Source: Croceibacterium sp.
GTDB lineage: Bacteria; Pseudomonadota; Alphaproteobacteria; Sphingomonadales; Sphingomonadaceae
DNA: 64,000 bases
NCBI GenBank assembly: GCA_039920725.1
Contig: JBDSDC010000145.1
Location: 14,080-78,079, forward strand
Reading direction: 5' to 3'
Made by a program: the position numbers and the translations under genes. Position 1 is the first letter of the stretch, and every line of letters starts with the position of its first letter. Below are positions 1 through 64,000 of the stretch, one piece after another. The notes below the pieces were generated by a model. The model made no database searches. It was not told the origin of the DNA and saw only the letters and a program-made list of their open reading frames with translations.

Positions 1-898
1 ACGCGACCAGCCGCGTTTCGCGGGCGTGAACGGTTTCGAGGCCGATCGAGGCGACATAATCGCACGCCGCACCCAGCCCGATCGCCTCGACGATCGCCGG
101 GGTGCCCGCCTCGAACCGTTGCGGCGGCGCGGCGTAAGTGGTCTTCTCGAAGGTGACTTTCTCGATCATTGCGCCGCCGCCTTGGTATGGCGGCATCGCG
201 TCGAGCCATTCGCTCCGAGCCCACAGCGCTCCGATCCCGGTCGGGCCGTAAAGCTTGTGGCCGGAAAAGGCGTAGAAGTCGCAGTCGAGCGCGGCGACAT
301 CGACCGGCAAGCGCGGCACCGCCTGGCAGCCGTCGAGCAGCAGCTTCGCGCCCACCGCATGGGCCAGGTCCGCTGCGCGATGCGCATCCAGCACCGAGCC
401 GAGCACGTTCGAAACGTGGGCAAAAGCGACCATCGCATGCTCGGGAGTCAACATGCGCTCGGCGGCGTCGAGATCGATCCGACCGTCGGCGGTCAGCGGG
501 CAGACGTCGATCTGCCATCCGGCAAGCTGCCACGGCACGATATTGGAGTGGTGCTCCAGTTCGCTCAGAAGGACCCGGCGCTTATCCGGCCAGCACTGCG
601 CGACGAGATTGATCGCCTCGGTCGCCCCGCGCGTGAACACGACCTCGTCCTCGCGTCCACCGATGAATGCGGCGACGCGGCGGCGTGCGGCTTCGTAGCC
701 AAGCGTCATCTCGGCCGAGCGGGTATAGACCCCGCGATGGACGGTGGCGTAGTCGGTGCCGAGAGCCCGCGTGACCGCATCGATCACCGCCTGCGGCTTT
801 TGCGCGGTGGCGGCCGAATCGAGGTAATGCCACGGCGAGCCGTCGGCGTTCCGGAGGCCGGGGAAGTCGGTTTTGCGGTCGATAGCGCAGCGGTTCAT
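1..898 (-). CDS. sufS: Cysteine desulfurase SufS (3' part runs off the window)
   Basis: Minus-strand translation from ATG 898: MNRCAIDRKTDFPG...YLDSAATAQKPQAV...VHRGVY...FTRGATEAIN. The ATG overlaps the sufD stop. Not in the ORF track because it is partial. Confidence 0.93.
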   Translation of the reverse strand, partial: MNRCAIDRKTDFPGLRNADGSPWHYLDSAATAQKPQAVIDAVTRALGTDYATVHRGVYTRSAEMTLGYEAARRRVAAFIGGREDEVVFTRGATEAINLVAQCWPDKRRVLLSELEHHSNIVPWQLAGWQIDVCPLTADGRIDLDAAERMLTPEHAMVAFAHVSNVLGSVLDAHRAADLAHAVGAKLLLDGCQAVPRLPVDVAALDCDFYAFSGHKLYGPTGIGALWARSEWLDAMPPYQGGGAMIEKVTFEKTTYAAPPQRFEAGTPAIVEAIGLGAACDYVASIGLETVHARETRLVA

Positions 899-1650
899 GC
901 CCGTGCCTCCAGCACGCCTAGCACGGCGGCGAGCAATTTCTCCTGCTCGCCGGGATCGTCCATCGCGGTGAACGCATCGGCGATGAAGGCGCGGACCAGC
1001 AATCGGTCGGCCAGGTCGGGCGGGATCCCGCGCGCGGCCATGTAGAACCGCGCCCGCTCGTCCATCTGGCCGATCGCGGCGCCGTGCGCGCATTTCACGT
1101 CATCGGCGAAGATTTCCAGCTCGGGCTTGGCATTGGCGCTCGCGCCGCGCCCGAGCAACAGGCCCTTGAAGTCCTGCGCGGCGTCAGTCTTCTGGGCGTC
1201 GCGCGCGACTTCGATCCGCCCGAGGAAATTGCCGGTCGCGCCGCCCCAGTGGACCGCGCGCACCACCTGGCGGCTGGTCGCGTCCGGTTCGGCGTGTGTA
1301 ACGCGCGTAACAATCTCGCGTGTCGCTTCGCCGCCGCCAATCGTCACGCCCCCAAACTCGAAGTGCGCACCTTTAGCGAGCCGGATCTGCGCTTCCAGCC
1401 GCGTGTAGTCGCTGCCGGCAATGACCGCGAACATCTCGGCCCGGGCGCCTTCGGCGACCGTGATGCGAACCCGGTGCAGTTCGGGCGCGTCGCTGCCCAG
1501 GACAGTGCAATGCCGGCGCGTCTCGCCGGGCGCCAGCTCAATGTCTTTCCATTCGCCGAACCGCTCGGGCGCGAGGCCCTGCAGCACTGCGAAATCGGCA
1601 TAGCGCCACTCCTCGTCGCGCTGCGTCGGAAGGGCGAGCAGCTCGGTCAC
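895..1650 (-). CDS. sufD: SufD family Fe-S assembly protein (short form)
   Basis: EEWRY N-terminus; KPELEIFADDVKCAHGA; FYMAARGI; position in suf operon. Confidence 0.93.
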   Translation of the reverse strand: MTELLALPTQRDEEWRYADFAVLQGLAPERFGEWKDIELAPGETRRHCTVLGSDAPELHRVRITVAEGARAEMFAVIAGSDYTRLEAQIRLAKGAHFEFGGVTIGGGEATREIVTRVTHAEPDATSRQVVRAVHWGGATGNFLGRIEVARDAQKTDAAQDFKGLLLGRGASANAKPELEIFADDVKCAHGAAIGQMDERARFYMAARGIPPDLADRLLVRAFIADAFTAMDDPGEQEKLLAAVLGVLEARA

Positions 1651-2393
1651 GCGGTCACTGCCTCGTAGCCTTCGCTCTCGAGCTGCACCGCCAACTCGGG
1701 CCCGCCGCTCGTCACGATGCGGCCCTTGGATAGGACATGGACCACATCCGGTTTCACGTAGCCGAGCAGCCGCTGGTAGTGCGTGATCAGCAGCACGCCC
1801 TTGTCAGGCCGGCGCATGATTGAATTGATGCCCTCGCCGACGATCCGCAGCGCATCGATGTCGAGGCCCGAATCGGTTTCGTCTAGCACTGCGAACGCGG
1901 GATCGAGAATGCCCATTTGGACCATCTCCGCGCGCTTCTTCTCGCCGCCCGAGAAGCCGACGTTTACCGGCCGCTTGAGCATCTCGATGTCCATCCTGAG
2001 CAGCGCCGCCTTCCCGCGCGCCAACTTGAGGAACTCAGCCCCCGAGAGCGGCTCCTCACCCCGAGCACGCCGCTGCGCGTTGAGCGCCTCGCGCAGGAAC
2101 TGGACGTTCGATACGCCGGGAATCTCGACCGGGTACTGGAAGCCGAGAAACAGCCCCGCCGCTGCCCGCTCGTGCGGGGCCAGCGCCAGCAGATCCTGCC
2201 CGGCAAAGGTAACCGAGCCCGCGGTCACCTCGTACCCCGGCCGTCCGCCGAGCACGTAAGCCAGGGTCGACTTGCCCGCTCCGTTCGGCCCCATGATCGC
2301 ATGCACTTCGCCTGCGTTCACGGTGAGCGAGAGGCCGTCGAGGATCGGCTTGCCATCGACCTGGGCATGGAGGTCAGCGATCGTGAGCATCAT
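1647..2393 (-). CDS. sufC: Fe-S cluster assembly ATPase SufC
   Basis: GPNGAGKST Walker A; FQYPVEIPGV; GFSGGEKKR; LDETDSGLDID. Confidence 0.97.
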   Translation of the reverse strand: MMLTIADLHAQVDGKPILDGLSLTVNAGEVHAIMGPNGAGKSTLAYVLGGRPGYEVTAGSVTFAGQDLLALAPHERAAAGLFLGFQYPVEIPGVSNVQFLREALNAQRRARGEEPLSGAEFLKLARGKAALLRMDIEMLKRPVNVGFSGGEKKRAEMVQMGILDPAFAVLDETDSGLDIDALRIVGEGINSIMRRPDKGVLLITHYQRLLGYVKPDVVHVLSKGRIVTSGGPELAVQLESEGYEAVTA

Positions 2394-2932
2394 TCTGGGC
2401 TCTCTTCGGCGGTTTCGAACAGCGCCTCGTCTTCGGCCCGCTCCTGATCGGCAGTTGCGGGCGGGTGGTGGGGACGGCCCGCGGCATTCGTCGCGCGCTC
2501 GGCCCGGCGGTCGAACGGCTTCTTGAGCTCGTCGAGAATGACCGCGAGCGCGGGCTCGACATCGGTCAGCAGCTGTTCCGCCGCAAACCGCAGCACGCGG
2601 ATGCCGACCGCGGCCAGCTTCTTGTCCTGAATCGCGTCGACCTCGGCATTCGTCTTTTCTGCAATCTCCACCACCAGCCAGCGCGCCGGACAGGCGAAAT
2701 CGACGATCGTCGAGCCGACCACGACCTGGCGGTGGAACTTGAACCCGCCGAGTTGTTGGTTTGCGAGCCGCGCCCAGAGCGCCTTTTCAGCTTCGGTCGG
2801 ATTGCGCCGTTTGGCCCTCGCCATCTCCTTGAGCCGCTCGACCCGGGTTTCCGACACGTTCCAGCTATGCCGAGGCGCGGCGTCCTGCCGCTCCGCCGGC
2901 GCGCGCAGGGAAAGGGTGCGGCGTTCACTCAT
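2390..2932 (-). CDS. DUF559/Vsr-like endonuclease-domain protein, apparently degenerate
   Basis: [13 protein letters not shown]...[14 protein letters not shown]...LVVEI...G.RVLRF pattern; ATGA overlaps with sufB and sufC. Confidence 0.8.
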
Positions 2933-4425
2933 CCGACGGAACCTTCAAGACTGATACCGAGCAGCTTCTGCGCCTCGACCGCGAATTCCATCGGCAGCTG
3001 CTTGAGCACTTCGCGGGCGAAGCCGTTGACGATCAGCGAAACCGATTCCTCTTGCGAAAGCCCGCGCTGCATCGCGTAGAACAGCTGGTCGTCGGAAATC
3101 TTGCTGGTGGTCGCTTCGTGCTCGATCTGCGCGGTCGGGTTCTTGACCTCGATGTAAGGCACGGTGTGCGCGCCGCATTCGGGCCCGAGCAGCAGGCTGT
3201 CGCACTGGGTGAAGTTGCGGACATTGTCGGCATTGGCCCCGACGCGAACCAGCCCGCGGTAAGTGTTGCTCGATTTGCCCGCGCTGATGCCCTTGGAGAT
3301 GATCGTGCTGCGGCTGCCCCGCCCATTGTGGATCATCTTGGTGCCGGTATCGGCCTGCTGGTAATTGTTGGTCACCGCGACCGAATAGAATTCGCCGACC
3401 GAATCCTCCCCGTTGAGTACGCAGCTGGGATATTTCCAGGTCACCGCGCTGCCGGTCTCGACCTGGGTCCAGCTGACTTTGCTGCGCTTGCCCTGGCACA
3501 GCGCGCGCTTGGTGACGAAATTGTAGATCCCGCCCAGCCCTTCGGCGTTGCCCGGGTACCAGTTCTGCACCGTCGAGTACTTGATCTCGGCATCGTCCAG
3601 CGCGATCAGCTCGACCACCGCCGCGTGGAGCTGGTTTTCGTCACGCATAGGCGCGGTGCAGCCTTCGAGGTAGCTGACGTAGCTGCCCTTCTCGGCGATG
3701 ATCAGCGTGCGTTCGAACTGGCCGGTGTTCTCGGCGTTGATGCGGAAATAAGTGCTCAGCTCCATCGGGCAGCGTACGCCCTCAGGGATGTACACAAAGG
3801 TCCCATCGGAGAACACAGCGCTGTTGAGCGTGGCGAAGAAGTTGTCGTGCTGCGGTACTACCCGGCCGAGCCACTTTTTCACTAGCTCGGGATATTCGCG
3901 GATCGCTTCGCTGATCGACAGGAAGAGCACGCCGGCCCGCTTCAGCTCCTCGCGGAAGGTTGTCGCCACCGACACGCTGTCGAACACCGCATCGACCGCC
4001 ACCTTGCGCGCGCCTTCGACGCCGGCGAGAACTTTCTGCTCCTCCAGCGGAATGCCGAGCTTCTTGTAAACCTCGAGGATGTCGGGATCGACCTCGTCGA
4101 GGCTGGCGAGCTTCGGCTTGGCCGTGGGCGCGGCGTAGTAATAAGCGTCCTGGTAATCGATCGGCGGCACGTTGAGCTTGGCCCAATCGGGCGCGGTCAT
4201 CGTCTGCCACAGGCGGAACGCCTTGAGCCGCCAGTCGAGCATCCATTCGGGCTCGCTCTTCTTGGCGCTGATGAAGCGGACGGTGTCCTCATTCAGCCCC
4301 TTGGGCGCGAATTCGGTGGCGATGTCGGCCGACCAGCCGTGCTCGTAGTCCGCCGCTTTCGCGGCCGCCTCGCGCGCGCCCTGATCGCGTTCCGGGCGGC
4401 CCTGGATGTCGACGTCGTCGGTCAT
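2929..4425 (-). CDS. sufB: Fe-S cluster assembly protein SufB
   Basis: [45 protein letters not shown]; start set at ATG 4425, which overlaps the regulator stop. Confidence 0.97.
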
Positions 4426-4838
4426 ACGGTGAGCTCGGGCTGGGTAAGCCGGGTTAACGGGACATCTGCGAGTGCGCCGCGCAGGGCCTTGTTGACGATG
4501 CCCCAGTGCGGACGGACGCTGCAGCATGCCTCGAGCCCGCAATCGTGCCGGCCATGCTCGACGCACGAGGTCAGCACGATCGGGCCCTCGACTGCCTCGA
4601 CGATGTCCGCCAGCGTAATCGCCGCCGCCGGACGCGCCAGCTTGAGGCCGCCGCCCGCGCCGCGCGAAGAACGCAGCAGGCCCGCTTTGCTGAGCAGGCT
4701 TACCAGCTTCTGCACTGTCGGCGCGGGCAACCCGGTTTCCGCCGCCAATTGCGCCGCGGACACGCGCGCGCCGCCGCAGTGGCGCGCGGCGGCGGTCATC
4801 GTCACAACGGCATAGTCGGCAAGGTTGGAGAGGCGCAT
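4422..4838 (-). CDS. Rrf2-family SUF system regulator
   Basis: [11 protein letters not shown]; [11 protein letters not shown]...[13 protein letters not shown]; C-x6-C-x4-CC cluster cysteines. Confidence 0.92.
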
Positions 4839-4843
4839 TTTTC

Positions 4844-4897
4844 TAATCGGACCGAATCGTTCCGATTACATTTAGGCGTGAGCGCGCCGAATTTCAA
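4844..4897 (-). promoter_or_regulatory. suf promoter (TTGAAA-N17-TAAATG) and palindromic operator TAATCGGA-N9-TCCGATTA
   Basis: Perfect 8-bp inverted repeat 4844-4851/4861-4868 just upstream of the Rrf2 ATG; -35 at 4892-4897 on the minus strand. Confidence 0.65.
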
Positions 4898-4945
4898 ACA
4901 AGCGCCGCTTTGCGCGCCCCAAGCTGGCTGGCATAGGCGGGCCCA

Positions 4946-5974
4946 ATGCTGTTCCGCCTGGTCCGCCCCGCCTTGTTCGCGCTCGACCCTGAGCGGGCGC
5001 ATGGGCTGGCGCTTGCCGCGCTCAAGCGGCTCCCGCCAGGCGCAGCGCCTGCGCCCGGCGCGCTGGCCACCCGCGTTGCGGGGATCGACTTTCCCAATCC
5101 GATCGGGATCGCCGCCGGTTTCGACAAGGACGCCGAGGTGCCCGATGCCCTGCTCGGGCTCGGTTTCGGATTCGCCGAAGTCGGTTCGATCACGCCGTTG
5201 CCGCAGGCGGGCAACCCCAAGCCGCGGCTGTTCCGCCTGACCCAGGACGAGGCGGTCATCAACCGCATGGGTTTCAACAATCGCGGCGCGGAAGCCGCCG
5301 CTGCCCGGTTGCGCGCGCGCTTGGGGCGCGGGGGCGTGGTCGGGATCAACATCGGCGCGAACAAGGATTCGCCCGACCGGATCGCCGACTATGCCCGCAT
5401 GACCCAAGTGATGGCGCCGCTCGCCAGCTATCTCGCGGTAAACATCTCCAGCCCCAACACCCCGGGCCTGCGCGCGCTGCAGGACGAAGCCGCATTGGCA
5501 GGCTTGCTCGATGCCGTTCTGGCCGCGCGCGGCAATTCGGGACCGCCGATATTCCTCAAGGTCGCGCCCGACCTCGAACGCGCCGACATCGACACGATCG
5601 CGCGGCTCGCCATCGACCGCGGGCTGGACGCGCTGATCGTCGGCAACACCACGATCTCACGCCCACCGCTGCACTCGGGCCATGCGGGCGAGACCGGCGG
5701 GCTGTCGGGGACGCCGCTCAAGCCGCTCGCGCTCGAACGACTGCGCGATTTCCGCCGCGCGACCGGCGGACAGATCCCACTGGTCGGCGTCGGCGGCATC
5801 GCCACCGCCGAAGACGCCTGGCAGCGGATCCGCGCCGGGGCGAGCCTGGTCCAGCTCTACAGCGCATTGATCTACCACGGGCCTGGCTTTGCCCGCCGGA
5901 TCGTGAAGGAACTTGAGGCATTGATGCGCCGTGATGGATTCAGCGCGATTGCCGACGCGGTCGGAAGCGAATAG
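4946..5974 (+). CDS. pyrD: Quinone-dependent dihydroorotate dehydrogenase
   Basis: GIAAGFDK, GNPKPRLFRL, INRMGFNN, NISSPNTPGLR, GGLSG. Confidence 0.96.
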   Translation: MLFRLVRPALFALDPERAHGLALAALKRLPPGAAPAPGALATRVAGIDFPNPIGIAAGFDKDAEVPDALLGLGFGFAEVGSITPLPQAGNPKPRLFRLTQDEAVINRMGFNNRGAEAAAARLRARLGRGGVVGINIGANKDSPDRIADYARMTQVMAPLASYLAVNISSPNTPGLRALQDEAALAGLLDAVLAARGNSGPPIFLKVAPDLERADIDTIARLAIDRGLDALIVGNTTISRPPLHSGHAGETGGLSGTPLKPLALERLRDFRRATGGQIPLVGVGGIATAEDAWQRIRAGASLVQLYSALIYHGPGFARRIVKELEALMRRDGFSAIADAVGSE

Positions 5975-5984
5975 CGCGCCGCCC

Positions 5985-7694
5985 ATGGTCCGCCGCATCA
6001 TCGGGTCGCTTGCCGCGCCGCTCCTCCTCGCGGGTTGCGCCGCGCTTCCCGCATCCCCTCCTTCGACCGCCACTTCGCTGGCGACCGGTATGGTCAGCGC
6101 CGCCGATCCCCGCGCGGCGGCGGCGGGCGCGCAGATCCTGCGCAAGGGCGGCAGCGCCACCGACGCGGCGATCGCTGTGATGCTGGCGCTGACCGTGGTC
6201 GAACCGCAGAGTTCCGGGATCGGCGGCGGCGGGTTCCTAGTGTGGGCCGACACCAAGGGCGAGGTCGAGACGATCGACGGACGCGAAACCGCGCCCGCCG
6301 CGGCGACGCCCGACTGGTTCCTCGATGCCGCCGGCAAGCCGCTGGCATTCCCGCGCGCGGTCCACAGCGGGCTCAGCGTCGGCGTCCCCGGCAGCTTGCG
6401 CCTCGCCGCCACAGCGCACCGCAACCACGGCAGGCTGGCCTGGGCGCAGCTGTTCGCCCCGGCCATCGCGCTAGCCCGCGATGGGTTCGCGATCAGCCCA
6501 CGGATGGAGGAATTCCTCGGCAATGCCGCCGAGCGCGCGGCCGCCGATCCGCTCGGGCGAGCGCTGTTCTACGATGCCGCGAGCCGCCCGCTGCCCGCCG
6601 GAACCGTGGTCAGGAACCCAGCGCTGGCCGCGACGCTCGAGCGAATCGGCCGCGGTGGGCCGGAAGCATTTTACACCGGTGCCGCCGGCGCCGCGCTGGC
6701 CCAGCACGTCGCCGCCGCAACGCCCAGGCTCGCCGGGATGAGCGCTGCCGACGTTTCGAGCTACCGCGCCAAGCCGCGCCCGCCGGTGTGCGGCGAGTAC
6801 CGCCATTACCGCATATGCGGGATGGGGCCCCCGTCCTCAGGGGCGATCACGGTCTATGCGATCCTTAAGCAGCTCGAGCGGTTCGACCTGGGCCAGATGG
6901 GTCCGCAATCGGCCGCCGCCTGGCACGTGTTCGCCGAATCGCAGCGCCTCGCCTATGCCGACCGCGACAGATACCTCGCCGATAGCGACTACGTGCGCGT
7001 GCCGGTCGCCGGGCTGAGCGACCCTGCGTATCTGGCCGCGCGCGGCGCGTTGATCAGCGAAACCGCGCGATTGGGAAGCGTGGCCGCGGGTTCGCCGGCA
7101 GGAGTCACCGCCCAATTCCGCTCCGGCACCGGACCCCTCGAGGCCGGCACCAGCCACTTCGCGGTGACCGACAAGTTCGGCCAGGCGGTCAGCTACACTT
7201 CGACCATCGAAGGCCCGTTCGGCTCGGGCCTGATGGTGGGGGGCGCCTACCTCAACAACGAGCTGACCGACTTCAGTTTTGTGCCCGAGCAAGGCGGCGT
7301 GGCGGTTGCCAACCGGGTCGAGGGGGGCAAGCGCCCACGCAGTTCGATGGCGCCGACGGTGGTCTATGACCCGCAGGGGCGCCTGTTCCTGGTGATCGGC
7401 GCGGCCGGCGGAGCAACTATCCCGGTCCAGGTGGCCAAGGCGCTGATCGGGGTGATCGACTGGGGCTTGCCCGTTGATCAGGCCATCGCGCTCCCGATAC
7501 TGTTCGCGCCGGGCGACGTCGACACAGTCGAGCCAGGCTCCTCGCTGCTGGCGCTCAAGCCGCAACTCGAAGCCTGGGGACACCGCATCGTCGAACGCCC
7601 GCTCCCGCTCAAGGCCAATGCCATCGAATGGATCGGCGGGCGCTGGCTGGGCGCGGCCGACCCGCGCAGCGAAGGCGCTGCGGTCGGCGAGTAG
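5985..7694 (+). CDS. ggt: Gamma-glutamyltransferase (lipoprotein signal)
   Basis: LLAGC lipobox; VVEPQSSGIGGGGF; DGRETAP; TSHF autocleavage site; LNNELTDF; KRPRSSM. Confidence 0.95.
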   Translation: MVRRIIGSLAAPLLLAGCAALPASPPSTATSLATGMVSAADPRAAAAGAQILRKGGSATDAAIAVMLALTVVEPQSSGIGGGGFLVWADTKGEVETIDGRETAPAAATPDWFLDAAGKPLAFPRAVHSGLSVGVPGSLRLAATAHRNHGRLAWAQLFAPAIALARDGFAISPRMEEFLGNAAERAAADPLGRALFYDAASRPLPAGTVVRNPALAATLERIGRGGPEAFYTGAAGAALAQHVAAATPRLAGMSAADVSSYRAKPRPPVCGEYRHYRICGMGPPSSGAITVYAILKQLERFDLGQMGPQSAAAWHVFAESQRLAYADRDRYLADSDYVRVPVAGLSDPAYLAARGALISETARLGSVAAGSPAGVTAQFRSGTGPLEAGTSHFAVTDKFGQAVSYTSTIEGPFGSGLMVGGAYLNNELTDFSFVPEQGGVAVANRVEGGKRPRSSMAPTVVYDPQGRLFLVIGAAGGATIPVQVAKALIGVIDWGLPVDQAIALPILFAPGDVDTVEPGSSLLALKPQLEAWGHRIVERPLPLKANAIEWIGGRWLGAADPRSEGAAVGE

Positions 7695-7796
7695 CTTAGT
7701 GCGCCTGGTTCGCGCTACCGCGCCTTGCGCTACTTGAGCGCGGGCGATGCGCGCCCTAAGCCATGCGCAAGCGTGGGCAGCGAAAGAGGGGCGACT

Positions 7797-9596
7797 TTGC
7801 AGCTGACCGATTTCGCCGTGGCGCCCAATCTGGTGCGCTTGTTCCTCGACCGGGCCGACGAGCGCGGCGACGCGCCGTTCCTGACCGCCAAGCGCGCCGG
7901 CCAGTGGCAGTCGATAAGCTGGGCCGAGGCCGCACGCCAAGTGTGCGCGCTGGCTGAAGCGCTGCGGGCGATGGGCCTGGATGACGGCGACCGGGTCATG
8001 CTTGTGTCCGAAAACCGCCCCGAGTGGGCCATCGCGGACCTGGCGATCATGGCGGCCGGATGCATCACCACGCCCGCCTACACCACCAATACCGAGAACG
8101 ATCACCTGCACGTGGCCAACGATTCGGGCGCCCGGGCAGTGATCGTGTCGAGCGCCAAGCTGGCCGCGCCGCTGCTGCCCGCGCTGGCCCGCTCGACCAT
8201 TGCCGAGCACGTGATCGGACTCGAACCGCTGCGCACCGGTCAGGCCGCGTTCAAGGGCCATTTGTGGTCCAACCTGATCGAAGGCGATGGCGATGCGGCC
8301 CGGCTGGCGGTGGATGCGCGGCTGGCCACGATCGGCCGCCAGGACCCGGCTTGCATCATCTACACCAGCGGCACCAGCGGGCTGCCGCGCGGCGTCCTGC
8401 TGCCGCACGGCGCTATTCTGTGCAATGTCGATGGCGCGGCGCAAGTCCTCGCCGGCGACTTCGGCTGGGACCGCGAGCGGTTCCTGTCGTTCCTGCCGCT
8501 GAGCCATGCGCTCGAACACACCGCCGGGCTGTACCTGCCGATCGGGCTGGGCGCGGAGATATGGTTCGCCGAAGGGCTCGACAAGCTCGCCAGCAACATC
8601 GAGGAATCTCAGCCGACCTTCATGGTCGTGGTCCCCCGGCTGTTCGAGGTTCTGCGCACGCGGATCATCGGCCAGGTCGAAAAGCAGGGCCATTTCGCCC
8701 GGTTCCTGCTCGGCCAGGCGCTGGCCCTGGCAGAGCGGCGCGGCGCGGGCCGGCGGCAGCTGGCCGACTGGCCGATCGAACGCCTGCTCGACGTGACCTT
8801 GCGGCCCAAGATCAAGGCGCGCTTCGGCGGACGGATCAAGGCGCTGGTATCGGGCGGGGCGCCGCTCAATCCGGAAGTCGGCGCGTTCTTCGAATCGATG
8901 GGCCTGGTCATGCTGCAAGGCTACGGCCAGACCGAGAGTTCGCCCGTGATCAGCTGCAATTACCCTTCTGCGGGCATCGACCTGGCGACGGTTGGGCCGC
9001 CGCTGGCCGGGGTCGAAGTCAAGTTTGCCGAAGACGGCGAAATTCTTGCCCGGGGCGAACTGGTCATGACCGGTTACTGGCGCAACGAGGCCGAGACCGC
9101 CAAGACAATCGTCGACGGCTGGCTCCACACCGGCGACATCGGCCACTTCGACCGGCGCGGGCGGATCGTCATCACCGACCGCAAGAAGGACATCATCGTC
9201 AACGACAAGGGCGACAACATCGCCCCGCAAAAGCTGGAAGGCATGCTGACGCTCCAGCCCGAAATCGGCCAGGCGATGGTCAGCGGCGACAAGCGCCCGT
9301 TCGTGGTCGCGCTGGTGGTGCCGGACGCCGAATGGACGGCGCAATGGGCGAAGACCAACGGCGAGAGGTTCGATATCGCCGAGCTGCCCAAGCTGCCCGC
9401 TTACCGCAGCGCGGTCCGGGCTGCGCTCGACCGGGTCAACAAGGACCTCTCGGTTACCGAAAAGGTGCGCAAGTTCGCTTTCGCCGACGAACCGTTCACG
9501 ATCGAAACCGGCGAGCTGACCCCCAGCCTCAAGATCCGCCGCCACGCCATCCGCCAGCGCTACGCCGAGCGGATCGGGGCGTTGTACAAAGACTAG
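7797..9596 (+). CDS. Long-chain fatty acid-CoA ligase (AMP-dependent synthetase)
   Basis: IIYTSGTSGLPRG, QGYGQTE, WLHTGDIG, DRKKDII, LTPSLKIRR; TTG start 7797 behind an AGAGGGG SD-like sequence. Confidence 0.92.
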   Translation: MQLTDFAVAPNLVRLFLDRADERGDAPFLTAKRAGQWQSISWAEAARQVCALAEALRAMGLDDGDRVMLVSENRPEWAIADLAIMAAGCITTPAYTTNTENDHLHVANDSGARAVIVSSAKLAAPLLPALARSTIAEHVIGLEPLRTGQAAFKGHLWSNLIEGDGDAARLAVDARLATIGRQDPACIIYTSGTSGLPRGVLLPHGAILCNVDGAAQVLAGDFGWDRERFLSFLPLSHALEHTAGLYLPIGLGAEIWFAEGLDKLASNIEESQPTFMVVVPRLFEVLRTRIIGQVEKQGHFARFLLGQALALAERRGAGRRQLADWPIERLLDVTLRPKIKARFGGRIKALVSGGAPLNPEVGAFFESMGLVMLQGYGQTESSPVISCNYPSAGIDLATVGPPLAGVEVKFAEDGEILARGELVMTGYWRNEAETAKTIVDGWLHTGDIGHFDRRGRIVITDRKKDIIVNDKGDNIAPQKLEGMLTLQPEIGQAMVSGDKRPFVVALVVPDAEWTAQWAKTNGERFDIAELPKLPAYRSAVRAALDRVNKDLSVTEKVRKFAFADEPFTIETGELTPSLKIRRHAIRQRYAERIGALYKD

Positions 9597-10087
9597 GCGG
9601 CAAAACGCTTCCGAACTTGACCGAGCTGGGTTGCAAGCCCCTTGAACGCTTCCGTCAGGCTGGCTTCGAATTCGACAGCCTCCGACCCGCTGACACTCCA
9701 GCGGCGGGCTTCGCAGCGGCTTCCCCGGTAAGCGACAAAGTCGAGGTGAACGTACCAATATCCGTTCCTGTCGAGGAGTGGGGTGGAAATTCCGTGGGCA
9801 ATGAAGGCACGCTTGTTCTCGGCGTCCTTCCAGTTCCCGATTGCGTCGCGAGCCGCCTGTTGCTGGCTGGCCGTGGCCGTCATCTTGTCCACGATTTCCT
9901 CAACGTCGGCCATTCTCTGGCCCGCCAAGTGCCTAATTTTGATCGAACCATCTTTGGCGTTGGCAAGTTCTAGCACCTGACCCACGGCGCGTTCGCCTTT
10001 GGCGAACACGTCGATGCATCGCCCGCGCCATGCGGCGATTTCGGCCGCAGCTTGAATATGTGGTGTGAGAACCGCGGCTTCGGTCAC
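9593..10087 (-). CDS. Hypothetical protein with HEPN-like R-x4-H motif
   Basis: Clean 164-aa helical-looking ORF, KRAFIAHG; looks lower in GC than its neighbours. Confidence 0.6.
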   Translation of the reverse strand: MTEAAVLTPHIQAAAEIAAWRGRCIDVFAKGERAVGQVLELANAKDGSIKIRHLAGQRMADVEEIVDKMTATASQQQAARDAIGNWKDAENKRAFIAHGISTPLLDRNGYWYVHLDFVAYRGSRCEARRWSVSGSEAVEFEASLTEAFKGLATQLGQVRKRFAA

Positions 10088-10094
10088 AGAGCGA

Positions 10095-10622
10095 TCAGGC
10101 CGCCTCGGCCTCGACCTTCTCGGGATAGAAGCACGGCTCGCGGTCGGACCAGCCGGGCGCGGTGGCGGCGGCTTCGCTGAGCGATTGGAGCAATTGCTTG
10201 CGCCGGTGCGGGCGGATTTGCGGCAGCGCCGCGGCGCCGCAGAACGCGGCCGGCAGCCACGGACGGGCGCGGGCGCCGAGCAGCCGTTCGTAAAGAAAGC
10301 GATAGGCCGAGAAGCTGGTCAACTGCTCGAGCGCCAGGTCCTGCGCCGAAATGCGCATCAGCGGCCCCATGAAAGTCTCGAGCCCCGCCAGCGTGGTCTC
10401 GCACGGGACCGTGTCACGCAAACCGCGCAGCTCGCGATAGGCGAGGTGCTGGCCGCGAATCTTGGCGTCGCTTTTCTTGCCGCTGCCCCAGCGCTTGAAC
10501 GCGTCGGCGCGGCCCAGCCCGATGTCGAGCCCCTGCTCGATGTAGAGCTGCTCGTCCTCGGTGAAGCTGGCGAATTCGCGCAGCTCGGCGATGGTCAGCG
10601 ATGCGGTGCCGGTCTTGGCCAC
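10095..10622 (-). CDS. Conserved-looking hypothetical protein
   Basis: 175-aa ORF with typical codon bias, GGGGG SD before GTG; C-terminus APGWSDREPCFYPE. Confidence 0.75.
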   Translation of the reverse strand: MAKTGTASLTIAELREFASFTEDEQLYIEQGLDIGLGRADAFKRWGSGKKSDAKIRGQHLAYRELRGLRDTVPCETTLAGLETFMGPLMRISAQDLALEQLTSFSAYRFLYERLLGARARPWLPAAFCGAAALPQIRPHRRKQLLQSLSEAAATAPGWSDREPCFYPEKVEAEAA

Positions 10623-10662
10623 TTGTCACCCCCTGGTGTTCAAGTGGAGTGTCACCGATGTT

Positions 10663-10680
10663 GGTTAGCGTCCGGTAAAC
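10663..10680 (-). promoter_or_regulatory. CtrA-like box
   Basis: Minus strand GTTTA-N7-CTAACC versus consensus TTAA-N7-TTAAC; extra TTAAC half-site near 10717. Confidence 0.4.
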
Positions 10681-10818
10681 GCCCGCACCATTTGATTGCG
10701 TGTTTCATCGAAAGGATTAACTTTCCGCGCGCCGTCAATGCGGCATCGCTTGCGGCGCTGGTGCCCGCGGCGGGTTGAACACCGGCCGTCCAAGGTCGGA
10801 CCATCGGGGGTAATTGAT

Positions 10819-11655
10819 ATGCGCCATAAAACTATCGCGGCCGCGCTTGCTGCCGTTTCCTTGCTGTCCCTGGCCGCGTGCAACAGGCAACCGGCCGCGA
10901 ATGCGGGCGCGGATTCGGCAATGGTCCCGGCGGCGGCCGGCGGGATCGACGGCACCTGGAAGGCAGACCTGGCCACGGTGCAGATCGATTCCAAGCCGGA
11001 TGAGCTGCTGCTTAAGGATGGCAAGTTTTCCTGTGCCACGTGCACTCCGGCCTACACCGTCGCCGCCGACGGCGCGTTCCATGCGGTGACCCGGCCCTAC
11101 GCCGATAGCATGGCGGTCAAGATCGTCGACGAGCACACCGTGACCACATCCGCCAAGAAGGGCGGCGCGGCGGTCGGCGAAAACAAGTATTCGGTTTCGC
11201 CCGACGGCAAGACGCTGACCGTTGATTTTACCGACAGCTCGGTGCCGAACGCCACGCCGGTGAAGGGGAGCCTGACCGAAACCCGTTCGGCCGATGCACC
11301 TGGCGGGGCGCATGCGATTTCCGGATCGTGGAAAATCGACAAGTACAACAACATCTCCGACGAGGGCCTCACGGTCACCTTCAAGCTCAATGGCGACACG
11401 ATGCACATGAGCACCCCGTCGGGCGTGAGCTACGATGCCAAGGTCGGCGGACCCGACGTGGCAATAAAGGGCGATACCGCCGGCACCACCGCTGCCGTCA
11501 CCAAGTCGGGCGACAGCTACGTCGAGACCGACAAGCGGGACGGGAAGGTGATCAGCGTCACCACGATGACCGTGGGCGCCGACAGCAAGCTGCATGTCCT
11601 CAATGAAGACAAACGCAACGGCTCGACTGTCAAGTACGACGCCAACAAGGCGTAG
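10819..11655 (+). CDS. Lipoprotein with two internal beta-rich repeats
   Basis: LSLAAC lipobox; repeats begin IDGTWK and ISGSWK; strong codon bias. Confidence 0.8.
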   Translation: MRHKTIAAALAAVSLLSLAACNRQPAANAGADSAMVPAAAGGIDGTWKADLATVQIDSKPDELLLKDGKFSCATCTPAYTVAADGAFHAVTRPYADSMAVKIVDEHTVTTSAKKGGAAVGENKYSVSPDGKTLTVDFTDSSVPNATPVKGSLTETRSADAPGGAHAISGSWKIDKYNNISDEGLTVTFKLNGDTMHMSTPSGVSYDAKVGGPDVAIKGDTAGTTAAVTKSGDSYVETDKRDGKVISVTTMTVGADSKLHVLNEDKRNGSTVKYDANKA

Positions 11656-11663
11656 GCGGGCAA

Positions 11664-11695
11664 GGTTCCTCCTCGAGTTCGTCTCGGGGAGGACC
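11664..11695. terminator. Hairpin between convergent genes
   Basis: GGTTCCTCCTCGAG-TTCGT-CTCGGGGAGGACC; no U-tract. Confidence 0.45.
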
Positions 11696-11700
11696 GGCCG

Positions 11701-12684
11701 TTAGATCATGCCCGCTAGTGGGCTCGAGGGATCGGCGTAGCGACGGGTCGCCATGCGGCCCGCGAGATAGGCTTCGCGGCCTGCCTCGACCGCCAGCTTC
11801 ATCGCTCGGGCCATCCCGATCGGGTCCTTGGCCTCGGCGATCGCCGTGTTCATCAGCACCCCGTCGCAGCCCAGCTCCATCGCCACCGCGGCATCGCTGG
11901 CGGTACCGACCCCGGCGTCGACCAGCACCGGCACCGTGGCGCCTTCGACGATCAGGCGGATCGTAACCTTGTTCTGGATCCCGAGGCCCGACCCGATCGG
12001 CGCGCCTAGCGGCATGATCGCCACCGCGCCCAGGTCTTCCAGTTGCCGGGCGGCGATCGGATCGTCGGTGCAGTAGACCATCGGCTTGAAGCCTTCGCCC
12101 GCCAGGACTTCGGTCGCGCGCAGCGTCTCGCGCATGTCGGGATAGAGCGTCCGCGCCTCGCCCAGGACCTCGAGCTTCACCAAGTCCCAGCCGCCCGCCT
12201 CGCGCGCCAGCCTTAGCGTGCGGATCGCTTCGTCGGCGGTGAAGCAGCCGGCGGTATTGGGCAGGTAAGTGATCTTGGCCGGGTCGATATAATCCATCAG
12301 CACCGGCTGGCTGGGGTCGGAGATATTGACCCGCCGCACCGCCACCGTGACGATCTCGGCCCCGCTGGCCGCGACAGCGGCCGCGTTCTGCGCGAAGTCC
12401 TTGTACTTGCCGGTGCCGACGATCAGGCGTGAGCGGAACGTGCGGCCCGCCACTGTCCAGGTGTCGTCTGCCGGTCCGCCGCCGCCGACAAAATGGACGA
12501 TTTCGAGCACGTCGCCATCGGCCAGCGGTGCCAATTGCAGCGTCGAGCGGGGCACGATGGTGCCGTTGTGCTCGACCGCGACTTTTTCGGGCCTGAGCCC
12601 CAGTTCGCGCACCAGCTCGGCGATCGTCGCGGAAGCGGAGCGGCGGGGTTCGCCGTTGACGGTGAGGCTGCGGGGCGCGGTCAT
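11701..12684 (-). CDS. thiG: ThiS-ThiG fusion (sulfur carrier plus thiazole synthase)
   Basis: N-terminal ThiS ending EIVHFVGGG; ThiG motifs [34 protein letters not shown]. Confidence 0.95.
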
Positions 12685-12702
12685 CGCCCGGGCAGATAAA
12701 CC

Positions 12703-13074
12703 CTAATGCGCGCGGCGCAAGTTGAGCACGTGTCCGGCCGCGACCAGGCTAACGCCGAGTACCGTCAAAACCGCTTCTTCGACGCCGTGCTGCACGGCCA
12801 GTCCGCCGCCCATGAAGCTGAGCCCGGTCATTGCCACCACGAACGGCGCGCGCCGTCCGTGGCGCAGCGCGCCAAGGCCAATAGCGACGCCCGCGATTAT
12901 GGTCGCGAACAGCAGTCCCACCCGGTGGATCGCCGGATTGAGCAGCAACCCGCCGCTGAGCCCAAGCCCGAGCACGATCACTATCCCGAGCACGCAATGC
13001 ACTGCGCACAGGCCTGATAAAATCATGCCGAAGCGGTCCAACTGGCCGCGAATCCGGATCAGGGCGGGACTCAT
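12703..13074 (-). CDS. MerC-domain membrane protein
   Basis: LDRFGMILSGLCAVHC motif, four hydrophobic segments, C-terminal H..N; start at ATG 13074. Confidence 0.85.
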   Translation of the reverse strand: MSPALIRIRGQLDRFGMILSGLCAVHCVLGIVIVLGLGLSGGLLLNPAIHRVGLLFATIIAGVAIGLGALRHGRRAPFVVAMTGLSFMGGGLAVQHGVEEAVLTVLGVSLVAAGHVLNLRRAH

Positions 13075-13080
13075 CGCGCC

Positions 13081-13109
13081 CATCTATGTAACTGTATAAC
13101 GTTGCGCAA
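13081..13109 (-). promoter_or_regulatory. Promoter TTGCGC-N17-TAGATG with a Zur-like box in the spacer
   Basis: ATGTAAC-TGT-ATAACGT at 13086-13102 resembles ATGTTAT-N3-ATAACAT (11/14). Confidence 0.6.
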
Positions 13110-13172
13110 CCCCTGTGCGGTCGAATGCCTCTCCCCTTGCGATCAGTCGCAAGCAGCGGCAAACGGTGCTCC

Positions 13173-14237
13173 ATGTTGGTTCGGGCAGCACATCCGGCGG
13201 GGGAAATCGCCGCACGCTTCGCGCCGGCTCGTCCGCTTGCGGTGGCGCGCTGGCTGCTCGCGGTGGCGGCGCTGGTGATCGTGATGGTTGTGGTCGGCGG
13301 GATCACGCGGCTGACCGAAAGCGGACTGTCGATCACCGAGTGGAAGCCGATCACGGGAGCGCTGCCGCCGCTGAGCGAGGCGCAATGGCAAGCCGAATTC
13401 CATGCCTACCAGCAGATCGGCGAATATCGCCAGATCAAGGGCCCGGGCGGAATGACGCTGGGCGATTACAAGTTCATCTATTTCTGGGAGTTTCTGCACC
13501 GCCTGATCGGACGGCTGATCGGCCTGGCGTTCGCGCTTCCGCTGGCGTGGTTCTGGCTGCGCGGCGCAATTCCCCGCGGGTACACGCCGCGGCTGCTGGC
13601 CCTACTCGCGCTCGGCGGCCTGCAGGGCGTGTTCGGCTGGTACATGGTCCGCTCGGGCTTGTCCGGTCAGGTCACCGACGTCAGCCACTTCTGGCTCTCG
13701 ATTCACCTGCTGACCGCTTTGGTCACGCTCGCCGGCCTGGTGTGGACTGCGCTCGACCTGATCGGTCTTCACCACACCGGCACCGCGCACCCTGCCAGGT
13801 TGACACTGCTGGCCGCCGGCACCGGCGCGATCCTGGTCGTCCAGCTGATGCTGGGCGCGTGGGTCGCCGGCCTCGACGCCGGGCACGCCTCGAACACCTG
13901 GCCGCTGATGCAGGGCGGGCTGTTCCCGAGCGCCGACTGGTCGAGAGGCGCCGGCTGGGCCTTCACCCATGACCCGTTCCTGATCCATTTCCTGCATCGC
14001 TGGTGGGCGTGGGCCGTGATGGCCGGGCTGGTGATCCTGGCGCGCAAGGCCAAGCCGTTCGAGCGCCGCGCCTCGACCGCGATCCACGCGGCCGTGGGCA
14101 CGCAGATCGTGCTCGGCATCGCGACCGTGTTGTCGGGCGTCGAACTGGAGCTGGCGGGCATGCACCAGTTGGTTGGCGCGCTGCTGGTCGCGGCGACGGC
14201 GTGGGGGGCCCACGCCGTGGGCAGGCACGCAGCATGA
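13173..14237 (+). CDS. ctaA: Heme A synthase (COX15/CtaA)
   Basis: VGGITRLTESGLSITEWKP; FWEFLHRLIGR; GWYMVRSG; HRWWA; HQ. Confidence 0.95.
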   Translation: MLVRAAHPAGEIAARFAPARPLAVARWLLAVAALVIVMVVVGGITRLTESGLSITEWKPITGALPPLSEAQWQAEFHAYQQIGEYRQIKGPGGMTLGDYKFIYFWEFLHRLIGRLIGLAFALPLAWFWLRGAIPRGYTPRLLALLALGGLQGVFGWYMVRSGLSGQVTDVSHFWLSIHLLTALVTLAGLVWTALDLIGLHHTGTAHPARLTLLAAGTGAILVVQLMLGAWVAGLDAGHASNTWPLMQGGLFPSADWSRGAGWAFTHDPFLIHFLHRWWAWAVMAGLVILARKAKPFERRASTAIHAAVGTQIVLGIATVLSGVELELAGMHQLVGALLVAATAWGAHAVGRHAA

Positions 14238-14566
14238 CGCCCCAGGGGCCAGCCCTGATCTGGTGCCTGTTCGGCGACGAGGCGAGCGCGGCGGAAATCG
14301 CCGGCCGTCTGCTCGACGAAGGGCTGATCGGGTGCGCCAATATCTTGCCGCGGATTCGCTCGCTCTATGTGTGGCGCGGGGCGCGGCACGATTCGGCGGA
14401 GAGCGCGGCGCTGTTCAAGACCGACGCCGCGTTGCTGGGCCGCGCGACCGCGCGGATCGCCGAGCTCCATCCTTACGACTCGCCGGCCGTGCTGGGCTGG
14501 CGAACCGATGCCGCTCCCGCCGCAGCCACGGCCTGGCTCGCCGAGCTGGCGGAGGCGGCCCGATGA
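14234..14566 (+). CDS. cutA: Divalent-cation tolerance protein CutA
   Basis: LIGCANI, SLYVWRG, E...LFKT, LHPYDSP; ATGA-coupled to ctaA. Confidence 0.9.
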   Translation: MTPQGPALIWCLFGDEASAAEIAGRLLDEGLIGCANILPRIRSLYVWRGARHDSAESAALFKTDAALLGRATARIAELHPYDSPAVLGWRTDAAPAAATAWLAELAEAAR

Positions 14567-15291
14567 TCGTCGCCGACCGCCGTCAGATGCTTCGCCTGGC
14601 GGCCGCGGCGGCGCTTCTGCCGGTGCTTGCGGCCCGGTCGGCCAGTGCGCTTCCGGCGACGCGGTTCGCACCGCCGAGCGCGCCCATGCGCTATACCCGC
14701 ACGTTGCGGCGCGAGCTCGCCGGGGGCGCGGCCATCGTCGTCAGCCGTAGCTTCTCGGTCCGCTTCATGCCGCTCGCCGCCGGCTTCCGCATCGACGGCG
14801 AGCAAGTGGCGGTTTCGGTCGCCGCGCCGCCGGCGCTGGCCCGGTTCGCCGAGCTTGAGCGCGAGCGGCGCGAGTTGGGTCTGTTTCCGCTCGTTCTCGA
14901 CAATCGCGGACTGATTACCGGCGCACCCTCGGCGATCGATACCGCCGGGCTCGATGAAGCGGTGAAGGCCGCCGCCAAGCGGTTCGATGTGGCCGGCTTC
15001 GCGCCCGGCGAACGGTCCGAAGCCGACCGCTTCGTGAGCGCGCTTCACCAGGATGCCTCCCGGCTGGTTACGGCCTTGCCGCGCGACTTGTTCGCCCCGA
15101 GCAAGTTACAAAGTGCCGCGACCCGCGACGTGATGCTGCCCGATGGCGGGCAAGGCGTAGTAACGGTGCGCTTCACCGCCCAGACGGACCCGGCGACGGG
15201 GCTGATGAAACAGGCGCAGCGCGAGGTCGTGACCAACTTGTCGGGCGACCAGCGCCGCACGATCGAAGACTGGAGCCTGGCCCTGCTATAA
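14563..15291 (+). CDS. Hypothetical protein with Tat-like signal peptide
   Basis: MIVADRRQMLRLAAAAALL...ASA; ATGA-coupled to cutA. Confidence 0.7.
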   Translation: MIVADRRQMLRLAAAAALLPVLAARSASALPATRFAPPSAPMRYTRTLRRELAGGAAIVVSRSFSVRFMPLAAGFRIDGEQVAVSVAAPPALARFAELERERRELGLFPLVLDNRGLITGAPSAIDTAGLDEAVKAAAKRFDVAGFAPGERSEADRFVSALHQDASRLVTALPRDLFAPSKLQSAATRDVMLPDGGQGVVTVRFTAQTDPATGLMKQAQREVVTNLSGDQRRTIEDWSLALL

Positions 15292-15334
15292 CTTAGAGGT
15301 ATTATTTTACCTCTCGCCAAAGCCGCGTGAAAGC

Positions 15335-15370
15335 TTGACTTTCTGGCCTTTGCCGGACAAATGGCCCGCT
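15335..15370 (+). promoter_or_regulatory. rplM-rpsI promoter
   Basis: TTGACT-N17-CAAATG followed by a GC-rich discriminator. Confidence 0.5.
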
Positions 15371-15437
15371 TCGCGGCCGGACGGCACCCGCTCTCCGGGC
15401 TGGCGACAACTTGTACACAAAGGGACTTACCAGGGCC

Positions 15438-15917
15438 ATGAAGGCGCTCAGCAAGGTCACCCGGTCGGTCAACCCGGCCGAGGTCGAAAAGAAATGGCAC
15501 CTGATCGATGCCGAAGGGCTGGTCGTCGGCCGCCTCGCCACGATCGTCGCCAACATCCTGCGCGGCAAGCACAAGCCGAGCTTCACCCCCCACGTCGATT
15601 GCGGTGACCATGTGGTCATCGTCAATGTCGAAAAGGTCCGCTTCACCGGCAAGAAGCGGGACGAGAAGACCTATTACAAGCACACCGGCTATGCCGGCGG
15701 GATCAAGGCGATCACCGCCGACAAGGTGCTCGACGGGCGCTTCCCCGAGCGGGTGATGGAAAAGGCGGTCGAGCGGATGATCCCGCGCGGGCCGCTGGGC
15801 CGCCAGCAGATGAAGGCGCTACACCTCTACGCCGGCTCCGAGCATCCGCACGCGGGCACTCAGCCCCAGCCGCTCGACGTCGCCTCGATGAACCGCAAGA
15901 ACAAGGCCGCCGCGTAA
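15438..15917 (+). CDS. rplM: 50S ribosomal protein L13
   Basis: [13 protein letters not shown]...[17 protein letters not shown]; HTGYAGG; HPHAG. Confidence 0.98.
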
Positions 15918-16456
15918 TGGCTACCGAACCGAACACCGAAACCGCTCCCGAAACGCTAACTGATTTCGCCGATCTCGCCACTCTTGGAGGCGGCAGCGGT
16001 GAAGCCTCCGCCCCGGTCAAGGCCGGGGGCGGTCCCGCCGCCCCGCTGCGCGAGCAAGAGCTCGACAAGCAGGGCCGCGCTTATGCCACCGGCCGCCGCA
16101 AGGACGCCGTCGCCCGCGTGTGGCTGAAGCCCGGCAGCGGCAAGATCACGGTCAACGGCCGCGATCAGGAAGTCTATTTCGCGCGTCCGACGCTGCGCCT
16201 GGTGATCAACCAGCCGTTCGCGATCTCCGAGCGTGAAGGCCAGTACGACGTGGTCTGCACCGTTGCCGGCGGGGGCCTTTCGGGCCAGGCCGGTGCGGTC
16301 AAGCACGGCATCAGCCAGGCGCTGTCCAAGTATGAGCCGAAGCTGCGCCTCACGGTCAAGGCCGCCGGGTTCCTGACGCGCGACAGCCGCGTGGTCGAGC
16401 GCAAGAAGTACGGCCGCGCCAAAGCCCGCAAGAGCTTCCAGTTCTCGAAGCGCTGA
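15917..16456 (+). CDS. rpsI: 30S ribosomal protein S9
   Basis: [12 protein letters not shown]; [10 protein letters not shown]; [14 protein letters not shown]; QFSKR. Confidence 0.98.
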
Positions 16457-16476
16457 GGCCAACGGCGCACGATACG

Positions 16477-16504
16477 AGGGCGGTCCTGCGGGGCCGCCCT
16501 TTTT
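16477..16504 (+). terminator. Intrinsic terminator of rplM-rpsI
   Basis: AGGGCGGTCC-TGCG-GGGCCGCCCT followed by TTTT. Confidence 0.85.
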
Positions 16505-16544
16505 CGTTGGCGAGAAACTGGCCCGCGCATAGACGTGAGTGCCG

Positions 16545-17432
16545 ATGAACCCGCTCGGCAGCTTCCCAAGGTCCTTGCTGCGCTACTGTGCCGCGCTCGC
16601 GATGCTGCTGGCACTGAGCGGATGTATCGCGGCCGTCGCGGTGCCGCTCGTAGCGGGCGGCATGCTCAAGGCGCGCGATACCGCGCGTGTGCGCGCTGCT
16701 ACCCGCATCTCCAAAGCGCCCGGGGAGCCCAAGGGCAGGGCCCCGAATGCCGCGCCATCCGCTTCTGTGACAGTTCGGCTCGCGACCGCAGAGGAAATTG
16801 CCAAATTTGAAAATCCTGGCCAGTCGGCCGCACCGCCGAACGAGCCTTCTGCCTACGATCTGTGGCGGCCGTTCTTCGATTACGCTTTGACGCATGCGAA
16901 GGCCCATGCGACTGCCCCCGAGGCCGCGTTACCATCCGCGGTCTTGGCAGCTGGCGGAAACATCGCCGCGCCGATCCGGCGACCTTGCACTTCGCCTCAC
17001 CCCGCAGTGATCATAGACCTCGATGAAGGCTCCACTCCGTTTAGCCCCTCGAACGCGGGTATTGCGCCGCCTGACGTGGCGAACGGCCTGCAACGGTTGC
17101 GCCAGGCTGGCGTGGTCATCCTGTGGATTTCGCAACTGCCTTCGGCCCGGGTGGCGGATGTTGCCGGCGCGCTGAGGGCTTCGGGCTTTGATCCCAAGAA
17201 TGCGGATCAGTTGCTGCTGCGCCGCGGGTCCGACGATCGCAAGCAGGCGCTACGGGCAGACAGCACCGCCGACGTATGCGTGATCGCGATCGCCGGAGAT
17301 CGGCGCGCGGATTTCGACGAGCTGTTCGATTACTTGCGCAATCCAGCTGGAGCCGCCGGGCTGTACCCGATGATGGACCAGGGGTGGTTCCTGATGCCGG
17401 CCCCGTTCGGTACCAGCCTGCCCGAACAGTAA
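16545..17432 (+). CDS. HAD-superfamily lipoprotein (class C acid phosphatase-like)
   Basis: LSGC lipobox; AVIIDLDE motif I; K; IAGDRRADF motif. Confidence 0.65.
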   Translation: MNPLGSFPRSLLRYCAALAMLLALSGCIAAVAVPLVAGGMLKARDTARVRAATRISKAPGEPKGRAPNAAPSASVTVRLATAEEIAKFENPGQSAAPPNEPSAYDLWRPFFDYALTHAKAHATAPEAALPSAVLAAGGNIAAPIRRPCTSPHPAVIIDLDEGSTPFSPSNAGIAPPDVANGLQRLRQAGVVILWISQLPSARVADVAGALRASGFDPKNADQLLLRRGSDDRKQALRADSTADVCVIAIAGDRRADFDELFDYLRNPAGAAGLYPMMDQGWFLMPAPFGTSLPEQ

Positions 17433-17436
17433 CCGG

Positions 17437-18294
17437 TCAATGCACCGGCGGGTCGGTGCGCGGGACCTGATTGACGGGGGCTACGGGCTGCCCCGGTTCG
17501 CGCGGGGGAAGCGCGTTTTCGGGCACATCGTCGATTTGCATGTCGGAGGTGTCGACATCCTGCAGATTGCGCGCCTCGACCGCCAAGGTCGTCCCGTCCC
17601 ATCGCAGCGCGTTGAAGCTCGGCGGGGTCGAGCGGAGTCGCTGCGAGAGCGTGCCCGCGCCGATCATCCGCACCGGCCCTGCCTCGGTCTGCTCGATGAG
17701 ATCAAACGGATCGTGCACGTGCCCGCTCAGCACCGCCAGCACCGCCGGGCGCCGGGCCAGCTCGGTGAGCGCGCGCTGGCCGCCGTGAGTCAGCGCGGTC
17801 CCCATCGTGCCCACCTCGCGCAAGGGGTGATGAACAGCCACGAGCGCGCGCGTGCCGGCCGGCAGCGCGTCGATTGCCGCCAGGCACTTGCCCAGCGCGG
17901 CCCCGGTCACCCAGCCCTTCGACCAGTTGAAGCGCGGTTGCATCCGCACCGTGGTCTTGAGCGGAACAATGGCCAGGCCGGGCACCGCCAGTTCGCGCTC
18001 GAGCACATGCTCGATGGCGCGGAACCGGCCGTATGGGCGCAAGAAGCGCTCGAACAGGTTGAAGTACGGCAAGTCGTGATTGCCGGCCTCGACGGTGACC
18101 GGCACCTCGAGCGCGCGGACCCACCGGCACGCGGCGGTGAATTCGCGGCGGCGCGCGCGCATGGTCATGTCGCCGGTGATGGCCACGGCGGCCGGCTGCT
18201 GTTCGGCAATCTCCTGCTTGACCCAGTCGAGCGCGCGATTGTTCTCGAGCCCGAAGTGAATGTCGCTGAGGTGGAACAAGAGCGTCTCGGCCAT
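17437..18294 (-). CDS. Metallophosphoesterase (calcineurin-like)
   Basis: SDIHFG, TGD, GNHD, HHP, GHVH. Confidence 0.9.
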   Translation of the reverse strand: MAETLLFHLSDIHFGLENNRALDWVKQEIAEQQPAAVAITGDMTMRARRREFTAACRWVRALEVPVTVEAGNHDLPYFNLFERFLRPYGRFRAIEHVLERELAVPGLAIVPLKTTVRMQPRFNWSKGWVTGAALGKCLAAIDALPAGTRALVAVHHPLREVGTMGTALTHGGQRALTELARRPAVLAVLSGHVHDPFDLIEQTEAGPVRMIGAGTLSQRLRSTPPSFNALRWDGTTLAVEARNLQDVDTSDMQIDDVPENALPPREPGQPVAPVNQVPRTDPPVH

Positions 18295-19139
18295 TACGCG
18301 GTCGCTAGCAGATCGACCTCGGACCGCACTAGTGTGAACTCTTCCTCGGCCCCGCATTCGGACTGTTCGCCATCGATCAACAAACCGAACGCACTGCCCC
18401 CGGTGCTGGCCAGGCGCACGCGAGTGGGCGTGCCGAGACGGTCGTGCGGCCCCTGGCGGAAATCGCGCTTGGCCAGCGCCCAGGCCTGGTCGAGATAATC
18501 CTTAGCCGTGGTGGCGGCGTAAGCGTCGATTTCAATTCCTACGTCGGTCGGGGTCAGGTTGATCAGCGGATAGCCCTCGTCGTTGCCGACTTTGGGCTCG
18601 AGGCAGGCAATCTGCTTCCCGGTCAACGTTTCCTGAATGGCGTTGATCGCGGTCCCCGCCATCTCCAGCGCGGCCTGATCTCGCATCGCCTCGCGAACGC
18701 TGCCCCAGCTGGCACCCGGACCCGCCAGCACGCCCGCGAGCGCATCGCCATGGCGCGATCGGATTATGCCGGGGCGATGTCGTCGGGCATCGCCGTCGGC
18801 CAGCGCCGCAATCACCTCGTCCAGCGAGCGTTCGCCGTGGAGCCGGTGATAGAGCAGGTTCATCGTACCGCCCGCGAGGACCAGCACGGCACCGCTCCAC
18901 CCGGCCAGCGTCCCGATCAGGGCATTGACGGTGCCATCGCCGGCAAACACCGCCAGGCACTCGATCACGGCTGCGTCGAGGATCGCCGGGGTCGGCAAGT
19001 CCTGCTCGGGGAAAACCGTGCGGTGCGCGATCCGGAACCCGTGGCTGCCTAAGCATTGGTCGAGCTCTTCCAGCGCCTTGCCGTCGTTGCTCCCGCTGGC
19101 CGCATTGTTGACCAGCCAAATCGATCGCGCTCCGTCCAT
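18294..19139 (-). CDS. Diacylglycerol/lipid kinase family protein
   Basis: N.ASG, AGDGTVN, GGTMN, IDGE. Confidence 0.85.
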   Translation of the reverse strand: MDGARSIWLVNNAASGSNDGKALEELDQCLGSHGFRIAHRTVFPEQDLPTPAILDAAVIECLAVFAGDGTVNALIGTLAGWSGAVLVLAGGTMNLLYHRLHGERSLDEVIAALADGDARRHRPGIIRSRHGDALAGVLAGPGASWGSVREAMRDQAALEMAGTAINAIQETLTGKQIACLEPKVGNDEGYPLINLTPTDVGIEIDAYAATTAKDYLDQAWALAKRDFRQGPHDRLGTPTRVRLASTGGSAFGLLIDGEQSECGAEEEFTLVRSEVDLLATA

Positions 19140-19209
19140 TGGCGACTAGCGAATGCCGCACCGCAAGGTTCCCGGTATTGCCTTCCGGTCGCGCCGCCGG
19201 CCGCCAAAC

Positions 19210-19285
19210 GCGCTTCGCCGGTTGCGGTGGGCGGTTTGTCGGACCGCCCCGCCGCCGGTCGAACACTGCGCGGACGTGGTCGAAG
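19210..19285 (+). promoter_or_regulatory. Two pairs of LytTR-type direct repeats (21-bp period)
   Basis: CGCTTCGCCGG/CGGTTTGTCGG (cores 19217, 19238) and CGCCGGTCGAA/ACGTGGTCGAA (cores 19258, 19279). Confidence 0.6.
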
Positions 19286-19384
19286 GGGCCAAGCGGGGCC
19301 GGCTTGGACGGCCTATTCCTCTCCTTGGGCGACGGACCATCCTCCGGACACCCAGGCCGGAGCACCGCCGCAATAAGGAGCAAG

Positions 19385-19681
19385 ATGATGACAACCCGTT
19401 TCGCAATTCTGGCCGCCGTGGGTGCGACGACGCTCGCCGGCCCCGCGCTGGCCGGCACCGCCATCAACTATGCCGACCTCAATCTGGAAACCGCTCAAGG
19501 CCAAGCCCAGCTCGACCGCCGCATCGACGGCGCCGCGCGCGCGATTTGCGGGATTGCGGACGTGCGCACCGGCACGCTTCTGCAGGGCACCAAGAACATC
19601 CAGTGCTACGACGCCGCCAAGGCGAGTGCCCGCAAGCAAGTGGCCGAGCGCGTTGCGCGCGGCCGCGCCCAGGGCGGCTGA
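19385..19681 (+). CDS. UrcA-family small secreted protein
   Basis: AAGGAG SD; signal peptide ending ALA; YADLNL...G...L.RRI..AA..IC...C...A pattern. Confidence 0.85.
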   Translation: MMTTRFAILAAVGATTLAGPALAGTAINYADLNLETAQGQAQLDRRIDGAARAICGIADVRTGTLLQGTKNIQCYDAAKASARKQVAERVARGRAQGG

Positions 19682-19711
19682 CAAGCTACCGGTTGCAGTC
19701 CGGTACAACTC

Positions 19712-19741
19712 GGGCGTCCGTTCGCGGACGCCCCCTTTTTG
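19712..19741 (+). terminator. Intrinsic terminator after the UrcA-family gene
   Basis: GGGCGTCCG-TTCG-CGGACGCCC-CC-TTTTT. Confidence 0.85.
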
Positions 19742-20479
19742 TCAGCGCCCCGCCATCGCTTTGACCTTGCGCAAGTAGGTACGGCCGATCCGCACGGCCT
19801 CGCCGTCGTCGAGCTCGGCCGACCACACGCCCAGCCCTTCGTGCCTCAGACCTCTGACGCGGTCCCGCCGCAGAATCGTCGAGCGATGGACGCGAATGAA
19901 GCGCGCCGGATCGAGCCGGTCCTCGAGCCCGGCGATCGTCTGCAGCATCAGGTAGCTGCGCTCTCCGACGTGCAGCCGGACGTAGTCGCGTTCGGCGTCG
20001 ATGCGGCTGACTTGCTCGGCATCGACCCGCACCAATTCCGAGCGGTGCGGCACCCAGAATTCGCTCAGCCACCGGCGGTCCGGCAAAAGCGCGCTCGTGC
20101 GCCGGCCAACGGCGCGGTCGATGGCCCGCGCCAGACGGTCGGCAGCGACCGGTTTGAGCACGTAGTCGACCGCTTCGAGATCGAACGCCGCGACCGCGAA
20201 ATCCTCGTGCGCGGTAACGAAGATCACTGCCGGTACAGCGGGTTTGCGCGCGAGCTGGCGGGCCACGTCCAATCCATCGATGCCGGGCATCGTCATGTCG
20301 AGCAACAGCAGCTCGGGCGTGAGCTTTTCGGCCAGCCGCAAGGCCGCCTCGCCGTCGCTGGCGGTGCCGATCACCGACACCTGAGGCAGTTCCGCGCACA
20401 GCACCTGCATGCGTTCGATCGCCAGCGGTTCGTCGTCGACAATCAGGGTGCGCAGGGCGTCGTCGTGCTTGACCATCAT
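19742..20479 (-). CDS. LytTR-family (AlgR/AgrA-like) response regulator
   Basis: IVDDEPLA, LLLDMTMP, IFVTAH, DYVLKP receiver; C-terminal AERDYV, FIRVHRS, IGRTY LytTR domain. Confidence 0.95.
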   Translation of the reverse strand: MMVKHDDALRTLIVDDEPLAIERMQVLCAELPQVSVIGTASDGEAALRLAEKLTPELLLLDMTMPGIDGLDVARQLARKPAVPAVIFVTAHEDFAVAAFDLEAVDYVLKPVAADRLARAIDRAVGRRTSALLPDRRWLSEFWVPHRSELVRVDAEQVSRIDAERDYVRLHVGERSYLMLQTIAGLEDRLDPARFIRVHRSTILRRDRVRGLRHEGLGVWSAELDDGEAVRIGRTYLRKVKAMAGR

Positions 20480-21684
20480 GTCCGCGCCTCACCGCCAGTC
20501 AGGATCGGCAGCCGCAGGACCGTTGCATAGCCGTGCACGGCCCGGCCGGAGACCACGTTTGCGTCGGTCCCGAAGCGCGCTTCGAGCCGCTCGCGCACGT
20601 TGGCGAGGCCGATGCCGAAGCCCGGCTGCGCCGGCTCGCGCGCCGCCTGGGCGCCGTCGTCGGATACCGTCAGGACCAGCCGGCCATATTCGATTCGCGC
20701 GGCCAGCGTGATGGTCACGCGATCGGCGGTTGGCGCAACCGCGTGCCGGACCGAATTTTCGACCAGCGGCTGGAGGATCATGCCGGGGATTTGCAGATCG
20801 GCGAGATCGGCGGGCAGTTCGTAGAGAACGCGCAGCCGCTCCGGGAAACGCACCGCCTCGATGTCGAGGTATAGCCGCTGCAGCGCAAACTCCTCCCGCA
20901 GCGGCACGTCGCTGGTGGGATCGTCGGCCAGGCTGCGGCGGTAGAAGGTCGAGAGCATCTGGATCATCCGCTCGGCGGTCTCGGTCTGGCCCGTCAGCAC
21001 CAGCGCGGACAGCGAATTGAGCGTGTTGAACAGGAAATGTGGATTGACCTGGTAACGCAAGCTGCGCAGCTCGGCCGCCTTGGCCGCGCGGCGGAACGCG
21101 CCTTCCCGCCGCTCGGCGCCGCGGGCCGCTTCGCCGGTCAGCAGCGCCAGATACAGCGCGCACCAGGCGAGCATCATGAAGTAGCGCCCGAAGGCCACCT
21201 CGGTCACGTCCTGCCAGGCGCTGGCGAGGACCGGCGAGCGCTCGGCGATCGCCTGGCCGCGGGCGCCGTGCACATCGACCGACATGTCGCCGAGCAAGTC
21301 GCCGCCGTCGCCCGCGGCGCCCCCCGCCTGGCGGGTTTCTATCCGCTTGAGCACGGCCGCCTGCATGTCGGCGAAGATCTGCTGGTTGGCTTGCGCCAGA
21401 ACCAGCGCAACCGGCGCCGACAGCAGCAGCGCGGCGGAAATCTTGGCCCACAGCGGCCGCGCGTCGAACAGCCGCAGCACCAGCCACAGCGCCAGCGTGA
21501 TCACGATCCCCGCCAGCGAAACGAGCGCGCGCGGCCACAGCAACTCGAACGACGACCCTAGCCCGTAGAATTGCCAGCGCAGCGTGGTGAGCGCGAAATA
21601 GCACAGCCACAGCCCGGCGATCGACGCCAGCACCGTGACGAAGGGGACGCGCGCGGGAACGGTTTCGCGGGGCTCGCTCTCCAT
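20476..21684 (-). CDS. LytS/AlgZ-family sensor histidine kinase
   Basis: About four TM segments; AELRSLRYQVNPHFLFNTLN; LQPLVENSVRH; GIGLANVRERL; likely start ATG 21684. Confidence 0.95.
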   Translation of the reverse strand: MESEPRETVPARVPFVTVLASIAGLWLCYFALTTLRWQFYGLGSSFELLWPRALVSLAGIVITLALWLVLRLFDARPLWAKISAALLLSAPVALVLAQANQQIFADMQAAVLKRIETRQAGGAAGDGGDLLGDMSVDVHGARGQAIAERSPVLASAWQDVTEVAFGRYFMMLAWCALYLALLTGEAARGAERREGAFRRAAKAAELRSLRYQVNPHFLFNTLNSLSALVLTGQTETAERMIQMLSTFYRRSLADDPTSDVPLREEFALQRLYLDIEAVRFPERLRVLYELPADLADLQIPGMILQPLVENSVRHAVAPTADRVTITLAARIEYGRLVLTVSDDGAQAAREPAQPGFGIGLANVRERLEARFGTDANVVSGRAVHGYATVLRLPILTGGEART

Positions 21685-21691
21685 GAACCTT

Positions 21692-21756
21692 GGTGTAGCG
21701 CTTGTGTAACGCACCCGGCCAGCCCTGCGGTCGTTTCCCGTTGTGCGTTGGTCGAT
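21692..21756 (-). promoter_or_regulatory. Kinase promoter: -10 TACACC plus 21-bp-period repeats
   Basis: Plus-strand CTGCGGTCGTT (core 21730) and CGTTGGTCGAT (core 21751). Confidence 0.55.
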
Positions 21757-23288
21757 CAGCGGTTGGCGGCCGCTAGCAGGCCGTCACGGGCGATTTTCTC
21801 GCGCCACTCTATCGGGGCCAAAGTGTGGACGTTGTTTCCTTCGCTATCGACCGCCACGGTGACCGGCATGTCCTGCACGGTGAATTCGTAGATCGCCTCC
21901 ATACCGAGGTCTTCGAAACCGACGACCCGCGCCTGCTTGATCGCCCGCGCGACCAGGTACGCCGCGCCGCCCACCGCCATCAGGTAGGCGACCTTGTGCC
22001 GGGCGATTTCCTCCACCGCGCCCTGCCCGCGCTCGGCCTTGCCGATCATTGCCAGCAGGCCGAGGCCCAGCATCATGTCGGTGAACTTGTCCATCCGCGT
22101 GGCCGTGGTCGGGCCCGCCGGGCCCACGACTTCGCCCATCACCGGGTCGACCGGGCCGACGTAATAGATCGCCCGGCCCGCAAAGCTGACCGGCAGCGAT
22201 TCGCCGTTGGCCTGCATCTCCTGAATGCGCTTGTGCGCGGCATCGCGCCCGGTCAGCATGGTGCCGCTCAGCAGCAAGCGGTCGCCGGCGGCCCACCCGC
22301 GCACCTCCTCTGCGGTCAGCTTGTCGAGGTCGACCCGCTTGGCGGCCACGTCGGGCTGCCAGTCGACCGCCGGCCATTTGGTCAGGTCGGGCACCGGCAG
22401 ATAGGCAGGGCCCGAACCGTCGAGGGTGACGTGCGCGTGGCGCGTGGCGGCGCAATTTGGGATCATCGCCACCGGCTTGCCCGCGGCATGGCACGGCCAG
22501 TCGAGAATCTTGACGTCGAGCACGGTCGCCAGCCCGCCCAGCCCCTGCGCGCCGATCCCGAGCGCGTTGACCTTGTCGAAGATCTCGATCCGCAGCCGCT
22601 CGATATCGGTCTGCGCGCCGCGGGCCTTCAACCGGGCCATGTCGATCGGCTCCATCAGCGATTGCTTGGCCAGCTTCATGCAATGCTCGGCCGTTCCGCC
22701 GATGCCGATCCCGAGCATCCCCGGCGGGCACCACCCAGCGCCCATCTGGGGCAGCATCTCGAGCACCCAGTCCACAATGCTGTCGCTGGGGTTCATCATC
22801 TTGAACTTGGACTTGTTCTCGCTGCCCCCGCCCTTGGCCGCGACGTCGAGCGACACCGTGCCCCCCGGCACCATCTCCGCCGACAACACGCACGGGGTAT
22901 TGTCGCGCGTGTTGCGGCGCGTGAACGCCGGGTCGGCCAGGATCGAGGCCCGCAAGCGGTTCTCAGGATGATTATAGGCCCGCCGGACACCTTCATCGAC
23001 CACGTCCTGCAGCGAGCGGGCCGATTCCAGCCGGCAATCCTGGCCCCATTTGACGAACACGTTGACGATCCCGGTGTCCTGGCAAATCGGCCGGTGCCCT
23101 TCGGCGCACATCCGGCTGTTGGTCAGGATCTGGGCGATCGCGTCCTTAGCCGCCGGACCCTGCTCGGCCGCGTAAGCCGCGCCCAATGCCTCAATGTAGT
23201 CGAGCGGGTGGTAGTACGAGATGTATTGCAGCGCGTCGGCCACGGTTTCGATCAGGTCGGCTTCGCGGATCATGACCATGGCGGACAT
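21756..23288 (-). CDS. Class I fumarate hydratase
   Basis: RPICQDTG, KGGGSENKS, GWCPPG, NCAATRH, TGRDAAH, GPTTATRM. Confidence 0.95.
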   Translation of the reverse strand: MSAMVMIREADLIETVADALQYISYYHPLDYIEALGAAYAAEQGPAAKDAIAQILTNSRMCAEGHRPICQDTGIVNVFVKWGQDCRLESARSLQDVVDEGVRRAYNHPENRLRASILADPAFTRRNTRDNTPCVLSAEMVPGGTVSLDVAAKGGGSENKSKFKMMNPSDSIVDWVLEMLPQMGAGWCPPGMLGIGIGGTAEHCMKLAKQSLMEPIDMARLKARGAQTDIERLRIEIFDKVNALGIGAQGLGGLATVLDVKILDWPCHAAGKPVAMIPNCAATRHAHVTLDGSGPAYLPVPDLTKWPAVDWQPDVAAKRVDLDKLTAEEVRGWAAGDRLLLSGTMLTGRDAAHKRIQEMQANGESLPVSFAGRAIYYVGPVDPVMGEVVGPAGPTTATRMDKFTDMMLGLGLLAMIGKAERGQGAVEEIARHKVAYLMAVGGAAYLVARAIKQARVVGFEDLGMEAIYEFTVQDMPVTVAVDSEGNNVHTLAPIEWREKIARDGLLAAANR

Positions 23289-23398
23289 TCGTGCAACACT
23301 CCTGCGGCCGGCGACGACTTGCGACAACGCGGGCCATTGCCGGGATTTGTCGCAAGCCCTAAGGCTCCCTCGCCGTGGCCGACAAGAGAAATGACAGC

Positions 23399-24001
23399 GT
23401 GACGATCGTTGAGGAACGTCCCTCCACCGGCTCTGCGGCGGCGCGCCGGGCGATGAGCGACAGCCAGCTGCGCACCAGCGGGGTCAATGCCGACTGGGTG
23501 CTGCAGCGAATGGCCGATGTGGCGCGCGAAGCGTTCGTGCCCGATGCGGCGCGCGGCCATGCCTACATCGACCGCGCCATCGCGCTCGGAGGCGGGCGCT
23601 TCCTGCCCGCCCCGGCGGTGCACGGGATGATGCTGCAGGAAGCCCGGCCGTCGGCTTCTGACCGCGCCTTGGTGATCGATGGCGGCAGCGGCTATCTTGC
23701 CGAGCTGGTCCGTCCGCTGGTCGCCTCGCTCGAAACCGCCACGCCGGCGCAAGCGGCGGCGGCGAGCAAGCGGGGCGATTTCACCTTGCTGGTGATCGAC
23801 GGCGCGGTCGCGCAGCTTCCCGCGGTCCTGGTCAAGCGACTGGCGGAAGGCGCGCGCGTGCTCACCGGGTGGCAGCGCGAAGGCGTCACGTGCCTCGCGG
23901 CGGGGCGCAAGGCGGGCGCCGATGTGGCGCTGCTGCCGCTCGCCGAAATGGGCATCCCGGTGCTCCCCGAATTTGCCGCACGCAAGGGCTGGAGCTTCTG
24001 A
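23399..24001 (+). CDS. pcm: Protein-L-isoaspartate O-methyltransferase family (short, divergent)
   Basis: ARRAM.DSQLR; V.RE.FVP; AY.D; IDGAV; pcm-tolC-popZ synteny; start uncertain. Confidence 0.8.
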   Translation: MTIVEERPSTGSAAARRAMSDSQLRTSGVNADWVLQRMADVAREAFVPDAARGHAYIDRAIALGGGRFLPAPAVHGMMLQEARPSASDRALVIDGGSGYLAELVRPLVASLETATPAQAAAASKRGDFTLLVIDGAVAQLPAVLVKRLAEGARVLTGWQREGVTCLAAGRKAGADVALLPLAEMGIPVLPEFAARKGWSF

Positions 24002-24003
24002 AC

Positions 24004-25515
24004 ATGCGGGGCATTGGTCTGCGGATCGCGCTGCTGGCGGGCGCTTGCGCCCTCGCTGCGCCGGCATTCGCGCAAGCGGAACCCGACGGGGTTGTCGATA
24101 CGCTACAGGAAGCGCTGACGCGGGCTTATCAAAGCAATCCCACCGTGCTGGTCGCGCGCGCGACCCAGCGCGCGGCCGACGAAAACGTTCCGATCGAACG
24201 CGCCGACGAGCTGCCCAACCTCACCACCACGACGACCTATACCGAGTTCCTCAAGCAGGCTTCGAGCTCGTTCACGGCGCCGGCGCGGTCGGCCGCCGGA
24301 CAGCTCAATCTGAGCGTTCCGCTCTACGCCGGGGGCGCCAACCGCGCCACGCTCAAGGCCGCCGAGACCCGCGTGCTGGCCGGTCGCGAGGACTTGCGCG
24401 GGACCGAGAGCTCGGTCTTCAGCCAGGTCGTCGGCGCCTATATGGACGTCATCCAGAACGAAGCGATCGTCGGGCTGCAAGCCAACAACGTCCAGGTCCT
24501 GACGGTCAATCTGCAAGCGACCGGCGACCGATTCGAGATCGGCGACCTGACCCGCACCGACGTGGCCCAGTCGCAGGCCCGCCTGGCGCTGGCCCAGGGC
24601 GATTTCCGCACCGCCCAGGCGAACCTGATCCGCGCCAAGGAAAACTTCATCTCGCTGGTGGGCAGCCCGCCGGTCGATCTCAAGCCGCCGCCGCCGCTGC
24701 CCGGGCTGCCGGCCGACGTGAGCGATGCCGAACAAGTCGCGCTGGCCGAAAATCCCGATCTCGCCGGCGCGCTCGAACGCGCCGATGCCACCCGGTACGA
24801 CATCAAGGCCGCGGGCGCGGGCCGGCTGCCCAAGGTCGACGTGTTCGCCAACGGCGGACTGACCGATTATCTCGGCTCGCTCGGGTCGGCGTTTCCGGGC
24901 GTGTCCACCCAGCAACTCCAGACGTCCGCCCAGGCCGGGGTTCGCGCGACGATCCCGCTGTTCCAGGGAGGCCGTCCGTCGGCGCAGCAGCGCCAGTCGC
25001 AGGCGCGTTCATCCGCCGCGCTCGAGAACGTCGTCGCCGAGGAACGCAGCTTGATCGCGCAAGTGCGGTCGGCCTATGCCAGTTGGCAGGCAGCCACCGC
25101 GATCATCGCCTCGACCCAGACCGCGGTCAGCTCGGCCGAGCTGAGCCTCGAAGGCACGCGCGCCGAAAGCACGGTCGGCAACCGCACGATCCTCGATATC
25201 CTCAACGCCCAGCAGGAACTGCTCCAGGCCCAAGTCCAGCTCGTCACCGCGCGGCGCAACGCCTATGTCGCCGGGTTCACGCTGCTCGCCGCGATGGGCC
25301 GGGCGGAAGCGCGCGACCTCGGGCTGGAGGCATATGGGCCGCTGTACGATCCGGTGGTCAATTATGACCGCGTGCGCGGGATCATCTGGGACTGGCAGCG
25401 CGATCGCGACCCGGTGACGCAGGCGACCCGCACCGTTGACATCGCGCCGCAGGGCGCGGACATTCCCCCGGTGCAGGGTCCGGTGGCAGCGGCGCCCGCA
25501 GCCAAGGGCAATTGA
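24004..25515 (+). CDS. tolC: TolC-family outer membrane protein
   Basis: Signal peptide; TLQEAL..AY..NP; RFEIGDLTRTDV; G.RTILDILNAQQEL. Confidence 0.93.
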   Translation: MRGIGLRIALLAGACALAAPAFAQAEPDGVVDTLQEALTRAYQSNPTVLVARATQRAADENVPIERADELPNLTTTTTYTEFLKQASSSFTAPARSAAGQLNLSVPLYAGGANRATLKAAETRVLAGREDLRGTESSVFSQVVGAYMDVIQNEAIVGLQANNVQVLTVNLQATGDRFEIGDLTRTDVAQSQARLALAQGDFRTAQANLIRAKENFISLVGSPPVDLKPPPPLPGLPADVSDAEQVALAENPDLAGALERADATRYDIKAAGAGRLPKVDVFANGGLTDYLGSLGSAFPGVSTQQLQTSAQAGVRATIPLFQGGRPSAQQRQSQARSSAALENVVAEERSLIAQVRSAYASWQAATAIIASTQTAVSSAELSLEGTRAESTVGNRTILDILNAQQELLQAQVQLVTARRNAYVAGFTLLAAMGRAEARDLGLEAYGPLYDPVVNYDRVRGIIWDWQRDRDPVTQATRTVDIAPQGADIPPVQGPVAAAPAAKGN

Positions 25516-25523
25516 ACGAAACG

Positions 25524-26021
25524 ATGCGGCACGAAGGCGAACCGTCGGTCGAGGAAATCCTCGAATCGATCAAGAAGGTGATCGCGCGTGACAACCGCGA
25601 AACGCTGCGCACCGAGCGGCAACGCCGCGCGGCCGCGGGAATCGAAGCGGACGAGCCCGGCGGCGGCGACGCCGACGAAGTGCTCGAGCTGAGCGAAGCC
25701 GCCGACGAGCCCCTGGTGAGCGAAGGTTACGCGGCGGACGAGCCGGATTCCGTGGCCGACGACTCCGAAATCGATGCGCCTGCCACGCTGACCACCGAAA
25801 GCGCTGCCCGTTCGATGCGCGATTCGCTCGCCGCGCTGGCGATGATCGCGGTGCCGGGCGCCCCGCCGCAGATCGTGCGCTCGGGCGAAACTTCGCTCGA
25901 AGGCCTGACCCGTGACTTGCTGCGGCCGATGCTGGCGCAGTGGCTCGACCAGAACCTCCCGCCCATGGTCGAGCGGATGGTCGCGGCCGAGATCGCCCGC
26001 ATCGCCGGCAAGCGGGGCTGA
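25524..26021 (+). CDS. popZ: PopZ-family polar organiser (DUF2497)
   Basis: [16 protein letters not shown]-terminus, acidic linker, LLRPML.QWLD.NLP.MVE..V..EI.RI C-terminus. Confidence 0.88.
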
Positions 26022-26044
26022 GCGGCGCCGCGCGGCCGGCCTCG

Positions 26045-26410
26045 ATGAACCTCGCCGAGCTCAGTCAGGCCGAAGACGCGCTCGCCAAGATCGGCGGCAA
26101 TGCCATCGAACGGCAGATATTCCTCTGCTGCATGTCCGAAAAACAGGAATGCTGCACGCGCGAGACCGGCGACGCGGCGTGGCGCTTCCTCAAGCGCCGT
26201 CTCAAGGATCTCGGCCTTGTCGGGCCCGGGGGAGTGCAACGGACCAAGGCCGACTGTCTGCAGATCTGCGTCGCGGGGCCGATCGCGGTCGTGTGGCCCG
26301 ACGGCGTGTGGTATCATTCGTGCACCGAGCCGGTGCTCGAACGGATCATCCACGAGCACCTGATCGGCGGCGTTCCGGTGGCAGACTATCGCCTGCGCCC
26401 CTCTACCTAG
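26045..26410 (+). CDS. Thioredoxin-like (2Fe-2S) ferredoxin
   Basis: IFLC...CC; [20 protein letters not shown]; I..EHL.GG.PV. Confidence 0.85.
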
Positions 26411-26706
26411 CCAGCGTGATCGTCGTCGGGCGCCTGCGCGTCGTCGGTCGATTCGTCATGCCCGGTGCCGCTTGAGAGGAACACCAGCCCCATCAGCGCT
26501 CCGGTCAGCAGCATCGCGAAACCGACGCCGAGCGCGGTTGCGATGTAAAGGTGGATCGATGCGAGCCCGTTCGCGCGGTAGATCACCACCATCGCCGCCG
26601 CGATCGCTCCGACGGTCACCATCACCATCAGCCGCATCAATTTGCGGAACCGCGCCCACGCGTGCGCGGCGGTGCGCGGATCGTCGAGCGGAGAGCGGCG
26701 GGGCAT
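26407..26706 (-). CDS. Small two-TM hypothetical protein
   Basis: Two hydrophobic helices; [13 protein letters not shown]. Confidence 0.7.
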
Positions 26707-26814
26707 CGGCGCGACAATGGGCGCGGCGAGCGCTGCTGACAACGCAAGTCCGACGGGGCGATTTGGCATGGCCGACGATTCGTGTCATCCTGCACCTGCG
26801 AAAGGGGACACGCG

Positions 26815-27243
26815 ATGAGCATTGCGCGATTGATCGCCGGACATCCGCAGCGGATCGTCCATTGTTCGCCCGCTGAAACCGTGCGCGAGGCGGCGGCGCG
26901 GCTGGCCGAGCATCGCATCGGCGCGATGCCGGTGCTCGACGGCGAGGCAGTGAGCGGGATCTTTTCCGAACGCGATCTGCTGTACTGTCTCGCCAAGCAC
27001 GGCGCCGACGCCCTTGACCTGACGGTCGCGCAAGTGATGACCGCCCCGGCGATCACCACCGAGCCCTCGTGCACCGTGCGCGACGCGCTGCAAGTCATGA
27101 CCTCGCGCCGGGTCCGTCACTTGCCGGTGCTCGATGGCGCCCGACTGGCGGCGTTCGTATCGATCGGCGACCTGGTCAAATACCGCCTCGAGCTGGTCGA
27201 GCACGAAGCCGAAGCCATGCGCGATTATATCCGCACCGCTTGA
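26815..27243 (+). CDS. CBS-domain protein
   Basis: IGAMPV, GIFSERD, RHLPV, VSIGDLVK. Confidence 0.9.
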   Translation: MSIARLIAGHPQRIVHCSPAETVREAAARLAEHRIGAMPVLDGEAVSGIFSERDLLYCLAKHGADALDLTVAQVMTAPAITTEPSCTVRDALQVMTSRRVRHLPVLDGARLAAFVSIGDLVKYRLELVEHEAEAMRDYIRTA

Positions 27244-27275
27244 GCGGACCGGGCGCGATGCCTACATGCATGGCG

Positions 27276-27605
27276 ATGACCCAGGCGCCCACTTTGACCG
27301 AAGCCGCTGCCCGACGTGTCGGGTGGATCGCCGGACGCCAGGGCCGCGCGCCGATCCTGCGCCTGTCGGTCGACGGCGGCGGCTGCTCGGGCTTCCAATA
27401 CAAGTTCGACCTGACCGATGCCGCCGAAGCCGGCGATGCGGTCAGCGAAGCGCACGGGGTCAAGCTGGTGATCGATCCGGTCAGTCTCGACCTGGTCGCG
27501 GGCAGCACGGTCGATTTCGTCGAATCGCTCGGCGGGGCGGCGTTCAAGGTCGAAAACCCGCAAGCCACCGCCGGCTGCGGGTGCGGGTCCAGCTTCGGCA
27601 TCTGA
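27276..27605 (+). CDS. erpA: A-type Fe-S carrier (HesB/IscA/ErpA family)
   Basis: LRLSVDGGGCSGFQY; NPQATAGCGCGSSF. Confidence 0.88.
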   Translation: MTQAPTLTEAAARRVGWIAGRQGRAPILRLSVDGGGCSGFQYKFDLTDAAEAGDAVSEAHGVKLVIDPVSLDLVAGSTVDFVESLGGAAFKVENPQATAGCGCGSSFGI

Positions 27606-27613
27606 TCTCCCGC

Positions 27614-28384
27614 GTGCGGATCGCCAGCTTCAACATCAACGGGGTCAAGGCGCGGCTGCCGCGCTTGCTCGAATGGCTCGAGGAGACGCGTCCCGCGGTC
27701 GCCTGCCTGCAAGAAGTGAAAAGCCAGGACGAGGGCTTTCCCCGCGCCGAGTTCGAGGCCATCGGCTACCGCTCGATCTGCCACGGGCAGAAAGGGTTCA
27801 ACGGCGTCGCCATCCTGGCCGACGGCGTCGAGCCGGTCGAAGCCGGGCGCGGTCTGGCGGGCGACCCCGAGGACTTGCAGTCGCGCTTCATCGAAGCCGA
27901 CGTGAACGGCGTCCGGGTGGTTAACTTGTACCTGCCCAACGGCAATCCCCACCCGGGGCCGAAGTTCGATTACAAGCTGGCATGGATGGCGCGGCTGCGG
28001 GTGCGGCTTGGGGAACTGCTCGCAAGCGAAATCCCGACTGTGGTGGTGGGCGATTTCAACGTCATCCCCGAGGACAAGGACACGTTCTCGGTCCGCGCGA
28101 TGGCGGCGGACGCGCTGATGCAGCCCGAATCGCGCGACGCGTACCGCCGCATCCTCAACGACGGCTGGACCGACGCGATCGACACGCTCAATCCCCAAGG
28201 CGGGGTGTGGACGTTCTGGGATTACCAGGCCGGCGCATGGCAACGCGACCACGGCTTCCGCATCGATCACCTGCTGCTGTCGCCCGAATGTGCCGACCGG
28301 CTGGTCGCGGCCGGCGTCGACAAGGTCTATCGCGAGCGCGAAAAAGCCAGCGATCACGCGCCGGTGTGGGTCGAGCTGCGCTAG
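27614..28384 (+). CDS. xth: Exodeoxyribonuclease III
   Basis: IASFNING, CLQEVK, YLPNG, GDFN, RIDH, SDHAPV; GTG start. Confidence 0.95.
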   Translation: MRIASFNINGVKARLPRLLEWLEETRPAVACLQEVKSQDEGFPRAEFEAIGYRSICHGQKGFNGVAILADGVEPVEAGRGLAGDPEDLQSRFIEADVNGVRVVNLYLPNGNPHPGPKFDYKLAWMARLRVRLGELLASEIPTVVVGDFNVIPEDKDTFSVRAMAADALMQPESRDAYRRILNDGWTDAIDTLNPQGGVWTFWDYQAGAWQRDHGFRIDHLLLSPECADRLVAAGVDKVYREREKASDHAPVWVELR

Positions 28385-28405
28385 CCGCTCGTCCCGACTT
28401 TCGCG

Positions 28406-29041
28406 TCAGCGGTAAAACACGTGGGTGTCTATTTGGGCGAGCTGAACCTTGTGGCTCGCCCACGCGGGCTTGACGTATGTGGCATGGAAATAGAGCGCGT
28501 CGGCGGCCTTGCTCTCCCATAAGTCCTGCTGCGCGATCTGGGCGACCGCCTTGGCCCGGCGCCAGGCATTCGAGGCCTGATCCGCAGCGGGTATCCGCCC
28601 GTGACGCACGAAGGAGAATTGCGCCGGCTGAACCACCACCGCGCAGTAGTTGCTCGGGTATTGCCCCGAGGTTGCGCGGTTGATGACCACTTCGGCGACC
28701 GCCAGCTGGCCGTCGAGCGGCTCGCCGCGGGCTTCGAAGTAGATCGCCTGCGCAAGGCACGTGAGCTCGGACGAGAGCTCGGTCTCGGCGGGCATGTCGC
28801 CGACCAGTTGCTGGAGCGAGTCGGCCGGAGCGCGCTCCGCTTCCGGCGTCTCGGGATCGGCCACGCTCGCGGCGGGCTGGGGCGCGGTACCCTGGAGAAT
28901 CCAGTCCCGCCCGGTAGCTGTCGGAGCGGCCGGGGCAACCACGGCGTTCTGTGCCGAGGCGGCCGAGGGCTCGGCCCCGAACAGCGTTACAAGCATGGCG
29001 GCGACGGCGGTCACCGCCCCGCGAAAGGTCACTTTCGTCAT
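28406..29041 (-). CDS. Cell wall hydrolase (SleB/Hydrolase_2)
   Basis: Signal peptide; CLAQAIYFEARGE; VINR; C.VV.Q..QFS; ALYFHA; HVFY. Confidence 0.92.
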   Translation of the reverse strand: MTKVTFRGAVTAVAAMLVTLFGAEPSAASAQNAVVAPAAPTATGRDWILQGTAPQPAASVADPETPEAERAPADSLQQLVGDMPAETELSSELTCLAQAIYFEARGEPLDGQLAVAEVVINRATSGQYPSNYCAVVVQPAQFSFVRHGRIPAADQASNAWRRAKAVAQIAQQDLWESKAADALYFHATYVKPAWASHKVQLAQIDTHVFYR

Positions 29042-29055
29042 CGATCCCGTTGCTT

Positions 29056-29180
29056 AGGGCGGTGGGCACCAGCGCAGGGCGGCGACCGGACCGAATGTCC
29101 GATACGAACCGAGGCCTGCCGGCCACCCCCCGTCTAGCGCGCTGGTTCGCCTGGCTTCACCCGAAGCCGCAAACCGCCTG
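29056..29180 (-). ncRNA. Candidate structured 5' leader of the cell wall hydrolase
   Basis: Several long, partly competing helices on the minus strand (see findings). Confidence 0.45.
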
Positions 29181-29225
29181 AGCTGTCTGAAGTCGAGCGC
29201 TTCTTTTCGCACTTGCAGCATAAAG

Positions 29226-29567
29226 TCAATTCAGGGTTCCCGGCAAATCGATGAACCGTTCTGCTTGTGGGATATCCAGTTCCACGATCCACAGATCGCT
29301 GTCCTGCGAGCGCCGTCGATCCAAATATTCCGAGAATTCCGATTTATTTTCAGCATCTTGAGCGCGAGACAGGGTCCATTCACGGGTTCCATCCGGTTGC
29401 GGCATACGTTCGTATGCTGTGGCGGCGCGCCCTCTGTCGCAACAAACGACAAGGATCGTGCCCGCGTCGCGCTCACCTCTTGCGAGCACTGTTGCGAATC
29501 CCCCGGCGGCCTCGACCGCGCGAATCAGCCCGCCGACTTCGAGATGGGCGGGAATTCGCGCGTCCAT
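29226..29567 (-). CDS. DUF1491-family protein
   Basis: GGFATVLARGERDAGTI; DSDLWIVE. Confidence 0.8.
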   Translation of the reverse strand: MDARIPAHLEVGGLIRAVEAAGGFATVLARGERDAGTILVVCCDRGRAATAYERMPQPDGTREWTLSRAQDAENKSEFSEYLDRRRSQDSDLWIVELDIPQAERFIDLPGTLN

Positions 29568-29569
29568 GA

Positions 29570-30040
29570 CTAGGCTTTGTACCCGGCCAGTCCCGACAGC
29601 GCGATGTGCGAGCGCAGGAATGTGCCGGTGCCGCGGCCGATTTCATCGCCCTCGGCATCGATCAGCCTGGCTTCGGCGATGAACACCCGCCGGCGGCCGC
29701 TGATCCACCGCCCTTCCGCGCGCACAGGGCCGCGCCGAACCGGCTTGGTGAAGTGAAGATTGAACGCGGTCGTCAGCAGGAAGCGGTCGGTGACGAGCGA
29801 ATTGGCCGCATAGAACGCCGCATCGTCGAGCATCTTGAAATAGACGGTACCATGCGCGGCGCCGGCGGCATGGTGGAGGTGATCGCCGATCTCGAATTCG
29901 ATCGCCGAGCGGCCGGCGGCCGGAATCGTCAGGCGCGAAGTGAACAGCCGGTTGACCGGCGCCGACGCGTATAGCGATTCGAGCGCGCGGAAATGAAGCT
30001 CCGCGCCCCCGGGGTCAGGCAGCGTCGCGGTCCGAGGCAT
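29570..30040 (-). CDS. PaaI-family thioesterase
   Basis: HHAAGAAHG.VYFKMLDDA hotdog motif. Confidence 0.87.
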   Translation of the reverse strand: MPRTATLPDPGGAELHFRALESLYASAPVNRLFTSRLTIPAAGRSAIEFEIGDHLHHAAGAAHGTVYFKMLDDAAFYAANSLVTDRFLLTTAFNLHFTKPVRRGPVRAEGRWISGRRRVFIAEARLIDAEGDEIGRGTGTFLRSHIALSGLAGYKA

Positions 30041-30476
30041 TGCTCAGCAGCCCATAGAGCGCTTCGGCATCGGGCGCGTCGCTCAAGGCATCGTGGATCC
30101 GCTCGTCACGGACCAGGCGCGAGATCGCCGCCAGCGCGTGCAAGTGCGTGGCGCCGCTGTTCTCCGGCGACAGCAAGCCGAACACCAGATCGACCGGCAT
30201 GCCGTCGGCGGCGGCGAAATCGACCGGCTGGCGCAACTTGAGGAGGACCGCCACCGGCCGGTTGATTCCGGGCACCCGCGCGTGGGGGATCGCCACCCCG
30301 CGCCCGAACCCGGTGCTGCCGAGCCGTTCGCGCTCTTCGAGTTGCTCCAGCACGGTGGCGGGATCGAGGTTCCAGCCTTTCGCGAACAGCTCGCTCAGGC
30401 GCGTCAGGATCGCCGGCTTGTCGGCCGCCACGCCAATGGCGACGGCTTCCGGCTTGGTCAGGTAGAGAGCACCCAT
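30015..30476 (-). CDS. ptsN: PTS EIIA-Ntr
   Basis: ERERLGSTGFGRGVAIPHAR; PVDLVF.L; HL.ALA. Confidence 0.92.
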   Translation of the reverse strand: MGALYLTKPEAVAIGVAADKPAILTRLSELFAKGWNLDPATVLEQLEERERLGSTGFGRGVAIPHARVPGINRPVAVLLKLRQPVDFAAADGMPVDLVFGLLSPENSGATHLHALAAISRLVRDERIHDALSDAPDAEALYGLLSNASDRDAA

Positions 30477-30583
30477 CAGCAACGGCCCTTATTCACAAGT
30501 CAGCCTGTTCGATGCTCCGCGCAAGCGGAGCCGCCAGGCACTTTCTCCCAGGAGATGAGGAGCATTATCGCGGGGTCCCGCGA

Positions 30584-31147
30584 TCAGGACGGTTCGACCC
30601 ACCCGATCGACCCGTCGTCGCGGCGATACACCATATTATGCCGCTGGGTTCCAGCGTTTTTGAAGAACAGCGCGTTGGTGTGGCGCAAGTCGAGCATCAT
30701 CACCGCGTCTGCCACGCTGCACTCGGGAATGTCGGTGCGCGTTTCGGCGATCACCGCGGGGGCATCGGGCGCCTCCTCGGCTTCGGGCTCACCGGCGTCG
30801 AACACGGTGTATGCCGCTTCCTCCTGCTGCTGCGCGTGCCCGGTCTGCTCGTGGCGGTCCTTGATCCGGCGCTTATAGCGGCGGAGCTGCTTTTCGACTT
30901 TGTCGGCCGCTTGGTCGAACGCGAGGTGCGCGTCCTGCGCCTGGCCGCGGCTCTTGAGCACCAGTCCGTGATTGACATGGAGCACGATGTCGCACGCGAA
31001 CGCGCTGTTGGGCGCCTTGCCGAAAGTGACCTGCGAGGACATCGCGCGGCTGAAGTATTTGTCGCTGATCCCGGTGAGGCGGTCCGAGGCGTGATCCTGC
31101 AAGGCCGCACCAGTGTCCAATTGGTGGCCGGAGACGCGGATATCCAT
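30584..31147 (-). CDS. hpf: Ribosome hibernation factor (long HPF/RaiA)
   Basis: MDIRVSG; KVEKQLRRYKRR; VYRRDDGSIGW. Confidence 0.93.
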   Translation of the reverse strand: MDIRVSGHQLDTGAALQDHASDRLTGISDKYFSRAMSSQVTFGKAPNSAFACDIVLHVNHGLVLKSRGQAQDAHLAFDQAADKVEKQLRRYKRRIKDRHEQTGHAQQQEEAAYTVFDAGEPEAEEAPDAPAVIAETRTDIPECSVADAVMMLDLRHTNALFFKNAGTQRHNMVYRRDDGSIGWVEPS

Positions 31148-31198
31148 GAGTGAGAGTTCTCCTTCTGGTCAATTAGGCCGGATCGGCGGACTTCCCGG

Positions 31199-31882
31199 TC
31201 ACTGCATCCAGAGCGGTGAGTCCAACGTTTCCACAAAAGCTTTGTGCCGGGCAAGTTCGTCAGGATTGGGGCCATGCGGGCGAGCCGGGCGAAAGACGCC
31301 GATACGGGGCTTGAATCCGATAACCCCAACCACCCCCGCGCCGCTGTCGGCGGACAGCGCCAGCCCGATCTGCAGTCCTCCCGTCAGCTCGACATAGACT
31401 TGCGCGAGGAGCTCTGCATCGAGCAGCGCGCCGTGGAGCACCCGGTGGCTGCGATCGATCCCATAGCGCGCGCACAGCGCGTCGAGCGAATGTTTGGCCC
31501 CCGGATGTCGCCGCCGAGCGATCGCCAAGGTATCGATCATCCGGTCGAGCGATACTGACGGGTGCCCGCACAGCCCGAGCTCGTAATTGAGGAAGCCGAA
31601 GTCGAACTGGGCGTTGTGCGCCACCAGCGGCGCATCGGCGATGAATTCGAGCAATTCGAGCGCATGCTCGTCGAACTTGGCCTTGGCGGCGAGGAACACG
31701 TCGGTCAGCCCGTGAATCCGCTCGGCCTCGATCGGCATCGGCCGGCACGGGTTGAAATAGGCGTGATAGGTGCGCCCGGTAGGAACCCGGTTGACCATTT
31801 CGAGGCAGCCGATCTCGACCATCCGGTCGCCGCTCTGGGGGTCGATGCCGGTGGTTTCGGTGTCGAACACGATCTCGCGCAT
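31199..31882 (-). CDS. dnaQ: DNA polymerase III epsilon subunit
   Basis: VFDTETTG; VAHNAQFD; HGALLDA. Confidence 0.95.
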   Translation of the reverse strand: MREIVFDTETTGIDPQSGDRMVEIGCLEMVNRVPTGRTYHAYFNPCRPMPIEAERIHGLTDVFLAAKAKFDEHALELLEFIADAPLVAHNAQFDFGFLNYELGLCGHPSVSLDRMIDTLAIARRRHPGAKHSLDALCARYGIDRSHRVLHGALLDAELLAQVYVELTGGLQIGLALSADSGAGVVGVIGFKPRIGVFRPARPHGPNPDELARHKAFVETLDSPLWMQ

Positions 31883-31921
31883 CGGCGGATCAATGCGCCT
31901 GCGCCCGCGTGCTGACAAGGG

Positions 31922-32512
31922 CTAGCGGGCAAGCTTCTCCACGAGCGCCGCGACCTGCCGTTCGGTCTCGCCAAGCGGCGCCCCGGTATCAATGAGATAA
32001 TCGGCCCGGGCGCGCTTTTCGGCGTCGGGCATTTGCAACGCGAGGATCCGGGCCAGACGTTCCGGCGTCATCCCGGGGCGGGCCAGGACACGCTCGCGCT
32101 GGATCTCGGCCGGAGCTGAAACGACCACCACTGCGTCTACTTCTTCGCTGCCGCCCTTCTCGAACAGCAATGGAATATCGAGCACCACCAGCGGCGCGTC
32201 GATATGGGCTTGAAGGAATTTCCCGCGCGCGCGGCGCACCGCCGGATGGACGATCGCCTCCAACCGCGCGAGCGCTTGTGGATCGTCGAACACCGCCGCG
32301 GAGAGCTTCGCGCGGTCGACTCCGGCGATGCTGGTAGTGCCCGAGAACGCGGCCTCGATCGCCGGCAGCATCGCGCCGCCCGGCCCTTGCATGCGGTGCA
32401 CTTCGGCGTCGGCGTCGAACACCGGCACGCCCAGCCTGGCGAAAATCGCCGCGACCGCCGACTTGCCCATCCCGATCGAGCCGGTGAGCCCGAGGACGAA
32501 CGGCTTGCTCAC
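31922..32512 (-). CDS. coaE: Dephospho-CoA kinase
   Basis: GLTGSIGMGKS; LE.IVHP; DIPLLFE. Confidence 0.95.
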   Translation of the reverse strand: MSKPFVLGLTGSIGMGKSAVAAIFARLGVPVFDADAEVHRMQGPGGAMLPAIEAAFSGTTSIAGVDRAKLSAAVFDDPQALARLEAIVHPAVRRARGKFLQAHIDAPLVVLDIPLLFEKGGSEEVDAVVVVSAPAEIQRERVLARPGMTPERLARILALQMPDAEKRARADYLIDTGAPLGETERQVAALVEKLAR

Positions 32513-33330
32513 GAGGTCAACAAGGCCCGCAGCTCGGCATCGTGCTCGCGCGGGGCGGGCGCCTTGAAGAAGGCCTGGAAGCCGGCCGACGCCTGAGCAA
32601 TCAACATCGACAAGCCGTCCACCGTCCTGAGTCCGCGCGCCCGAGCCTCGCGCAGCAAGGCGGTTTCCAAGGGACTATAAATCGTCTCGAAGACGATTGC
32701 GTCTGACGACAGGCTGTCCAGCGATAAAGGGAATTCGGGGAAGCCGGTCATGCCCAGGGGGGTCGCGTTGACCAGGAGATTGGCCAGCGGAAGGGGACTG
32801 CCAATCAGCATCGGCCTGGCGTGAACACCGCGATAGTCCTTGGTGACCACTGCCATCTTGGCCTCATCGCGCATGACGATATGGATCGGCGCGTAGCCGA
32901 GCGCCGACAGCGCCCACATCGCCGAAAAGAGAACGCCGCCCGATCCGACGACGATCGCCGGTCCGCGCGGGGCAGGTTGCCCTTGGAGGATGGCGTTCAG
33001 AGGCTCGAGCAGACCAAGAGTGTCGGAGTTCACCCCCTCGATCTGCCCGCGAAGCGGTACCGCGATATTGATCGGCTCGATCGGGAAGCTGGGGTCGCGA
33101 TGCTTGTGAACGAACTCCAGCGCGGCGATCTTGTGCGGCATTGTGATGTTGCAGCCGCGCCAGTCCGGATCGCGCGCGCGTGCGCTGAAGTATTCGCCGA
33201 GTTCGCCCACTCGGACCAGACAGCGGCGATAATCCCCCTCGATCCCCAGCTTGCCGAGCCAGAAATTGTGGATCGCGGGAGACTTCGACTGGGCGATGGG
33301 ATCGCCGATCACTTCGGCGTAAGGCGTCAT
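32509..33330 (-). CDS. aroE: Shikimate dehydrogenase (divergent core)
   Basis: IGDPIAQSKSP; NITMPHK; NSD; VNATPLGM; GLSML..Q; maf-aroE-coaE synteny. Confidence 0.85.
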   Translation of the reverse strand: MTPYAEVIGDPIAQSKSPAIHNFWLGKLGIEGDYRRCLVRVGELGEYFSARARDPDWRGCNITMPHKIAALEFVHKHRDPSFPIEPINIAVPLRGQIEGVNSDTLGLLEPLNAILQGQPAPRGPAIVVGSGGVLFSAMWALSALGYAPIHIVMRDEAKMAVVTKDYRGVHARPMLIGSPLPLANLLVNATPLGMTGFPEFPLSLDSLSSDAIVFETIYSPLETALLREARARGLRTVDGLSMLIAQASAGFQAFFKAPAPREHDAELRALLTS

Positions 33331-33905
33331 GACGGCAGCTCGCCGAGCGCCCGAAGCGCGCGCATCACCTCGAACAGCGGCATGCCCAAGACGGTGAAAT
33401 TGTCGCCGTCGATCGACTCGAACAGCTGCACGCCCAGTCCTTCGATGCGGAACACCCCGACGCACTGGCTGACCTCGGGCCATTCGGCGACCAGGTAAGT
33501 CTCGATAAAGGCGTCCGACAGCTCGCGGACCTTGAGATAGGCGACCGACACGTGGCTCCACCGGAGCGCTCCGTCGAGCGCGAGCGCCGCCGCCGAGTGG
33601 AGCGCCATGGTCTTGCCCGAGAAGAACCGCAAATGCTCGGCCGCTTGGGCGCGGCTGGCGGGCTTGTTGAACCGCACGCCTTCGACCGCGACCACCGAAT
33701 CGCTGCCCAGCACCGGCCGCCCGCCGCCATCGACCGAACAGGCCTTGGCCTGGGCAAGCGCGAGGGCCAGGTCGCCCGGTCCGACCGCGTACATCTCGGC
33801 CTCTAGCGCGCGTTCGTCGAGATTGGCCGGGCGCGTCTCGAACGCCACGCCCGCCGCGGCGAGCATCGCCCGGCGCGAGGCGCTCTTGGAGGCCAGCACG
33901 ATCAT
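33327..33905 (-). CDS. maf: Maf-family nucleotide pyrophosphatase
   Basis: VLASKSASR; KA; GSDSVV; KP; VLGMPL. Confidence 0.93.
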   Translation of the reverse strand: MIVLASKSASRRAMLAAAGVAFETRPANLDERALEAEMYAVGPGDLALALAQAKACSVDGGGRPVLGSDSVVAVEGVRFNKPASRAQAAEHLRFFSGKTMALHSAAALALDGALRWSHVSVAYLKVRELSDAFIETYLVAEWPEVSQCVGVFRIEGLGVQLFESIDGDNFTVLGMPLFEVMRALRALGELPS

Positions 33906-33915
33906 GCTTGCGGCG

Positions 33916-34761
33916 TCATATCGGTTTGGCGCCGTCCATGCCCGGCTGCGCGGGTCCGACCCGTTCAGCGTGCAACTTCATCACCGCAGCCGCGGTTTCC
34001 TCGATCGAGCGGCGGGTGACGTCGATCACCGGCCACCCGTTGTCGGAGAAGATGCGCCGGGCAAAAGCCACTTCTCGCTCGACCTCTTCGCCATCGACAT
34101 AAGCGGTTTCGGCGGTCTCGTTGAGCGACAGAAGCCGGTTGCGGCGAATCTCGATCAGCCGGCGCGGAGCGGTGGTCAGCCCAACCACCAGCGGATAGTG
34201 CAAGCTGTACAACAAGGGCGGCGGCGGGCTCTCGATCACGAGCGGGATATTGGCCACTTTGTAGCCGCGGTTGGCGAGATAGATGCTGGTCGGCGTCTTC
34301 GAGGTCCGCGACACCCCGGTGAGGACGATATCGGCCTGCTCCCAGTTTTCCCAATTGGCCCCGTCGTCATGCGCGATGGTGAAATGAATCGCATCGACGC
34401 GCGCGAAATAGGCCTCATCCATCGCGTGCTGGCGGCCCGGGCGGCCCTTCGCTTCCTGGCCGAGCCGGTCCTCGAGCGCGGCGGTCACGGTGTCGAGCGG
34501 GGCGACATGCGGCAGCCCGAGCGCGCGGCACCGTTCCTCGAGCCTGACTCGGGTCTCCGCGTTGACCAGTGTGTAGAGCACCAGCCCGGGATTCGCCGCC
34601 AGGTCCTGGACGATCCGGTCGAGATGCTGCTGCGAGCGGACCATCGGCCAGAAGTGCCTGACGACCTGGGCGTCATCGAACTGCGCCAGGGCAGCCTTGG
34701 CGAGCATCTCGAGCGTCTCGCCGGTCGAATCCGACAACAAGTGGAGGTGAAGCTGGGTCAT
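33916..34761 (-). CDS. ppsR: Pyruvate, water dikinase regulatory protein (kinase/pyrophosphorylase)
   Basis: LSDSTGET; HDDG; GVSRTSKTPTSIYLA; SIEETA; start ATG 34761. This is the DUF299-type protein, not photosynthetic PpsR. Confidence 0.92.
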   Translation of the reverse strand: MTQLHLHLLSDSTGETLEMLAKAALAQFDDAQVVRHFWPMVRSQQHLDRIVQDLAANPGLVLYTLVNAETRVRLEERCRALGLPHVAPLDTVTAALEDRLGQEAKGRPGRQHAMDEAYFARVDAIHFTIAHDDGANWENWEQADIVLTGVSRTSKTPTSIYLANRGYKVANIPLVIESPPPPLLYSLHYPLVVGLTTAPRRLIEIRRNRLLSLNETAETAYVDGEEVEREVAFARRIFSDNGWPVIDVTRRSIEETAAAVMKLHAERVGPAQPGMDGAKPI

Positions 34762-35061
34762 GTGGACAAGCGCCGGCATAAACCACGGGAGGGGAGGCCG
34801 GACAAGTTCGGGACAAGATTCCGCCCCCATTGCCAGCCGATTCGGGCTGGGTTCGGCCAACAGCGTGGGTGATCTATCGACAGGCTGGGGATTGCGGGGA
34901 GAAGCTGTGCTTGACTCACGCTTCGTGCGGATTCGCCCGCTAACGCGGACCTGTTCAGGCCGGGAGAAATACGGCAAGGAGCCGCTCTCCCCAGTCTCCA
35001 CAGGGCCAACAGACTCCTAAATCCTATTTAAAAATACTTATTTATTTGATTGGAATCCTCG
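34761..35061. other. Chromosomal replication origin (oriC)
   Basis: Classic alphaproteobacterial position between the DUF299 gene and hemE; degenerate DnaA boxes (TGTGGACAA 34761, CTATCGACA 34874, GTCTCCACA 34994); six GANTC sites; AT-rich stretch 35017-35050. Confidence 0.82.
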
Positions 35062-36087
35062 ATGCCCGGTCTTTTGCTGGAAACTTTGCAAGGGCATTCG
35101 GGTTCCCAGAGGCCCGTGTGGCTGATGCGCCAGGCCGGCCGCTATCTGCCCGAATACCGCGCGCTGCGGGCGCGCCAGGGCGGGTTTCTCGAGCTGGTCT
35201 ACGACAGCCAGGCCGCGGCCGAGATCACGCTCCAGCCAATCCGCCGGTTCGGGTTCGACGGCGCGATCCTGTTTTCCGACATCCTGGTGATTCCGCATGC
35301 GCTGGGACAGGACCTAGCGTTCCTCGAAGGCGAGGGACCCCATCTCTCCCCGCCGCTGGTCGACAAGGCGCTCAGCGGGCTTGAGCGGGCACCTAAGCGG
35401 CTCTTGCCGATCTACAACACGGTACGCCAGGTGCGCGACCAGCTTGGCACCGCAACCACGCTGCTCGGCTTCGCGGGCAGCCCGTGGACCGTCGCGACTT
35501 ACATGATCGCCGGCCAGGGCAGCCGCGACCAGCAAGCCGCGCGATTGATGGGCTATCGCGACCCTGCGGCGGTGCAGGCGATCGTCGAGGCGATTGTCGC
35601 GCTGACGATAGAGTATCTGTGCGGCCAGATCGAAGCCGGGGCCGAGGCGGTGCAATTATTCGACAGTTGGGCGGGCAGTCTCGCCCCGGCCGAGTTTGAG
35701 CGCTGGGTGATTGCCCCCACCGCCGCCATCGTGGCGGGCGTCAGGGCGCGGTATCCGCGCGTCCCGATCATCGGCTTTCCAAAGGGCGCCGGTGCCAGGC
35801 TGCCGGCTTATGCGCGTGAAACCGCGGTCGATGCGGTTGGGCTCGACGAGACGGTCGACCCGGTGTGGGCCAATGCAACGCTGCCCGAAGGGCTGCCCGT
35901 TCAGGGCAATCTCGACCCGCTGCTGCTGCTCGCCGGCGGCGAGGGGCTTGAGCCGGCGGCGCGGGGCATCCTCGAGGCCTTCGCCGGTCGGCCGCACGTG
36001 TTCAATCTCGGTCATGGGATCGACAAGGAAACCCCCATCGCACACGTCGAACGCCTGCTGGCCGCGGTGCGCGGCTGGCGGGGATGA
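35062..36087 (+). CDS. hemE: Uroporphyrinogen decarboxylase
   Basis: PVWLMRQAGRYLPEY; FSDIL; GFAGSPWT; QGNLDP; NLGHG. Confidence 0.97.
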   Translation: MPGLLLETLQGHSGSQRPVWLMRQAGRYLPEYRALRARQGGFLELVYDSQAAAEITLQPIRRFGFDGAILFSDILVIPHALGQDLAFLEGEGPHLSPPLVDKALSGLERAPKRLLPIYNTVRQVRDQLGTATTLLGFAGSPWTVATYMIAGQGSRDQQAARLMGYRDPAAVQAIVEAIVALTIEYLCGQIEAGAEAVQLFDSWAGSLAPAEFERWVIAPTAAIVAGVRARYPRVPIIGFPKGAGARLPAYARETAVDAVGLDETVDPVWANATLPEGLPVQGNLDPLLLLAGGEGLEPAARGILEAFAGRPHVFNLGHGIDKETPIAHVERLLAAVRGWRG

Positions 36088-36121
36088 CGCGCCGCCGCTC
36101 GCCCGCTAAAGCTGGTCCCCC

Positions 36122-36565
36122 ATGCAGGACGTGCTCCAAGTGACTTACTACTGGCTCAAGGCCGGCCACATCATTTTCGTGATATTCTGGATGGCCGGGC
36201 TGTTCATGCTTCCCAGGCTGTTCGTCTATCACCAGGAGTGCGAGCCCGGATCGCCCGAGAACGCCCGCTGGATCGCGCGCGAACGCAAGCTGATCTCGAT
36301 CATCATGAACCCGTCGGTGGCAGTGGTGTGGATTCTGGGAATGTCGCTGGTGTTCGCCGCCAATGCGTGGGATTCGGGCTGGCTATGGGCCAAGCTCGGC
36401 CTTGTCGCGGGGCTGACTTATTACCATGTCTATCTCGTCCAGTACGCCTGGAAGCTCGAGCGGGGCGAACGGCGATTGTCGGGCAAGGCCTTGAGACTGC
36501 TCAACGAAGTCCCCGGCGTGGCGGTCGCGCTGATCGTTGTCCTGGTGGTGGTGAAGCCGTTTTAG
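36122..36565 (+). CDS. hemJ: Protoporphyrinogen oxidase HemJ
   Basis: K..H..FVIFWMAGLF.LPRLFVYH; NEVP; VVKPF. Confidence 0.9.
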   Translation: MQDVLQVTYYWLKAGHIIFVIFWMAGLFMLPRLFVYHQECEPGSPENARWIARERKLISIIMNPSVAVVWILGMSLVFAANAWDSGWLWAKLGLVAGLTYYHVYLVQYAWKLERGERRLSGKALRLLNEVPGVAVALIVVLVVVKPF

Positions 36566-36587
36566 TTTCGCCTCGTCGTTTCTCGAA

Positions 36588-36616
36588 TTGACGCCTTCGC
36601 CGCGAGCCCATATCTG
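36588..36616 (+). promoter_or_regulatory. rho promoter
   Basis: TTGACG-N17-TATCTG. Confidence 0.55.
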
Positions 36617-36720
36617 GGCGCAACTTCCGGCACAGGCCGCCGCACCGAGCGGCCGGGTCTCGCTTTCTCCAAGCCCTTGTGACCCGCCGGCTACCTACCC
36701 ACAGCGGAAACCCATCTCCC

Positions 36721-37977
36721 ATGCATCTAAAAGAGCTCAAGAAGCGCACGCCGGCCGCGCTGGTCGAAATGGCCGAGGAATACGGCGTCGAAGGCGCCAG
36801 TACGATGCGCCGGCAGGACCTGATGTTCGCCATCCTCAAGGAAGTGGCCGAGGACGGCGAGGAAATCGTCGGCCAGGGCACGATCGAAGTGCTGCTCGAC
36901 GGATTCGGCTTCCTGCGCAGCCCGGAAGCGAATTATCTTGCCGGCCCGGACGACATCTACGTCTCGCCCAACCAGGTCCGTAAAGCTGGCCTCAGGACCG
37001 GCGACACGGTCGAAGGCGAGATTCGCGCGCCCAAGGACGGCGAGCGCTATTTCGCGCTGACCAAGCTCAGCACGGTCAACTTCGACGATCCCGATGCGGT
37101 GCGTCACCGGACCAACTTCGACAACCTGACGCCGCTCTACCCCGACGAGCGGCTCAATCTCGACACCAGCGATCCGACGGTCAAGGACAAGTCCGCCCGG
37201 GTGATCGACCTGATCAGCCCGCAGGGCAAAGGCCAGCGCGCGCTGATCGTTGCCCCGCCGCGGACCGGCAAGACCGTGCTGCTGCAGAACATCGCCAAGG
37301 CGATCACCGACAATCACCCGGAGGTGTTCCTGATCGTCCTGCTGGTCGACGAGCGGCCCGAGGAAGTCACCGACATGCAGCGCAGCGTGAAGGGCGAGGT
37401 CGTGTCCTCGACTTTCGACGAGCCGGCGACCCGCCACGTCCAGGTTGCCGAAATGGTGATCGAAAAGGCCAAGCGGCTGGTCGAGCACAAGCGCGACGTG
37501 GTGATCCTGCTCGATTCGATCACCCGCCTCGGACGCGCCTACAACACCGTGGTCCCGAGCAGCGGCAAGGTGCTGACCGGCGGGGTCGACGCCAACGCGC
37601 TGCAGCGGCCCAAGCGCTTCTTCGGCGCGGCGCGCAATATCGAGGAAGGCGGCAGTCTGTCGATCATCGCCACCGCGCTGATCGATACCGGCAGCCGCAT
37701 GGACGAGGTCATCTTCGAAGAGTTCAAGGGAACCGGCAACTCCGAGATCGTGCTCGACCGCAAGGTGTCCGACAAGCGCATCTTCCCCTCGCTCGACGTC
37801 GGCAAGTCCGGCACCCGCAAGGAAGAGTTGCTGGTCAGCAAGGACCAGCTCAGCAAGATGTGGGTCCTGCGCCGCATCCTGATGCAGATGGGCACGATCG
37901 ACGCGATGGAGTTCCTGCTCGACAAGATGAAGGATTCCAAGTCGAACGAAGACTTCTTCGCGGCGATGAATCAGTAG
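36721..37977 (+). CDS. rho: Transcription termination factor Rho
   Basis: DGFGFLRS; DDIYVSP; APPRTGKT; [10 protein letters not shown]; EEFKGTGN; SGTRKEELL. Confidence 0.98.
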
Positions 37978-38014
37978 CCGATTTCCGCGCGGAGAACTGT
38001 GTAGGCCAGCTAAG

Positions 38015-38037
38015 CAAAGTCGTGCAGCGCGACTTTG
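38015..38037 (+). terminator. Hairpin downstream of rho
   Basis: CAAAGTCGTG-CAG-CGCGACTTTG; weak U-tract. Confidence 0.4.
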
Positions 38038-38103
38038 AATGGCTCATATGCCGGTGGCGATCGGCAGGCGATGCGGCCCCACCGACTACAAGGAGGCACT
38101 CCG

Positions 38104-38361
38104 ATGAAGGTCAATGTCGAGATCGAATGCTCGCCTGAAGAGGCGCGCCGGTTCATGGGCCTGCCCGATGTCGAGAAGGCCAACGCGGTCTATGTCGATG
38201 CCTTCGCCAAGGCGATGCAGGGCGCGGACAGCGTCGACAAGATGCAGGAATACGCCCAACAACTCGCCCCGATGGGTCAAATGGGCCTGAAGATGTTCCA
38301 GAGCTTCGTCGAAGGCGCGCGCAAGGCCGGCGAATCCGGCGGCGGCAAGTCCGACGCCTGA
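38104..38361 (+). CDS. DUF6489-like small protein
   Basis: AAGGAGG SD; MKVNVEIECSPEEARRFMGLPDV. Confidence 0.8.
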   Translation: MKVNVEIECSPEEARRFMGLPDVEKANAVYVDAFAKAMQGADSVDKMQEYAQQLAPMGQMGLKMFQSFVEGARKAGESGGGKSDA

Positions 38362-38366
38362 GGGCC

Positions 38367-39641
38367 GTGGACACCATCTTCGCGTTGTCGAGCGGCATCC
38401 CGCCCGCCGGCATCGCGGTCGTGCGGATCAGCGGATCCGCTGCCGGGCCGGCCTTCGTAGCCTTGGCGGGCGCCTTGCCGGATCCCCGCCGCGCCAGCCT
38501 TGTCAGCTTACACGACGAAACCGGGGAGTTGCTCGATCGGGGCCTGGCCCTGTGGTTTCCCGGGCCGAACACGGTGACCGGCGAGGACCTCGCTGAACTT
38601 CACCTTCATGGCGGCAGGGCGGTGGTGTCGGCGGTCGAAGCCGCGCTCAGCCGCCGGGCCGGCCTGCGCCGCGCCGAGCCGGGCGAATTCACCCGGCGGG
38701 CGTTTGCCAACGGGCGGATCGATCTCGCGGAGGCCGAGGGTCTCGCGGACCTGCTCGAAGCCGAAACCGAGCTCCAGCGCGTGGTCGCCCTGTCTGCCGC
38801 GGGAGGGGCGCTGTCGCGCCGAGTCGAGGGTTGGCGCGAGCGCTTGCTGACGCTTTCGGCCGTGGTCGAAGCCGCGCTTGACTTCGGCGACGAGGACGAT
38901 GCCGCAGCTCTCCCCGCGACATTTGCGCAAGACGTTGCGGCGCTCGCCGGCGAGCTCGAAGCGGCCTTGGCCGAGCCCTCGACCGACGTGCTGCGCGAGG
39001 GCTTCCGGGTCGTCCTCGCGGGACCACCAAACGTAGGTAAATCAAGCTTGTTCAATGTGTTAGTTGATAGCGAGGCGGCCATCACGACGCCCGAGCCGGG
39101 AACCACTCGCGACGTCCTCGAGCGGTCGGTCGCGGTCGCCGGGATTCCGTTTACCTTTGTCGATACAGCTGGCCTGAGGGCCGACGGCAGCGATCCGGTG
39201 GAACGGATCGGCATCGCCCGCGCCGGGACGGAAATCGAGCGCGCGGGCCTGGTCTTGTGGCTTGGTCCGGAATCGCGCGGACCCGCGGGCGCGTGGGAGA
39301 TCGAACCGCAAAGCGATCGTCCGGATTGGCCGAAGAAGTCCGCGCCGCGGCACCGGGTATCGGCGGTCACGCAAAGTGGGATCGCCGAACTCCGTGCCGA
39401 TCTAGTTGTCCACGCGAGGTCCGCTTTGCCCCGTCCGGGACAGGCGTCCCTAAATGGGCGCCAGCGTCGCCATCTCGTCGATGCCGCTGAGGCCCTTGAG
39501 GTGGCACAGGACAGGCGCAATGCCTTGATAATAGCCGAAGAACTTCGGATAGCCCGAACTGCATTCGACAAGCTGACCGGGCGCGCCGGAACCGAGGATG
39601 TTCTCGACGCGCTATTCGGCAGGTTTTGTATCGGCAAATGA
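38367..39641 (+). CDS. mnmE: tRNA modification GTPase MnmE
   Basis: DTIFALSS; GEFTRRAF; GPPNVGKSS; GTTRD; DTAG; FCIGK. Confidence 0.96.
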   Translation: MDTIFALSSGIPPAGIAVVRISGSAAGPAFVALAGALPDPRRASLVSLHDETGELLDRGLALWFPGPNTVTGEDLAELHLHGGRAVVSAVEAALSRRAGLRRAEPGEFTRRAFANGRIDLAEAEGLADLLEAETELQRVVALSAAGGALSRRVEGWRERLLTLSAVVEAALDFGDEDDAAALPATFAQDVAALAGELEAALAEPSTDVLREGFRVVLAGPPNVGKSSLFNVLVDSEAAITTPEPGTTRDVLERSVAVAGIPFTFVDTAGLRADGSDPVERIGIARAGTEIERAGLVLWLGPESRGPAGAWEIEPQSDRPDWPKKSAPRHRVSAVTQSGIAELRADLVVHARSALPRPGQASLNGRQRRHLVDAAEALEVAQDRRNALIIAEELRIARTAFDKLTGRAGTEDVLDALFGRFCIGK

Positions 39642-39657
39642 TGTTTCACGTGGAACA
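39642..39657. promoter_or_regulatory. parS site 1
   Basis: TGTTTCACGTGGAACA, 15/16 match to TGTTTCACGTGAAACA. Confidence 0.9.
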
Positions 39658-39664
39658 TCGCGCT

Positions 39665-39699
39665 TTGACCCTTCCGGGGCGCCGGCGTAGAGGCGCGCC
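39665..39699 (+). promoter_or_regulatory. mnmG operon promoter (leaderless geometry)
   Basis: TTGACC-N17-TAGAGG-N6-ATG. Confidence 0.6.
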
Positions 39700-41547
39700 A
39701 TGATTCAGTTCGACGTCATCGTCATCGGCGGCGGCCACGCGGGTTGCGAGGCGGCGGCAGTGGCGGCGCGCATGGGCGCCCGTACGGCGCTGGTTTCGTT
39801 CGACCTCGATATGATCGGCGCGATGAGCTGCAATCCGGCGATCGGCGGGCTCGGCAAAGGGCACTTGGTACGCGAGGTCGATGCGTTCGATGGCTTGATC
39901 GGCCGCGCGGCCGATGCCGCCGCGATCCATTACCGGATGCTCAACCGGTCCAAGGGTAGCGCCGTGTGGGGCCCGCGCGTCCAGGCCGATCGCAGTTTGT
40001 TTAAGGGTGCCATACAGGTCGCGCTACATGCGCAACCGAACCTGACCTTTATCGAGGGCGAGGCGGCCTCGCTAAAAGTTTTAGGTGGATCGGTTGTCGG
40101 GATCGAGTTTGCGGATGGGACCGACCTGGGTTCGCGAGCAGTAATCTTGTGCACCGGCACATTTCTGGGCGCCCGGTTGTTTCGCGGCGAAGAGACGATG
40201 GACGGTGGGAGGGTCGGCGAACAGGCCGCAAGCCGGATGGCCAGTCAGCTTCGCGAGCTTGCGTTGCCGCTCGCCCGGCTAAAGACAGGGACGCCGCCTC
40301 GCCTCGACGGGCGAACGATAGACTGGGCCCGTCTGGCCGAGCAGCCGTCCGACAGCGAGCCCTGGACGATGTCTCCGATGACGCCCAAGCGCTTGAATTC
40401 GCAGCTTTTCTGCGCGATCACGCGGACCAGCGCGCGCAGTCATGACATCGTTCGGGCAAACCTTGATCGCTCGCCGATGTTTACCGGGGCAATTGAGGCG
40501 GCCGGGCCGCGTTATTGCCCGTCGATCGAAGATAAGATTCATCGCTTTGGAGATCGTGACGGGCATCAGATCTTCCTCGAGCCCGAAGGCCTGTCGACGC
40601 CGCTGGTCTATCCCAATGGGATCAGCACGTCGCTGCCGGCGGATGTCCAGTTGGCCATGCTCCGCGCCATCGACGGACTGGAGCGCGTGGACATGGCCGT
40701 GCCGGGCTACGCGGTCGAATACGATTACCTCGACCCTCGCTCGCTCGGCCGCGATCTCCAGCTTCGCGCGTTGCCGGGGCTCTACTGTGCGGGCCAGATC
40801 AACGGCACGACCGGTTACGAAGAAGCGGCCGCGCAGGGCCTGGTCGCCGGAATGAACGCCGCTGCCGCGTGCCTGGGCACCGAGCCGGCCCCGCTCGACC
40901 GGGGCAATTCGTATATCGCGGTAATGATCGACGATCTCACCTTGCAGGGGGTCAACGAGCCTTACCGGATGCTGACCGCGCGCGCCGAGTACCGGCTGCG
41001 GCTGCGCGCCAACAACGCGGTTACCCGGCTGACCGGGCTGGCCATCCAGGCGGGCTGCGTCGGGACCGAGCGGCGCCGGTGGTACGAGAAGCGCGAGCGC
41101 GAACGCGCGCGCTGGTCCGCCGAATTAGCCTCGGAGATCGCCGCGACCGAGCTTGCCGATGCGGGCGTGCCCGTCCGGCGCGACCTAGGGCTCAAGCCGC
41201 TGAGAGAATGGCTTCGCTATCCGGACGTCGATCTCGCTGCGTTGGCGCTGTGGCTGCCGGCCGAGTTCGATATCTCGGCTGACGTGGCCGGGGAAGCGGT
41301 CGAGGACGCGCTTTATGCGCCCTATCTTGCGCGCCAGGAGGGAGAGCTGCGCGAAATGCGCGCGGGCGAAGGTCTCCGGCTGGGCGCCGGCTTTCCGTTC
41401 GCACGGGTTCCGGGCCTCTCGCGCGAAATGATCGAGCGGCTGACCGCGGCGGCGCCCGACACGCTGGCGTCCGCCTCGCGGGTGCGCGGAATCACGCCCG
41501 CGGCGCTTTCGGCGGTGCTCGTCTACGCGAAGCGGCGCGCGGCATGA
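39700..41547 (+). CDS. mnmG: tRNA modification enzyme MnmG (GidA)
   Basis: [11 protein letters not shown]; MSCNPAIGG; [10 protein letters not shown]; [11 protein letters not shown]; [16 protein letters not shown]. Confidence 0.98.
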
Positions 41548-42164
41548 ACGAAGCCGAAGCGCGGGCCTATTGCGCCGAAAGGCTCGACGCGGAAGCGATG
41601 GGCCGGCTGGACCGGCTCGCGCTTGCCTTGCGCGAGGAGAATGGCCGCCAAAACCTGGTCTCCTCGGCCAGTTTGAACGCAATATGGCAGCGCCATTTCG
41701 CCGACAGCATCCAGTTGCTCGATTATCTACCGCCAGACGGCGGGGTCGTGCTCGATCTCGGCAGCGGCGCGGGTTTTCCGGGCTTGCCTTTGGCCATTGC
41801 GCGGCCCGACCGGCGACTGATCTTGGTCGAATCGCGCAAGAGGCGAGTCGAATGGCTCGAACGGTGCGCCCAAGATCTGGACCTGGCGAATGTGGACCCC
41901 ATCGGCACGCGCCTCGAGAGCCTTGAACAGCTGAGCGCGGGGGCAATTACCGCCCGCGCGTTCGCCCCGCTCGACAAGTTGTTGCGCTTGTCCGCCCGCT
42001 TTTCCACACCGGACACCGTGTGGCTGTTGCCGAAAGGCAGGTCGGCGGCGCAAGAATTGGCCCACCAGCCGGCATCGATCCAGCGCATGTTTCACGTGGA
42101 ACAGTCGATGACCGACGCGGACAGTGGAATCCTGATCGGGCGAGGAGTCCCGCCACACCCATGA
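41544..42164 (+). CDS. rsmG: 16S rRNA m7G527 methyltransferase RsmG (GidB)
   Basis: RHFADS; [10 protein letters not shown]; TARAFA; KG. Confidence 0.95.
42088..42103. promoter_or_regulatory. parS site 2 (inside rsmG)
   Basis: Identical TGTTTCACGTGGAACA, read in frame as MFHVEQ. Confidence 0.88.
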
Positions 42165-42937
42165 TTTCGATCGCAATCGCCAATCAGAAGGGCGGAGTGG
42201 GCAAGACCACCACCGCGATAAACATCGCCACCGCGATGGCGGCCGCCGGCTGGCGCACTCTGCTGGTCGATTGCGATCCCCAAGGCAACGCCTCGACCGG
42301 CCTGGGAATTGCCATGCAGGATCGCGATCGATCGAGCTACGACTTGCTGATAGAACACATGCCTTTGGCGGAATGCGCGATTGGCACGAACATTCCAGGC
42401 CTTGATATCGTTCCGGCGACCCAGGACTTGAGCGGAGCGGAAGTCGAGCTGGTCGGGGTCGAGGACCGTACCGGCCGGCTCGCGGCCGCCTTGCGCGCCT
42501 CGACCGACTACGACGTGTGCTTCATCGACTGCCCGCCCTCGCTCGGCCTACTGACGCTGAACGCGCTCACCGCGGCCGATTCGCTGCTCGTCCCGCTCCA
42601 GTGTGAATTCTTTGCATTAGAGGGGCTTAGCCACCTTCTGCACACGGTCGAGCAAGTCCAGAGACGGTTCAATTCGTCCTTGGGGATCGTGGGAATCGTG
42701 CTGACGATGTTCGACCGCCGCAATCGCCTGACCGATCAGGTGGCCGATGACGTGCGCGGCTGCCTCGGCCGGCTGGTGTTCGATTCGGTCATTCCGCGCA
42801 ACGTGCGTTTGTCCGAAGCGCCCAGCCACGGGAAGCCGGCGCTGATCTATGACCATTCGTGCGCCGGCAGCCGCGCCTATATCGCGCTCGCGCGGGAACT
42901 GATCGGGCGCCTGACCCAGGAAAGGAAGGCCGCATGA
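42161..42937 (+). CDS. parA: Chromosome partitioning ATPase ParA
   Basis: NQKGGVGKTTT; D.DPQGNA; DCPPSLG; IPRNVRLSEAPSHG. Confidence 0.96.
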   Translation: MISIAIANQKGGVGKTTTAINIATAMAAAGWRTLLVDCDPQGNASTGLGIAMQDRDRSSYDLLIEHMPLAECAIGTNIPGLDIVPATQDLSGAEVELVGVEDRTGRLAAALRASTDYDVCFIDCPPSLGLLTLNALTAADSLLVPLQCEFFALEGLSHLLHTVEQVQRRFNSSLGIVGIVLTMFDRRNRLTDQVADDVRGCLGRLVFDSVIPRNVRLSEAPSHGKPALIYDHSCAGSRAYIALARELIGRLTQERKAA

Positions 42938-43887
42938 GCACGGGCGACACGAGCGAAGCGAAGCCGATCGCGCGCCGGCTCGGGCGCGGCCTTGGCGCGT
43001 TGCTGGGCGAAGCCCGCCGCGAGGAGCCGCTGGCTTCGGCGCGCGAGCCCGAGCCAGCTGGCGCGAGCCGAACACCCCCGGCTTCCGGCACGGGCGGCGG
43101 ACTGACCAGCCTGGCAGTGGCCGAGATCGACCCGCACCCCGACCAGCCGCGCCGTCATTTCGACGAGGAAGCGCTGGCCGAGCTCGCCTCATCGATCGCG
43201 GCGCGCGGCATGATTCAGCCGATCATCGTCCGCCGTCTTCCTAACGGGCGACACCAACTGGTCGCCGGCGAACGCCGCTGGCGGGCCGCGCAGCGCGCCC
43301 AACTCCATGAAATACCAGCCTTAGTTCGCGATCTGTCGGATCGCGATGTCACGGCATTGGCGCTGATCGAGAATCTCCAGCGGGAGGATCTCAACCCGGT
43401 CGAGGAAGCGCGCGCCTATCACCGCCTGGCCGAGCACGAAGCCATGACTCAGGCCGAGATCGCGCGGCTGGTCGACAAGTCCCGCAGTCATGTGGCCAAT
43501 CTCCAGCGGCTTCTCACGCTTCCCGCCGCGGTGCTTGAACATCTCGAGGCCGGCCGGCTCGACATGGGTCACGCGCGCGCGCTGATCGGGCGGGACGATG
43601 CCGAAGCGCTGGCCGATCGCGCGGTGGCGCAGAAGCTGTCGGTTCGCGAAGTGGAGAAACTGGCCCGCAAGCCGGCTCAGCGCCGGCAACCGCGCCCAGC
43701 AGTCACTGGCTATGCCATCCATCAGGCCGACATCGCCGCGGTCCAGGCGCATCTCGAGGAATTGCTCGGCCTGAAGGTCAAGATCGCCGCAGACGCGGAT
43801 CCCCGCTCGGGCGCGGTGACGGTGCGCTATCGCACGCTCGACCAGCTCGACCTGATTTGTCAGCGTCTGACTGGCGGCGGGATCTAA
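42934..43887 (+). CDS. parB: Chromosome partitioning protein ParB
   Basis: LGRGLGALL; QPRR; AGERRWRA; ENLQREDL; HTH. Confidence 0.96.
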   Translation: MSTGDTSEAKPIARRLGRGLGALLGEARREEPLASAREPEPAGASRTPPASGTGGGLTSLAVAEIDPHPDQPRRHFDEEALAELASSIAARGMIQPIIVRRLPNGRHQLVAGERRWRAAQRAQLHEIPALVRDLSDRDVTALALIENLQREDLNPVEEARAYHRLAEHEAMTQAEIARLVDKSRSHVANLQRLLTLPAAVLEHLEAGRLDMGHARALIGRDDAEALADRAVAQKLSVREVEKLARKPAQRRQPRPAVTGYAIHQADIAAVQAHLEELLGLKVKIAADADPRSGAVTVRYRTLDQLDLICQRLTGGGI

Positions 43888-43940
43888 CCCGAGCCGCACA
43901 AGTAGCGCTGCGCGACTTTCGGAGGGCCAAAACAGGCCGC

Positions 43941-44423
43941 TCAGATACGCTCGGCGATGAGCGCGGCGAGCGCTTCGATCCCCGCACGGTCCTCGCCGTC
44001 GAACCGGCCGGGCCGGGGACTATCGAGATCGATCAACGCTATGACCTCGCCCGCGCGGACGACCGGCACGACCAGCTCGGAGCGGCTGTCCGCATCGCAC
44101 GCGATGTGCCCGGGGAACGCGTGAACATCGGCCACCACCTGGCTTTCGCCGCTTGCCGCCGCGGCGCCGCACACGCCCTGGCCGATGGCGATGCGGATGC
44201 AGGCCGGCTTGCCGCAGAACGGTCCCAGAATGAGCTCGCCGGCGATCGCGCGATAGAATCCCGCCCAGTTTAGATCGGGAACCTGCTGCCAGATCAGCGC
44301 GGCGATATTGGCCATGTTGGCGACCGCGTCCGGTTCGCCAGAGGTCAACGCGTCGGCCGCCCGCGCCAGTTCGCGGTAGAGCTCGGATTTGGGGTGGGCG
44401 GAATCGGCGGAGAAGGCGGACAT
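43941..44423 (-). CDS. msrC: GAF-domain protein (free Met-R-sulfoxide reductase-like)
   Basis: NWAGFY; LGPF.GKPAC; GVCG; FPGHIACD..SRSELVVP; DLDS. Confidence 0.87.
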   Translation of the reverse strand: MSAFSADSAHPKSELYRELARAADALTSGEPDAVANMANIAALIWQQVPDLNWAGFYRAIAGELILGPFCGKPACIRIAIGQGVCGAAAASGESQVVADVHAFPGHIACDADSRSELVVPVVRAGEVIALIDLDSPRPGRFDGEDRAGIEALAALIAERI

Positions 44424-44487
44424 CGGCAAACCGCCTAGCCCGGGTATATCGTTGCCGCAAAGGCGCGCTTCGCTTATCCGTCGGCCC

Positions 44488-45942
44488 ATGCTCAAGAAAC
44501 TCGTCATCGCCCTCGGTATCATCGTGCTGCTGCTGGTCGCCGCCGGTTGGTGGATCGTGCGGGGCAGCCCTGCACAATATTCGCTCGCGGCGGTCACCGG
44601 CACCGATCCCAAGTTGGCAGCGCCCGACCCGCAGACGATTCCCACGGTCGACGTGGCCAAGCCGGTCGGATGGGGCCCCTCAGGTGTGCCGGTCGCCGCG
44701 CCGGGGCTGACGGTGACCCGCTTCGCGGCCGGTCTCGAGCACCCGCGGATCATGTACTCGATGCCCAACGGCGACATCCTGGTTTCGGAAAGCAACGCCC
44801 CGGCCAGGGTGATCGCAGGCGGCAATGCGATCACGAATATGGTGGCGGGTTTCCTGTTCCGCCGCGCGGGCGCCTCGGTCCCGTCGCCCAACAAGCTGGT
44901 GCTGCTGCGCGACGCCGATGGCGACGGCGTGGCCGAGAGCCGCTACGTGCTGCGCAGCGACCTGGCGTCGCCGGGCGGGATCGCGTGGCGCGCCGGCAAG
45001 CTCTACATCGCCAACCACAATGCGCTGCTGCGGTTCGATTACCCCGCGGGCGCGACCGCGCTCAGCGGCGCTCCGGTCAAGCTGATGGACTTGCCCGGCG
45101 CGGGCAATCACTGGATGCGCAACCTGCTGCTGAGCGAGGACGGAACCAAGCTCTACGTTTCGGTCGGCTCGTCGTCGAACATTGCCGACGCGGGCATTGC
45201 CGCCGAGGCCAACCGGGCGGCGATCCACGAAGTCGATATCAAGACCGGAGAAGCGCGGCTGTTTGCCCAAGGGTTGCGCAATCCCAACGGCCTTGCGTGG
45301 AACCCGTGGAGCGGAGAGCTGTGGACCACCGTCAACGAGCGCGACCAGCTCGGTTCCGACCTGGTGCCCGATTACATGACCAACGTACCGGTCGGCGCCA
45401 ACTACGGGTGGCCGTGGGTTTACTGGAAGAACATTGTCGACCAGCGGGTCACCATTCCGATGCCGAATTTCCTGACCGAATATACCCGCCGGCCCGAATA
45501 CGCGCTCGGCCCGCACGTGGCCGCGTTGGGCCTCGCCTTTACGCGCGAGGGCAGCCGTCTCGGCCCCAGCTTCGCGCAGGGCGCGTTCATCGCCCGTCAC
45601 GGCAGCTGGAACCGCAAGCCGCCTTCGGGTTACGATGTCGTGTTCGTGCGGTTCGACAGCCGGGGCAACCCGGTCGGCGCACCCGTCCAGGTGCTCCAGA
45701 GCTTCCTTGGCAACAAAGGCGAGACGCACGGGCGGCCGACGTGGGTGGCGTGGGACAAGACCGGCGCCTTGCTGGTCAGCGACGACACCGCGAACATCAT
45801 CTGGCGGGTCAGCGCCCCGGGCGCCGGCCCGGCGCCCGCGCCGAAGCTCAATACCGGCGCGCACTTGCCGCCACAGAAAGAACTGAAGAATGAACCTGGC
45901 GCATTCGCGGCGCCGACAGCAACCGCAAGGCCGGCAGGCTAG
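44488..45942 (+). CDS. Sorbosone dehydrogenase-family (PQQ-dependent sugar dehydrogenase-like) protein
   Basis: N-terminal TM; HPR; LYVSVGSSSN; GLRNPNG; VNERD; HGSWNR. Confidence 0.88.
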   Translation: MLKKLVIALGIIVLLLVAAGWWIVRGSPAQYSLAAVTGTDPKLAAPDPQTIPTVDVAKPVGWGPSGVPVAAPGLTVTRFAAGLEHPRIMYSMPNGDILVSESNAPARVIAGGNAITNMVAGFLFRRAGASVPSPNKLVLLRDADGDGVAESRYVLRSDLASPGGIAWRAGKLYIANHNALLRFDYPAGATALSGAPVKLMDLPGAGNHWMRNLLLSEDGTKLYVSVGSSSNIADAGIAAEANRAAIHEVDIKTGEARLFAQGLRNPNGLAWNPWSGELWTTVNERDQLGSDLVPDYMTNVPVGANYGWPWVYWKNIVDQRVTIPMPNFLTEYTRRPEYALGPHVAALGLAFTREGSRLGPSFAQGAFIARHGSWNRKPPSGYDVVFVRFDSRGNPVGAPVQVLQSFLGNKGETHGRPTWVAWDKTGALLVSDDTANIIWRVSAPGAGPAPAPKLNTGAHLPPQKELKNEPGAFAAPTATARPAG

Positions 45943-46727
45943 AGCGCCTTGCCGGCGCGGCCCGCGAGCTCGACGATGAAGTGCCACGCAACGCGGCCCG
46001 AGCGGGCACCCCGCCGCTTGGCCCATTCGAGCGCCTCGGCGTCGGCATAAGCGAGCCCGTGCGCGGCCGCGTAGCCGCGCACGATCGCCAGGTAATCGTC
46101 CTGCGAGCAGGCGTGGAACCCGAGCGACAGGCCGAAGCGATCGGCCAGCGCGAGTTGATCGTCGAGCGCATCGCGCGGACTGAGCGCGCCCGACCCGTCG
46201 GTGGCCTGCTCGTGCCCTTCGCGCACCACGATCGCGCGGCGATTGGAGGTAACCGCGAGCCGGACATTGGCCGGGCGCGCCTCGACCCCGCCGTCGAGCC
46301 AGCTGCGCAACAGCCGCGGCCCGGCCGCGTCGCCCGGGGCAAAACCGATATCGTCGACGAACACCAGGAAGCGGCGGTCCTCGCGTCCCAGCGCGACGAA
46401 CAGCTCGGCGAGTGACGGCAAGGCGTCGGCGGCGACCTGGACCAGCGCCAGCCGGCCTGGCTGCTCGCGCTGGGCCTCGGCCACCGCGGCGCGCACCAGC
46501 GCCGACTTGCCCATTCCGCGCGCGCCCCACAGCAGCATGTCATGCGCGGCGCTGCCGAGCGCGTGGCGCCCGACGTTCCCGGTCACCGCGTGCTTTTGCT
46601 GCGCGATGCCCTGGAGCAGAGCCAGCGCCGGCGCCTCGATCCGCGCGACCGGCCGGACGCCGTGCCCGGTCCACACATAGGCGGGCGCGGCCGACCATTC
46701 GCCGGGTGGATCGACTTGGTCTTTCAT
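45939..46727 (-). CDS. DUF815-family AAA+ ATPase
   Basis: LLWGARGMGKS; FVDD; TSNRR; LADRFGL; RSGRVAW. Confidence 0.88.
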   Translation of the reverse strand: MKDQVDPPGEWSAAPAYVWTGHGVRPVARIEAPALALLQGIAQQKHAVTGNVGRHALGSAAHDMLLWGARGMGKSALVRAAVAEAQREQPGRLALVQVAADALPSLAELFVALGREDRRFLVFVDDIGFAPGDAAGPRLLRSWLDGGVEARPANVRLAVTSNRRAIVVREGHEQATDGSGALSPRDALDDQLALADRFGLSLGFHACSQDDYLAIVRGYAAAHGLAYADAEALEWAKRRGARSGRVAWHFIVELAGRAGKAL

Positions 46728-46753
46728 CGCTCGCGGGGCTACAGCGCCGAGCC

Positions 46754-47692
46754 ATGAGCGGCAAGCAAACCGAACGGCTGGCGGCGGACGCCGCGGGCCT
46801 CGCGCGCGCCGCGGAACTGTTGCGCGCGGGCGGCCTGGTCGCCCTGCCGACCGAGACGGTCTACGGCCTCGCCGCCCGGGCGGACTGCGAGCCGGCGGTC
46901 GCGGCGATCTTTCGCGCCAAGGGCCGGCCGGAGTTCAACCCGCTGATCGTGCATGTCGCCTCGCTGGCGATGGCCCGCAGCCTCGGGCACTTCGATGACC
47001 GCGCCGATCAATTGGCCAAGGCGTTCTGGCCCGGACCGCTCACCGTTGTGGTGCCGCTGGAGTCCGGCGCGGGCGTCGTGCCAGCGGTTACCGCGGGGCT
47101 GCCCACCATCGCGCTGCGATTGCCGGACCATCCACTGATGCGCGCCGTGCTGGGCGCTCTCGGCGTCCCGCTGGCAGCGCCCTCGGCCAATCGCAGCGGC
47201 GCGGTCAGCCCGACCACCGCCGAGCACGCCGCGCATTCACTCGCGGGGCGGATCGACGCGATCGTCGATGGCGGGCCTGCCGAGCGCGGGCTGGAATCGA
47301 CCATCGTCGCGGTGCGCGAAGGCGGCTGGCAAGTCCTGCGACCCGGGCCGATATCGCATGAACGGATTGCGCGCCTGCTCGGTCCGCCGCTGGCTGCCCG
47401 TTCGTCAGGAATCGAGGCGCCGGGTCAATTGGCGAGCCATTATTCGCCCGGCAAGCCGGTCCGGCTGGACGCACGCTCGGCTGAGGCGAACGAGTTCATG
47501 ATCGGGTTTGGCCCGGTGGAGGGGGATTGCAACCTCGCGCCCGACTCCGATCTCGCGCTGGCCGCGGCGCGCCTTTACGCGTGCCTCCACCAGGCCGCCG
47601 CGTCACCCAGGCCGCGGGTGGCGGTGGCCGCGATTCCCGCGCAGGGAATCGGCGCGGCGATCAACGACCGCCTGCGCCGCGCTGCCAGTTAG
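46754..47692 (+). CDS. tsaC: L-threonylcarbamoyladenylate synthase (Sua5 type)
   Basis: PTETVYGL; KGRP..NPLIVH; AAPSANRSG; APGQL.SHY; DRLRRA. Confidence 0.94.
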   Translation: MSGKQTERLAADAAGLARAAELLRAGGLVALPTETVYGLAARADCEPAVAAIFRAKGRPEFNPLIVHVASLAMARSLGHFDDRADQLAKAFWPGPLTVVVPLESGAGVVPAVTAGLPTIALRLPDHPLMRAVLGALGVPLAAPSANRSGAVSPTTAEHAAHSLAGRIDAIVDGGPAERGLESTIVAVREGGWQVLRPGPISHERIARLLGPPLAARSSGIEAPGQLASHYSPGKPVRLDARSAEANEFMIGFGPVEGDCNLAPDSDLALAAARLYACLHQAAASPRPRVAVAAIPAQGIGAAINDRLRRAAS

Positions 47693-48018
47693 CGTTTGGT
47701 GTCGGCCGGGACGGTCGGCAGCAGCTCGGCGATCTGGGCGGAGACCTTCTCGTCTTGCGTGCAGGCGTCGCGGTCGCCGCGCTGGCATTTGCGGGCGAGC
47801 TTGTCATGTTCGCGCTGCAGGCGGCCGATCTGCTCCTCGCGGCGGCGGACTTCGCGGCCCCGCTTCTGGTCGGCCTCGGCCTGGCTGGTGGTGGCGAGAT
47901 CGACCGCGCGACTGGCGACTTTGACCGGCAAGGTCACCACGTCGAGCGCGGTGTTAAGGAGGCAGCCGCTCAGCATGAGCGCGGCCGCCGGGGCAAGCAG
48001 AAGGGCAGGGCGCGGCAT
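47689..48018 (-). CDS. Small hypothetical lipoprotein
   Basis: LSGC lipobox; VDLATTSQ.E.D..RGR; C..GD..AC. Confidence 0.7.
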   Translation of the reverse strand: MPRPALLLAPAAALMLSGCLLNTALDVVTLPVKVASRAVDLATTSQAEADQKRGREVRRREEQIGRLQREHDKLARKCQRGDRDACTQDEKVSAQIAELLPTVPADTKR

Positions 48019-48080
48019 CGGTCGGCTCCTATTCGTCCCGCACCGCTGGCGCGCCGCCGGTGAGCCTTCGCTGAACGCGC

Positions 48081-48785
48081 TCAGGTCTCGGCCGGCGCCC
48101 GCTCGCACACCAGCGTGCCCGAGCCGATCGAGCTGACGCTGCAGCGGGCCGAGCCGCGCACGATCACGTTGCCCGATCCGAGCAAGCTGGCGGTCACTTC
48201 GCCATCGCAGGCGAAGATCGCATCGCCCGAGCCGGCGAGGTTGACGGTCGCGCCATGCACCATCAGGCCCTCGCCATCGCAGCTCCCGCTGCCGGCGATA
48301 GCCAGCTCGAGCGTGTCGGCGCGCCCGTCGAGCGTCAGGCGGCCGCTGCCGGCGATATGCACCGCCAGCCGTCCGCCGCCGACCGCACCGATCTCGAGCC
48401 GGCCGGATCCGGCCACCGACACTTCGCCATCGGGGGCGAGCGCCGCGCTTTCCATCCGCCCCGATCCGGTGACGGCCAGCGAAAGCGGAGCGGGCAGGGT
48501 GATCCGCACCCGGGTGCCGCCGTCGCCGCCGCTAAGGCCCAGTCTTCCGTCGGACAGCGCGAAGCGAAGGTCCTCGCGGCCGGGACCTTCGTCGACCTCG
48601 ATCAGGAAGTCGTCACCGACGTTCACCACCACATGCCCCGGCCCGGCCAGCGCCACGGCATGCGGCGCGGGGCCGGTCAAGTCGAGCTCGGCCAATGGGA
48701 CACCGGTCGCCGCGGCATCGCGCAAGTGAGTCGCGACATTGCCGGCGATGAAGCCCAAGTTCCTGAACAAGTCGTCAAATCGCAT
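48081..48785 (-). CDS. GIN-domain (DUF2807, beta-solenoid) protein
   Basis: About seven tandem x-x-GSG repeats with ~19-20 aa period; GGAGG SD. Confidence 0.85.
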   Translation of the reverse strand: MRFDDLFRNLGFIAGNVATHLRDAAATGVPLAELDLTGPAPHAVALAGPGHVVVNVGDDFLIEVDEGPGREDLRFALSDGRLGLSGGDGGTRVRITLPAPLSLAVTGSGRMESAALAPDGEVSVAGSGRLEIGAVGGGRLAVHIAGSGRLTLDGRADTLELAIAGSGSCDGEGLMVHGATVNLAGSGDAIFACDGEVTASLLGSGNVIVRGSARCSVSSIGSGTLVCERAPAET

Positions 48786-48802
48786 GGCACCCTCCGCTGC
48801 TC

Positions 48803-48822
48803 TGTACTAGCTCACTAATACA
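48803..48822. promoter_or_regulatory. Palindromic operator (GntR/YtrA-like)
   Basis: TGTACTAG-CTCA-CTAATACA (7/8 palindromic), AT-rich, overlapping the putative -10. Confidence 0.6.
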
Positions 48823-48844
48823 CGAGAGCGAGTGCGCGCTCAAT

Positions 48845-48880
48845 CGCCGCCGGTCGATCAAGCGCGCGCGTTGGCCGAAA
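48845..48880 (-). promoter_or_regulatory. LytTR-type direct repeat pair (21-bp period)
   Basis: CGCCGGTCGAT (core 48853) and CGTTGGCCGAA (core 48874). Confidence 0.55.
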
Positions 48881-48882
48881 GC

Positions 48883-48910
48883 AAAAGGGCCGCCCCGTGC
48901 GGAGCGGCCC
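48883..48910 (-). terminator. Intrinsic terminator of carD
   Basis: Minus strand GGGCCGCTCC-GCAC-GGGGCGGCCC-TTTT. Confidence 0.85.
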
Positions 48911-48934
48911 CTTGAGTGCGCGAATACTCGAAGG

Positions 48935-49480
48935 TCAGGCTTCTTCGGGGGCCGCCGCCGCAGACTCGTAGTACTTCGGCGCGTGCGCCTTGAGCACATC
49001 GAGGATCTTGCCGAGCGCGGCCGGCTCGTCGGTCTTTTCCATCGCCGCCAGTTCGCGCGCGAGCCGGCTCGACGCGGCTTCGAAGATCTGCCGCTCGGAA
49101 TAGCTCTGCTCGGGCTGGTCCTCGGGGCGGAACAAGTCGCGCGTGACTTCGGCGATCGAAACCAGGTCGCCCGAGTTGATCTTGGCCTCGTACTCCTGCG
49201 CGCGGCGCGACCACATCGTGCGCTTGACCCGCGGCTTGCCCTTGAGCGTTTCCATCGCTTCCTTGAGCGTCTTGTCGCTCGACAGCTTGCGCATGCCGAT
49301 GGCTTCGACCTTGTTGACCGGGACGCGAAGCGTCATCCGCTCTTTCTCGAACCGCAGCACATAAAGTTCGAGCTTCATGCCGGCGATTTCCTCGCTCTGC
49401 AGCTCGACCACGCGGCCGACGCCGTGCTTGGGATAGACGACATAATCACCGACATCGAATGCGGGCGCGTTGGAAGCCAT
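48935..49480 (-). CDS. carD: CarD/CdnL transcription factor
   Basis: F.VGD.VVYP.HGVG; WSRRAQEY..KINSGD; SYSER. Confidence 0.94.
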   Translation of the reverse strand: MASNAPAFDVGDYVVYPKHGVGRVVELQSEEIAGMKLELYVLRFEKERMTLRVPVNKVEAIGMRKLSSDKTLKEAMETLKGKPRVKRTMWSRRAQEYEAKINSGDLVSIAEVTRDLFRPEDQPEQSYSERQIFEAASSRLARELAAMEKTDEPAALGKILDVLKAHAPKYYESAAAAPEEA

Positions 49481-49502
49481 GAATGATCCTTTTCTTTGGA
49501 AG

Positions 49503-49641
49503 CGGGTCGCGCGGGATGGCGTCAAGACACTGCCGGTCGCGCGATTGATCGGCGACCTGATCAGTTTCCGGTGACGCTGATGGGCGGGAACCTGCCTTCC
49601 TTGTCCGGTCGCCAGCCCCGGACAGGACCCCGCGATACCCG
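49503..49641 (-). ncRNA. Candidate multibranch 5' leader of carD
   Basis: Closing stem plus four to five internal hairpins (see findings). Confidence 0.45.
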
Positions 49642-49714
49642 GTGGACATAGCAGAGTTGTAATAAAAAAACCAGCCCCGGTCCGGACCTCCGCGCTTTGC
49701 GGCCCAAATTCGGC

Positions 49715-50056
49715 TCAGGCGTCGCCTTCGCCGGGCTCGGGCGTGAAGTACTGGTCGAACTTGCCGTCCTCGCCCTTGTGCTTGTCGGCGTCGGCCGGCG
49801 GGTCCTTCTTCTGCGTGATGTTGGGCCACTCGGCCGAGAACTGGGTGTTGAGCTCGAGCCACTTTTCCAGCCCGCCTTCGGTGTCGGGCAGGATCGCCTC
49901 GGCCGGGCACTCGGGCTCGCACACCCCGCAGTCGATGCATTCGGACGGGTTGATGACCAGCATCGTCTCGCCTTCGTAGAAGCAGTCGACCGGGCATACC
50001 TCGACGCAGTCGGTGTACTTGCACTTGATGCAAGCGTCGGTGACGACATAAGTCAT
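49715..50056 (-). CDS. fdxA: 7Fe ferredoxin FdxA
   Basis: [29 protein letters not shown]; [12 protein letters not shown]. Confidence 0.96.
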
Positions 50057-50062
50057 GGCGGC

Positions 50063-50362
50063 TTAAATCCCTTCTGACGGCCCCTCAGCGCCGCCTATGG
50101 CTTTTGCGGCGCCACCGTCAAGCGCACGATAACAGGCCTGGGCTTCGGAAGCCGGGCCGCGCCGCCGCGGCAGCGCCACCAACTCGATCACCAGCACCCG
50201 GTTGGCGAGCGGGAGAGTCAGGATGTCGCCAGGCGCGACCGCCAGGTCCTGCCGCATCACCCGCGCGCCGTTGCGGCGGATATGCGCTTCGCCGATCCAG
50301 CGTTGCGCGGCGCCGCGCGTCTTGGCGAACCGCAAGTAATGCAGCAGCTTGTCGAGCCGCAT
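50063..50362 (-). CDS. hslR: S4-domain RNA-binding protein (Hsp15-like)
   Basis: MRLDK...RF.KTR; RRGPASEA..CY. Confidence 0.85.
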   Translation of the reverse strand: MRLDKLLHYLRFAKTRGAAQRWIGEAHIRRNGARVMRQDLAVAPGDILTLPLANRVLVIELVALPRRRGPASEAQACYRALDGGAAKAIGGAEGPSEGI

Positions 50363-50368
50363 GCTGGG

Positions 50369-52879
50369 CTAGCGCACCAGAGCCGCTAGCGCGGAAAACG
50401 CGCCGTCGGGGCGGGGCGGCGGTTGCGCGGGGCTTCCGGCCGGGGCGCGGCGGGGCGCGCGCCAGCTCCACGCCGCCGGCGCCGGGGGGCCGTATTGGCC
50501 GGGGCCGAGCGTCCGCCCGTCGGTCGCGCGGAATCCCGCCTCGCGCAGCAGCTTGCGGGCATTAGCCGCTGTCAGGCCCATCGATGTGGCGAGCGACGGA
50601 TCGAGCCGGAACGGCCGCCCGGCCCGAAGCGCGCGGGCGTCGAACGCGCTGCGAAACAGCTTTTCCGCCAGGTCGACCCGGATTGCCTGGGTGCCCGCGC
50701 GGCGGTAGCCTGCGGGAAGCGCGCCCGCCCCGTCGACTACGGGTTCCATGCCGGTTCTGAGCGGGCGGGGATCGGCCCCGATGGCGTGCAGCAGGCGGCG
50801 CGCAGCGGGCTTAAGCAATGCGGGAACGAACACGTCGAGCGCGCCGATAATGACGCCAAGGCGGCGCAGCAAAGGCCGCTTTTCCTTGGGGATCAGCGCC
50901 AGTCCGGCGGTGTCGCGGGGTATCGCGCCCGAGCCGCCGGCAAGCGTCAGCAACAGCGCCCGCACCTCGCTGCCTAGCGACAGGTCCTGCGCCGCCGCTT
51001 CGAGCGCGCGCAGCGGCGCGAGCGGCGCGAGTTCGCTCTCGAGCCACAGGTCGAGGGCCTCGACCAACCGCGCCTGTTCCGCCCTGGCCAGCGCCCCGAG
51101 TTCGCCCGCCAGCGTGACCCGCGGCCGGCTGGCACTGCGGCCGGCTGCGAGTCGGGCCACGGTTCGCCCGCCCTGCCAGATGTCGCTCGCCGCGATCGTC
51201 AGTTCGCCCAGCTCGTCATGGACCAGTGCCCGAGCGCGCGCCGCGAGCAAGCCGGGCAGGTGCTTTTCAGCCGCCGCCATCAACAGGCGCCGGTCTTCGT
51301 GGCTTGCTGCCGGATCGACCACGAAGCGGAACCCGTCCAGGTGGCCAATCGCATGATCTTCCACCAGCACGCGGCCCGCCGGGTCGAGCGTCACGCGCAG
51401 CAGCCCGGCATCCTTGCCCAGCCCGCGCATCAGCACCGCGGTGCGGCGATTGACGAAGCGTTCCGTCAGCCGCTGGTGCAGCGCGTCGGACAGCCGCGCT
51501 TCGGCGGCGCGGGCCCGCGCGCCCATCTCGTCGCGGGCCAGCACCCAGTCGGGGCGCTGGCAGATATAAGCCCAACTGCGGATTGCCGCGATCCGGCCCT
51601 GCAGCGCGTCGATATCGCCTTCGGTTCGGCTCAGCTCGGCGATCCGCGCGGCGACGAAGTCGGCGCCGATGTGCCCGCCGCGCAAGTCCTCCCACAACCG
51701 GGCGACGAACCGGGCGTGCGTGTCTGCCCCCTGCTGGCGGAAGTCGGGCAGCTGGCACGCGTCCCAGAACCGCCGCACCTGGCCCGCGCCGATGACACCT
51801 TCGAACAGCACGGGATCGGCGGTCAGGCGGCGCAAGACCGCCAGGTCGATCGCCTCGGGCGCGGGCGCCAATTGGTCGCTGTCCGGCTTGGCTTCGAGGT
51901 CGGCCAGCAACGTCGCCAGGCTGCCCAGCCGCGGCTCGGCCTCGCGCCAGAACAGCTTGGTCAATGGAGCGAAGCGGTGCTGCTCGATGGCATAGACTTC
52001 GTCATCGGTGAACGCGAGCGCCTCGCCGCTCCGCCCGCCGCCGAGCGTGCCGAACGTGCCGTCCTGATGGTGGCGTCCTGCGCGGCCGGCGATCTGGGCC
52101 ATTTCGGCCGGGGTCAGGCGGCGCTGGCGCACGCCGTCGAACTTGCTCAGCGAGGCGAAGGCGACGTGGGTGACGTCAAGATTCAGCCCCATGCCGATGG
52201 CGTCGGTGGCGACGATGTAGTCGACCTCGCCCGACTGGAACAAGGCCACCTGGCGGTTGCGCGTCTCGGGGCTGAGCGCGCCCATCACCACTGCCGCCCC
52301 GCCGCGGAACCGGCGCAGCATCTCCGCCACCTGATACACCTGCTCGACCGAAAACGCGACCACCGCCGAGCGCGGCGGCAACCGGCTGAGCTTGCATGAC
52401 CCGGCATGCGAGAGGGTCGAAAAGCGCGGCCGTTGGTCGATCGAAATGCGCGGGAACAGCGCCCGCACCACCGGCGCGAGCGTGGCCGAGCCGAGCAGCA
52501 TCGTCTCCTCGCGCCCCCTGGCATGGAGCAGACGGTCGGTGAAGATATGCCCGCGCTCGCGGTCGGCGGCGAGCTGGGCCTCGTCGAGCGCGACGAACGC
52601 GAGCTCGCCGCTCGTTCGCGGCATCGCTTCGGCTGTGCACAGGAAATAGCGTGCGGTGGGCGGTTCGATCCGCTCCTCGCCGGTGATCAGCGCGACCTGG
52701 CTGTCGCCCTTGAGCGCGCGGACCCGGTCATAGACTTCGCGCGCCAGCAGCCGCAGCGGAAACCCGATCGCGCCGCTCGAATGGCCGCACATCCGCTCGA
52801 TCGCGAGGTGCGTCTTGCCGGTGTTGGTCGGCCCGAGCACGGCGCGCAGCCGGCCGTCGGTGCGGGAGGACGTGATCAC
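50369..52879 (-). CDS. SUV3-like SF2 helicase
   Basis: LGPTNTGKTH; PLRLLARE; DEAQ; ATDAIGMGLN; QIAGRAGR; GTG start uncertain. Confidence 0.9.
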   Translation of the reverse strand: MITSSRTDGRLRAVLGPTNTGKTHLAIERMCGHSSGAIGFPLRLLAREVYDRVRALKGDSQVALITGEERIEPPTARYFLCTAEAMPRTSGELAFVALDEAQLAADRERGHIFTDRLLHARGREETMLLGSATLAPVVRALFPRISIDQRPRFSTLSHAGSCKLSRLPPRSAVVAFSVEQVYQVAEMLRRFRGGAAVVMGALSPETRNRQVALFQSGEVDYIVATDAIGMGLNLDVTHVAFASLSKFDGVRQRRLTPAEMAQIAGRAGRHHQDGTFGTLGGGRSGEALAFTDDEVYAIEQHRFAPLTKLFWREAEPRLGSLATLLADLEAKPDSDQLAPAPEAIDLAVLRRLTADPVLFEGVIGAGQVRRFWDACQLPDFRQQGADTHARFVARLWEDLRGGHIGADFVAARIAELSRTEGDIDALQGRIAAIRSWAYICQRPDWVLARDEMGARARAAEARLSDALHQRLTERFVNRRTAVLMRGLGKDAGLLRVTLDPAGRVLVEDHAIGHLDGFRFVVDPAASHEDRRLLMAAAEKHLPGLLAARARALVHDELGELTIAASDIWQGGRTVARLAAGRSASRPRVTLAGELGALARAEQARLVEALDLWLESELAPLAPLRALEAAAQDLSLGSEVRALLLTLAGGSGAIPRDTAGLALIPKEKRPLLRRLGVIIGALDVFVPALLKPAARRLLHAIGADPRPLRTGMEPVVDGAGALPAGYRRAGTQAIRVDLAEKLFRSAFDARALRAGRPFRLDPSLATSMGLTAANARKLLREAGFRATDGRTLGPGQYGPPAPAAWSWRAPRRAPAGSPAQPPPRPDGAFSALAALVR

Positions 52880-52974
52880 GGTCCCGCGAATGTGGCCGCC
52901 CAGGCGGGTAGCTGCAAGCCAAGTTGCGGCTCCCGCTGCGAAAAACAGCGCGCCACGTCGCAACTCGGACGCCC

Positions 52975-52992
52975 GGTTTATCGTAAATTAAC
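52975..52992. promoter_or_regulatory. CtrA-like box upstream of the M23 peptidase
   Basis: TTTA-N7-TTAAC at 52977-52992. Confidence 0.55.
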
Positions 52993-53093
52993 GTTGTATC
53001 GGCAGTGAGTTGGGACACGGGCCACTTGGGATCGGCCGCGAGAACCAGCGCGATGGATCGCCCGGACTTGCTCGTTGGCCATAGGAGGCGGGT

Positions 53094-54710
53094 TTGTTCA
53101 AGGATCGGGCGAACGACGCGATCGAGGTCGCAGGCGGCGGGAATTTCCCGCCCGTCTACTCGTCGCGCGCCCAGATCGTCGAACCGCCCGTCACGCCGGT
53201 TCGGCTCGTCCGCTTCGGCACCTGGCGCGAACGGCTCGGCGGGTGGGGGCGGCTTGCCTCGGCACGCCTTGCCGCGATCGACGTGTGTCCGGACTTGGCC
53301 GTGGACATCGGCTCGAAGCGGTGGCTGCGCGGGCTAGCGACGTTCGCCGGACTCTCCGCGCTCGCGCTCAGCGGCTGGCCCGACTTTGCCCCGCTGCAGG
53401 CCGCCCCGGCCATGCGCATAGACGTATCAACGCGCGAGGAATTTCGCGGCCAGATGATCATGCCACTGGCGCTTGGCGGCGACAGCGGCCGCCGGATGGG
53501 AGCGACCGCGCTGGTAGCCCCGCTGCGCAATGTGCCGGACCGGCCGCGCCTCGAGCTCGAGGCCACGCTCGCCCAGGGCGACAGCTTCGGGCGGATGCTC
53601 GAACGGGCGGGCGTCGGCGGGGCGGAAGCGGATCTGATCGCTTCGATGGTCGGCAGCGAAATGCCGCTGGCCGAGATCGCGCCCGGCACCAAGATCGACC
53701 TGACGCTGGGCCGCCGACCCGCACCCGGAGCTCCGCGCCCGGTGGATGCGCTGTCATTTCGCGCCCGTTTCGACCTGCAGCTCGCGGTCGAGCGGCACGG
53801 CGGACGCCTGACGCTCGACCCGCGGCCGATCAAGGTCGACGGCACGCCGCTGCGCATTCGCGGGATGGTCGGCCCCAGCCTCTATCGCTCCGCGCGTGCG
53901 GCCGGGGCTCCGGCCAACGCGGTGCAGCAGTATCTCCGCGCCCTGAGCGCCGATCTGGACATGGACAGCGGGATCGCCGCGGGCGACGAATTCGACTTGG
54001 TGGTCGAATACAAGCGCGCCGCCACCGGCGAGGTGGAAGCCGGCAAGCTGCTTTATGCCGGGCTGCTGAGCCCCGACGGCAAGCCGCGCAAGCAATTGCT
54101 CCGGTGGGGGAACGACGGCCGCTTCTTCGAGGCGTCGGGCGTCGGCGAGATGCAATCGGGGATGGTCTCGCCGGTTGCCGGCCACATCACTTCCACCTTC
54201 GGCATGCGCCGCCACCCGATCCTCGGCTACACCCGGCTCCACGCGGGGATCGACTTCGGCGCGCAATATGGCTCGCCCATCTACGCGGTTACCGACGGTA
54301 CGGTGCAGTATGCCGGCTGGCACGGCGGGCACGGCAACTTCGTCAAGCTCGATCACGGCGGCGGGCTCGGCACCGGTTATGGTCACATGAGCCGGATCGC
54401 GGTCAGCCCGGGCATGCGGGTGCGCCGCGGGCAGGTGATCGGCTATGTCGGTTCCACCGGGCTGTCGACCGGGCCGCACCTCCATTACGAAGTCTATCGC
54501 GGCGGTGTGCCGGTCAATCCCGCTGGCCTGACCTTCGCCACGCGCTCCGAGCTCGAGGGCAAGGAGCTGGCCGCCTTTCGGGCCCGGCTGACGGATCTCA
54601 AGCGGATCGCTCCCGGCGCGGCGCTGACCCCGCTGACCGCCGCAACCGCCGACGCGCGCGGCCCGGTGCGCGAGATCGACCGGCTCGACACGGCCGCCAT
54701 CCGCGGCTGA
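53094..54710 (+). CDS. M23-family peptidoglycan endopeptidase
   Basis: AGGAGG SD before TTG; one TM; FGMRRHPI, HAGIDF, YGHM, STGPHLHYE. Confidence 0.93.
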   Translation: MFKDRANDAIEVAGGGNFPPVYSSRAQIVEPPVTPVRLVRFGTWRERLGGWGRLASARLAAIDVCPDLAVDIGSKRWLRGLATFAGLSALALSGWPDFAPLQAAPAMRIDVSTREEFRGQMIMPLALGGDSGRRMGATALVAPLRNVPDRPRLELEATLAQGDSFGRMLERAGVGGAEADLIASMVGSEMPLAEIAPGTKIDLTLGRRPAPGAPRPVDALSFRARFDLQLAVERHGGRLTLDPRPIKVDGTPLRIRGMVGPSLYRSARAAGAPANAVQQYLRALSADLDMDSGIAAGDEFDLVVEYKRAATGEVEAGKLLYAGLLSPDGKPRKQLLRWGNDGRFFEASGVGEMQSGMVSPVAGHITSTFGMRRHPILGYTRLHAGIDFGAQYGSPIYAVTDGTVQYAGWHGGHGNFVKLDHGGGLGTGYGHMSRIAVSPGMRVRRGQVIGYVGSTGLSTGPHLHYEVYRGGVPVNPAGLTFATRSELEGKELAAFRARLTDLKRIAPGAALTPLTAATADARGPVREIDRLDTAAIRG

Positions 54711-56300
<1,590 letters not shown>

Positions 56301-56304
<4 letters not shown>

Positions 56305-56870
56305 CCGCCCGCTTCCCGTGGGCGACGATCCTGCCGTTCGAGGGCAAGGAGCCGCAGATCCACCCAACCGCCTTCATCGCGCCCGGTGCGCGGATCATCG
56401 GCGATGTGACGATCGGGGCCGAGGCGAGCATTTGGTACAACTGCGTGCTGCGCGGCGACATCCACCGGATCGAGGTCGGGGCGCGCTCTAATGTGCAGGA
56501 CGGAAGCGTGTTCCATGTCGAGGGTCCGCGGCCTGACACCGAGGGCCTCCCGACGATAATCGGCGAGGACTGCGTGATCGGGCACATGGCGGTGGTCCAC
56601 GGGGCAGTGCTGGCGGACCGGGCGTTTGTCGGCATGGGCGCGCTGGCGATGGACGATTGCCGGATCGGCGAAGGCGCGATGCTCGCGGCCGGCGCGCTGC
56701 TCAGTCCCGGCAAGGCCATTCCCGCAGGCGAGGTATGGGTTGGCCGGCCCGCGAAATTCCTCCGCGCGCAGACTCCCGAGCAGATCGAGAAAATCCGCTT
56801 CCAGACCGAGCGCTATTGCCGGCTGGCCCAGCGCCACCTCGCCGAATTGCAACGCCAATGGGGGCTTTGA
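56301..56870 (+). CDS. Gamma carbonic anhydrase-family protein
   Basis: IIGDV.IG; VLRGD; NVQDG..H; IGH...HG hexapeptide repeats. Confidence 0.92.
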
Positions 56871-56902
56871 CGACGTCACGGCGGCGCAAGTAGGGTGCGC
56901 GG

Positions 56903-58498
56903 TCAATCCCTGATCAAGCCGCGCACGGTCTCCATCCGATCGGCCTCGTGCGCCGGCTTGTCCCACCGGATCCGGCTGATCCGCGGGAAGCGCATCGCCA
57001 CGCCCGACTTGTGCCGTTTGCTGGCATGGATTGAATCGAACGCCACTTCGAACACCAGGCTGCGGTCCGTCTCGCGCACCGGGCCGAAGCGGTTGACGGT
57101 GTGGTTGCGGACATGGCGGTCGAGCTGCTTCAGCTCGTCGTCGGTGAACCCAAAGTACGCCTTGCCCACCGGCAGCAGCTCGGCGCCCTGATCGGGATCG
57201 CCGTCCCAGCACCCGAATGTGTAGTCCGAATAGAAGCTCGACCGTTTGCCGCTGCCGCGCTGGGCGTACATCAGGACGCAATCGACCAGCAGCGGGTCGC
57301 GCTTCCACTTGTACCACAGGCCCGTGCGGCGCCCGGCGATATAGGGCGAATCGCGGCGCTTGAGCATCAGGCCCTCGATCGCCTCGTCGCGCGCGCCGGC
57401 GCGGATTTCGCCGAGCTGCTCGAAGTGCTCGGCCTCGACGACGGCCGAGAGGTCGAAGCGCTCGGCGGGCAGCCGCGGCATCAGCGCTTCCAGCCGCCGG
57501 CGGCGCTCCTCCCACGGCAGCGCGCGCAAGTCCTCGCCCTCCAAGATCAGCACGTCATAAAGCCGCACGAACGCGGGGTAGTCACGCAGCATGGCCTTGC
57601 TCACGGTCTTGCGCCCGAGACGCTGCTGGAGCGCGTTGAAGCTGGCCGCGCCGCCGCTCTCGCCGCCCTGGTGGGTGCCGCGCACTAGCAGTTCGCCGTC
57701 GAGCACCGCGGGAATATTCAGTGCGCCTGCCATTTCCGGAAAGGTGCCGGTCACGTCGTCACCCGAGCGCGAATAGAGCCGCGTTTCGCCGCCGGCGTGG
57801 ACAAGTTGAACCCGGATGCCGTCCCATTTCCACTCGGCCACGTAGTCGGTGAGATCGAGGACCGCGTCCTCAAGCGGATGCGCGAGCATGAACGGGCGGA
57901 ACAGCGGCATCGCTTCGGTGTCGGGCGGCGGCGCGCCGCCCGCCGCCCACGCGAACAGCGCCTCGTAGGGCGGTGCGAGCGCGTGCCAGTACTCCTCGAC
58001 GTCCTCGACGTTGACCGCGAACGCCTGCGCGAACGCGGTCTTGGCGAGGCGCGCGGAAATGCCCACGCGCATCGCTCCGGTGGCCAGCTTGAGCAGCGCA
58101 TAGCGGCCATCGGCGTCGAGCCGGTCGAGCAGCCGCGGCAATTCGGTCATTACCGAAATGCGGGTCATTTTACCAAGTAAGTCAACCGCTTCGCTCATCG
58201 TGGGCGGCGCCATGACGTCACCGGCGGGCTCTGGCCACAGCAAGCTTGCCGTCTCCGCGGTGTCGCCGACAAAGTCGCGGCTCAGCGACCACAACACAGG
58301 GTCGACCCGCTCGAACATGAGGTTGCGGATGGTGCTTGCCTTGACCGCGGGAAAGCTCAGGCAATCGGTCAGCGCCGCCAGCGCCCAGCCGCGATCCGGG
58401 TCGGGCGTGGCGCGCAAATAATCGGCGATCAAAGTCAGCTTGCCGTTGCGGCTCCGGGTGTAGACCAGGCCATCGACCAGGGCGGCAAAGCGCTCCAC
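56903..58498 (-). CDS. ATP-dependent DNA ligase (DNA-damage-response cluster type)
   Basis: EWKWDGIR; LDGE; EGLMLK; WYKWK; SDYTF; MRFPR; GTG start 58498. Confidence 0.93.
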   Translation of the reverse strand: MERFAALVDGLVYTRSRNGKLTLIADYLRATPDPDRGWALAALTDCLSFPAVKASTIRNLMFERVDPVLWSLSRDFVGDTAETASLLWPEPAGDVMAPPTMSEAVDLLGKMTRISVMTELPRLLDRLDADGRYALLKLATGAMRVGISARLAKTAFAQAFAVNVEDVEEYWHALAPPYEALFAWAAGGAPPPDTEAMPLFRPFMLAHPLEDAVLDLTDYVAEWKWDGIRVQLVHAGGETRLYSRSGDDVTGTFPEMAGALNIPAVLDGELLVRGTHQGGESGGAASFNALQQRLGRKTVSKAMLRDYPAFVRLYDVLILEGEDLRALPWEERRRRLEALMPRLPAERFDLSAVVEAEHFEQLGEIRAGARDEAIEGLMLKRRDSPYIAGRRTGLWYKWKRDPLLVDCVLMYAQRGSGKRSSFYSDYTFGCWDGDPDQGAELLPVGKAYFGFTDDELKQLDRHVRNHTVNRFGPVRETDRSLVFEVAFDSIHASKRHKSGVAMRFPRISRIRWDKPAHEADRMETVRGLIRD

Positions 58499-58499
58499 C

Positions 58500-59504
58500 T
58501 CAGTCGTCCTCATCTTCGTAGCCGACCAGTGCCAGCGCGCGGGCGCGGCGCTGGTGGAGCTGGCACCACCGCAGCAGCGCTTCCTCTCGCCCGTGCGTGA
58601 TCCACGTTTCGGCCGGGTTCACCTCTTCGATCGTGCGGGTCAGCTCGCGCCAGTCGGCGTGGTCGGAAATCACCAGCGGCAGCTCGACGTTCTGTTGGCG
58701 GGCGCGCTGGCGCACGCGCATCCACCCGCTCGCCATCGCCGTTATGGGATCCGGCAGGCGCCGGCTCCAGCGGTCGTTGAGCGCGCCCGGTGGGCACACC
58801 ACGATCGTGCCGCGCAGCTCGTCCTTCTTGGCGCCCGTGGCGCCGCGCAGCTCGCCCAGATCGACCCCGAAGGCCTGGTAGAGCTGGCACATCCGCTCCA
58901 TGGCGCCGTGAATGTAAATGGCGTCATGATGCCCCGCGCGGCGCAGCTCGGCGATCACCCGCTGCGCCTTGCCCAGCGCATAAGCGCCGACCAGCACGCA
59001 GCGATCCGGATTGGCTGCCAGGCGCTCGCGCAGCTTGGCGATCTCGTGCTCGATCGGCGGGTGCACGAACAGCGGAAGGCCGAAGGTCGCCTCGGTGATG
59101 AATACGTCGCACGGGGTGACTTCGAACGGCGGGCAGGTCGGATCGGGGCGGCGCTTGTAGTCGCCGGTGACGATCACCCGCTCGCCGGCGTGCTCGAGCA
59201 GGATCTGCGCCGAGCCGAGCACATGGCCCGCGGGGATGAATGTCGCGTCGACTGCGCCGGGCAGGCGCAAAGTCTCGCCGTACGCGGCCGGCACCGCGCC
59301 TTCGCGGGTCTGGTAGCGTAGCTCCATGATCGCCAGGGTCGCGGGCGTGGCGAAGGTCCGGCCATGCCCGCCGCGCGCGTGGTCGGCGTGGCCGTGGGTC
59401 ACCAGCGCGTGCGTGACCGGCTGCGAGGGATCGATCCAGCAGTCGGCCGGAACCACATGAATGCCGTGCGGTTCGGCTCGGATCCACGCGAAAGGGGCGC
59501 TCAT
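58500..59504 (-). CDS. Ligase-associated metallo-beta-lactamase-fold exonuclease
   Basis: THGHADH; AGHVLGS; TGDYK; EATFG; YALGKAQR; SDHADW; THG. Confidence 0.93.
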   Translation of the reverse strand: MSAPFAWIRAEPHGIHVVPADCWIDPSQPVTHALVTHGHADHARGGHGRTFATPATLAIMELRYQTREGAVPAAYGETLRLPGAVDATFIPAGHVLGSAQILLEHAGERVIVTGDYKRRPDPTCPPFEVTPCDVFITEATFGLPLFVHPPIEHEIAKLRERLAANPDRCVLVGAYALGKAQRVIAELRRAGHHDAIYIHGAMERMCQLYQAFGVDLGELRGATGAKKDELRGTIVVCPPGALNDRWSRRLPDPITAMASGWMRVRQRARQQNVELPLVISDHADWRELTRTIEEVNPAETWITHGREEALLRWCQLHQRRARALALVGYEDEDD

Positions 59505-59511
59505 GGATACG

Positions 59512-59543
59512 AAAATGGGCGGAACCGCTTAGCAGTTCCACCC
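59512..59543 (-). terminator. clpA terminator hairpin overlapping an EcfG-like promoter
   Basis: Minus strand GGGTGGAACTGC-TAA-GCGGTTCCGCCC-ATTTT; contains GGAAC-N17-CATT. Confidence 0.6.
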
Positions 59544-59581
59544 ACTTCGTTGTTACCGTCTTCCGCGGAAGGCCGGGGCGG

Positions 59582-61927
59582 CTATTCCTCGCCGGATTCG
59601 GCCTCGGGCTCTTCTTCCTTGCGGCCCTTCCTGGCCTTTGGCCGGGCCTTGGGCGCGGCCGGGGTCAGCTCGAAGGCGAGCTTGTCCTCCTTCAAGCTGA
59701 CGTGGACCTCGCCGCCGTGGTTGAGCTTGCCGAACAGCAGCTCTTCGGCGAGCGGCTGCTTGACCTTGTCCTGGATCAGCCGCGACATCGGCCGCGCGCC
59801 GAATAGCTTGTCGTAGCCGCGCTTGGCGAGCCAGGCCCGGGCGTCGCTGTCGAACTGGATGTGCACGTTCTGGTCTGCCAGCTGCAGCTCGAGCTGGAGG
59901 ATGAACTTGTCGACCACCCGGCTGACCGTCTCGGTCCCGAGGTAGGCGAACGGCACGATCGCATCGAGGCGGTTGCGGAATTCGGGCGCGAACATCTTCT
60001 TGACCGCCTCGTCGCCCGCATCCTCCTTGGTCCCCGCGCCAAACCCGATCGAGGCACGCGCCATGTCCGCAGCGCCCGCGTTGGTGGTCATGATCAGCAC
60101 CACATTGCGGAAATCGACGGTCTTGCCGTGGTGGTCGGTCAGGCGCCCGTTATCCATCACCTGGAGCAGGATGTTGAACAAGTCGGGGTGAGCCTTCTCG
60201 ATCTCGTCGAGCAGCAGGACGCAATGCGGATGCTGGTCGATCGCGTCGGTCAGCAAGCCGCCCTGGTCGTAGCCGACGTAGCCGGGAGGCGCCCCGATCA
60301 GCCGGCTGACCGAGTGGCGCTCCATGTACTCCGACATGTCGAAACGCTTCAGCTCGATCCCCATTATGCCGGCGAGCTGGCGCGCGACTTCGGTCTTGCC
60401 GACACCCGTGGGCCCGGAGAACAGGAAGCTCCCGATCGGCTTGTCGGGATCGCGCAGGCCCGCGCGGCTGAGCTTCATTGCCGTCGCCAGCAGGTCGATC
60501 GCCTTGTCCTGGCCGAACACCACGCGCTTCAGGTCACGATCGAGGTTGGCGAGTTGGGTCTTGTCGTCCTTGCTGACCGACTTGGGCGGTATCCGCGCCA
60601 TTGTCGCAATGACCGCCTCGATCTCGCGCGAGGTGATCTTCTTCTTCCGCTTCGACGGCGGGACCAGCATTTGCATCGCGCCGACTTCGTCGATCACGTC
60701 GATCGCCTTGTCGGGAAGCTTGCGGTCGTTGATGTAGCGCGCGCTCAGCTCGACGGCGCTCTTGATCGCATCGGGCGTGTACTTGACCTTGTGGTGATCT
60801 TCGAACGCGGTCCGCAGGCCCTGGAGGATCTTGATCGTGTCCTCCACGGTGGGTTCGTTGACGTCGATCTTCTGGAACCGCCGCAGCAGCGCGCGGTCCT
60901 TCTCGAAGTGGTTGCGGAACTCCTTGTAGGTGGTCGAGCCGATGCAGCGAATCGCGCCGCTCGACAGCGCCGGCTTGAGCAGGTTGGAGGCGTCCATCGC
61001 CCCGCCGCTGGTGGCGCCGGCCCCGATCACGGTGTGGATTTCGTCGATGAACAGGACCGCGTCGGGCAGTTTCTCGAGCTCGTTCACGACTTGCTTGAGC
61101 CGCTCCTCGAAGTCGCCGCGATAGCGCGTGCCGGCGAGCAGCGCGCCCATGTCGAGCGAATAGATCACCGCGTCCATCAGCACTTCGGGCACGTCGCCCT
61201 CGACGATCTTGCGCGCCAGCCCCTCGGCAATGGCGGTCTTGCCGACGCCGGGATCGCCCACGTACAGCGGGTTGTTCTTCGACCGGCGGCACAGGATCTG
61301 GATCGTGCGGTCCACTTCCGGCCCGCGCCCGATCAGCGGATCGACCTTCCCGTCCAACGCCTTCTGGTTGAGGTTGACGCAGAACTGATCGAGCGCGGAG
61401 TCCTTCTTCCCGCTCTTGTCCGGCTTGTCTTCGCTCTTGGTTTCGGGCTCGTCGGAGCCTTGCGGCGAACGCGTCTCGATCTGGCGCCCGCCCTTGCCGA
61501 TTCCGTGGCTGATGAAGCTAACCGCGTCGAGCCGGCTCATGTCCTGCTGCTGAAGGAAATAGACCGCGTAGCTGTCGCGTTCTGAGAACAGCGCGACCAG
61601 CACGTTGGCCCCGGTGACAGTGTCCTTGCCGCTCGACTGGACGTGCAGGATCGCCCGCTGGATCACCCGCTGGAAACCCGCGGTCGGCTGGGGATCGGCT
61701 TCGTCCTCGGTCTTGAGCGACTGGTATTCCTGATCGAGGTACTGGCGCACGACGCTCGACAGTTCGCCCAGGTCGACGCCGCAGGCGTTCATCACTTCGG
61801 CCGCATCGGGATCATCGACCAGCGCCAGCAGCAAATGCTCGAGCGTGGCATATTCGTGCGTCCGCTCGGTCGCGTGCTGGAGCGCGGTGTGGAGGGTCTT
61901 CTCGAGGTTCTGGGCGAAACTGGGCAT
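59582..61927 (-). CDS. clpA: ATP-dependent Clp protease ATPase ClpA
   Basis: [10 protein letters not shown]; GDPGVGKT; FIDEIH; GPTGVGKTE; [12 protein letters not shown]; GARPM. Confidence 0.97.
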
Positions 61928-62027
61928 GTCTGTTCAATCCAAGAGGAAGGATACGATCCGTCTGGTTACGATTGTGCGAAGCGCCGGTTGAATGCGTGAG
62001 GAACGCGGCGGCGTTCTGTTGTTAACG

Positions 62028-62054
62028 ATGTGGGGCGCCAAACGGCGCTTGCAA
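62028..62054 (-). promoter_or_regulatory. RpoH-like promoter of clpA
   Basis: TTGCAA-N13-CCCCACAT. Confidence 0.45.
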
Positions 62055-62078
62055 AGAGGGGAAAGGCCGGCGGCCCGG

Positions 62079-62282
62079 TCAACCCTGTTCTCGCGGTCGG
62101 AACAGCGCATCGGCCAGCTTGCGTTTGTCGGCCGCCTTGGCGTGCTGCGCGCGGACGCGTTCGATCTCGGCTTCGAGCAGCGCGATGCGCTCGATCAACT
62201 CGTCCTGCGAATAGCTGTCGAGCAGCTCGCCGGCTAGCCGGCTCGCGGCGTCACCGCGGACCCGGGGGAGATCGTCCTCCAT
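62079..62282 (-). CDS. DUF1192-family small protein
   Basis: L...S.DEL.ERIALLEAEI.R...ADALF; promoter TTGACA-N17-CATCCT-N7-ATG. Confidence 0.85.
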   Translation of the reverse strand: MEDDLPRVRGDAASRLAGELLDSYSQDELIERIALLEAEIERVRAQHAKAADKRKLADALFRPREQG

Positions 62283-62372
62283 CCCATGCAGGATGAGTCC
62301 CCCCTCCCTTGCTGTCAACGGGTCCGATCACTAGGGCTTCGGACCGTGGCATTTGAGTCACTGCGGGGCGCG

Positions 62373-63362
62373 ATGGCCGTTGATATTGCTAGTAAAATGC
62401 GCGCGATCGGGATCGCGGCGCCGGGCGGGCCCGAGGTGTTGCGCATCGAAACGCGGCCCGTGCCGGTGCCGGGCGAGGGCCAGGTACTTGTCCGGGTTGC
62501 GTTCGCCGGGGTCAATCGGCCCGATGTGCTGCAACGCCTCGGACGTTATCCGCCGCCGCCCGGCGCGCCCGACGTTCCGGGCCTCGAGATAGCCGGCGAG
62601 ATCGTCGCCGGCGCGCCCGAATGGATCGGCCGTCAGGCCTGCGCGCTCGTCGCCGGCGGGGGCTATGCCGAATACTGCCTGGCGCGCGCGGAACATTGCC
62701 TGCCGGTCCCCGCCGGTCTGCCGCTGGCCGAAGCCGCGGCGCTGCCCGAAACGCTGTTCACCGTGTGGCACAACGTGTTCGAACGCGGCTGCGCGCGCGA
62801 CGGCGAGACGCTGCTGGTCCACGGCGGTACCAGCGGGATCGGCACGATGGCGATCAAGCTCGCCAAGCTGTTCGGACTGACCGTGATCGTCACTTGCGGC
62901 TCGGCGCAAAAGTGCGACGCGGCCCGCGCGCTCGGCGCCGATCACGCGATCGACTACCGGGCGGAGGATTTCGTCGCCGCGGTCAACGGGCTGAGCGGTG
63001 CCAACGTGATCCTCGACATGGTCGCGGGTAGCTACACCCAGCGCAACCTCGATTGCCTGGCCGAGGACGGGCGGCTGGTAACGATCGCGGTGCTCGGCGG
63101 GGCGCGGGCGGAGATCGACATGGCCAAAGTCATGGTCCGGCGGCACACGCTGACCGGCTCGACGCTGCGCGGCCGGCCGGATGCCTTCAAGGCGCTGCTC
63201 GCGGGCGAGATCGAGCGCAAAGTCTGGCCACTGGTGGACCAAGGGCTCTTGCGCCCGGCGATGGACCGCATATTCCCGCTCGAACAGGCGGGCGAGGCGC
63301 AGCGCCGGATGGAAGCGGGCGGGCACATCGGCAAGATCGTGCTCGCCGTGGGAGAGGACTGA
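62373..63362 (+). CDS. NAD(P)H-quinone oxidoreductase (PIG3-like MDR)
   Basis: GVNRPD..QR.G.YPPP; GLE; LVHGGTSGIG; GSTLR; HIGKIVL. Confidence 0.93.
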   Translation: MAVDIASKMRAIGIAAPGGPEVLRIETRPVPVPGEGQVLVRVAFAGVNRPDVLQRLGRYPPPPGAPDVPGLEIAGEIVAGAPEWIGRQACALVAGGGYAEYCLARAEHCLPVPAGLPLAEAAALPETLFTVWHNVFERGCARDGETLLVHGGTSGIGTMAIKLAKLFGLTVIVTCGSAQKCDAARALGADHAIDYRAEDFVAAVNGLSGANVILDMVAGSYTQRNLDCLAEDGRLVTIAVLGGARAEIDMAKVMVRRHTLTGSTLRGRPDAFKALLAGEIERKVWPLVDQGLLRPAMDRIFPLEQAGEAQRRMEAGGHIGKIVLAVGED

Positions 63363-63373
63363 CAGTGCAATCG

Positions 63374-64000
63374 ATGAACTCACGGCCGGTGGCGCATAAC
63401 CGGGCCGAACTTTACGCCCATGCCGATGCCTACCTGGCGGCACTTGCAGCCAAGGACCTGTCGCGGCTCAAGCTAGCCGACCGGGTCGTGTTTACCGAGA
63501 ACAACGTCCAGCTCAGGCTTGGCGATGGCTTGTGGAACAGCGTCAGCGCGGTGCGCGGCAGCTATGACCTGAAGTGCGCCGATTTGTCGCAGGGCGAGGT
63601 GTGCTGGTTCGGCATCGTCGAGGAGCACGGCGTGCCCTCGGTCATGTCGCTGCGGCTCAAGATCGTGGGTGGGTTGATCGCCGAGATCGAGACGGTGGTC
63701 TGCCGCAAGGTCGATTTCAGCCCGTTCCCGAGCGTCGAGACTTATATTGCGCCGCGTCCGCTGATGCTCGCCGATGTCCCGGCCAAGCAGCGCCGCCCAC
63801 GAGCGCGCATGATCGCGATTGCCGACGGCTATTTCGACACGCTCCAGCTCAACGACGGACAGCTGTTCAGCGAATTCACCGACGATTGCGACCGGGTCGA
63901 AAACGGGCTCCAGACCACCAACACGCAAATCGAGGGCTATCCCATCGCCGCGATGGGCTGCGCCGAGCAGTTCCGCCTCGGCCAGTACGTCTATGACGAT
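63374..64000 (+). CDS. Hypothetical protein with tandem NTF2-like repeats (partial)
   Basis: Open frame from ATG 63374 to the window end: Y..AL...D.S.L...V.FTENN..L..GDGLW, then YFDTL...C.RVENG..TT; not in the ORF track. Confidence 0.7.
   Translation, partial: MNSRPVAHNRAELYAHADAYLAALAAKDLSRLKLADRVVFTENNVQLRLGDGLWNSVSAVRGSYDLKCADLSQGEVCWFGIVEEHGVPSVMSLRLKIVGGLIAEIETVVCRKVDFSPFPSVETYIAPRPLMLADVPAKQRRPRARMIAIADGYFDTLQLNDGQLFSEFTDDCDRVENGLQTTNTQIEGYPIAAMGCAEQFRLGQYVYDD

Follow-up and report, generated by a model that had tools for sequence, protein, structure and literature searches.

The stretch analysed here (64,000 nt, called the window below) comes from a soil sphingomonad of the Erythrobacter type, whose genome was assembled from rhizosphere metagenome data; a search of sequencing runs found the locus in four DNA runs, all from one rhizosphere study, and in no RNA run. 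The window carries a urcA gene that converges on an operon encoding a histidine kinase and a response regulator with REC and LytTR domains (Table 1), an arrangement proposed in an earlier note on this DNA and confirmed by gene calls and domain matches (the regulator's LytTR domain, PF04397, scores 64.5 bits against a cut-off of 22.6). The module has genes for fumarase, UrcA and a lipid kinase as neighbours, and the lipid kinase gene directly adjoins the array of boxes listed in Table 1. The order fumarase-kinase-regulator-urcA-(small gene)-lipid kinase is kept in ~27 of 30 orthologous loci and in ~49 of 80 loci of a wider set. A second PF06580/LytTR pair is encoded elsewhere on the same contig (G000:C145:2948-4563). 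No holin-like genes of the lrgAB/cidAB type were found near the module, and an Rfam scan of positions 18900-22000 matched no family.

The earlier note had called the kinase LytS. A domain search at E <= 0.01 returned only PF06580 and PF02518, with neither 5TMR_LYT (PF07694) nor GAF, and four transmembrane helices can be read from the sequence (hydrophobic segments at residues ~14-36, 49-73, 78-104 and 161-185); the kinase is thus AlgZ/FimS-like. Among NCBIfam models, the regulator matches BtsR best (125 bits, well under the cut-off of 246), and a PDB search with it gave receiver-domain matches only.

UrcA has 98 amino acids, a signal-peptide-like N-terminus, two helices and two cysteines (C55 and C74) that are invariant in 34 aligned UrcA sequences. 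Its AF2 model (pLDDT 75) is a disulfide-stapled helical hairpin and uninformative as to function; searches for similar structures gave no PDB sequence match and no Foldseek match with E <2. To our knowledge, no function has been established for UrcA-family proteins since their discovery. The urcA leader would open with a stem-loop that begins 14 nt past the -10 element and whose first base is the predicted transcription start (outer stem 19329-19335/19365-19371, inner stem 19341-19347/19357-19362). In relatives this hairpin has a 12-bp stem, in which 8 pairs show compensatory changes, and an invariant CAGUCCC loop; the support for it comes entirely from this alignment, the fold of the window's leader by itself being non-significant (z -1.67). 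A genome-wide search for hairpins with a CAGTCC loop gave chance hairpins only.

Table 1. Genes, boxes and promoter elements of the module and of the distant GIN-domain gene (positions in the window; bits refer to the matrix of relatives unless a cut-off or domain is given)
Feature	Position	Strand	Evidence or remark
DAGK_cat-type lipid kinase gene	18294-19139	-	PF00781, E 8.5e-9; synteny
Box 1 remnant, TTCCGGTCG	19183-19191	+	-0.3 bits; shifted ~8 nt relative to relatives (comparison with L012)
Box 2, GCTTCGCCG	19212-19220	+	5.5 bits; counterpart of the -37 box in the promoter of the lost small gene
Box 3, GGTTTGTCG	19233-19241	+	11.0 bits; 21 nt from box 2
Box 4, CGCCGGTCG	19253-19261	+	10.0 bits; equivalent kept in relatives
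Box 5, ACGTGGTCG	19274-19282	+	weak, 0.9 bits
urcA -10 octamer, CCTATTCC	19312-19319	+	conserved column; GCTATTCC in relatives
urcA leader 5'-terminal stem-loop, C-rich loop	19327-19371	+	fold; alignment of relatives
urcA	19385-19681	+	TIGR04433, 66.1 bits (cut-off 25)
Hairpin terminator between convergent urcA and regulator genes	19712-19733	+	
Response regulator gene, REC and LytTR	19742-20479	-	PF00072, E 5.7e-26; PF04397, E 1.1e-17
Histidine kinase gene, four transmembrane helices	20476-21684	-	His_kinase PF06580, 86 bits; HATPase_c PF02518, 35 bits
Kinase-operon -10 octamer, GCTACACC	21692-21699	-	GCTAGA/GCTACA in relatives
-35-like GCTGGC	21718-21723	-	weak; GCTGGCG column conserved
Kinase-proximal box, CTGCGGTCG (minus-strand reading CGACCGCAG)	21725-21733	+	weak, -3.2 bits
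Kinase-distal box, CGTTGGTCG	21746-21754	+	13.6 bits; abuts the fumarase stop codon
DUF2807/GIN-domain gene	48081-48785	-	PF10988, 91 bits
GIN-gene box, CGCCGGTCG	48848-48856	+	
GIN-gene box, CGTTGGCCG	48869-48877	+	

Repeats and promoter elements

Direct repeats with a period of 20-21 bp lie upstream of both urcA and the kinase gene, on the same DNA strand. Two of the pairs that the earlier note had described as spaced exactly 21 bp apart are exact (GGTCG-N16-GGTCG at 19257-19282 and 21729-21754), and the third, at 19217/19238, has the 21-bp spacing but is degenerate in sequence (GCTTCGCCG, GGTTTGTCG). The boxes do have opposite orientations relative to transcription at the two promoters, as had been noticed, because all of them are on the + strand. 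Likewise, both -10 elements named there are conserved across relatives as GCTAnnnC-type octamers, and the promoters of the module fit the GCTAnAwC type, which we take to be alphaproteobacterial. The -35 region of urcA is poor (no consensus promoter was found), and a scan of 19050-21850 for E. coli-type promoters gave no match. The octamer of the kinase operon lies 7 nt ahead of the ATG; the mRNA probably has no leader or hardly any, with the predicted start on the ATG or a few nt from it. The promoter-proximal boxes of the window are very weak at urcA as well as at the kinase gene, and both stand where they do in relatives: the TCGA core of box 5 (19280) is 32 nt ahead of the urcA -10 octamer, and the kinase-proximal box is 35 nt from its -10, counted at the position that is the T of TCGA in relatives and belongs to ACGA in the window.

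By itself, the repeat pattern is not rare. The genome (1.93 Mb) has 102 occurrences of GGTCG-N16-GGTCG, against 154 of the reversed control, and a shuffle test of the window (0.45 expected, 4 seen) overstates significance because the bare pattern is so common genome-wide. Two further copies within the regulator gene (20116-20171) stay under 5 bits with the relatives' matrix and were rejected as sites. With this matrix, trained on 29 relatives with the window left out, three sites of at least 10 bits (19233, 19253 and 21746) lie in 316 nt of promoter, ~0.16 being expected from the window-wide rate; 59 such sites are found across the window, and the motif carries little information in a genome of 66% G+C. 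A two-box scan of the genome gave many matches in coding sequence; every higher-scoring match inspected fell within a long ORF, and of the remainder the urcA promoter ranked highest. The genome-wide counts of the bare pattern are what one would cite for the repeats being a chance product of G+C-rich sequence. We consider this exceedingly improbable in view of their position- and strand-specific conservation in ~100 loci and at one unlinked promoter, and it is on conservation that the significance of the repeats rests, the bare pattern being common.

For the comparison, ~100 orthologous loci were taken from sphingomonads of the Erythrobacter type and of Novosphingobium; cultured relatives with the locus include strains of Croceibacterium, Altericroceibacterium, Aurantiacibacter luteus and Novosphingobium. 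Virtually all of the loci have boxes ahead of the kinase operon, and the boxes show periods of 19-22 nt (mostly 21) and stand on one strand only. The consensus of the boxes, C-S-T-T-S-G-T-C-G, equals the AlgR core CCGTTCGTC, and 134 sites give the matrix consensus (C)CGTTCGTCG(A). Counting sites of at least 8 bits, the two promoter regions have 9.5-10.8 per kb on their + strand and 0.85-1.2 per kb on the opposite one, compared with 0.8-0.9 per kb in the remainder of the 463 kb of loci. Boxes are thus ~12 times denser in the urcA and kinase promoters than elsewhere, in a count whose loci overlap those used for matrix training and whose relatives are non-independent. The kinase promoter can be aligned over 29 genomes as TTCGACCAAGG-N10-TCGACSGC-GGGCTGGCG-N~17-GCTAGA/GCTACA-ATG, with diverging flanks. 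The urcA promoters of relatives contain 3-5 phased boxes; in 27 of 30 loci the TCGA of box 5 stands 32 nt ahead of the -10, in 24 of 30 a spacing of 21 nt separates boxes 4 and 5, and no conservation is seen in the sequence between these elements. Conservation in orthologous promoters, which the earlier note had set as one test of its proposal, is found at fixed positions and on one strand.

The protein binding these boxes would be the adjacent regulator, as adjacency and a geometry typical of the family suggest. Since the assignment is of this kind and a second PF06580/LytTR pair exists, the boxes might instead be true operators of another protein, either the paralogous LytTR regulator on the contig or an unrelated factor. 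This is very improbable: virtually every genome with the orthologous kinase operon has the boxes ahead of it, the module is missing from genomes keeping only the paralogue, and direct repeats 21 bp apart with a CCGTTCGTC core are typical of LytTR proteins and AlgR. Furthermore, in the window's own genome no boxes were found upstream of the second LytTR pair itself or of the two urcA paralogues. A search for the regulator in 25 other genomes of the order gave no match at E <= 1e-30 outside the family. Three members of the family are without the orthologous regulator and also without the small (88-aa) gene; a fumarase gene was found in two of these three, with no module behind it in either.

Reach of the predicted regulon

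Relatives carry a gene for an 88-aa membrane protein that has been lost from the genome studied here. It is a more constant partner of the system than urcA and lies either within the kinase operon or under the same boxes, the two upstream boxes of the array corresponding to its promoter in relatives. The lipid kinase gene follows it there at ~40-60 nt and may therefore be co-transcribed with it. In the window's genome the 88-aa gene is deleted, but all five boxes of the array remain, as does the lipid kinase gene.

This arrangement raises the question of which gene the intergenic boxes serve. The regulator could control only its own operon, the divergent 88-aa gene (with the lipid kinase gene) and the GIN gene, with urcA an independent bystander; the boxes upstream of urcA in the window would then be relics or serve the lipid kinase gene. 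Indeed, the shared intergenic boxes are all oriented as at the kinase, small-gene and GIN promoters rather than in a way peculiar to urcA; at urcA they are thus reversed relative to these three promoters, with the box centre 3-4 bp more distant from the -10. The weakest box is box 5, often without the TT, and urcA is dispensable to the module, 19 of 80 loci having the 88-aa gene but no urcA. Nevertheless, boxes 4 and 5 are 77-111 nt from the start of the small gene, whereas two boxes at ~37 and ~58 suffice at the kinase and GIN promoters. The fixed distance between box 5 and the urcA -10 is maintained across otherwise unalignable sequence, the array persists in three lineages without the 88-aa gene (the window included), and the poor -35 region of urcA fits an activator-dependent promoter. 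We therefore regard the bystander explanation as unlikely and return to a regulon that includes urcA, where box 4 is the putative distal activating box.

The reach of the system apparently extends beyond the module. The DUF2807/GIN gene, 29 kb away, has a promoter of the form TTGAGC-N17-TATTAG, immediately preceded by two boxes in the orientation seen at the kinase promoter, and 16 of 18 orthologous GIN promoters have a box at this position. As the matrix was built without any GIN promoter and without the window, this is an independent test, and the GIN gene is a predicted further member of the regulon. It is the only further one that we claim, because the crude ORF/GC3 gene caller used reaches only 68-78% coding.

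Signalling by the kinase and relation to known systems

The window contains an AlgZ/AlgR-like two-component system, whose genes, boxes, conservation, strand bias and fixed geometry are established. As far as can be judged from sequence comparison, this system is probably autoregulated and has as predicted targets its own operon, urcA, the GIN gene and, in relatives, the 88-aa gene. The four-TM PF06580 kinase would sense a signal, probably from the membrane or envelope, and phosphorylate the regulator, which would bind the 9-bp boxes as direct repeats ~21 bp apart. The box pairs are directly upstream of weak -35 regions, and the regulator would thus most likely activate transcription of the probably leaderless kinase-regulator operon (autoregulation), of urcA, which converges on this operon and has its boxes inverted, of the GIN gene and, in relatives, of the 88-aa membrane-protein gene followed by the lipid kinase gene. 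Such a regulon would presumably serve the cell envelope. The autoregulated LytTR system controlling urcA that the earlier note had put forward is supported, the evidence being comparative genomics throughout; its "positive feedback" goes further than this, boxes that abut weak -35 regions being suggestive of activation.

It had also been proposed that exported UrcA acts back on the periplasmic loop of the kinase as a ligand or inhibitor, closing a feedback loop. UrcA is indeed small, exported and disulfide-bonded, the kinase offers a variable periplasmic loop of ~55 residues (residues ~105-160), both partners evolve fast, and small-protein feedback on kinases has precedent (MgrB-PhoQ). However, no part of the kinase is less conserved than this loop (20% identity, with indels), against 60-71% conservation for the TM helices; a semi-conserved motif of the loop persists in 24 of 26 loci that lack urcA, and about a third of loci have no urcA. 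The proposal thus found no support, and we consider it improbable. A rather unlikely, speculative variant is that the well-conserved TM bundle of the kinase is tuned by the 88-aa protein, or by UrcA where the 88-aa gene has been lost, with the CAGUCCC loop as a second, post-transcriptional input; the module would then be a device of three or four parts for envelope signalling. MgrB-PhoQ and SaeQ-SaeS are known pairs of small membrane proteins and kinases, and the 88-aa gene, as a regulon-encoded candidate kinase modulator, resembles them in layout; it is absent from the window's genome.

The direct repeats bound by LytTR regulators are spaced by about two turns of the helix. In AgrC/AgrA and ComD/ComE, direct 9-bp repeats ~21 bp apart stand next to the -35, and the kinase-regulator operon is positively autoregulated. 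The repeats of the module, ~21 bp apart and beside the -35, are like those of these and other Gram-positive LytTR systems, but the module has no peptide pheromone or processing genes, and its kinase is of the PF06580 family with four TM helices rather than of the HPK10 type with 6-7. BtsS/BtsR and YpdA/YpdB of E. coli and LytS/LytR share the catalytic family of the kinase; in contrast to them, it has no 5TMR_LYT sensor or GAF domain and no transporter or lrgAB target. The closest likeness is to AlgZ (FimS)/AlgR of Pseudomonas aeruginosa, where a PF06580-type kinase without a large periplasmic domain is paired with a REC-LytTR regulator. AlgZ has four TM helices, and AlgR recognizes the 9-bp core CCGTTCGTC and acts in either orientation, its RB3 site at algD being inverted at -45 (PMC4064291). 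The boxes of the module share this core, the use of either orientation and a position comparable to that site, but form tight 21-bp phased pairs abutting the -35 rather than scattered enhancer-like sites. Unlike AlgZ/AlgR, the module has an alphaproteobacterial host, a probably autoregulated operon and no hemC, fimU or alginate context, and its predicted outputs are UrcA, a DUF2807 protein and a small membrane protein. In Caulobacter crescentus, urcA is driven by the UzcRS two-component system (PMC8963506). Here, too, a UrcA-family gene would be the output of a two-component system, but the regulator is of the LytTR and not the OmpR type, the UzcR site CATTAC-N6-TTAA was not found in 19140-19384 at <=2 mismatches, and a metal response is not implied.

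A literature search found no paper joining LytTR regulators with urcA or with sphingomonads; the circuit is of an ordinary kind, and this particular system is not previously described in the literature searched. The analysis provides a concrete predicted regulon (four promoters with a matrix for their boxes, and predicted -10 elements and start sites) for a system conserved in a large group of environmental sphingomonads, and places an AlgR-type recognition core in use well beyond the gammaproteobacteria. It also ties a UrcA-family protein to a second, unrelated type of regulator, which argues that UrcA is a general envelope-response output and not uranium-specific. If the tuning of the kinase by the 88-aa protein or UrcA were true, UrcA-family proteins would act as accessories in signalling by two-component kinases and not in the handling of metals.

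Gene order and the sensor kinase

The module in the window appears, with good support from comparisons among relatives, to be an autoregulated AlgZ/AlgR-like system. The window (G000:C145:14080-78079) belongs to a 72%-complete MAG of 1.93 Mb, and its DNA was matched in runs from one rhizosphere metagenome study; its nearest named relatives are Alteraurantiacibacter, Croceibacterium, Altererythrobacter and Novosphingobium. Among the orthologous loci compared (29 from relatives, then 80 further with names), the genes keep one order: fumarase, kinase, regulator, urcA (convergent) and lipid kinase.

Features of the module and of the DUF2807 (GIN) locus in the window
Feature	Position	Strand	Assignment
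Lipid-kinase gene	18294-19139	-	DAGK_cat domain
Boxes 1-5 (predicted LytTR-type sites)	19183, 19212, 19233, 19253, 19274	+	
urcA leader stem-loop	19327-19371		C-rich loop ACACCCAGG, unlike CAGUCCC of relatives
urcA	19385-19681	+	TIGR04433, 66 bits (cut-off 25)
Hairpin terminator	19712-19733		
Regulator	19742-20479	-	REC and LytTR domains
Kinase	20476-21684	-	His_kinase (PF06580) and HATPase_c domains
Class I fumarase gene	end at 21756		
DUF2807/GIN gene	48081-48785	-	PF10988

The kinase had been taken for a LytS protein in the earlier note. A domain search found no 5TMR_LYT in it; instead, it has four hydrophobic helices with a loop of ~55 residues between helices 3 and 4, and therefore resembles AlgZ/FimS rather than LytS. 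Identity among relatives is 60-71% in the transmembrane helices and 78% in the juxtamembrane linker, as against 20%, with indels, in the periplasmic loop, which favours signal sensing in or at the membrane. The idea that UrcA is the ligand of the kinase found no support: a semi-conserved motif of this loop is kept in 24 of 26 loci lacking urcA and in 27 of 40 having it. The structural model of UrcA is a hairpin of two helices, in which Cys55 and Cys74 are invariant residues, and no PDB relative was found by sequence or structure. A paralogous pair of PF06580 kinase and LytTR regulator (34-39% identity) lies outside the window at G000:C145:2948-4563; no boxes were found upstream of it.

Conserved boxes at the kinase and urcA promoters

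The repeat pairs reported earlier upstream of urcA and the kinase are present as GGTCG-N16-GGTCG at 19257-19282 and 21729-21754, with degenerate copies (19212 and 19233) 20-21 bp farther upstream of urcA. The raw pattern is not rare (102 matches genome-wide vs 154 for a reversed control), so the window by itself proves little. Two further pairs inside the regulator coding sequence (20116-20171, inverted arrangement) score below 5 bits on the refined matrix and look like codon-driven chance.

In the relatives, the sequence upstream of the kinase gene follows the pattern TTCGACCAAGG-N10-TCGAC(C/G)GC-GGGCTGGCG-N~17-GCTAGA/GCTACA, with ATG ~10 nt farther on, when the regions are aligned; the flanking sequence has diverged. 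The predicted promoter thus comprises a pair of boxes at 21-bp spacing, a weak -35 and a GCTAnnnC-type -10, and the kinase-operon mRNA is probably leaderless. Upstream of urcA, relatives have 3-5 phased boxes. A matrix refined from the relatives' loci, with the window excluded, comprises 134 sites, nearly all on one strand; its consensus, (C)CGTTCGTCG(A), is identical in its core to that of AlgR, CCGTTCGTC (PMC4064291). The repeats are conserved in orthologous promoters.

In 78 loci, the plus strand of the two promoter regions has 9.5 and 10.8 sites of at least 8 bits per kb, their opposite strand 1.2 and 0.85, and the sequence elsewhere 0.8-0.9; as training and counting loci overlap and relatives are not independent, geometry and the untrained GIN promoter are stronger arguments than density. 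In 27 of 30 loci, 32 nt separate the urcA -10 octamer from the TCGA of the promoter-proximal box; in 24 the second box is 21 nt farther upstream, and in 29 a conserved hairpin starts 14 nt after the -10. The sequence between these elements does not align among the 30 loci. The window agrees (TCGA at 19280, -10 at 19312). For the inverted orientation of the urcA boxes, the inverted RB3 site of algD, at -45, is an AlgR precedent (PMC4064291). No boxes were found at the two urcA paralogues of this genome, and the UzcR-type site of Caulobacter urcA (PMC8963506) is absent from the window urcA.

The relatives' urcA leader opens with this hairpin, a 12-bp stem with compensatory changes at 8 pairs and a loop, CAGUCCC, invariant among 24 relatives; it matches no Rfam family. 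Taken singly, the window fold is not significant.

A further promoter and a lost small gene

The earlier note had proposed a two-box matrix scan of the genome and its relatives. In the window's own genome, all inspected higher-scoring matches lie inside long ORFs; among the remaining ones the urcA promoter ranks first, and a site at the GIN promoter, a further candidate target, is in the top five. Orthologous GIN promoters, unseen by the matrix, have a box at the same place in 16 of 18 cases (8.5-15.6 bits), directly preceding a TTGAGC-N17-TATTAT promoter. A palindrome, TGTATTAT..TAATACA, covers the -10 in nearly all orthologues (window 48790-48880; loci L120-L137), which suggests a second regulator. 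The GIN gene is followed, with a 28-nt overlap, by an ORF of 139 aa (47689-48108, minus strand) that has a lipoprotein-like signal and may share the transcription unit of the GIN gene. Relatives carry two to four tandem GIN paralogues at this locus.

Most relatives also possess an 88-aa membrane-protein gene (e.g., L020:2804-3067, plus strand) without a Pfam family. Among 80 loci, 46 have both this gene and urcA, 19 only the 88-aa gene, 3 only urcA and 12 neither (some on cut contigs); in all, 65 of the 80 have the 88-aa gene alongside the two-component system, either behind the same boxes or as part of the kinase operon. In many Novosphingobium without urcA it directly follows the regulator (gap 17-90 nt, no boxes). 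In some relatives its place is between the lipid-kinase gene and urcA, and it diverges from urcA; boxes then stand at ~37 and ~58 nt from the ATG of the 88-aa gene (34 and 55 at the kinase promoter) in the orientation of the kinase-promoter boxes, and those at ~77 and ~97 nt face urcA. Three family genomes without an orthologous regulator lack the 88-aa gene as well, and in the two where fumarase was found no module follows it.

No 88-aa homologue was found in the window's 72%-complete MAG, nor between 19140 and 19384, yet all five boxes are retained. Of the two repeat pairs that the earlier note placed upstream of urcA, the first corresponds to that of the lost small gene and the second is the pair of urcA. 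The lipid-kinase start lies 45 nt from box 1 (19135-19225, minus strand). As a -10-like octamer, GCTAGTCG, stands 5 nt before its ATG, the lipid-kinase gene may have inherited the regulated, leaderless promoter position of the lost gene.

A putative envelope regulon

The regulator would bind the phased boxes; its predicted targets are its own operon, urcA and the GIN gene, to which relatives add the 88-aa gene together with the lipid-kinase gene as a fourth. The weak promoters of all four targets would most likely be activated by it. The circuit type is well known. Our literature search found no paper that links regulators of the LytTR type to urcA or to sphingomonads. Of the predicted outputs, one is exported, one is a membrane protein, one is a lipid kinase and one has a DUF2807 domain; together they point to a regulon that would serve the cell envelope.
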